From a virus: a stretch of DNA of 33,289 nucleotides. The translations under genes and the position numbers were made by a program. Shown in pieces: positions 1 through 33,289 of this stretch (position 1 is the first letter of the stretch; every line of letters starts with the position of its first letter). The stretch lies in UHGV virus genome UHGV-0088025; one strand, written 5' to 3'. Under the pieces are notes generated by a model. It was given only the letters and a program-made list of their open reading frames with translations, searched no databases and had not been told where the DNA came from.

Positions 1-1318
1 CATAACGGGAATCAAAGTTACCGTAATCTGAGGGATTAACACGACCTGTAATATTTATGGTTTTATTACTTTGAATACTGCCGGAGACAAAGCGCATAAC
101 ATGGACGTTATTAGCATAAACATCCAGATACCCGTCGCCATTTTGTTTAAATCCCGTGTCATTATCACCCAAAACAATCGAGTTACCACCAAGAGCACTG
201 GATGTTCCGATGCCCAGTGCACCATTCAATTGACCGCCAGATAATGACAACGCCCCAACCTCAGCAGCAGTCGGTTTAATGTGCGAACTGTAAATTACAT
301 ATACAGTTCCATCTGTCAGGCCTGTTGGTTTATTCGCTGTATAAGTTGGTGATGTATGAATCGTTACACTGGCGTTACTGGTATAATCCCACTGAATATT
401 AACACCTGTGGCGTAATTACCTATTTCTACATAAATGTCATAGGTATCACCTGATGTATTCACCCATGCAAAATTAGTAAATCCAATCGAGGTCCGTCGC
501 CATAATGCACCAGTAATACCTTTTGGATTCCCATTTCCGGCACGCAGAACCAGCTCAGAGATGCCTGCTTGATGCGAGGAGCCAACGTTATACCCTGCGC
601 CACCAATCAGGCTTATGTAAACCACGGAACTGGCTTGTGGCATTGTTACAGTTGCCAGTTTGAACCATCCAGCACCACCACTAAAAGACATGGTTGTTGA
701 ATTTGTTGTGCCGATATTACGCAGGAATAGTTTTTTATCGGGAATATCTGCACCGTTCTGGTTTTTCTGTAATGCACCAGAAGCCTGATTTACCGTTTCC
801 TGTAAACCAAGGTTTTGGATAAACAGCGGCTTATTGGGAATATCTGCTCCGTTCCGGTCTTTTGCCAGACGGGCATTGGCATTATCCATCGCAATTTTCA
901 CCGCTTTTGCGGTGGCTGCCAGCGTTTCACTGGGGCTGTCAGTGGCACTGGTTAGCTGAACGAGGCCTTTTTTGTTCAGGCTGGCATCCCAGATATCCAG
1001 ATTTTCACGTGCTGTACGCTGTGCTGATGCCCCGGCAATTTTAATTTCGCTGAGGTTATTTTTTATCAGCAGCGCGTTATTGCTCATAATGGCTTTAATG
1101 GACAGTGCAAGCTGGTTTAATTTTGTTTTATCCGGTTGAATACCGGCTTCTTTCAGCGTGTTTAATAACTCCGCCTGCACAATATTAAACCAGTCCATGC
1201 CGGGCCATGTGATAGCATTATTCCCGTCACCTTCTGAAAACCAGCGAACGATAGCACTACGCTGGGCGGATACGGGCGGCATGACGGTTACGCCGCTGTC
1301 GTTATCAATATAAAACAT
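1..1318 (-). CDS. S: Tail fibre protein S, N-terminal constant part plus G-segment variable part; 3' end beyond window edge
   Basis: ATG at 1316-1318 overlapping the R stop (TAATG). Manual translation MFYIDNDSGVTVMPPVSAQRSAIVRWFSEGDGNNAITWPGMDWFNIVQAELL... is open to position 1; Gly/Ser/Asn-rich C-terminal fibre-like sequence; contains the gix site. Confidence 0.85.
   Translation of the reverse strand, partial: MFYIDNDSGVTVMPPVSAQRSAIVRWFSEGDGNNAITWPGMDWFNIVQAELLNTLKEAGIQPDKTKLNQLALSIKAIMSNNALLIKNNLSEIKIAGASAQRTARENLDIWDASLNKKGLVQLTSATDSPSETLAATAKAVKIAMDNANARLAKDRNGADIPNKPLFIQNLGLQETVNQASGALQKNQNGADIPDKKLFLRNIGTTNSTTMSFSGGAGWFKLATVTMPQASSVVYISLIGGAGYNVGSSHQAGISELVLRAGNGNPKGITGALWRRTSIGFTNFAWVNTSGDTYDIYVEIGNYATGVNIQWDYTSNASVTIHTSPTYTANKPTGLTDGTVYVIYSSHIKPTAAEVGALSLSGGQLNGALGIGTSSALGGNSIVLGDNDTGFKQNGDGYLDVYANNVHVMRFVSGSIQSNKTINITGRVNPSDYGNFDSRY
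797..822. other. gix: gix crossover site for Gin invertase (left boundary of invertible G segment)
   Basis: TTCCTGTAAACC-AA-GGTTTTGGATAA: imperfect 12-bp inverted half-sites around a 2-bp core, near-identical to Mu gix/Salmonella hix consensus as recalled; located inside the S reading frame as in Mu. Confidence 0.85.
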
Positions 1319-1860
1319 TAGTTATCTCCGTCATGGTAAACAAATTTATAAATCTGATGCGCGGGTTTATATTTCTCCAGTAAACATTCCAGCGCACCCG
1401 ATTCATAAACACGTAACGGCGTCAGAACATTATCCAGCACCGTTGCGTTGCGATAATTTTTAATACCGTAAATATTGACCTGCGTAACCCACTGGCCTTC
1501 TGTGGAATCCGTCAGCCTGACGGTAAAACCGTACTGCGCAGCCAGCCATTCATAAAAGCGCCGACTCAGATTGCCGGTCATACGCATTTTATTCGCGGCA
1601 GCCCGCCGGCGTTCGGACAGGGTGCCGTTTTCGCTGGTACAGTCCGGCAACCCCAGAAATGATTCCCACTCACCCAGATACCAGCGGGATGTGGACGGGA
1701 AACGCTCCCGCAGCATTTGCCGCGCATCATCCGCCGCAGTGGTAATCACGTCGCTGATGGCCTGCGCCAGCGCAGATAATTTGCTGTCGGGGCTTTTATT
1801 CCAGGCAAGCCCTGACGGCAGTAATTGCAGAAAGGCCGTCTGCCAGGGTGTTACAGCCAT
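1318..1860 (-). CDS. R: Baseplate/tail protein R (gp48-like)
   Basis: 180-aa ORF in the conserved position between W and S; stop overlaps S start. Confidence 0.75.
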   Translation of the reverse strand: MAVTPWQTAFLQLLPSGLAWNKSPDSKLSALAQAISDVITTAADDARQMLRERFPSTSRWYLGEWESFLGLPDCTSENGTLSERRRAAANKMRMTGNLSRRFYEWLAAQYGFTVRLTDSTEGQWVTQVNIYGIKNYRNATVLDNVLTPLRVYESGALECLLEKYKPAHQIYKFVYHDGDN

Positions 1861-2933
1861 TCAATTGTCCCCGGTGTTAACAGTTCCGTATTCTCCGAAC
1901 GCTGGATGTCTGTCGGGAAACGCACTTCAAAATCATCCAGACCGGTAACACCTGCCACCGCACGGATAATACGGGAGGGGGCAAGTGCACCGCCCGGCGT
2001 CACCTCATTAAAAAACATGGTATTAATGGCGTGAGTAATAGCCTGTTTCAGTTCGGCTGTCTTCGGCGATATATAAATCCGTGGATTTACCGGCTTTGCC
2101 TTTGGTGCAAATACCGTGACATTTACACCATCAGGCTGTCCGACAATCAGGCCGGTTATCGGGTCAGTATGACCGGCGATATAATCCGCCACGCGTTCCA
2201 CATCTGCCGGTTGTGGAAAAATATTGCTCCGGTTATCCATAACAAACGTCACCCCGACTGTGCCACCGCCTTTCCATGTCGGAAAAGACCAGGCACGGGT
2301 AACGCCGCTGACTTCACGTGCCCAGCGAACATAATCAAACTGATTACCGCCGAACGGAGGATACTGGACACGATATTCCAGCCGTGACAGCAGCTCCGCT
2401 GCACTCTCAATATCAGCTCCACCGGAAAACCCTTTTACAGTGATGGCATCGGAAACAACACTGGCAACCGGGGTGATCAACGTTAAAAGGGTATTCTCAC
2501 CGGTATTTCCTGCCTCACCGGCAGCCAGTGCGGTAACGGTAATTTCCGTCGTTCCTGCACGGTCAATCACAATGGCATCAGCCAGGCTGTAAACCACACC
2601 ATCAGCACGCTGCCAGCGTGTACCGGCAGGAATGGTGGTCGCTGCCGATGTGGTGACAGTCAGCGGGCCGCTGGCGGCTGTCGCCTGTTTGCGGCGCACG
2701 CCCCAGAACCGGCAGTGCTCCAGCAACTCATCTTCATCTGCTGTCGACGGGATAATCTGCCGTCCAACCCATGAAATATGCTCGTGAAAACCGGCAGCAA
2801 GGCCCGCCTGAGCATAAGCAATGGCACTCAGCGTTTTTTCACGGGCCTGAGGCCAGCTACCCGGCAGGCGCTGTTCAATATTCTGTTCTGTACGGGCAAT
2901 CAGCGATGATAATGTCGGTGGTGAATAAGCCAT
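1851..2933 (-). CDS. W: Baseplate wedge protein W (gp47-like, Baseplate_J family)
   Basis: 360-aa ORF, position and size match Mu W; overlaps R start by 10 nt. Confidence 0.8.
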   Translation of the reverse strand: MAYSPPTLSSLIARTEQNIEQRLPGSWPQAREKTLSAIAYAQAGLAAGFHEHISWVGRQIIPSTADEDELLEHCRFWGVRRKQATAASGPLTVTTSAATTIPAGTRWQRADGVVYSLADAIVIDRAGTTEITVTALAAGEAGNTGENTLLTLITPVASVVSDAITVKGFSGGADIESAAELLSRLEYRVQYPPFGGNQFDYVRWAREVSGVTRAWSFPTWKGGGTVGVTFVMDNRSNIFPQPADVERVADYIAGHTDPITGLIVGQPDGVNVTVFAPKAKPVNPRIYISPKTAELKQAITHAINTMFFNEVTPGGALAPSRIIRAVAGVTGLDDFEVRFPTDIQRSENTELLTPGTIEWL

Positions 2934-3371
2934 TTAAACCCCGTTAAATGCTGCTTTAAACTCATAAGGAATAACGGAACCATCCGGTAATGTCAGTGCA
3001 ATGTAGAGGTATAACCAGCCCTGATGTAACTGTTCCGCTCTGACGTTAATCGCACTCACCCGGCCCGCTGTTTTCAGCCATTCCAGCGCCTCTTCGGCAT
3101 ACCCTCTGGCGCGTTCCAGCGTATCCGGTGTGGCTTTTTCACGTGATAACAGCCACAACCGCGAACCGATGGGGCGGTCGCGGTAACTGTCACCCCACCA
3201 TCCACGGCGATCATCTGAACCATCCGGCAGCGTGTCAGAATCCAGCGCGCGCCGGTCGGTAAACAGGGAGATTGTCACATCGGTCGTCAGACTGTCGTCG
3301 GTCAGCATATCAATGCCATCCTGTGCAATATCGCCGCGTCCGTTCGTCCAGATAATGGCTAAATCGGTCAT
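2934..3371 (-). CDS. V: Baseplate protein V (gp46-like)
   Basis: 145-aa ORF directly abutting W, in Mu gene order. Confidence 0.75.
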   Translation of the reverse strand: MTDLAIIWTNGRGDIAQDGIDMLTDDSLTTDVTISLFTDRRALDSDTLPDGSDDRRGWWGDSYRDRPIGSRLWLLSREKATPDTLERARGYAEEALEWLKTAGRVSAINVRAEQLHQGWLYLYIALTLPDGSVIPYEFKAAFNGV

Positions 3372-3961
3372 TGCATCGGCCCTGTGGTTCCGCCGCTGTC
3401 GCCACGGTGGATATGCTTATCCGTCGATTTGCCATTGATGATGGCATCCGGGGCAGTAATATTGCTGTCGAACTGGCTTTTACCTTTAACGCCCAGACCT
3501 TTCTGGATCTCAACGTCGCCGGTAAACGTGGTTCTGGGTGTATCAACGGTCATGCTTTCATCAGCGTAAATCTCAACCGTTTTACAGGTAATGATGCAGC
3601 GCCCGTCCTTTGTCAGCCTGATACGATGCCCCTCGTGGTGGTAAATGCCTGCATCACCCGGTTCAAGATTTGTCGGGCGGTAGCGGCGGTCTTCCACCAC
3701 AACGGCAATCCCCTGATCACGTTGTGCACCCACACAGGCAATCAGCGCCTCTGCGCCCGGCAGAGGAACGCTGAAATGCCCGTAATTTTGCAGGCGCTCC
3801 ACTTCATCAGATTCCTCATCATCCAGCAGACCGACCTGCAGGTTCTGAACCTTTCGCCCGTCGTTAATCACGTTAACAACGGCACGCGCAAGCATCAGAC
3901 GCACACGACGCATCAGCGGTGTCAGCAGGCGGTTCATGGCGGAATCATTTACTCTTTCCAC
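3368..3961 (-). CDS. Q: Baseplate spike/assembly protein Q (gp45-like, phage baseplate V family)
   Basis: 197-aa ORF; 4-nt overlap with the downstream gene; position matches Mu Q. Confidence 0.8.
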   Translation of the reverse strand: MERVNDSAMNRLLTPLMRRVRLMLARAVVNVINDGRKVQNLQVGLLDDEESDEVERLQNYGHFSVPLPGAEALIACVGAQRDQGIAVVVEDRRYRPTNLEPGDAGIYHHEGHRIRLTKDGRCIITCKTVEIYADESMTVDTPRTTFTGDVEIQKGLGVKGKSQFDSNITAPDAIINGKSTDKHIHRGDSGGTTGPMQ

Positions 3962-5082
3962 GGCGGCGTTTTCTCCGGGTGTCTGCGATAATAATCTTCA
4001 ACCAGCGCATCAACGCCATCATTACCATCCCCTCTGGATTTGCGGTCGCTTTCAACCGGCACCAGAAAGCCTTCGCGTGGTGCAAGGCTGACGCGGGTTT
4101 TCAGCCCGTCCTGGTCATTCAGTATCAGGGTGACTTTGCTGACCAGTAATTCCGTGGTTTTGATGGCATATTTCGAGGCATCAATAGTGACCAGCAGGTT
4201 TGGCATCCAGAGTTGCCCGTCCTTGCGAGTCCATCCGTCAATTTCAGCCTCAAAGGTGATGGATTTTGCCAGTCTGCGGCGTTGCTCACGCAGGGCGCGG
4301 GCCTGTGCATCCTTCGCCGTAATTTTGCTGTCGGCAATGATGATCATCGGTCTGTAACGGGTTACATCACTGTCAGTGGCGGTCCCTTTCCGGGAGACGA
4401 TACTTTTCGCATCAATATCATCACCCTCAGCGCCGTTTGCGCGGGCATAACCCTTGACAATGTATTCGCTGAACCGGTCACGGAAATCTTCGTCAAAATC
4501 CACCGTCAGCAGATTTTTCCCGAGGATCAGCTCATCAGTGACCGTACTGGCAGCCCGGCTGAATACCAGCTCTCCGGCGGCATTGCTGGTCATCAGTACA
4601 CCACGTGCGCGGGAGGCCCGCACCAGCGCTTCGTAAACCGTTTCTGAATGGTCAAGCGTAAAAGACGGAAACGACGCTGCGCTTTCCTTGTCTGACAGCT
4701 CCCAGCGAACGGTAACGCCATAAGGGGCGCACAGGTCACGCGCAATCTGCTCCAGTGTGCGGTTTTTCCACTGTCCGCCACTGTAAACGGCAGCACAGTC
4801 AATCAGGTCAGCCGTTTTGTCACGTCCGGCGACAGTGATTTTCATACTGTCAGCGGTCATCTGGCGTCGCCGTGAATCGATATAACCGGTGCAGACAATC
4901 TGCCCCCCGATTTCGAGCGTGAACTTCTTCCCCGGAGCCAGCCCGGATAAATCCGTGCCCGGTGGCACGTTCACCCCCAGCTCAAAATATCCGGCTACGG
5001 ATTCAATCGAGCGGGTGACAGAGACTGACGTCCAGCCGGTAAAAAGCCTGCCATCCGTTCGCAGCGTGACGGTATTACTCAT
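3949..5082 (-). CDS. P: Tail/baseplate hub protein P (gp44-like, late-control-D family)
   Basis: 377-aa ORF; size and position match Mu P (379 aa as recalled). Confidence 0.8.
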
Positions 5083-6562
5083 TAATCACCTCAATACTGA
5101 CACCACCGGGAACAAACAACGGGTTGCTGATACCGTTCCTGCGGGCCAGCCGTTGCCAGTTCCGGCTGTTTCCTGTGTAACGGTACAGGGCCACCATTGC
5201 AGGCATCGTCTCCGGCAGACGGTGCGTTTCACTACCCGCCAGTTGCAGCCCGCGTTTTTCCAGGTCGGCAACAACCAGCAGACGCAGTTGCGTAAGCTGA
5301 ACGCTGTCTGTCGAAAAGCCCTGCTCAGATGCCGTCAGAATGACGGTATCCAGCGCAGCCCCCAGCATGGCGGCTGTTTTTCCGATATCGGACACACTTT
5401 CAAATACCGGGGGCGTGGCTGTACCACTGTCTGAAAAGGATACCTGTGAAAAGCCGCCGTCCGGGGTTATGGCAGTTAACTGTAACTGTCCCTGTGTGAC
5501 GGTAGCAGATGTGCTGCTGGCCCCGCTGGCTGTGCCGGTTGTGGTGGACGGGGCATCCAGTACAGGTGCACGGGCGGCATTATCCATCCGGCGACTGAAA
5601 TCCAGTGCCGCAGTCAGTGCCTGGCTGGCAGCTTCTGCCCGGTATGTCTGCGCCGCTGCCAGCATGACGTAGTTCAGTGTGGCAATATTTTTTTCTGCAA
5701 CCGGACTGTTGTACGAGGTTGTGATTGCCCCCTGTCTGCCTGCGGTGGCGGCATGGCGACGTTCGAACCGCTGCGCCAGACGGTTCCAGGTGGAAAATGC
5801 TGTCCGGGTATCGCATAACGATGAAACGCCGGACAGCGCCCCCATCAGCGAGGAGGCCAGCATGGCAGGCTGGTTAATCAGGCCGGTCACAGAGCCTTTC
5901 ATCGCAGAAAGCGATCCCATCAGACCGCTGACAGTCTGCGTAACCCCCAGATTGTCCACCGCATCACTGATATCATCGATGACACCGGTTACAGCTTCCA
6001 TCACGGCGGTTGCCGCCGCAGTGCCATCTTTTACGGTCTGCCAGACAGAGGACAGCGTATCTCCCAGAGAACCGGTTACAGCAACGGACTGTGCCGGTAC
6101 GGCTACACTGGTGTCTGTCTCTGCGTCCGGGGCAGTATCCTGCAACGACGGATAAACGGTAACGGTGAACGCGTAATAATTCAGTTCATCCGCTTTAGTG
6201 CGGCATTCCCATGAATCCACCATGACGGCCACAGTGCCGAAATCAGGATGTACCAGCTCACCGCTACCCGGAGCATCAAGAGCATCCATCAGCGCACCCG
6301 CTTCATCTCTGGCAGTCTCTGCGTTGCTGTTCAGAATGCAGATGCTGAATGTGCGGGAGCGAAGCTTTTTCCCCAGGTCGTTGACACCGCCGGTATCACG
6401 TAACGGGTACTCACGTTTAACCAGACGACGTCCGCCAGCCTGTTTTTGCTCCTCGATGACGAGAAACGGCACGTTACGGAACGTGCCTTTGCCGGTTGTT
6501 TTCCTGCCTCCACCGGTTTTATCCCGGACAGCATTAACGGCATTTAAAGCATCTTCAAACAT
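5075..6562 (-). CDS. N: DNA circularization protein N (gp43-like)
   Basis: 495-aa ORF between tape measure and P; N-terminus [12 protein letters not shown]...; size matches Mu N (~491 aa). Confidence 0.85.
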
Positions 6563-6566
6563 GGTT

Positions 6567-8642
6567 TTACCAGCCTGTAATGTAGTTATCGCCCGCGTAA
6601 ATATTCAGCCCCATACCATCCTCGGTGACGCGGGAACTGGTCAGACGTAACCCCTCGCCAAGTTCGACGCGCAGCGAGGCTTCCGCATTCACTTTTTGCT
6701 CCTGCGGTTCCTTATCCGTGGCCGTCCACTTCTGATACAGGTCGGTTACAAAACCGCCCAGATACTCCCCGGCGACACTGCCCAGCGTGGCACCGGCAAC
6801 CGTACCCAGCGGTCCGGCAAGGCTGCCAACGGCACCGCCGAGCCATGCACCGGCTGTACTGCCAATTGCGCCTGCTTTTTCATGGGTTGACGCCTGCTCA
6901 TCCATCAGGACGGGGGCAAGCTGGAGTGCCCCCATTACCGGGCCACCCAGACGTGACAACGCACGCCCCGCGCCTTTCCCCATCCAGCCCAGCGCCCCGG
7001 CACCTTTTGTCACAACCCGACCGATCGCACTGCCTGCAAGTTTGTTTCCGATACCGGAAAACCACCCGCCAGCGGCACGCCCGGCATCAGCCAGCTTTCC
7101 GACCGCTCCCGTAACCAGTTGCCCGGCAGCACTGCCTGCAAGCCTGCTCAGAAGACCGGATTTACCGGGTAAAGGTAATGGTGCAGGCCGTGCCGTTACC
7201 GGTACGCCGGGTGGGGGTAATGCCAGAACAGGGCGTGGTGCAGGTAATGCCAGCGGCTGTGGCCCGGACAGCAATAACGGCTGGCGGGGTAACAGGGGCG
7301 TCATGCCTTTGCCTTTCCGGGTGCGACCACCACGGCCACCGCTTCCGTAACCGCCGAACCCGTGAGGCCAGTTAGTGACAAACACACGCTGAATGCCGAT
7401 ACCCTGCAACAGCGTCTCAGACGTCATGGCATCCGGGACCGGCAGACCTGCCTGCCCACGTTTGCGGTTTCGCATCCAGCGCCACATACGACGCCCGGTT
7501 TTAAACGGATAACTGGCAACCTGCCATGAGGGTTTTGCCACGGCCCAGCCTGCTCTCAGGGCTTTATTGGCAAGCCAGACAGACACCAGAACAGCAGCCA
7601 GTTTTTTCAGGCTGACAATATTCTGGTCAACCCATGCCAGCGCATCTTTACCCGGTTTCAGCCAGCGCCATAATTCCTGCGCCGCGATTTTTACCTTTCT
7701 GAACGTGGTCAGGAATTTCTGACCAATGTTTTCTGCCAGTGCGTCCAGCTCCCCGGATTTATCCGCCGCATCGTGCCAGTTAAGCACCCGGCGCATCTCG
7801 TTCTTGATTTCTTCAAAGGGGCCGCTGTTTGCCACCTTCGTGCGAAACTCAAGCAGGTTGCCCTCCATCTGGGCCATCATCCCGTCCCAGGAGTTCATGG
7901 CAGCCGCCTGTGCGCCTTCTGACTGCTCCAGCAGGGTCCGGAATACCGTCAGAATGGCTTTCTTGCCCAGCTTGCCTTTTTCACCCAGCTTACGGATTTT
8001 TTTCTCATCCTTACCCGTTGCATCTGCCAGCACCTTGTAAACGTTGATACCGTAACCGGTCAGCAGGTTGGCGTCCGCCGCCGTGATTTGCTGGCGGGCA
8101 AACATCTGTTTGAACTGTAACGAAGCCCCCTGCGCGGTGGGTAAATCCCAGCCATGCATCGCGCCCTGATTCTGTAGCATGGTGATGAACTGTTTTACCT
8201 GGGCGTCAGTCATGCCAAACGCCGTTGATGTGCGGATTTCCTGCAGAACGCCGCCCAGCCCCCAGGTGGTTTCTTTTGCGTTCTGCTTCGCCCACGCCAT
8301 CATGGCCTGTGCTCTGGCCTTATCGCCGTGATACAGCGAGTTCATGGCGATAATCTGCTGCTCACGCTGGGCGGCGGCACCAATAAACAGTTTATTGGCG
8401 GTGTAACCCACGCCAGCGATACCCAGCGCCCCGGCTGACAGCATTCGGAATGTACGGGTTGACAGTGAACCCATTCTGTCAATGGCACCAGAAACGCGCA
8501 CAACCTCCATACGCAGGGCACGAAGGGAACTTTGTCCGCTACGGGACAGGGCGTTTATCTGGTTCGAATACTCGCGGGAACGCCGGGAAAGATTGCCATT
8601 AAGATCAATAATGACAGACGCCTTTAAGCGTTTCCCGGTCAT
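6567..8642 (-). CDS. Tail tape measure protein (gp42-like)
   Basis: 691-aa ORF with Gly/Ala-rich and Pro-rich low-complexity tracts typical of tape measure proteins; lies between chaperone-like gp41 and N. Confidence 0.85.
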
Positions 8643-8786
8643 AGAGATTTCCTGATTTAACGGTGATATTGAGAGAGGGTTTTAGCCTGCTGGCAGTGCC
8701 GGAAAAAGCGGGACAGCGGGAGAGACAAGGCCCATTCCGGGCCACTTTTCAGAATAACGCCAATCGCTGTCGCCGCTTTCTCAATA

Positions 8787-9221
8787 TCATTCCGGCACCG
8801 CAGCCACTCGCCCCCGTTCTTGCGTCAGCGATGCCGCCACAGCCATGTCGTGCATCTCTGTGGCCAGCGACAGACGCTGGAAGTCATCGACGGACAGCTT
8901 GCGCATCAGCGCCAGCGATAACGGGCCTTTGATGCAGCCCACGCTGGCAATCTGTCGGCGCAGCATTTCCAGTCCCATCCGGGACGGGGAACTGACCAGC
9001 ACCGGGCCTTCCTTGCTCATTACCAGCTTTTCAGCCGCCGCCTGGGCATCAATCAGATCGCCTGCGGTCAGTTCACGCAGTGTCACGTCATACTGCATTT
9101 CAGTCTCGTCACCGGTGCCGAACGCCAGGCCGTCTTTCAGTTTCAGGCCACCGGACTGAAGCTCAGCCACAATACTGTCACGCAGTTCCTGTGCTTCAGG
9201 ACTTAAATTCATTTCGTCCAT
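8787..9221 (-). CDS. Tail assembly chaperone-like protein (gp41-like)
   Basis: 144-aa acidic ORF immediately downstream of tube gene M and upstream of the tape measure gene. Confidence 0.7.
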   Translation of the reverse strand: MDEMNLSPEAQELRDSIVAELQSGGLKLKDGLAFGTGDETEMQYDVTLRELTAGDLIDAQAAAEKLVMSKEGPVLVSSPSRMGLEMLRRQIASVGCIKGPLSLALMRKLSVDDFQRLSLATEMHDMAVAASLTQERGRVAAVPE

Positions 9222-9230
9222 TGTTTCCCC

Positions 9231-9587
9231 TTATGCAATGCGTTTGCTTTTTTTTGCCGTCAGTACCAGCGAAATTTCGCCGCCGTCGTTTTTCGGTTCA
9301 TCCGCCTGCCAGGCATTCGCCAGCATCCAGGTTTCACCGGTATCAGCCTGGAATTCGACGGTGATGTTTTCCCAGTCGATAATTTCATCCAGCCCGATGG
9401 GACCGCCCCCCGGAATTTTGCATTCCACTTTTGCGGCACGTGGTTTACCTTTCCAGCCATAAACCCGCGAGCCGGTCACTTCTTCACGGGTGGTGCCGGA
9501 AGGCGTGAAGGAGGCACCTTCCATTGATTCAAGCTCCATGCCATTGACACGGATGAACGCCACCCCCTGACGCTGATTTCCAGCCAT
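9231..9587 (-). CDS. M: Tail tube protein M (gp40-like)
   Basis: 118-aa ORF directly after the sheath gene; size matches Mu M. Confidence 0.85.
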   Translation of the reverse strand: MAGNQRQGVAFIRVNGMELESMEGASFTPSGTTREEVTGSRVYGWKGKPRAAKVECKIPGGGPIGLDEIIDWENITVEFQADTGETWMLANAWQADEPKNDGGEISLVLTAKKSKRIA

Positions 9588-9596
9588 AAATGCTCC

Positions 9597-11096
9597 TTAC
9601 AGAATGAACTGAACTTGTGCCGCGAAAATGCGGAACTGGTTAATCAGATTCGGGCCGCACAGCACATCAAGACGGTCTTTGTCGTCCTTGTTACGTGCCA
9701 CATACAGCTCCTCTTTGAACGTGTCGAAATCCTCGACCAGTCCGGCGTTTTCCCATTCTTCAAACAGTGCCAGCAGCTCCGTTTTGATCACGGATGGCGT
9801 CACCACGGCCTGACCGGTGGCAAAGCGGGTGCCATCACTTGCCAGCTTGTGGTTCGGGAATTTCTGCGTGATGCGGGTTCGCAGCGAATAACGCAGATAA
9901 CTCAGCGTGGCGATGGTATTCACGTTCAGATAAGACGGATCGCTGTCACCGTACTTGTTCGTGCGGTACATCGTGATCATGCGTTCAATCTGCATTTCAC
10001 CACCATCATTCACGTTAAACGTGGAGATGCCGTCAAACAGCAGCGCATTACGTTCTGACCAGGTGAAACGATCCCCCACCGCAGGCGGCATTCTTCCGGG
10101 CAACGTCAGCGTCTGGAGTGGACGCGCCGGGTCGATGGAAAGCGCCTGGCTGGCAACGGCACACAGGGTGGCGGCGTACAGATATGACGGTTCCGGTGCA
10201 CCGGCAATCCCCATACAGGAAATCAGATGGTCATTACGTCTGACACCAAACGTGGAAATATCCCCATACGTGCCGGACAGCACTGTCACGGCAAAGCCAT
10301 CAGCCTGACTGACCGGTCCCCAGCGTTCCTGCAATTCAGTGCGTAACAGATTCAGGTTCGGTTCATCGGTATAGGGCATCACAATATATTTGTATTGCAG
10401 ATCGCCCATTCCCGCGATACTTGCGCTGATATCCGGGTTGATGTATTTCCGGGATTCGGCTTTGAATGCCGTGATAATCCCGTAAGGGGTGGTTTCACCC
10501 GCGTAATAGTTCCAGCGCACATCCACGGCAGATAATGCACCCGTAAATTTTGCAGTCAGAACTATATCTGTAGCGCCGGCATCATCCGGCGTGGTTGAGA
10601 GCAATACTGCCTTCACCGGCAAATCAGGATGACCGTTGATTCGGTCAGTCAGCAGGCCAGCCAGCTTCGATCCCTTGGTACCTGCTGCGACGGATACCGC
10701 CAGTCGCTGACCGGCAATGTAAGTCACAAGCGAGCCGTTTTCGGTTGCCGTTCCTGACAGTGTGATTAAACCGACAGTAGTTTTAGAGATAGTATTACCG
10801 GGGTTTTTCGCCTGCGGAATACACCACAGCTCCGCCACGCGGTTAGCTTTCAGGAATGCATCTGCCATCAGTGCCAGCATGGAACCCTGACCAAACGCCG
10901 CACTGGCCTGTGAGCCGGAACGGATACGGACAGGCACGTCTGGTGCCGCACTGGCCCCCTTATTGCTTTGCCCGAACATCAGCACGCGCTGACGGGGGGC
11001 CGGTGTTCCGCTGACGGCATTACTGTTATCAAATTCGATATACGCCAGAGGAACGCGAACATCTGGCGGGATCGCGTTAAATGAAATATCGCTCAT
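9597..11096 (-). CDS. L: Contractile tail sheath protein L (gp39-like)
   Basis: 499-aa [28 protein letters not shown]... sheath-like; followed by the tube gene. Confidence 0.9.
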
Positions 11097-11102
11097 TTCG
11101 AT

Positions 11103-11333
11103 TTACTCCGTTTTTTTCAGCGCAGCGTCGGTATCATCCGCCGTGTTTTCGGTGCTCCCGACTTCAACCACATCAGTGTTTTCGGTGCTCCCGACTTCAA
11201 CCACATCACCGGCTACAAGGCGACGTATCCAGAAACTGTTACGGGGCTTTTCTTCTCCCTCAGGCGCCAGTAATTCCATCGTGAGCGGGTCACGGATGGT
11301 TTTTCCCTCTGCGGGTTTAATTTTCAGCATCAT
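11103..11333 (-). CDS. Small virion-associated protein (gp38-like) carrying an in-frame 11-aa tandem duplication
   Basis: 76-aa ORF upstream of the sheath gene; contains DVVEVGSTENT-DVVEVGSTENT encoded by a perfect 2x33-bp repeat. Confidence 0.7.
   Translation of the reverse strand: MMLKIKPAEGKTIRDPLTMELLAPEGEEKPRNSFWIRRLVAGDVVEVGSTENTDVVEVGSTENTADDTDAALKKTE
11143..11208. repeat. Perfect tandem direct repeat, 2 x 33 bp (GTGTTTTCGGTGCTCCCGACTTCAACCACATCA)
   Basis: Units 11143-11175 and 11176-11208 are identical on direct reading; in frame within the gp38-like CDS. Confidence 0.95.
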
Positions 11334-11865
11334 TATCCTTTTCCTGATTCACATTGATATGTGCGGCAAATTCCGGGGTTTCGGCCGGGAGTTTCCAGGT
11401 CTGCCAGTGACGCTCGTAATCATCCAGCGAATCCATGTCCACCACGGACGGCAGCGGGGTAGTGCCACTCAACAGAACGCCGTAAAGCACCACGCCGGCA
11501 TTGATACGGTTGTCGTCACAAAGATTTCTGACCTGCGTCAGTCTCATCCCGGTGGTCTGGCCAAACGTCTGACCGTTAACACCGGCAATCAGTCGCTCCA
11601 CAATCTGATAAATACCGGGCCGGTTTACCGGTTCCCCGTTCAGCAACTCCGCCACGACAAAAAATGCCCAGCGACTTTCAACTTCCCGACGCGTACGCCC
11701 CTCACCACAGCCCATCCATGCCAGAAATACCGATGGCGGGGCCAGAAAGAGACGGTGTACATCCTCGTTAGTCCATGTGCCGGTAAGGGGTTCCACCTGC
11801 CGCAGGGTTGCCCCAAACAACTCACGAACGCGCGCCAGCAGTGCGGCTTCGGTTTCTTCCAGCAT
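11317..11865 (-). CDS. Hypothetical virion protein (gp37-like)
   Basis: 182-aa ORF, one of four small genes between major head gene T and sheath L as in Mu. Confidence 0.75.
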   Translation of the reverse strand: MLEETEAALLARVRELFGATLRQVEPLTGTWTNEDVHRLFLAPPSVFLAWMGCGEGRTRREVESRWAFFVVAELLNGEPVNRPGIYQIVERLIAGVNGQTFGQTTGMRLTQVRNLCDDNRINAGVVLYGVLLSGTTPLPSVVDMDSLDDYERHWQTWKLPAETPEFAAHINVNQEKDNDAEN

Positions 11866-12290
11866 CAGATAAACCCCTTCTGTTTTCGTGAAAAAACAGG
11901 TGGATCAGACTGAATCTGCACAAGATCCTCTCCCTCCGGAGAGGCTGCCGTCCTGCTTTCCACACCCGGATCTGTTTTGCCATCACGTACCTGTTCCAGC
12001 CAGCGCACCGTGTCCCTGTAAGTTGCGGTGATCTGCTCGGTGGGTTGTGATTCATTCAGATAAAACCAGGCCACCACGCAACACTGCCGTTTCAGCAGTG
12101 AGGGGACGACGGTAAGCGGCAGAACAAAGCGCGCGGCGAGATAGCCATCAATAAAGGCCGAGGCATCTGCCAGTGCCTGTTCTGCCACGGCATCATCCGG
12201 CTGCCCGTCCGCTGTTTTAGGGCGGGTGAGAATATCCAGCCGCGTACGTGTATAGCGGGCGCACAGGTCATTTACCGTCGCGTAATTCAT
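11865..12290 (-). CDS. Hypothetical head-tail joining protein (gp36-like)
   Basis: 141-aa ORF; stop/start junction with neighbours suggests translational coupling. Confidence 0.75.
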   Translation of the reverse strand: MNYATVNDLCARYTRTRLDILTRPKTADGQPDDAVAEQALADASAFIDGYLAARFVLPLTVVPSLLKRQCCVVAWFYLNESQPTEQITATYRDTVRWLEQVRDGKTDPGVESRTAASPEGEDLVQIQSDPPVFSRKQKGFI

Positions 12291-12697
12291 GCATCCGCCT
12301 CAGCCAGCGCCGCTTTGATTTGCGCACTGCTCACCGGTTCCCCCAGCGCCGCACTGACGGCTTTCACTTTGGGTTCTCCCCCTGCGGTAAAGTGTTCCGG
12401 GTTTGCCTTATCCAGACCGGCAAGGGTCGCACGGATACGGGCGTTCAGATCGCCCACACCCAGAACGTCCAGCCCCCCAGCCTCAGCGAGCGTTTCTGCT
12501 GACGATGCAGATACCACAGACAGCACGCTGTCGGCACGAATGATCGCCAGTTGTTCTTCGGTGACTTCCACGGTGTTTTCGCCACGTGTAAAGGCGATTC
12601 CGGCGCGGCGGTAGACCGGACGAAGGCATTTAATAATCGCCGTGCAAGTGATGCGAGAAGTGTCCAGCCGTTGTGAATTAAGCGAAGTCCCTGACAT
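12287..12697 (-). CDS. Hypothetical virion protein (gp35-like)
   Basis: 136-aa ORF with GGAGGA Shine-Dalgarno ~9 nt upstream of ATG at 12695-12697. Confidence 0.7.
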   Translation of the reverse strand: MSGTSLNSQRLDTSRITCTAIIKCLRPVYRRAGIAFTRGENTVEVTEEQLAIIRADSVLSVVSASSAETLAEAGGLDVLGVGDLNARIRATLAGLDKANPEHFTAGGEPKVKAVSAALGEPVSSAQIKAALAEADA

Positions 12698-12731
12698 AAC
12701 ACATGCTCCTCCTTTTCCTTTATATCAGGTT

Positions 12732-12755
12732 AAAAGGCGGTCTGAACCGCCTTTT
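12732..12755 (-). terminator. Stem-loop downstream of major head gene T (possible partial intrinsic terminator)
   Basis: AAAAGGCGG-TCTGAA-CCGCCTTTT: 9-bp stem including GGCGG/CCGCC flanked by A/T runs, between T stop (12764) and the next start (12697). Confidence 0.5.
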
Positions 12756-12763
12756 AATGACGG

Positions 12764-13681
12764 TTACAGGTAGTCAGCGACAACCAGTTGCAGCTTGCCC
12801 TTCATCTCGTTGGAGACGGTGGTATTGCCATCCGCGAACAGTTCACGGTTAAGCAGTTGCTCTGCGGCTTTTTCCAGCCCGACCGGTACAACGATATGCG
12901 TCGGCTTCAGGCCCAGCTTCTTACCGCCATCACCTTCAAAAGAGCGCATCAGTTGCCAGCCCTTCCAGAGGTTATCCAGCGTCAGATCGCCTTTTACCGC
13001 GACAGCCATCTGCCAGAAGCCGTAACCGGCAGCACGCCGGGCGCTGGCACCAAACAGGAACTCGTTATCCATAAAAACGTGGTCGTCATCGATACGGGTA
13101 CGTGCGACCAGTTCGGGTTTGCGGCGCTCCTGGAAAATCAGCGGTTTGACTGCGCGGGAGCAGTCCAGCAGATAGAACGGCAGACCACTGAAGCTGTCCT
13201 GTTCAACGATGTTAGAGGTATTCTTTACGTCGCCCGTGCCGTCCACATTCGGATATACCGGATGCTCCTTGTCGAAGAAGTTCTGACCGTCATAGCAGTG
13301 CTGGGTAAAGCCATCTTTCAGAAGTTTAAAAATCAGCTCATCCGGCTGAACTGCCGCAGAACGCCCCATCTCCTGAAAAATCGGCGCATAAATACCCAGA
13401 TTGTCATCCTCGAAGTCATCACGGGAAATACCCACGGTGCCTTCAAACGTTTTATTGGCGATGGAGTAGCCATGCGCTTGCATTTGCTGAATGGTTCGCT
13501 TACCCACCCATTCTTTCAGGGTCGGGAATTTACCCAGCCAGCCATAGGTATTGCTGCGGGTGGAAGAGTTCACCGCCATTGCAATTCTGCTGTACTGCGA
13601 CGGGGCGTCTTCAAGACCGCCCTGAAAATCCTTACGCCAGGAGGTCATCAGGGCTTTAATGGATGCCGGGGTGACAATCAT
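12764..13681 (-). CDS. T: Major capsid protein T (gp34-like)
   Basis: 305-aa ORF, same size as Mu T; follows protease/scaffold gene I. Confidence 0.9.
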   Translation of the reverse strand: MIVTPASIKALMTSWRKDFQGGLEDAPSQYSRIAMAVNSSTRSNTYGWLGKFPTLKEWVGKRTIQQMQAHGYSIANKTFEGTVGISRDDFEDDNLGIYAPIFQEMGRSAAVQPDELIFKLLKDGFTQHCYDGQNFFDKEHPVYPNVDGTGDVKNTSNIVEQDSFSGLPFYLLDCSRAVKPLIFQERRKPELVARTRIDDDHVFMDNEFLFGASARRAAGYGFWQMAVAVKGDLTLDNLWKGWQLMRSFEGDGGKKLGLKPTHIVVPVGLEKAAEQLLNRELFADGNTTVSNEMKGKLQLVVADYL

Positions 13682-14763
13682 TTTTCTTGTTCCTGTTTCA
13701 TTTTCAGATACTCAGCCTCAGTAATGCCGAGCGCCTTCACTGCTGCCTGTTCATCAGCAGACAGCACCGCCACCGCCGGTTTTTCCTGTGACGGTTTTTT
13801 CGCTGTGGTGGTCTGCATGGCAGATAACGCAGCGATGGGCTGTTTTTCCTCAAGCTGTGCCGACAGTGCCGCCACGCCAATCTGACCGCCAAGCTGTTCC
13901 AGGTAAGTGCGTTCGCTTTTGAAAATGCGGCCTTCCTGTTCCGCCTTGTCCAGAACGGCGCTCAGGCTGGCTGCGGCGCTTTGTGCAGTCGCCTGTGCCA
14001 GTTCATCACGCAGGGCGTTGTAGCTTTCCACCGGGACGTATTTCGTCAGGTCAACGGCGGCTTTCTGTGCCTTTTCCAGTTCGGCGGATAACGACGCCAC
14101 TTTTCCGGCATCTGTTTCGAGTGCATCAAGCGCACTCAGGGCCGCACTGGCCTGTTCATCGGTGATGTCTGCATTTTCGGGGACCGTCACTCCAAGACGC
14201 GCAAGCAGCTTGCGCAGCGTTTCATTCATGGGTTTGTTCTCCTGTTGAAGGATGTCGGGAAGGTCTGCCGCCAGTGCGGTCAGCTTTTTCATGCCGGTGG
14301 CACCGGGGTCATTGGTCAGCGCAGCAAGGCGGATTTGCAGCACCGCACCGGTGGCGGTGTCATACGGAAAAACCGCAGAGAGATAACCAAATTCGCCGTC
14401 ATCGATGCGCTGCTGCGCCGCCGCCGTCCAGCGTGGGTGGATAAATAATCCTTCACCTTCACGCCACTGCATTTCATCGGCGTTAAACCAGCCAGCCGCG
14501 ACGAGTTGTTCCGGGGGTAATCCTTTGTCCTTACGTAGCTGGTTATGCTCGTAATCAATCAGTACGTCCTGGTTGAGCGCGCGAACGCCTTCAACCAGAC
14601 GCCCGGCAATCTCACCGTCGATGAACCACCCCTGACCACCTGTCACATCAAACGGGCGACCATCACGGGCACTGAAATGACCGGCAGGCAATAGCTGGCA
14701 CCAGCCGTCATCGTCAATGGACAGCGCACTCAGTGCGGCAATGCCAATCGCGTGTTTTTTCAT
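13678..14763 (-). CDS. I: Head maturation protease/scaffold protein I (scaffold Z expected from in-frame internal start)
   Basis: 361-aa ORF, same size as Mu I; Ala/Glu-rich coiled-coil-like C-terminal half typical of scaffold domain. Confidence 0.85.
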   Translation of the reverse strand: MKKHAIGIAALSALSIDDDGWCQLLPAGHFSARDGRPFDVTGGQGWFIDGEIAGRLVEGVRALNQDVLIDYEHNQLRKDKGLPPEQLVAAGWFNADEMQWREGEGLFIHPRWTAAAQQRIDDGEFGYLSAVFPYDTATGAVLQIRLAALTNDPGATGMKKLTALAADLPDILQQENKPMNETLRKLLARLGVTVPENADITDEQASAALSALDALETDAGKVASLSAELEKAQKAAVDLTKYVPVESYNALRDELAQATAQSAAASLSAVLDKAEQEGRIFKSERTYLEQLGGQIGVAALSAQLEEKQPIAALSAMQTTTAKKPSQEKPAVAVLSADEQAAVKALGITEAEYLKMKQEQEK

Positions 14764-14959
14764 GTCCTGCTGCTCATCATGGTTTGTGAGCAGTCAGTTT
14801 GCGGGAGGTGCGGGAAAATCTGGGGTTATGCTATTTGAGTACTGGAGAAAGAAAGTGGAAGGAAGATAAAACGGGATTCATACACCGTTAAATACCGGTT
14901 TAAAAATCCCGTGGCGCGTTTTAAAAAATCTGTGCAGCTGATTTTATGCCTGATTCTGT
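14764..14959 (-). promoter_or_regulatory. G-I intergenic region: expected site of late promoter P_I and the central strong gyrase site of Mu
   Basis: 196-bp non-coding gap at ~18.0-18.15 kb from the phage left end (32915 minus coordinate), matching the known location of the Mu centre gyrase site and P_I; contains dyad ACGGGATT...AATCCCGT. No ORF. Confidence 0.55.
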
Positions 14960-15430
14960 TTATTGCCTCAGAGCGGCGCTGACGCGTTTTCTGATGGCAT
15001 CAAAAATTTCCTGTTCCCCGGTCTTATCCAGCCCCATATAAGGACGCGCAGGAACGCCTGCCGGGCGGGGTGCCATATCGGGTGTACCGCCCCACTGATG
15101 AATGGCAGCATAAATTTTTGGCGAACCAATCAGGGCATAATCCTGTCCATAATCGGTGGTAATACTGCGTGCCAGATCGCCATGCAGGGTAAGAATACTG
15201 CCCGGAACAAAACCATGATCCTGACGCCATGCCTGCCACGAATCGCTCCATGCTTCCCAGCCTTTCCCTGTATCCGGATCTGCCTGCCGTTCAAATGCCT
15301 GTTCCGTGGATGACAGCAGCGCCGCAGACATCACACGGGGAATGGCGCGGTCACGTGTGACGGTTCCCAGTTCATCCAGCGCAAGCTGAATACGTCGCAC
15401 ATCCACGGCAACGTTCATATCAAGACTCAC
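14960..15430 (-). CDS. G: Virion morphogenesis protein G (gp31-like)
   Basis: 156-aa ORF, same size as Mu G, downstream of F. Confidence 0.8.
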   Translation of the reverse strand: MSLDMNVAVDVRRIQLALDELGTVTRDRAIPRVMSAALLSSTEQAFERQADPDTGKGWEAWSDSWQAWRQDHGFVPGSILTLHGDLARSITTDYGQDYALIGSPKIYAAIHQWGGTPDMAPRPAGVPARPYMGLDKTGEQEIFDAIRKRVSAALRQ

Positions 15431-16746
15431 TTATTCACCTCCACATGCCCCTCCAGTACGTCAATCATCCCGTCAGCAATCGCGGCTTCAAGCGACTGTG
15501 CAGATACGCGGCTGATACTGACCAGCACATCCGCCCGGTCATTCTGTTTGCTGACAGCCTGCGATGTTCTGACCACAACTTTTGCAGTGCCGTCGCGGGT
15601 TGCCACAACATACAGCAACTGGTGGTTCTCCCTGTCCCACAATACCGCCTGTGGTTTTGCCATCAGCGACGGCAGACGCTGTAAATCTTCCGGTTTCAGG
15701 GCGGCATCAGCAGTGGTCGCCAGACTTTTCCCGTTCATCACAAGCAGACGGGCTGGCATATTCCCGGTGCGCTGATGTACGGCTTCAGCCACGGATCCCG
15801 TCATAAAACCCAGCGCCCGGATTTCATGACCGGTCTGACGTGATCCTGCCAGGCGTTTAAGCCAGAGGGAAAAAGCAAGCTGACGCTCCCGGCTGTTATT
15901 CAGCGTCTGCACAACCTGCTCACGCAGCTGCGCGTCGTGAATTTCCACCAGTTTTCGAATCAGTGCCTGATCCGTACCAAATGCTGCCGAACCGGGGTTA
16001 TATGACCAGCCCACATCCGGCGTCATTTTTACCTGACCGTTGTCAAACGTGGTTGACGATGTGCGGAAAATCTCGCCGGTGCTTTCATCCGTACCGGCAT
16101 CCACTTCGCGGGTATTCATGAATGACGCACCATAACTGACCTGTAGCCCCAGTTCTTTCATGCGGGCCGCAGACAGCGCCCGGACGCGACAGCGGCAGCG
16201 CCAGCCGTTCGGCGGGTAATGCGTCTGCCAGAAAATGTCGTCATACCGGAAAACCACATTGTGCAGCCGCGCATGTTCCGGGCGCGTTCTGCTGTCCATA
16301 ACGGCGACATACTGCCAGTACGGATACAGGTCCGCCGTGTTCATCATCTGCGCATAACGTCCCGCCGCATATGCTGTACGGGTGTTGACGTCATAAATGG
16401 TTGCCAGACGACGCGGACTGCCCAGCTCAATTTTCTTCGCGTTTCCGTCTGTATCCACGATGATTTGTTTTCCCCACCATCCGAGTTTTTGCAGCCGGGG
16501 GGCCAGTGTGCGGGTAAATTCCTCACGGGTGATACCTTCACTGACAGCCCGCTCCACTTCCTCACGGATTGTGGTCAGTACATCCATCCGGGTGGCTTTG
16601 GCAACGGTAAAGGCGCGGGCGTGCGCGTCTGCCAGTTGTTCGTACCAGTTCCAGGTGATGTTGTAGCCTTTGGCGCGGAAATACGCGACAGCCTCCTTTG
16701 GCGGGAGGCGTGCGGCATACGCCAGATCAATGGTCTGCTGCGGCAT
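15427..16746 (-). CDS. F: Head morphogenesis protein F (gp30-like, minor head protein)
   Basis: Track ORF 15427-16782; the start is probably the internal Met (MPQQTIDLAYAARL...) near 16746, which overlaps the portal stop. Confidence 0.85.
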   Translation of the reverse strand: MPQQTIDLAYAARLPPKEAVAYFRAKGYNITWNWYEQLADAHARAFTVAKATRMDVLTTIREEVERAVSEGITREEFTRTLAPRLQKLGWWGKQIIVDTDGNAKKIELGSPRRLATIYDVNTRTAYAAGRYAQMMNTADLYPYWQYVAVMDSRTRPEHARLHNVVFRYDDIFWQTHYPPNGWRCRCRVRALSAARMKELGLQVSYGASFMNTREVDAGTDESTGEIFRTSSTTFDNGQVKMTPDVGWSYNPGSAAFGTDQALIRKLVEIHDAQLREQVVQTLNNSRERQLAFSLWLKRLAGSRQTGHEIRALGFMTGSVAEAVHQRTGNMPARLLVMNGKSLATTADAALKPEDLQRLPSLMAKPQAVLWDRENHQLLYVVATRDGTAKVVVRTSQAVSKQNDRADVLVSISRVSAQSLEAAIADGMIDVLEGHVEVNK

Positions 16747-18265
16747 CCAGACGCCCCCATATATCGGCAACAAAAATGGCACGGGTCAGCATGTCGATAA
16801 GTTCTGCATCATCCATCTGCGGATATAATGAAGCGGCTTTGTTCATGGCGGCTTCCGGGCCATCTTTCAGCACAGAAAAAATGACGGGTTTCAGCAGGGG
16901 ATCAACCGAACGCTGCCAGTCTTCCGGTGACACGCCCATCCGGTCGATATCATCCTCCTGCGGGATATCTTCAGCGGATAATGCGGCTTCTTTCTGCGGA
17001 CCGTTATCCGGGACAACCGGTTGAGCAGTAAACACGGCTTCGTCACCGACCGGCTGTGGAATATGGAGTTTTTCCTGTATCCAGGAGACCGGAATACGCA
17101 TTCCCGCCGCCAGTTTCGGAATGGCGTCAGACAGTGCCGTAATATCACCCGCTTCACTGGTATCAAACACAATGCCCGGCAGGCGGTTAATATCAATGGT
17201 GCTGTCACTGTTCAGTGCCAGCAGGGGATAAATCAGGTCACGGTTAATACTGCGGGCAAGCTGGCCCACATCCGCGTTACGGATTTCCCGGCGAACCTCA
17301 TCATGCACTTCACCCAGCGACCGTGCACCTTTATCGCCGGCCTCTGTGGTCAGGGTGCCGCCCAGAATGGCTTTTGAAATCGCTTTTTCTGCCCAGCCAA
17401 TCATCGCCATAAAGGGGTCTGACTGACCATCTGCGGCGCTCTGAAAATCCAGCGTCATCCCCATCGGAATAATGCCACCGGCACGTCGCCCGATATCCAT
17501 CACGGCCTGCATCAGCGTGGCTTTCTCACGGTTCGTGGAGCCGGTCGGATATTTACCGACGCGCATGGGGAGTCCGTAAATTTCCAGAAACTCTGCAAAA
17601 TCACGCACGGAATAGTTTTTAAAAATAAAAGGCCAGATAAGCGTGCGCACAAGGCCATTGGTGCCAACGTACCCGGTGCGGGATTTGGCCCGGTGCATAA
17701 ACCAGCCGAACGGTTGCAGCTCCAGCCCGTGATAAGACGCATCACACAGGCGTAATTCGTTCAGATTGTCGGGGTTCGCACAGAACAGCGCCGGATCGCG
17801 ATGATGCAGCGCCACCGGCACGCGCATTTTGCCCAGCCATCCCCATTCAATCTCCTGCATGGAATAACCCTTGAGAATGGCATCACCGGCATCAAACAGG
17901 GCATCTTCAAACCACGCCGCATCATGCAGATATTCATTCAGCATGTCGGCGTCTTTTTTCTCCTGTGCGCTGGCATCACGTGCCGGAGCGATGCGCCATT
18001 CCAGCGCCTGAATGGCAAGCCGGCGTTTGCTCAGTTCGGAAAAAAGGTGGGTGTCCTTTTCTTCCATATCAAAGGCCAGGTCAGCCTGTGCGGTCAGATC
18101 ACCGCGTTCGGCATCACGCAGCATCTGCGCGGCCCGGTTCGGCGTCACACCACTGGAAGGATGCTCCTGCGTACGCTTCATGACCATTGCCAGCTCATCG
18201 CTGCGGGTCTGCATTTCATCGTCAAAATCAAACGGCTGCCCGGAAATATCCAGAATACGGCCCAT
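16727..18265 (-). CDS. H: Portal protein H (gp29-like)
   Basis: 512-aa ORF directly downstream of large terminase; size and position match Mu portal. Confidence 0.9.
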   Translation of the reverse strand: MGRILDISGQPFDFDDEMQTRSDELAMVMKRTQEHPSSGVTPNRAAQMLRDAERGDLTAQADLAFDMEEKDTHLFSELSKRRLAIQALEWRIAPARDASAQEKKDADMLNEYLHDAAWFEDALFDAGDAILKGYSMQEIEWGWLGKMRVPVALHHRDPALFCANPDNLNELRLCDASYHGLELQPFGWFMHRAKSRTGYVGTNGLVRTLIWPFIFKNYSVRDFAEFLEIYGLPMRVGKYPTGSTNREKATLMQAVMDIGRRAGGIIPMGMTLDFQSAADGQSDPFMAMIGWAEKAISKAILGGTLTTEAGDKGARSLGEVHDEVRREIRNADVGQLARSINRDLIYPLLALNSDSTIDINRLPGIVFDTSEAGDITALSDAIPKLAAGMRIPVSWIQEKLHIPQPVGDEAVFTAQPVVPDNGPQKEAALSAEDIPQEDDIDRMGVSPEDWQRSVDPLLKPVIFSVLKDGPEAAMNKAASLYPQMDDAELIDMLTRAIFVADIWGRLDAAADH

Positions 18266-19920
18266 TACCAGCCCCCTCGTTCAAACTGGTGATAATCATC
18301 AAAATCATCGTTATCAACATCATCACCACGGTGGCGTGGTGGTAGCGGACGAACGCTGTCCTCGTCGATAACAAAACCATTCATATAAGACGCCCTGACA
18401 GCCATACAGAGCGCCACGGCAAAGTCGCCATGTCGTCGGCCTTTACCACCTTCATCTTTTGTGCGCCCCTTATCAATCTGCGGAATACCTTTGTCCACCT
18501 TGATGTGGAGCAGGTCATCAAGTGTGGTCTGGTGCCGGGCAATCGTGATGTTCTGCGCCTCAAACTCGCCTTTCAGTTTGGGCATCCACTCCTGATACCA
18601 GGATGCGGTCAGATTCACACAGTCGATCATCTCCGGGCCATAAATCAGACGGGCGGCTTCTGCCAGATAACCGCCGTTACCGGTGGCATCAAATGCAGCG
18701 CCGGTAAAACGGGGCAAACGGGACAGAATGAATAAAAGGATTTGTCGCTGCTGGTCATAGGTCACATTACGCAGCTCCACGCGGAAACATTCGCGTTTGC
18801 GTAAGTCAGGCGTGATGGCAAGCGGCACAAACACCGTCAGGTCGCCACGGCGTGCAAAGTCTTCGCCCAGTACGTGTTTATTGAGCGGCGACAGCGCATC
18901 GAGCAACGGGAGCAGCTCCTGTTCACACCAGTCCTGAACGATGCCGTGGCGCATTTGTGGTGTCAGCGATTCAAAATCGTCCGGGGCTTCAAAACGCAGA
19001 ACCGGGATATCCCGCGCGGGTGTCATGGCAGCTTCAATCAGCACGCGTGACAGATAAGCGCCCCCGGATTTTTTAGGAATGCAGCCGTATTCCTCGTCGG
19101 CGCTCTCTTTATTCGGCGCATTCCGGTACAGGCCATCACGCCAGGCTTTTTCCGCTTCCGGCGACCACGGCTGATTCGTGACGTAACAGATACGCCGGTA
19201 CAACCCGTCAGCGATGGCATCATCCAGCGTGATGCGGTGAACGCTGTAATCCTTGCGCCCCTCGCGCGCATCCTGAATGTACTGGTTAAACAGGTTATCG
19301 ACGCCGTTATGTGTCGATATGATGCGCACGCTGGCACCCCACATGTTTAGTGCAAAGGCCGCTTTCAGCAGTTCGTCCAGGGCTTCATGGAATGCCGCCT
19401 CATCAATCACCACGTCCCCCTGCAAACCACGCAGGTTAGACGGACGGCTTGACAGCGCCTGTATCTTAAATCCGCTGTTCGGAAAGCGGATCATGTAGGT
19501 GAGGATTTCTTCTTTTTTGTCGCTGTCCCAGAAGGTCTGCTCCCAGACGTCAGCCTTTGCCAGCTGGTTAAAGGCGCGGGCAAACAGGGCACAGGCGGCG
19601 ATGTATTCCAGCGCCATTTCCTGACGGGAACCCACATAAAAGACGTTGCGACCACCGCGACGCTTCGGCTTTGCGGCCGTCATGACATTGCGGCCCGCTT
19701 CAGCCCATGTCAGACCGGTACGACGGGATTTTTCAGCGATGCAAATCTGGCTTTCATCCTCAAACCAGCGGCGCTGATAGCCCAGAAAAACCGGTTCATT
19801 GCGGGGCTGTGCTTCCCCGATATCGGTCACGATATTCACGCCGAGCAGTCCGGCTTCCTCACGCAGGTTGATTTTGCGGGGCGCATGAAGGGCTTTAAGA
19901 TTGTTTTCTCTGGTGTTCAT
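18265..19920 (-). CDS. Terminase large subunit (gp28-like)
   Basis: Track ORF runs to 20112, but the ATG at 19918-19920 (MNTRENNLKALHAPRK...) has GAGAGGG 4 nt upstream and abuts the stop of the preceding gene; 551 aa. Confidence 0.9.
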   Translation of the reverse strand: MNTRENNLKALHAPRKINLREEAGLLGVNIVTDIGEAQPRNEPVFLGYQRRWFEDESQICIAEKSRRTGLTWAEAGRNVMTAAKPKRRGGRNVFYVGSRQEMALEYIAACALFARAFNQLAKADVWEQTFWDSDKKEEILTYMIRFPNSGFKIQALSSRPSNLRGLQGDVVIDEAAFHEALDELLKAAFALNMWGASVRIISTHNGVDNLFNQYIQDAREGRKDYSVHRITLDDAIADGLYRRICYVTNQPWSPEAEKAWRDGLYRNAPNKESADEEYGCIPKKSGGAYLSRVLIEAAMTPARDIPVLRFEAPDDFESLTPQMRHGIVQDWCEQELLPLLDALSPLNKHVLGEDFARRGDLTVFVPLAITPDLRKRECFRVELRNVTYDQQRQILLFILSRLPRFTGAAFDATGNGGYLAEAARLIYGPEMIDCVNLTASWYQEWMPKLKGEFEAQNITIARHQTTLDDLLHIKVDKGIPQIDKGRTKDEGGKGRRHGDFAVALCMAVRASYMNGFVIDEDSVRPLPPRHRGDDVDNDDFDDYHQFERGGW

Positions 19921-19927
19921 AACCCTC

Positions 19928-20518
19928 TCATGCCTTACCCAGCAGCACATCACGGATACGCTGCTCCAGCTCTTCGCTGATGCCATCCTGCCCGCGCAGT
20001 TCTTCACTGACGGCGTTTGCCGCTTCTTCTGCGAATGCCTGGCGGATTTCTTTCTCGCGCCGGTGGCTGGACATTGCCGTGGATTCCAGACGCTGTGCCG
20101 CCAGCATGGCATTTTTCAGCAGGTCAATATCCACGTCAGATTCCGGGTTTTCGATTTGCCGCATCATGGCCTTAAAAAGCTGGCTGCGGGCCATTTCCAG
20201 AATCAGCTTTGTGGTTTCTCCCATTGGCTTGTCGCCAAGTTCTGCGGTCAGTGCTGACGTCATTTCACGCATCTGTCGCAGGTTATGGCCTACCTGCTCG
20301 ACGTTCGTCGCGTAACGGTTCAGACCGGAACGGGAGAGTTTCATCTCATCCGGCAGGCCTGCGTCTTCAATCAGTGCGTTAATTTCTTCCAGAATGCGGG
20401 CCTGTGGGATCGCTTTATCACGCAGCATTTCATGCAGCGTTTTACGTACGTTTTCCGGCAGTAAATCCACTTTTGAAGCCCGGCCCCGTGTTTTCCTGTC
20501 CATCACGCCTCCTGTCAT
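19928..20518 (-). CDS. gp27-like protein, possible terminase small subunit/DNA-packaging partner
   Basis: 196-aa ORF immediately upstream of large terminase; charged, helical-looking. Confidence 0.75.
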   Translation of the reverse strand: MTGGVMDRKTRGRASKVDLLPENVRKTLHEMLRDKAIPQARILEEINALIEDAGLPDEMKLSRSGLNRYATNVEQVGHNLRQMREMTSALTAELGDKPMGETTKLILEMARSQLFKAMMRQIENPESDVDIDLLKNAMLAAQRLESTAMSSHRREKEIRQAFAEEAANAVSEELRGQDGISEELEQRIRDVLLGKA

Positions 20519-20805
20519 GCACGGGGACGAGGACGCTTGACACCGGCAACGCGGGCACGACCTTCTGCCACATCCTGACCCCGGGAAGTCAGCGTTACGA
20601 CATAAAAGCCGCGCAGGTTTTCCACGGTGACCAGTTGCTGCTCTGCCAGCCAGTCAATCTGGCCGCGAACCACATCGCGGGAAACGTTGTGTCCGTATGC
20701 ATCCAGACAGTCCTGAAGGATGGATTCGTTGGCTTCGTTATTGCAGTCCATCAGGGAACGCAGGATGACCAGACGACGGTCTTCGGTCAGAATATCGTTA
20801 ATCAT
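20515..20805 (-). CDS. gp26-like small protein (putative DNA-binding)
   Basis: 96-aa ORF, 4-nt overlap with downstream gene. Confidence 0.7.
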   Translation of the reverse strand: MINDILTEDRRLVILRSLMDCNNEANESILQDCLDAYGHNVSRDVVRGQIDWLAEQQLVTVENLRGFYVVTLTSRGQDVAEGRARVAGVKRPRPRA

Positions 20806-21101
20806 GAATTACTCCGGTTTACTGCGTTTTCAAGCAGCAGCTCCAGTTGATGGGAAAATGACTGCACCCGCTGGGACAGCACCCGGATATCACCGGACAG
20901 CTCTGCAATTCGCAGGCGCATTTCGTGTACATCTTCTGTGCCGGGGATGCTGGCGTAGCGGGTTTCCATTTCGGTCATCCGGTTTTCAAGACGCTCCACA
21001 CGCTCGGTGCTGGCAAAACTACGACGCATCGCCCAGACGGCCCCACCGGCCACAACAGGCAACAGGTAAGGCCATAACGCTAAAACTGAAATCAAATCCA
21101 T
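20802..21101 (-). CDS. gp25-like membrane-anchored protein of the lysis region
   Basis: Start moved to ATG 21099-21101 (GGAG upstream; overlaps gp24 stop as ATGA). N-terminal hydrophobic segment MDLISVLALWPYLLPVVAGGAVWA, then coiled-coil-like region. Confidence 0.7.
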   Translation of the reverse strand: MDLISVLALWPYLLPVVAGGAVWAMRRSFASTERVERLENRMTEMETRYASIPGTEDVHEMRLRIAELSGDIRVLSQRVQSFSHQLELLLENAVNRSNS

Positions 21102-21295
21102 TATTCTGCTCCACGGCACCAGTGGCAGTAGTTCGCCATCGGCTGCTGTCTCAGCACATCAGGCCGCAGCTCACGACCGCAACCGGCACACAATACAGGC
21201 GGGTCATACGCCGCCGGGCGGGGAATATCACGGGTATCCCCCTGCCAGAGTTCAGCGAGCAGCAGCGCCAGCGCCCGGTTCTGGTCTTCGTTCAT
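21101..21295 (-). CDS. gp24-like small protein with two CxxC motifs
   Basis: 64-aa ORF, AAGGAAAG 7 nt upstream of ATG 21293-21295; CAGCG...CHWC suggests zinc ribbon. Confidence 0.65.
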   Translation of the reverse strand: MNEDQNRALALLLAELWQGDTRDIPRPAAYDPPVLCAGCGRELRPDVLRQQPMANYCHWCRGAE

Positions 21296-21593
21296 AAATT
21301 TCTTTCCTTCGGGTCTCCTGTTCCCGGACTGATGCCTTGTCGCGGTTGCACTGCCCGAGCGCCATCAACAGGTCAGCATTCCAGAGAAGGGATGCTCCCC
21401 ACGTCAGGGGCTGTGGCATGGGCGGAACGGGCGTTGCTTCCGTCAGTTCTGCATCAGTTTCGGGCTGGAGCACCACCGATGGCACGGGTGCGTTTTTCGA
21501 GTTCCCGCAACCTGTCAGCAGCAACGGCAGGCACAGGACGAGTGCTGCAATTGTCACCGGTAATGGCGGTTGTAATTTTTTGTTTTGCATCAT
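21252..21593 (-). CDS. o-spanin (Rz1-like outer-membrane lipoprotein), overlapped architecture
   Basis: Alternate frame of the i-spanin gene. ATG-ATG at 21588-21593; signal peptide with lipobox LLTGC; Pro-rich mature region; extends past the i-spanin stop. Confidence 0.65.
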   Translation of the reverse strand: MMQNKKLQPPLPVTIAALVLCLPLLLTGCGNSKNAPVPSVVLQPETDAELTEATPVPPMPQPLTWGASLLWNADLLMALGQCNRDKASVREQETRRKEIYERRPEPGAGAAAR

Positions 21594-21840
21594 GATGTTC
21601 TGTCTCGTCTGCCAGCCGTGCGGCACGATTTGCGGCACGGATAGCGGAAAATACCTGCATCGTCTGTTCCTGACCGTGTAACAACCATTCAGCAGTGTGG
21701 CGGGCCTGTTGCTCCGTCTGTAATTCACGGCGCAGCGTCTGGTTATCGTGGCGGGTGCTGTCCAGCCTGTGCCACAACACCCCGGACAGAACGGCGGCAA
21801 ACACGGCAGCCAGCAGTAAACTTTTACTGGCGAAGGTCAT
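21454..21840 (-). CDS. i-spanin (Rz-like inner-membrane protein)
   Basis: 128-aa ORF with N-terminal transmembrane helix (SLLLAAVFAAVLSGVLW) and charged helical periplasmic domain; immediately after the endolysin gene. Confidence 0.75.
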   Translation of the reverse strand: MTFASKSLLLAAVFAAVLSGVLWHRLDSTRHDNQTLRRELQTEQQARHTAEWLLHGQEQTMQVFSAIRAANRAARLADETEHHDAKQKITTAITGDNCSTRPVPAVAADRLRELEKRTRAIGGAPARN

Positions 21841-22342
21841 CCGCCCCCCTGATATTCCAGATAGCCATTTCCACTTCGCGACGGTTCATCAGTCCTTTCC
21901 ATTTATGGCCTGCGGCAAACACCCAGCGGGCCATCTGGTCACGCGCTCCGGCGTAATCACCGGCATTGAGTTTTTTCAGCAGCGTTGATTTACTGAATGC
22001 GGTAACACCGGTGTTGAAAATAAACGTTGCCAGCGCCGTTTTCTGATATGGCGTCAGCGGCACCCTGACAAGACGATCGATTGCCGCATAAACCGGTTTT
22101 AAATCACTGTCGAGAAGAGCCATACACTCCGCATGGCTGTAACGGCGCATTTCGATATCCGGCCCGGTATGTCCCACACAGACCGTAAGCACACCGGCAA
22201 TATCGCGGTAAGGCATATAAGCGATATTTTCCAGATGGATCAGAGACTGACGGGTCATTTCCTGATAACCACCCACACCGCCACCGGCAATCGTTGCCGC
22301 CAGCAGTGCGGCTTTCAGTTTTTTTGGTATCCCCGCCATCAT
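21824..22342 (-). CDS. lys: Endolysin Lys (lysozyme-like, probable SAR signal-anchor type)
   Basis: 172-aa ORF; N-terminus MMAGIPKKLKAALLAATIAGGGVGGY is a weakly hydrophobic Gly/Ala-rich SAR-like segment; first gene after C. Confidence 0.9.
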   Translation of the reverse strand: MMAGIPKKLKAALLAATIAGGGVGGYQEMTRQSLIHLENIAYMPYRDIAGVLTVCVGHTGPDIEMRRYSHAECMALLDSDLKPVYAAIDRLVRVPLTPYQKTALATFIFNTGVTAFSKSTLLKKLNAGDYAGARDQMARWVFAAGHKWKGLMNRREVEMAIWNIRGADDLRQ

Positions 22343-22410
22343 GCTTCCCTGAAAAAATGCGCTGATGGCAGTCTAAAAAATCAGATGGCAGGTGCGGGAT
22401 TATGGTGACA
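22343..22410 (-). promoter_or_regulatory. Expected C-dependent late promoter P_lys region
   Basis: Non-coding stretch between the post-C hairpin and the lys start, where Mu has P_lys; candidate -10 TAGACT; C-box not verifiable by eye. Confidence 0.4.
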
Positions 22411-22414
22411 GGAA

Positions 22415-22437
22415 ATAACCGGCAGGATGCCGGTTAT
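22415..22437 (-). terminator. Hairpin at the 3' end of gene C (probable terminator of middle transcript)
   Basis: Perfect 10-bp stem ATAACCGGCA / TGCCGGTTAT with 3-nt loop, overlapping the C stop codon; T-rich tail is weak. Confidence 0.5.
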
Positions 22438-22856
22438 TTTGGGCTTTCAGGTGAGAACAGATCAGGCTGATGACGTCGTGTATGCAGCTTTCTCTGGCGG
22501 GCAATAATCTGGTAGATCTGCGGCTGGGACAGGCGATACTGGCGACGCAGTTCTTCCATGTTACGACCATTGAACTGGCAGTAAAGCAAATCGTCGCGTA
22601 ACGCGGTCAGGATCGTATCGCCGCAGGGGATGTAAAACTGCCGCCCGCCCAGAAAACAGGACAGGGCAACGGCCTGTTTACGGGCAAGCTCACGGGGATT
22701 GCTGACGTTCTGGCGTTTCAGTTCGTTTTCCAGAATATCAATCAGATCAACCACTGAACGGGGCCAGCGTGATTCCAGTTCCGGGGCCGGGATGTTATCA
22801 ATATGCCCGATTAACTGGCGAATTGCCGGATCGTGTTCAAATAAATCATGCTGCAT
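22434..22856 (-). CDS. C: Late transcription activator C (Mor/C family)
   Basis: 140-aa ORF, same size as Mu C; shares the C-terminal pattern with Mor in this window (LGGxQxYIPxG...L...RDxxI...FNGRN..EL...Y). Confidence 0.88.
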   Translation of the reverse strand: MQHDLFEHDPAIRQLIGHIDNIPAPELESRWPRSVVDLIDILENELKRQNVSNPRELARKQAVALSCFLGGRQFYIPCGDTILTALRDDLLYCQFNGRNMEELRRQYRLSQPQIYQIIARQRKLHTRRHQPDLFSPESPK

Positions 22857-22868
22857 ATTTTCCCCCGG

Positions 22869-22988
22869 TTAACAGACAAAAAGATACACCACGGCACTGA
22901 TGGTTATCAGAACCACAAGGGCAATCACTTTTATCGCATTAATCAGCGTGGACGGCCCGAAACATTCATCACTGAATTTTCTGTACAT
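22869..22988 (-). CDS. Possible small membrane protein (~40 aa)
   Basis: Manual ORF MYRKFSDECFGPSTLINAIKVIALVVLITISAVVYLFVC with AAAGGGG upstream; fills the gap between the membrane ORF and C. Below track threshold; speculative. Confidence 0.35.
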   Translation of the reverse strand: MYRKFSDECFGPSTLINAIKVIALVVLITISAVVYLFVC

Positions 22989-22997
22989 GGTGCCCCT

Positions 22998-23360
22998 TTA
23001 CCCGAACAGACGAGCGCGAAAACGAAAGGAGAGCCAGAACGTCAGCAATCCGGCCAGCGCCCAGATGACATACTCAGGACCCGTTTTCAGTTGAGACGTT
23101 GCCATCACGGCTAATCCCAGCCCGGACAGCCCCCCCAGCCAGGTCAGAGGCCAGACGAACCGGGCAAAATGTTCAGGCACCCGGCAGCTCATTATCAGCG
23201 CATCCAGATAATCACCGGCAACACATAAAGCAACACTGAAAACCGAGGCACAGCAAAACATCAGCGCGCGCCAGCCACAAAACAGACTTATCCACAATAA
23301 CAGCGCCAGTAATACCACCGATAAAAAATCAGGCCACTGACGAGCAGAACGCTCAGACAT
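22998..23360 (-). CDS. Multi-pass membrane protein of the middle operon
   Basis: Start placed at ATG 23358-23360 (MSERSARQWPDF...) with GGGAGAA upstream; 3-4 hydrophobic helices. Confidence 0.6.
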   Translation of the reverse strand: MSERSARQWPDFLSVVLLALLLWISLFCGWRALMFCCASVFSVALCVAGDYLDALIMSCRVPEHFARFVWPLTWLGGLSGLGLAVMATSQLKTGPEYVIWALAGLLTFWLSFRFRARLFG

Positions 23361-23571
23361 AATGTTTCTCCCTGTAAAGCAGGCAATGATGAAGAATTTC
23401 CGGCATATCAACTGACTGCCAGCCTTTCATGTAATAACTGCCGTGGGTGCCATCATGACCGGTATAGTCGCGGGGCGCAGGACGTGGCCCACCGGCGACA
23501 CGGCGCAAAACCTCCTGACGCAGCCGCTCACGTCTGCCAAGATGAAAGGATGCATTCCAGCCTTTACCCAT
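23353..23571 (-). CDS. Hypothetical protein, first ORF downstream of mor
   Basis: 72-aa ORF; 8-nt overlap with the following membrane ORF; weak composition evidence. Confidence 0.45.
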   Translation of the reverse strand: MGKGWNASFHLGRRERLRQEVLRRVAGGPRPAPRDYTGHDGTHGSYYMKGWQSVDMPEILHHCLLYREKHYV

Positions 23572-23622
23572 GATGATTTTCCCCGGTACGGTTATTCATC
23601 ACAGGATATTGAGGACGTAAAA

Positions 23623-23643
23623 AAAGCCGGATTAACCGGCTTT
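23623..23643 (-). terminator. Rho-independent terminator immediately downstream of mor (matches Mu early-transcript terminator t9.2)
   Basis: AAAGCCGG-TTAAT-CCGGCTTT followed by a T-run (7 T in total on the transcribed strand); ~9.29 kb from the phage left end. Confidence 0.7.
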
Positions 23644-23648
23644 ACTGT

Positions 23649-24038
23649 TTACAGAAGTGAGGGCTGGTACTGGCGGTATTTCAGCCGTCGCATCCGGCGA
23701 ATGGCCTTGTAAACCGTATTGAAAGTGACACCATAACGGGTGGTCAGTTCGCTGACGTTGCGACCGTTAAAATCATTCCAGATACGCAAATCCCGAATCA
23801 GCGAGTCCAGAACCTGACCGCGTGGAATGTAGACCTGACCGCCGCCCAGATGCTTACAGATAGCCACAACAATCTCCAGTGAATGGGCAGGATCAACACC
23901 CAGCCGGGACAATTCCCCGCGTAGTAAATCGTTCAGCTCCGCCAGCAGTGCCGGAAAGCGTGACGTATCCTCTGCGGGATTGTCAAGATGTGCCAGGATG
24001 GTGTCATCCTGCAAATCACCAAATAAATCTTCCGTCAT
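23649..24038 (-). CDS. mor: Middle operon regulator Mor
   Basis: 129-aa ORF, same size as Mu Mor; paralogous to C in this window. Confidence 0.88.
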   Translation of the reverse strand: MTEDLFGDLQDDTILAHLDNPAEDTSRFPALLAELNDLLRGELSRLGVDPAHSLEIVVAICKHLGGGQVYIPRGQVLDSLIRDLRIWNDFNGRNVSELTTRYGVTFNTVYKAIRRMRRLKYRQYQPSLL

Positions 24039-24586
24039 TGTGCCATCCTCCGCGTCTTTCTGGCATGGGCATAAGCCGCCGTCATGGCATCATAGCCGCG
24101 CAGTTCACGACCGGACGGACTGACCGGCAATGGAAGCCCGTGACGGGAAAAGGCTTCACGAATACAGCGGATGTGCCACTGCTTGAGTGTTTCGAGGACT
24201 GTCAGCAGCGTGTCGCCATGACACCACGCCAGTGTGGAAACGCCCTGTCCGCCGTTGCGTTTCGCGGTCAGGCGCTGAACATATTTATCCAGCGCCACAT
24301 CACCGCCATCGGTAATAAAACCGTCTTCTGCCATCTGCTGCCAGACTTTGTACACCTTCTCGCGGGGCGTGACATGTTCCTTAAAGCGGCGACGTGGATG
24401 TTTATTCAGCTTCTTAAAGCCGCGTTCTTTCATTGCATCGAGCGTCTGTTCCAGTTGCGTAACCGTCAGCTCGCGGCAACTGGTTTTGCCCGTTTTCTGC
24501 ATCAGAAAGGCGCGGTAAGTGTCATCGTCGAGTTGTAGCTCCCGACGGGCGACATGGATTAATTTAATAAGCGATGTGCGATTCAT
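24035..24586 (-). CDS. gemA: GemA-like early protein
   Basis: Track ORF extends to 24754; start placed at ATG 24584-24586 (MNRTSLIKLIHVARR...) with GAGGTGA upstream, giving 183 aa as in Mu GemA; 4-nt overlap with mor. Confidence 0.8.
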   Translation of the reverse strand: MNRTSLIKLIHVARRELQLDDDTYRAFLMQKTGKTSCRELTVTQLEQTLDAMKERGFKKLNKHPRRRFKEHVTPREKVYKVWQQMAEDGFITDGGDVALDKYVQRLTAKRNGGQGVSTLAWCHGDTLLTVLETLKQWHIRCIREAFSRHGLPLPVSPSGRELRGYDAMTAAYAHARKTRRMAQ

Positions 24587-24616
24587 TTGCTCACCTCTCA
24601 TATTAAGGAATGAGAT

Positions 24617-25033
24617 ATGAAAATTGATTATGACGAGATAGCCAGAATATTTGATGTTTTTCTGGAGGCCGACACCGCATTCATTCGACTGGAAGATGTC
24701 GGCTGGGAGCGTTCTCAGCGGCACAGCGACAGCCATCAGAAGCTGGTTTTCCATCTTCTGTTGCTGGTTGAAAATGGTTTTATCAGCAACAGATATCTGG
24801 AAACAGGCACCGCAAAAAGCATTGGTCTCACCCCAACAAGCCTCGGATATTCATATTCAGGCACCAGTGTCAGACTTACACAAGATGGTCATGATTTTGC
24901 GAAAGCACTACATCAAAAACCCATTCTTGAGCGCATAAAACAGGACCTTGCCGACGCCCCGATGACGCTCGTAACAGACGTCGGCAAACAGTGGTTAACC
25001 TCGTTTCTTAAAAAGAAACTCGGGATTGAATAG
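24617..25033 (+). CDS. Hypothetical protein encoded antisense to the early operon (candidate moron)
   Basis: 138-aa ORF, the only long ORF in a ~400-bp stretch lacking a - strand gene; AAGGA 8 nt upstream of ATG; divergent from gemA (starts 31 bp apart); lower GC at its 5' end. Confidence 0.55.
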   Translation: MKIDYDEIARIFDVFLEADTAFIRLEDVGWERSQRHSDSHQKLVFHLLLLVENGFISNRYLETGTAKSIGLTPTSLGYSYSGTSVRLTQDGHDFAKALHQKPILERIKQDLADAPMTLVTDVGKQWLTSFLKKKLGIE

Positions 25034-25306
25034 TTCCCGGTTCATACGTTGCAGCACATCAAGGGCGGCGACAGCCGCCACTTTATCGTTACCATCAGCA
25101 ATAGTGCGGAGATTTTCAATAATCCAGTGAGGACTCAGTGACTCAGCAATAATGCCAAACCGGTACGCCATGACTTCATCAATAGCTTTTTCATGAGACG
25201 GCTCATATACAAAATTCACAAAGTCATGCACTTCTTTTTTCGGCAAACCACCGGCAATCAGCAGGGCGGCAAGCTCTTCTGATTTTGAAAATACACCATT
25301 ATTCAT
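24995..25306 (-). CDS. Hypothetical early protein
   Basis: Start placed at ATG 25304-25306 (MNNGVFSK...) with AAGGTGAG upstream, coupled to the upstream stop. Confidence 0.6.
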   Translation of the reverse strand: MNNGVFSKSEELAALLIAGGLPKKEVHDFVNFVYEPSHEKAIDEVMAYRFGIIAESLSPHWIIENLRTIADGNDKVAAVAALDVLQRMNRELFNPEFLFKKRG

Positions 25307-25307
25307 A

Positions 25308-26003
25308 TCACTCACCTTCACAATTCATGCACGCCGTGTCATCGCCCATATCGCAGTGGTTGCATTTCTGCCCACCACAATGAGGGCACTCTTTCAGATA
25401 TTCAGGGTTTTCATTACCGCAGGTCGGGCATTCCTGTTTCACCGTGGTGAATGTCCCCAGCCACGAATACGAATTTTCACCGACTGTCTTTTTCCCCGTT
25501 ATTTCTGAATCAGAACTAATACAGTGTTTTTCAACCCATGCCACACGTGCTGAATTCAGGTGGCATCTGGCCAATTTGCTTTCGTTTCTGTAATGTTTGC
25601 TGTCCCGGTTAAATGGCAATTTCTCATTCAGCCCTGCTGAGATAAAGTCCGCATGTAATTGTTCTAATGCGGCTTCACTGTCTGCACCGGTTGATTCAAA
25701 ATAATCGTAAGCATTGGCACATAATCCGGCAGCCCGGGTAAATACATCATCGCCCGTCTCCATTGCCCCATTCTTTAACCATCGGTTGTAGGCTGTATAA
25801 AAACTATAAAGTTGCTTTCTGATACAGGTAGTGGCAGTTCCGCCATTAACTGACGCTGGCGTAACATAGCCAGCTCTGCATAAAGCAGAACGAAGTATAT
25901 CCAGAACCTGCCAGGCATCTTCTCCTTCAATCACGCTACAGTTTTTGTACACCAGGACGTCCCGGCCACAACTTTTATCAATACCCCAGTCTTCAAATTT
26001 CAC
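25308..26003 (-). CDS. Early protein with C-terminal Cys-rich zinc-ribbon cluster
   Basis: Probable GTG start at 26001-26003 with GGAGG upstream; C-terminus CPTCG...CPHCG...CNHC...CMNC. Confidence 0.65.
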   Translation of the reverse strand: MKFEDWGIDKSCGRDVLVYKNCSVIEGEDAWQVLDILRSALCRAGYVTPASVNGGTATTCIRKQLYSFYTAYNRWLKNGAMETGDDVFTRAAGLCANAYDYFESTGADSEAALEQLHADFISAGLNEKLPFNRDSKHYRNESKLARCHLNSARVAWVEKHCISSDSEITGKKTVGENSYSWLGTFTTVKQECPTCGNENPEYLKECPHCGGQKCNHCDMGDDTACMNCEGE

Positions 26004-26532
26004 AACCAGCCTCCTGCACCACACCCGGTGCTGATGAAAAATCAATGATGAGATAACGCAGTACATGGTCGGTGATATTCCAGGCGCTGGAACTGCAAAT
26101 AAACCGCCCCAGCCGGATATCGATATAAGCCATCACAAAACGGGGCATTCCCTGTTTGCACATCTCGTCATCCACTTCTGCAACGATGTGAACGGACTCA
26201 CAGGTCAGTACGCCTGTCGCAAACTCTTTTGCCAGTGCGGGGATGGTATTACCTTCCACCCAGGGTAATGAGCGACGCCAGTTGCACCACACCGCATCAT
26301 CAACAGCAGGCTGCTCAGTTGCGTTTCGTCTTACCGGCGGCGTCTGACGCGGGCGCGGAACGTCATAAAATCCGTTGCATTCGGTGAGCACTCCGGCATC
26401 AACCGCATCACGCAGGAAATACACCATTGCGGAGGGTGGCATCTGCATTTTTTCAGCCAGAACCCCGCAGGTCAGGCGTCCGTAAGCCCGTAATAATGTG
26501 CTGACACCATTCAGAATTTTTGCATCAACCAT
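25993..26532 (-). CDS. Hypothetical early protein, possible winged-helix N-terminus
   Basis: 179-aa ORF, GAGGAA 7 nt upstream of ATG 26530-26532; immediately downstream of gam. Confidence 0.65.
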   Translation of the reverse strand: MVDAKILNGVSTLLRAYGRLTCGVLAEKMQMPPSAMVYFLRDAVDAGVLTECNGFYDVPRPRQTPPVRRNATEQPAVDDAVWCNWRRSLPWVEGNTIPALAKEFATGVLTCESVHIVAEVDDEMCKQGMPRFVMAYIDIRLGRFICSSSAWNITDHVLRYLIIDFSSAPGVVQEAGCEI

Positions 26533-26630
26533 GTTTTATTCCTCAGTAATCTGTTTCAGGCGCGAGCAATCCCCTGACGCATCGCGCCATAATTAAAAGA
26601 ATGTGAATTAATTAAATATTAATGGTGGTA

Positions 26631-27155
26631 TTAAATACCGGCTTCCTGTTCAAACGGAATAATGGAAAAATCTTCAATTCCCGATTTAACCGTAATTCCG
26701 GCAACACCTGCGACGGCTTTTGGTTCCAGTAAAATCGCCTCCTTGTTGATTTCCTGCTTCGTGCGAATAAAGCGTTGCAGGCCAAGACGCTCCAGCGTTT
26801 CCATCACTGCATCCATACCACGAATACTTACTGATGGTGGACGGACCCGCCACGATACATCACCGGTGACAAGATTCGCCGTCTTCACTTTGCCGCCGTT
26901 CGTCAGTTCGTCGCGGTTCGCTTCACACCATCCCTGAACGCCTTTTGAAAGGGTTTCAATATCGGTTTTAATCGGTGCAATCCGGGCCGCAAATTTCTCC
27001 GTAATTTCCGCGATGGCATCATTCATTTCCGTTTCCAGACGTGATGCTTCGCGCTGTAAATCCCCGATGCGTTTAATATCGGTAATCACCGCATCGCGGT
27101 TTTGTGGCACATAAGCCGCTGCGGCACTCTTGATACGTTTTGCTGGTTTAGCCAT
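26631..27155 (-). CDS. gam: Host-nuclease inhibitor Gam (Ku-like DNA end-binding protein)
   Basis: 174-aa ORF MAKPAKRIKSAAAAYVPQNRDAVITDIKRIGDLQREASRLETEMN...; matches Mu Gam in length and sequence as recalled. Confidence 0.92.
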   Translation of the reverse strand: MAKPAKRIKSAAAAYVPQNRDAVITDIKRIGDLQREASRLETEMNDAIAEITEKFAARIAPIKTDIETLSKGVQGWCEANRDELTNGGKVKTANLVTGDVSWRVRPPSVSIRGMDAVMETLERLGLQRFIRTKQEINKEAILLEPKAVAGVAGITVKSGIEDFSIIPFEQEAGI

Positions 27156-27174
27156 AAATTAAAGCTCCTGTTAA

Positions 27175-27474
27175 TTAATATCCGCTGTATACAATGCTGG
27201 ATACAGCTCGATTGCTTAATTCCATCTTTCGGGCAATGACATGAATATCCAGCCCTTCTTTATAAAGTTCACGACATAAATATTTGTCGTGTTCACTGAT
27301 TCGGTATACACACAATGATATTCCGTGCCTTCTGGCATGTGCCCGGAGGGCGGTTGTGGCGACTTTCAGTTTTTCCGCCATTTCTTCAACGGTCATTTTC
27401 CCGACGTTGGCTTCGATAAATTCCCGGTCTTCGCGTGACCAGCGCTTACGATTACACTTCATGTCAGCCACCAT
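27175..27474 (-). CDS. Small early protein with putative helix-turn-helix
   Basis: 99-aa ORF; MTVEEMAEKLKVATTALRAHARRHGISL resembles an HTH; basic. Confidence 0.65.
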   Translation of the reverse strand: MVADMKCNRKRWSREDREFIEANVGKMTVEEMAEKLKVATTALRAHARRHGISLCVYRISEHDKYLCRELYKEGLDIHVIARKMELSNRAVSSIVYSGY

Positions 27475-27894
27475 TCAGTACAGCAGAGGCTCGCGCAGTG
27501 ATGCCGGAATATGCCGCAGCGATAACTGAACCGCTTTCAGGGCAAGCGAGGAATAACAGCAGCGCGCCCAGCCTTTTGCCATTAACCGGTAATCGCGCCA
27601 GATACGCTGCCACATTTCACGGGCCTCAGGGTCTGATGCGCAGATGTATTCCCGGTCCATGACGTACTCCCATAAATCCACGTTGAACGCACCGCCAAAT
27701 GCAATGGCGCGGGATATGCTTTCGCCGCAATAACGCGCACAAATGCTGTAATGGTCGAAAGCAATCAGGTAAGTCTTTTCACCACAATCATCAACTTTCC
27801 GGGCGCAAATAAACTCGCGTAATTCACCACCGTTGTTATTGCGTTCCTGAATTCGGATTAATGCCTGAATTTCATTTCGGATTTTGACGTTCAT
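27475..27894 (-). CDS. Hypothetical early protein (Cys-containing)
   Basis: 139-aa ORF in a tightly packed co-oriented gene string. Confidence 0.6.
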   Translation of the reverse strand: MNVKIRNEIQALIRIQERNNNGGELREFICARKVDDCGEKTYLIAFDHYSICARYCGESISRAIAFGGAFNVDLWEYVMDREYICASDPEAREMWQRIWRDYRLMAKGWARCCYSSLALKAVQLSLRHIPASLREPLLY

Positions 27895-27914
27895 TGTCAG
27901 CGTTCCTTTGCGAA

Positions 27915-28184
27915 TTAATGTCTGGCTGTATTCGGGTTATAGCTGAATAATTCCCCCTCGGCTTCCAGCCCAAGCTCCCTGGCTGATTTCAACAACTCCT
28001 CGGTCGCTTTTTTAATGATTTCAGGAGCCATGCTCTTGATGATGCCTGCCATTACATCATGTGGCCCGGTCTGGTCCTCAGGTGAGGATTCTTCCAGTCG
28101 CACATTCATATTTACGGCAAAACCTCCATTTTCCTGAAACTCAATATTTCTTGTATTGTTAAATTCAAAGATTACTTTTGCCAT
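27915..28184 (-). CDS. Hypothetical acidic early protein
   Basis: 89-aa ORF with AAGGAG upstream of ATG 28182-28184. Confidence 0.6.
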   Translation of the reverse strand: MAKVIFEFNNTRNIEFQENGGFAVNMNVRLEESSPEDQTGPHDVMAGIIKSMAPEIIKKATEELLKSARELGLEAEGELFSYNPNTARH

Positions 28185-28204
28185 TTTTCTTCTCCTTATT
28201 GATT

Positions 28205-28426
28205 CTAAATAACTGCGCTGGCTTTTACCTTCGCGCCTTTTACCTGCTTAAAGAAAACTGCGCTGCACCACGGACAACATGTCAGGGAATCCCAAATTTC
28301 CTTTTCGTGTGAGCATTGCGTCATAATCTGTTCACCGCATCCGGGGCATTTATATGTCGTCAGCGGCACCCCGTGGCACTGACAGTGTTTAACCCATTCA
28401 ATATATTTTTCAGCTTTAATACACAT
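28205..28426 (-). CDS. Small Cys-rich (zinc-ribbon-like) early protein
   Basis: Start moved to internal ATG (MCIKAEKYIEW...) with GGAG 7 nt upstream; CQCHG...CPGCG...CSHE...CCPWC motifs. Confidence 0.55.
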   Translation of the reverse strand: MCIKAEKYIEWVKHCQCHGVPLTTYKCPGCGEQIMTQCSHEKEIWDSLTCCPWCSAVFFKQVKGAKVKASAVI

Positions 28427-28428
28427 CG

Positions 28429-28656
28429 TTATCTCCAGATAATCTGACAACCATTAAGACGGGCCGTCCATACAGAACGGGCCACCCCGGACTTATGCTC
28501 CATAATCCTGACCGCGTTTTTTACCAGTTCCACCGGTGGGTAAGTGATTTCAAGAATCGGACGCGCCACGCCGAGATATGATTCATTTACATGACTCCCG
28601 CGCGCCTGTAACCAGTTCTGCGCATCCGTTGCCATTTTTATATTTCGGGCCATCAT
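28429..28656 (-). CDS. Small early protein, first gene after B (position of Mu kil)
   Basis: 75-aa ORF with GGAG upstream; identity assigned by position only. Confidence 0.5.
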
Positions 28657-28671
28657 AATTTCTTCTCCTTC

Positions 28672-29610
28672 TTAATTACGCAGCAGCGTTGAAATATCAA
28701 CGTCCAGGTCTAATTCACGGAAAGCCTGACGCAGATAATCTTCGTTAACACGCTCACCTTTACCGTGAGCCGTCATGGCGGCAAGGCGAAGTGAATGATT
28801 CAGAATGCGAAGCGCACCTGGTTTCTGCGCAATCTGCTGTAATAACTCCAGTTCATTTTCGCCGTTAATCTGCCAGGCATCCGCAATAGCTTTTACATCG
28901 GCTTTTTTTGTTTTATTAATTGCAGTGCGCTTTGCAATACGGGAAAACAGACGGGCAAATTCAACCGTTCTGTTACCCCCCGTCATATTTGAATAAACCC
29001 GGTGATTTCCCATCAGCACAAGGCCAGTGCGGGTTGATTCCTGTAACAGGCGGAGTTCTTCCAGAACTTCGGCACCAAGATGATCAGCTTCGTCGATGAT
29101 AACCAGCCCCTGTGTACCTTCAAGGCGACGTCGCAGGGCACGGGAAAGTGGCCCTTTACGGCGTGGTGCGTCATTCATTCCCAGCTCAAACGCCAGTTCA
29201 GTAAGACATTCCAGAACACTGGCGCAGGATGGCGTAATGGTGATCATCCAGACATTGTTATTGGTGCGGCGATATTCACGGGCCGCTTCGGTTTTGCCCA
29301 CACCAGGATTGCCACATACAACAGCAATACTTTCAGTCAGGCTGGCAAAACGCATACTTGTCCAGATTTGTTTTACCGTCTGCGTTTCCACAAAGCGGGG
29401 CGGTTCAGGTAGTTCTGCAACTGCATGATATTTTTCCAGCCAGCGTTGCAGCATTTGTGAAACACGCTCGTTATCCCCGTTGTACTTATCATTGATAAAA
29501 CTACTGATAGTTCCGGTAGAAAGTCCGCTCTCAAGAGCAATTTGTTTAAAGGTGGTTTCTTCATTTTCTACAAGCGTGCGCAGTCCTGCGCGAATATCGG
29601 AAATATTCAT
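28672..29610 (-). CDS. B: Transposition target-DNA activator B (MuB, AAA+ ATPase)
   Basis: 312-aa ORF, same size as MuB; Walker A GNPGVGKT and Walker B VIIDEAD; directly downstream of the transposase gene. Confidence 0.95.
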   Translation of the reverse strand: MNISDIRAGLRTLVENEETTFKQIALESGLSTGTISSFINDKYNGDNERVSQMLQRWLEKYHAVAELPEPPRFVETQTVKQIWTSMRFASLTESIAVVCGNPGVGKTEAAREYRRTNNNVWMITITPSCASVLECLTELAFELGMNDAPRRKGPLSRALRRRLEGTQGLVIIDEADHLGAEVLEELRLLQESTRTGLVLMGNHRVYSNMTGGNRTVEFARLFSRIAKRTAINKTKKADVKAIADAWQINGENELELLQQIAQKPGALRILNHSLRLAAMTAHGKGERVNEDYLRQAFRELDLDVDISTLLRN

Positions 29611-29648
29611 CTGAATAACCTCGTAATTAAATTTTGTTTAAACGTTAA

Positions 29649-31637
29649 TTAAATGGCTTTTTTACGTCTGTTCTGTTCCAGAATATCCAGCGAATGATTC
29701 AGATATTCATCACGCTCAGTTTCGTATTCATCATCACGCTCCTGATTCTTCACCCGTTCCGTATTACCGGAAGGCCGGAAAATGCCGACAATTCGTGATT
29801 CTGGTGCTTCAGGTTCGGCTATCTGCGGCAGCAGCTCTGCCACTTCCAGTGCATCCATTTGTTTCTGTGCCTTAATCGCTGCTTTCGTCGCAGATTTCAG
29901 TTGTTTCTGGCGGCGGCGATATTCACGGCCTGCCGCAGCATCATTAAACGCAACAGGTGCCAGACATTCCGCTTCACAGATAAACCGACCGTCCAGGGTG
30001 TAACAATAAACCGTGCTGTGTAGCTGCTGCGGATCAAACCTGACCACAACTTTTTTCACGCCGGCATTCATTAATGCCATGTTGTAATAAACGTTTTTCG
30101 CGCCTTTAAGGGAGCCGCCAACTTTAAGCGTAAACTCGCCTTTGCGTGAAACGTTCACCGCCTCGGCAGGCAGTAACAGCATCCGTTTTTGTTCTTCGGT
30201 TGGCTTACGCACAATCGTTCTGGCGTATTCACGCTCGAAAACATCATCAAACGAGAGTTTGCCCCCGCACATTTCTGTTTCACGGCCTGTTCTGGCATTG
30301 AACATCGCCACACCTTCGGCAAGGTTTTTCAGAAACAGCTCTGCATCAACAGCGCGGTTGCCATAGTTATCAGGTTTTGCCTGCGGATTTGGCCCCGTAT
30401 ATGCGCCAGCCAGTGCCGGATGCTTATCAACGTATTCCTCAAGCCCACCAACACCGAAAGCACGTTCAACAGGTTTTGCCTGGCCCCAGCCTTTACCGGC
30501 AACAACGCTTGTCCAGTGCATTTTCGCACCCATCAGTAAAAACAATCCCTTTGGATCGTCTTCTTTCACCTTAAAGCGGTAGCGATTGGGCGCGCCTCCC
30601 GTCAGCCATTTATTCGCAGCACCACGGGTGTTATCAATGGTGATGTGAAAATCCTCCGGGATACCGTAGCGAGTCACAACATCCATGAACGAGAGGCGAA
30701 TTGAATCAATGTTCTCGCTCACATCGCAGCGCCAGCCCAGAATTTTTCGGGTTTTCACATCCTGCCAGAACCATGTTTTCGGGCGGATCACATCACCGTT
30801 AAACCAGCGTACAAAGACGTTATGCAGATAACCGTCGCCGTTGATCCACTGCATGGCGTCCAGGTGTTCCACAGTTCGCTGCTGTGCCGGTATCAGATGC
30901 ATCAGTGCATGTTCACCTTCACGACAGGCAACAACCATTGCCTCGTCCAGTTGCTGAATCCGGCGAAAGGCCGTGGCACGGGAGGGAATACTCCAGCCAT
31001 GCTCGCGGGCTGCCAGTTCCAGACGCTCATAACATTTGCGGAAGGCGGGTTTTTCCGGTCGCAGATAATCTGCAATCAGAAACTGCCAGGCATCCTCGTC
31101 AAATTCACTTTTGTGAACATTGCGACGGGATGCACCACGTCCATCAACAAGTGCAGCCGCCCAGTCAGGCTTCGCAAACTTCTGTACCTGGTAATACTTG
31201 TCCCGCAAAGTGGATGCGCTGACCTGGTAATGCCCTGCAACGGTCGCAAAAGCCGTTTTCGTTGAAATCCCCTGGTTCAGCATTTCGTCTGCAGCCTGAA
31301 CCGCAGGCAACCATTTTTCAGCAAGTCTGCGCTGGGAATCGCTGGCTTTATCCCATTTGCTCCACAGCACCTCACGATCATAATCATGGGCTTCCAGCGT
31401 GGGGCGGGCGATTTCAAAACGGCCCAGGCTTGTTTCAATTCTCCCTTGTTGCAACAGAATTTCAGCACGTAATGCGACAGGGAATGATTTGATATTGAAT
31501 TCAAATGATACACCTTTAGTCCCTGCAACCTGTCTGAACTCCCAGCCTTCTCTTTGTGCCTTACGTGTAATGTTAGTGGCTTGCTTTGGTAAACCTGCCA
31601 AACCGAGCAACTCTTTTGCTGTATACCATTCTTTCAT
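29649..31637 (-). CDS. A: DDE transposase A (MuA)
   Basis: 662-aa ORF; residues ~60-662 match Mu transposase as recalled; the N-terminal ~60 aa differ from prototype Mu and resemble the repressor N-terminus in this window. Confidence 0.97.
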
Positions 31638-31644
31638 AGCGCAC

Positions 31645-31866
31645 CTAGTATCGAGACGGCCAAATATCTTGCGGTGTCATTCCCAGTGCATCTGCAATGA
31701 TTTTCTCCGCTTTCGGATATCTCTTATCCAAAGCATTTTTTAATGTTGAAGACGAAAGATGATTAGATCTTCCCAATTCAGCTAGTGACATATTGCGTTT
31801 TCGTAGCTCTGCAACGATGTCAGCTCTGTGCCAATCTTGGCGGTTAGTTCTTTTATTCATATGCAT
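31645..31866 (-). CDS. ner: Ner, negative regulator of early transcription (D108-type)
   Basis: 73-aa ORF with ...[21 protein letters not shown]...IWPSRY; between operator and A as in Mu/D108. Confidence 0.88.
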
Positions 31867-32051
31867 TTCATGTAATCCTTTCAGATTCCCCCGCGAGCTA
31901 CGCTATAAAGTAGCTCACGGCATATCGTGCAATGTAGTGTGGAATCACTTTCAAATCAATAGTGATTTGAAAGGATTTGCCATGATTTCATATAACAGCA
32001 TGATTTTTATATGAATTTATTTTGTCTCTATTGAAATCACTAGGATTTTAA
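31867..32051. promoter_or_regulatory. Divergent operator/promoter region (Pe for ner-A-B on -, Pc for repressor on +); also expected transposition enhancer
   Basis: 185-bp gap between divergent ner and c starts. Dyad CACTTTCAAATCA-ATAG-TGATTTGAAAG (31946-31973), further GAAATCACT and CATGATTT repeats (31981-32045). Confidence 0.8.
31891..31920. promoter_or_regulatory. Putative Ner operator: two inverted 11-bp repeats separated by 8 bp
   Basis: CCGCGAGCTAC-GCTATAAA-GTAGCTCACGG; right arm is the reverse complement of CCGTGAGCTAC, which I recall as the D108 Ner site; ~25-55 bp upstream of ner start. Confidence 0.6.
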
Positions 32052-32576
32052 ATGATGTCTTTTGAAATCAAAGAATGGTTTAATGCGAAAGAGCTGGAAG
32101 GGATGCCTGGTGTACCAAAGTTGGCGACTAACATTACCAGGAAAGCTGTGGCGGAAGATTGGGTAAAACGTCAGCGTCACGGTGGGAAAGGTGTCGCTTA
32201 TGAGTATCACATCAACAGTCTGCCAGAAGAAACACGCAGGGCCATTAAAGGAGCCTCACTTTCTGATAAACCAGTGCATACATCAATCGCCCATACAGTT
32301 GATGAGAGGCTAATTTATGCAATGAGCTTCTTAACACCAGATGAGCAGGCCGCAGCTGTGGAGATCATTCGTGTGGCAGGGATTAAAGGACTTATGCCTA
32401 CAATTGTCAGTAAAGATAAGGCATTAGAGGCATTAGGGATTACTGTGGAGCAACAGAAAACCCTGCAAACTCTTCAGGCATTACCACCGGAAAAAGTGAG
32501 AGAGATTTTGTCTCAGTATGAAGGCAAAGAACATAATTTCCCTGTAAGAGAAAACGATGTAAAGAAAGCTGTATAA
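32052..32576 (+). CDS. c: Lysogeny repressor c (D108-type)
   Basis: 174-aa ORF transcribed toward the left end; N-terminus shares [24 protein letters not shown] with the transposase N-terminus in this window. Confidence 0.88.
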   Translation: MMSFEIKEWFNAKELEGMPGVPKLATNITRKAVAEDWVKRQRHGGKGVAYEYHINSLPEETRRAIKGASLSDKPVHTSIAHTVDERLIYAMSFLTPDEQAAAVEIIRVAGIKGLMPTIVSKDKALEALGITVEQQKTLQTLQALPPEKVREILSQYEGKEHNFPVRENDVKKAV

Positions 32577-32743
32577 CAACCAGGTAATAGCTAAGACATA
32601 AACTTCACTCCAGGCAATTACATATGTAAGATACCCAAACAGTGATGATTGTTTTTGACACACATCACTTGCTGAAAGCCTGGTTGTTACCGTTTTTGAA
32701 GCATTTTTGAAGCTGTACTTGAAATGATGCGTGAAGTAATTGC

Positions 32744-33289
<546 letters not shown>

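What the first reader, a model, noticed from the sequence alone, without database searches (positions are those of the whole stretch)
11143..11208. Perfect 33-bp tandem duplication inside the gp38-like gene
Two identical 33-bp units create an in-frame repeat DVVEVGSTENT-DVVEVGSTENT near the C-terminus of a small virion-associated protein. Perfect identity implies a recent duplication or a slippage-prone site; copy number may vary among relatives.
Basis: seen in the sequence. Interest (0 to 1): 0.45.

Follow-up and report, generated by a model that had tools for sequence, protein, structure and literature searches.

The report
In-frame duplication in Mu gp38 homolog
A real, inherited 33-base tandem duplication adds 11 amino acids to the floppy tail of a small, function-unknown protein of a Mu-like E. 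coli prophage; it marks one phage lineage, appears harmless, and is an ordinary length polymorphism.

Summary
Window 11143-11208 holds two perfect 33-bp units. They lie in frame in the minus-strand gene 11103-11333, a 76-aa Mu gp38 homolog (Pfam DUF2635), and give DVVEVGSTENT twice (residues 43-53 and 54-64).

Mu, D108, SfMu, the Yersinia Mu-like phages and all 44 complete E. coli genomes with this locus have one copy, so two copies is the derived state. It is not an assembly artefact: the exact protein occurs on about 120 E. coli contigs. Carriers differ by up to 1% in flanking DNA and sit at five or more different chromosomal sites, so phages with this allele have kept lysogenising.

Copy number does vary. 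Two metagenome contigs encode the one-copy form; the one retrieved is otherwise identical to the window over 6.2 kb.

The duplication lies where the conserved core ends and a non-conserved, predicted-disordered tail begins. That tail is 9-81 residues long across the family. The simplest reading is a near-neutral extension of the tail.

It replaces the conserved basic C-terminus PKKRSKSK with LKKTE and removes the ATGA overlap with the sheath gene.

gp38's function and virion association remain unproven. Interest is low.

The parts
11103..11333 (-). Mu gp38 homolog (DUF2635), 76 aa. It has a conserved core (about residues 1-48) and a variable tail that carries the duplication.
   Evidence: ORF. 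Pfam PF10948 E = 6.7e-22 over residues 5-48. PHROG 208, unknown function. 77% identical to Mu Mup38. AF2 model pLDDT about 87 for residues 1-48 and below 50 for 50-64.
11176..11208 (-). Repeat copy 1 in coding direction (residues 43-53, DVVEVGSTENT). Its VVE is modelled as the last beta-strand of the core.
   Evidence: Strand E44-46 in the AF2 model.
11143..11175 (-). Repeat copy 2 in coding direction (residues 54-64), predicted disordered. Which of the two copies is the new one cannot be told, since they are identical.
   Evidence: pLDDT below 50 for residues 50-55 and 57-64.
11111..11119 (-). A7 run (T7 on the + strand, 11111-11117) plus the adjacent C-to-T change (11119). All one-copy relatives have CCG-A6. 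The extra A shifts the frame, so APKKRSKSK* becomes ALKKTE*.
   Evidence: Alignment A1. A-run counts in all loci. Translations.
11094..11109 (-). Junction with the sheath gene. The gp38 stop TAA (11103-11105) now lies 6 nt upstream of the L start ATG (11094-11096) and directly after the GGAG ribosome-binding site. In Mu the stop and start overlap as ATGA.
   Evidence: Mu annotation of the RBS and the sequenced L N-terminus.

Best explanation
This is a lineage-specific length polymorphism. A single 33-bp in-frame tandem duplication arose in the gp38 (DUF2635) gene of one sub-lineage of E. coli Mu-like phages. The cause was probably a replication or recombination error, and there is no junction microhomology. 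The duplication has been inherited ever since. It lies exactly where the conserved core ends (the GDVVEV strand) and the non-conserved, low-complexity, predicted-disordered C-terminal tail begins. The first DVVEV probably still completes the fold, and the extra 11 residues simply lengthen the tail. The effect is probably neutral or nearly so. Because the two units are identical direct repeats, one can be lost again by slippage or recombination, which would account for the rare one-copy variant on an otherwise identical backbone. Shown: the duplication, its derived status, its inheritance, its presence in mobile phages, and the variability of the tail. Inferred: neutrality, which copy folds, and loss by slippage.
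For: Derived state: one copy in 14 phage records and in 44 of 44 complete E. coli genomes.

Real and inherited: the exact 76-aa protein is on 102 contigs, and the same protein without the first Met is on 19 more. Two IMG/VR contigs also carry it. Thirteen fetched E. coli loci all have two exact copies plus A7, with 0 to 64 mismatches per 6231 bp against the window.

Compatible with a working phage: carriers have four different right-end host junctions, and the window's copy is inserted in nadC. The structural ORFs have Mu-like sizes.

Copy-number variation within the lineage: P0023 and locus L010 have one copy with 0 mismatches over 6.2 kb. P0024 and locus L011 have two copies with the ancestral A6 end.

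The site tolerates insertions: across 172 family proteins the tail after the GDV motif is 9-81 residues long (median 29) and is not conserved. Other members have their own tail repeats, PKEEKAA three times and ERRAK twice.

Structure model: the core is confident and the tail is disordered. The predicted accessibility of the sheath-gene ribosome-binding site is the same in all four haplotypes, 0.30-0.34.

The same lineage also shows a separate perfect 45-bp in-frame tandem duplication in the tape-measure gene of some members, so this class of mutation recurs there.
Against: Neutrality was not tested. The duplicated segment includes the conserved DVVEV strand, not only linker, so a structural effect is possible. 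The duplication is almost always found together with loss of the conserved basic C-terminus, so the two changes might be functionally linked. The one-copy contigs come from metagenome assemblies, where a 66-bp tandem repeat could in principle be collapsed by the assembler. gp38 may be dispensable; in that case phage viability says nothing about whether the altered protein still works.
Confidence: 0.82

Rival explanations
1. Adaptive change. The longer tail, or the second DVVEV strand, was selected together with replacement of the basic C-terminus. Possible advantages include tuning an interaction with the sheath or terminator during tail assembly, or escaping a host defence that recognises this protein.
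For: The allele is common within its lineage (about 120 contigs) and spread across five or more insertion sites. The duplication and the C-terminal frameshift are nearly always linked. The DUF2635 gene always sits directly upstream of the sheath gene in diverse myoviruses, which suggests a sheath-related role.
Against: There is no functional data. The tail is hypervariable in length and sequence across the family, as expected for a weakly constrained region. The two changes also occur separately (P0023, P0024). Linkage of sites 60 bp apart is expected from common descent alone.
Confidence: 0.1
2. Gene decay. gp38 is being lost in a defective prophage, and the duplication and frameshift are early pseudogenising lesions.
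For: There are two lesions within 100 bp. The frameshift removes the conserved KKRSKSK end and the ATGA coupling with the sheath gene.
Against: The ORF stays open, and the core is intact and matches Pfam at E = 7e-22. All neighbouring structural ORFs have Mu-like sizes. Carriers occupy five or more insertion sites, which requires transposition and most simply infection after the allele arose. Phage-length contigs of 36.9 kb exist.
Confidence: 0.05
3. Assembly or sequencing artefact in the source record.
For: Tandem repeats and homopolymers are classic error sites, and no reads were available here.
Against: The identical allele (both copies plus A7) appears in many independent NCBI, IMG and ENA assemblies from different projects and strains. 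A 66-bp repeat is shorter than ordinary reads.
Confidence: 0.01
4. Contingency locus. The repeat is a rapidly switching copy-number tract that the phage uses as a phase-variable switch.
For: Both one-copy and two-copy states exist on an identical backbone.
Against: Only two states are seen. No three-copy protein appears among the members of the 90% cluster or in the DNA scans. The changes are in frame, the unit is long (33 bp), and 15 of 15 fetched carriers of the A7 allele have exactly two copies.
Confidence: 0.02

Closest known systems
Bacteriophage Mu gp38 (Mup38, NP_050642.1) and D108 gp38; Pfam DUF2635 (PF10948); PHROG 208
   Same: Same gene position between gp37 (tail terminator) and L (sheath). 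About 77% protein identity. Same conserved core (W35, RR, GDV motif) and an acidic linker.
   Different: The window protein has DVVEVGSTENT twice, giving 76 aa against 67-68. It ends in LKKTE instead of PKKRSKSK because of an extra A. Its stop codon no longer overlaps the L start.
Other length variants of DUF2635 tails (for example P0013 at 75 aa, P0016 at 76 aa, P0009 at 79 aa, P0102 with PKEEKAA three times, P0159 with ERRAK twice)
   Same: The length change falls after the GDVVEV motif in a low-complexity charged tail. Some variants clearly arose by internal repetition.
   Different: Those tails are diverged and contain no duplicated copy of the core's last strand. Here the copies are still perfect and include DVVEV.
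45-bp in-frame tandem duplication in the tape-measure gene of sister prophages (L029, L014)
   Same: Same prophage lineage and same class of event: a perfect, in-frame, two-copy tandem duplication inside a tail-module gene.
   Different: Different gene. It has 4-bp junction microhomology (CACG), whereas the gp38 duplication has none. The window carries the one-copy state there.
Sheath terminator or tail completion proteins (T4 gp15 type), the label given to Mu_38 in AF083977.1
   Same: Only the gene neighbourhood next to the terminator and sheath genes, and the database label 'putative sheath terminator protein'.
   Different: No sequence or fold similarity was found. In the Mu virion the gp37 hexamer caps both tube and sheath, and gp38 was not resolved.

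Membership tests
DUF2635 / Mu gp38 family (PF10948) | Match to the Pfam profile above the gathering score | tested here: met
   77.4 bits against a cut-off of 26.6, E = 6.7e-22, residues 5-48 on profile positions 1-44 of 46.
DUF2635 / Mu gp38 family (PF10948) | Small protein encoded directly upstream of the contractile-tail sheath gene | tested here: met
   The gene at 11103-11333 ends 6 nt before the sheath ORF 9597-11096. The same arrangement is seen in Mu, D108, SfMu, SfV, SfI, SfII and phiNP.
DUF2635 / Mu gp38 family (PF10948) | Conserved core residues (P7, D15-P16, G26, W35, R37-R38, G42, V44) | tested here: met
   All are present in the window protein. They are invariant or at least 90% conserved in the 92-sequence alignment A2.
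DUF2635 / Mu gp38 family (PF10948) | Basic C-terminal end (KKRSKSK) typical of the close Mu-group members | tested here: not met
   It is replaced by LKKTE through the A7 frameshift. This feature does not define the wider family: only 76 of 172 tails have 3 or more K/R in the last 8 residues.
Sheath terminator / tail completion protein | Sequence or fold similarity to a solved terminator or completion protein | tested here: not met
   No PDB sequence hit at E <= 1. The best Foldseek PDB hit has E = 0.9 and none is a tail protein.
Sheath terminator / tail completion protein | Located at the top of the sheath in the virion | not testable with these tools
   The Mu cryo-EM study did not resolve gp38, and gp37 caps both sheath and tube (PMC11915804).
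Phase-variable contingency repeat | Many copies of a short unit, with frequent gain and loss that switches expression | tested here: not met
   Two copies of a 33-bp unit, in frame. Only one-copy and two-copy states were seen among the 4 cluster members (123 contigs) and in the DNA scans.

The most novel reading that the evidence does not exclude
The duplication and the neighbouring A7 tract could together form a functional re-design of gp38 rather than drift. For example, transcriptional slippage on A7 might make a mixture of LKKTE-ended and ancestral KKRSKSK-ended proteins and restore coupling to sheath translation in a fraction of messages. The doubled DVVEV strand might alter how gp38 engages the sheath or terminator, or might evade a host defence. 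If so, this lineage would be a natural experiment on the role of an uncharacterised protein that is conserved next to sheath genes.
Probability: 0.05. Interest if true: 0.45.

Novelty: new member of a known kind. Interest (0 to 1): 0.12.

Why it matters
It matters little on its own. It is a natural 11-residue insertion, plus a natural replacement of the basic C-terminus, in a protein of unknown function that is conserved next to sheath genes. Both changes are evidently compatible with phage spread. That is useful as a tolerance map if someone studies gp38/DUF2635, for example when choosing where to place a tag. The 33-bp junction is also a clean marker for tracking this Mu-like lineage in E. 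coli genomes. It does not open a new question.

Tried and rejected
- **Assembly artefact:** rejected, because the allele recurs in about 120 contigs from independent sources.
- **Ancestral two-copy state:** rejected, because every outgroup has one copy.
- **DNA-level role of the repeat:** there are no meaningful inverted repeats or other local repeats around it. Mu's known late promoters are not at this position; that statement rests on general knowledge of Mu and was not tested here.
- **mRNA structure effect on sheath translation:** the predicted ribosome-binding-site accessibility is the same in all four haplotypes.
- **Function by homology:** there is no PDB sequence hit, no significant fold hit in the PDB, and only weak hits to uncharacterised phage proteins in BFVD. 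A weak hit to B. subtilis YqbF (E = 1.6) was not pursued.
- **Literature:** nothing on DUF2635, Mup38 or HI1510 function.
- **Junction scans:** GTDB species representatives and JGI metagenomes gave nothing.
- **Linking insertion sites through the repressor gene:** failed, because that protein is shared by thousands of prophages. The gene N protein worked instead.
- **Order of the two mutations:** not resolved, because all four haplotype combinations exist.

Full report
**Observation.** Tandem Repeats Finder reports one strong tandem repeat in the window: 11143-11208, period 33, 2.0 copies, 100% identity, score 132. The repeat finder gives the same two units. The repeat lies in the minus-strand ORF 11103-11333 (76 aa) and is in frame. 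It produces DVVEVGSTENT twice, at residues 43-53 and 54-64. The unit is offset by one base from the codon phase, so the final Thr is ACT in the first copy and ACG in the second. No microhomology flanks the junction; this was read directly from the sequence.

**What the gene is.** The ORF matches Pfam DUF2635 (PF10948, E = 6.7e-22, residues 5-48). It sits between homologs of Mu gp37 and the tail sheath L, followed by the tube protein. It is the homolog of Mu gp38, about 77% identical. The window as a whole is a Mu-like prophage in reverse orientation, with ORFs of Mu-like size from the repressor to gp48. Its left end...CAAGTGAATCAATACA, stops at 32915. The remaining 374 bases are the interior of nadC. 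This is therefore an integrated E. coli prophage that interrupts nadC.

**Derived or ancestral.** All 14 phage records that match the region span 33-34 fewer bases than the window. These include Mu, D108, SfMu, Mu_3F6, PhiR68_1 and five Yersinia phages. A six-sequence alignment shows a single clean 33-column gap in every relative. All 44 complete E. coli genomes (of 5426) that carry the locus also have one copy. A 102-bp query spanning both copies matches a 69-bp span in each of them. One copy is therefore ancestral and two copies is derived.

**Artefact or real allele.** The exact 76-aa protein (P0001) is recorded on 102 contigs, and the same protein lacking the first Met (P0022) on 19 more. 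Both are named as E. coli by NCBI. Two IMG/VR contigs carry the junction. Five loci fetched through P0001 and eight fetched through the lineage-specific gene N protein all contain two exact copies. Over 6231 bp around the gene they differ from the window at 0, 0, 1, 2, 14 and 64 positions. The allele is therefore inherited across a lineage with up to about 1% divergence. At that divergence fewer than one substitution is expected in 66 bp, so the perfect identity of the copies needs no special explanation.

**Mobility of the carriers.** The right-end host junctions of four carriers are all different: |GGCAATTAGG, |CCTCGCTAAG, |AACGGCGTGC and |CCCGGGTTTT. Their neighbouring host genes also differ (Usp, SBP_bac_5, PpnN). 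The window's copy is in nadC, which is a fifth site. Mu integrates by near-random transposition. Several insertion sites among descendants of one allele mean the phage went on lysogenising after acquiring it. This argues against a lethal or decaying gene. It would also be compatible with gp38 being dispensable.

**Copy-number variation inside the lineage.** The same 90% cluster holds P0023 (65 aa; one copy; shifted C-terminus; 2 metagenome contigs) and P0024 (79 aa; two copies; ancestral C-terminus; 1 contig). Locus L010, which encodes P0023, is identical to the window over 6.2 kb apart from the 33-bp gap. Locus L011, which encodes P0024, has two exact copies with CCG-A6 and 26 mismatches in 1264 bp. 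Twenty-two of those mismatches lie in one 133-bp patch that looks recombinational. All four combinations of copy number and C-terminus therefore exist. At least one reversal or recombination must have occurred. Loss of one unit between identical direct repeats is the simplest candidate, but assembler collapse in the metagenomes cannot be excluded without reads. No three-copy form appeared among the cluster members or in DNA scans of IMG/VR, GTDB representatives and JGI metagenomes.

Just 3' of the repeat in the coding direction, every one-copy relative reads GCG CCG AAA AAA CGG AGT AAA TCG AAA TGA. The window reads GCG CTG AAA AAA ACG GAG TAA. This is a C-to-T change plus an extra A (A6 to A7; T7 at window 11111-11117). 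It replaces the conserved basic end APKKRSKSK with ALKKTE. It also moves the stop from the ATGA overlap with the sheath start to a TAA 6 nt upstream, immediately after the GGAG ribosome-binding site. As a result gp38 is in the same frame as L. All 15 fetched two-copy E. coli and IMG loci have A7. The predicted accessibility of the L ribosome-binding site is unchanged across the four haplotypes, at 0.30-0.34.

**Where the duplication falls in the protein.** A full HMMER search found 479 representatives. Their matches cover only about residues 3-50 of the query. In 172 family proteins the segment after the GDV motif is 9-81 residues long (median 29). It is not conserved and is rich in charged residues. 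Several members have their own short tail repeats, such as PKEEKAA three times and ERRAK twice. An AlphaFold2 model built on 92 sequences is confident for residues 1-48 (pLDDT about 87). Its elements are strands 2-7 and 27-30, helix 33-41 and strand 44-46. pLDDT falls below 50 for residues 50-64. The first DVVEV is thus modelled as the last strand of the core, and the second copy lies in the disordered tail. The duplication straddles the boundary between core and tail, and its net effect is most simply an 11-residue longer tail.

**Function of gp38.** The function remains unknown. There is no PDB sequence hit, no significant fold hit, PHROG 208 is of unknown function, and no paper mentions DUF2635. 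GenBank AF083977.1 labels the protein 'putative sheath terminator protein' without giving evidence. The 2025 cryo-EM study of Mu found that the gp37 hexamer caps both tube and sheath. It lists gp38 only as 'probably structural' and unresolved (PMC11915804). The one solid clue is conserved synteny directly upstream of sheath genes in diverse myoviruses.

**Verdict.** The feature is an ordinary, probably near-neutral, lineage-marking in-frame tandem duplication in the variable tail of a known but uncharacterised phage protein family. A second perfect in-frame tandem duplication, 45 bp in the tape-measure gene, segregates in the same lineage, which shows that such events are routine here. Interest is low. 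The only mildly notable points are the linked loss of the conserved basic C-terminus and the evidence that phages carrying both changes remain mobile.

Noticed in passing
window 11111-11119 (minus-strand gene 11103-11333): An extra A (A6 to A7) plus a C-to-T change just before the gp38 stop codon. It shifts the C-terminus from the conserved APKKRSKSK to ALKKTE, removes the ATGA stop/start overlap with the sheath gene, and puts gp38 in the same frame as L (TAA ATC GAA ATG). It is present in all 15 fetched two-copy E. coli and IMG loci and absent from Mu, D108, SfMu and the complete E. coli genomes.
   Followed up: yes
window about 7193-7237 (tape-measure gene 6567-8642, minus strand); L029 7876-9996: Sister prophages (L029, L014) carry a perfect 45-bp in-frame tandem duplication in the tape-measure gene (706 aa against 691) with no other mismatch in 2076 bp. 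The window has one copy. The junction shows 4-bp microhomology (CACG). A longer tape measure would be expected to give a slightly longer tail.
   Followed up: partly
window 32915-33289: The prophage left end (...CAAGTGAATCAATACA) stops at 32915. The flanking 374 bases are the interior of nadC (TIGR00078 positions 28-149, E = 1e-45). The prophage therefore interrupts nadC, which would be expected to make the host require nicotinic acid.
   Followed up: partly
L028, L029, L031 about 19800-20358 versus L030 about 19550-20506: The right end of the lineage is mosaic. L030 has gin, com and mom and a Mu-type terminus (...GCCGCTTCA). L028, L029 and L031 have a 148-aa ORF with no Pfam match in place of com/mom, and a different terminus (...GCCGGCTCA). 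The tail-fibre genes also differ in length (488, 500 and 507 aa).
   Followed up: no
L011 and L013, segment positions 2310-2442 (= window about 11892-12024, gp36 homolog): Substitutions are clustered: 22 of the 26 mismatches in L011 fall in a 133-bp patch, and 4 of those positions are also changed in L013. This suggests a short recombination tract within the gp36 homolog, close to its junction with gp37.
   Followed up: no
L010 (ENA ERZ28590838 scaffold, 36,926 bp) and L008 (IMG/VR contig, 36,967 bp): These contigs are about the length of a whole Mu genome. That is what an assembler produces when a transposing or multi-site phage breaks the assembly graph at its ends, so it may hint at active replication in those samples.
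   Followed up: no
P0031 (4104 aa) and P0145 (1056 aa): Two very long proteins matched the 76-aa query through 10 and 6 separate stretches. These are probably low-complexity or repeat matches to the acidic tail rather than true DUF2635 homology.
   Followed up: no
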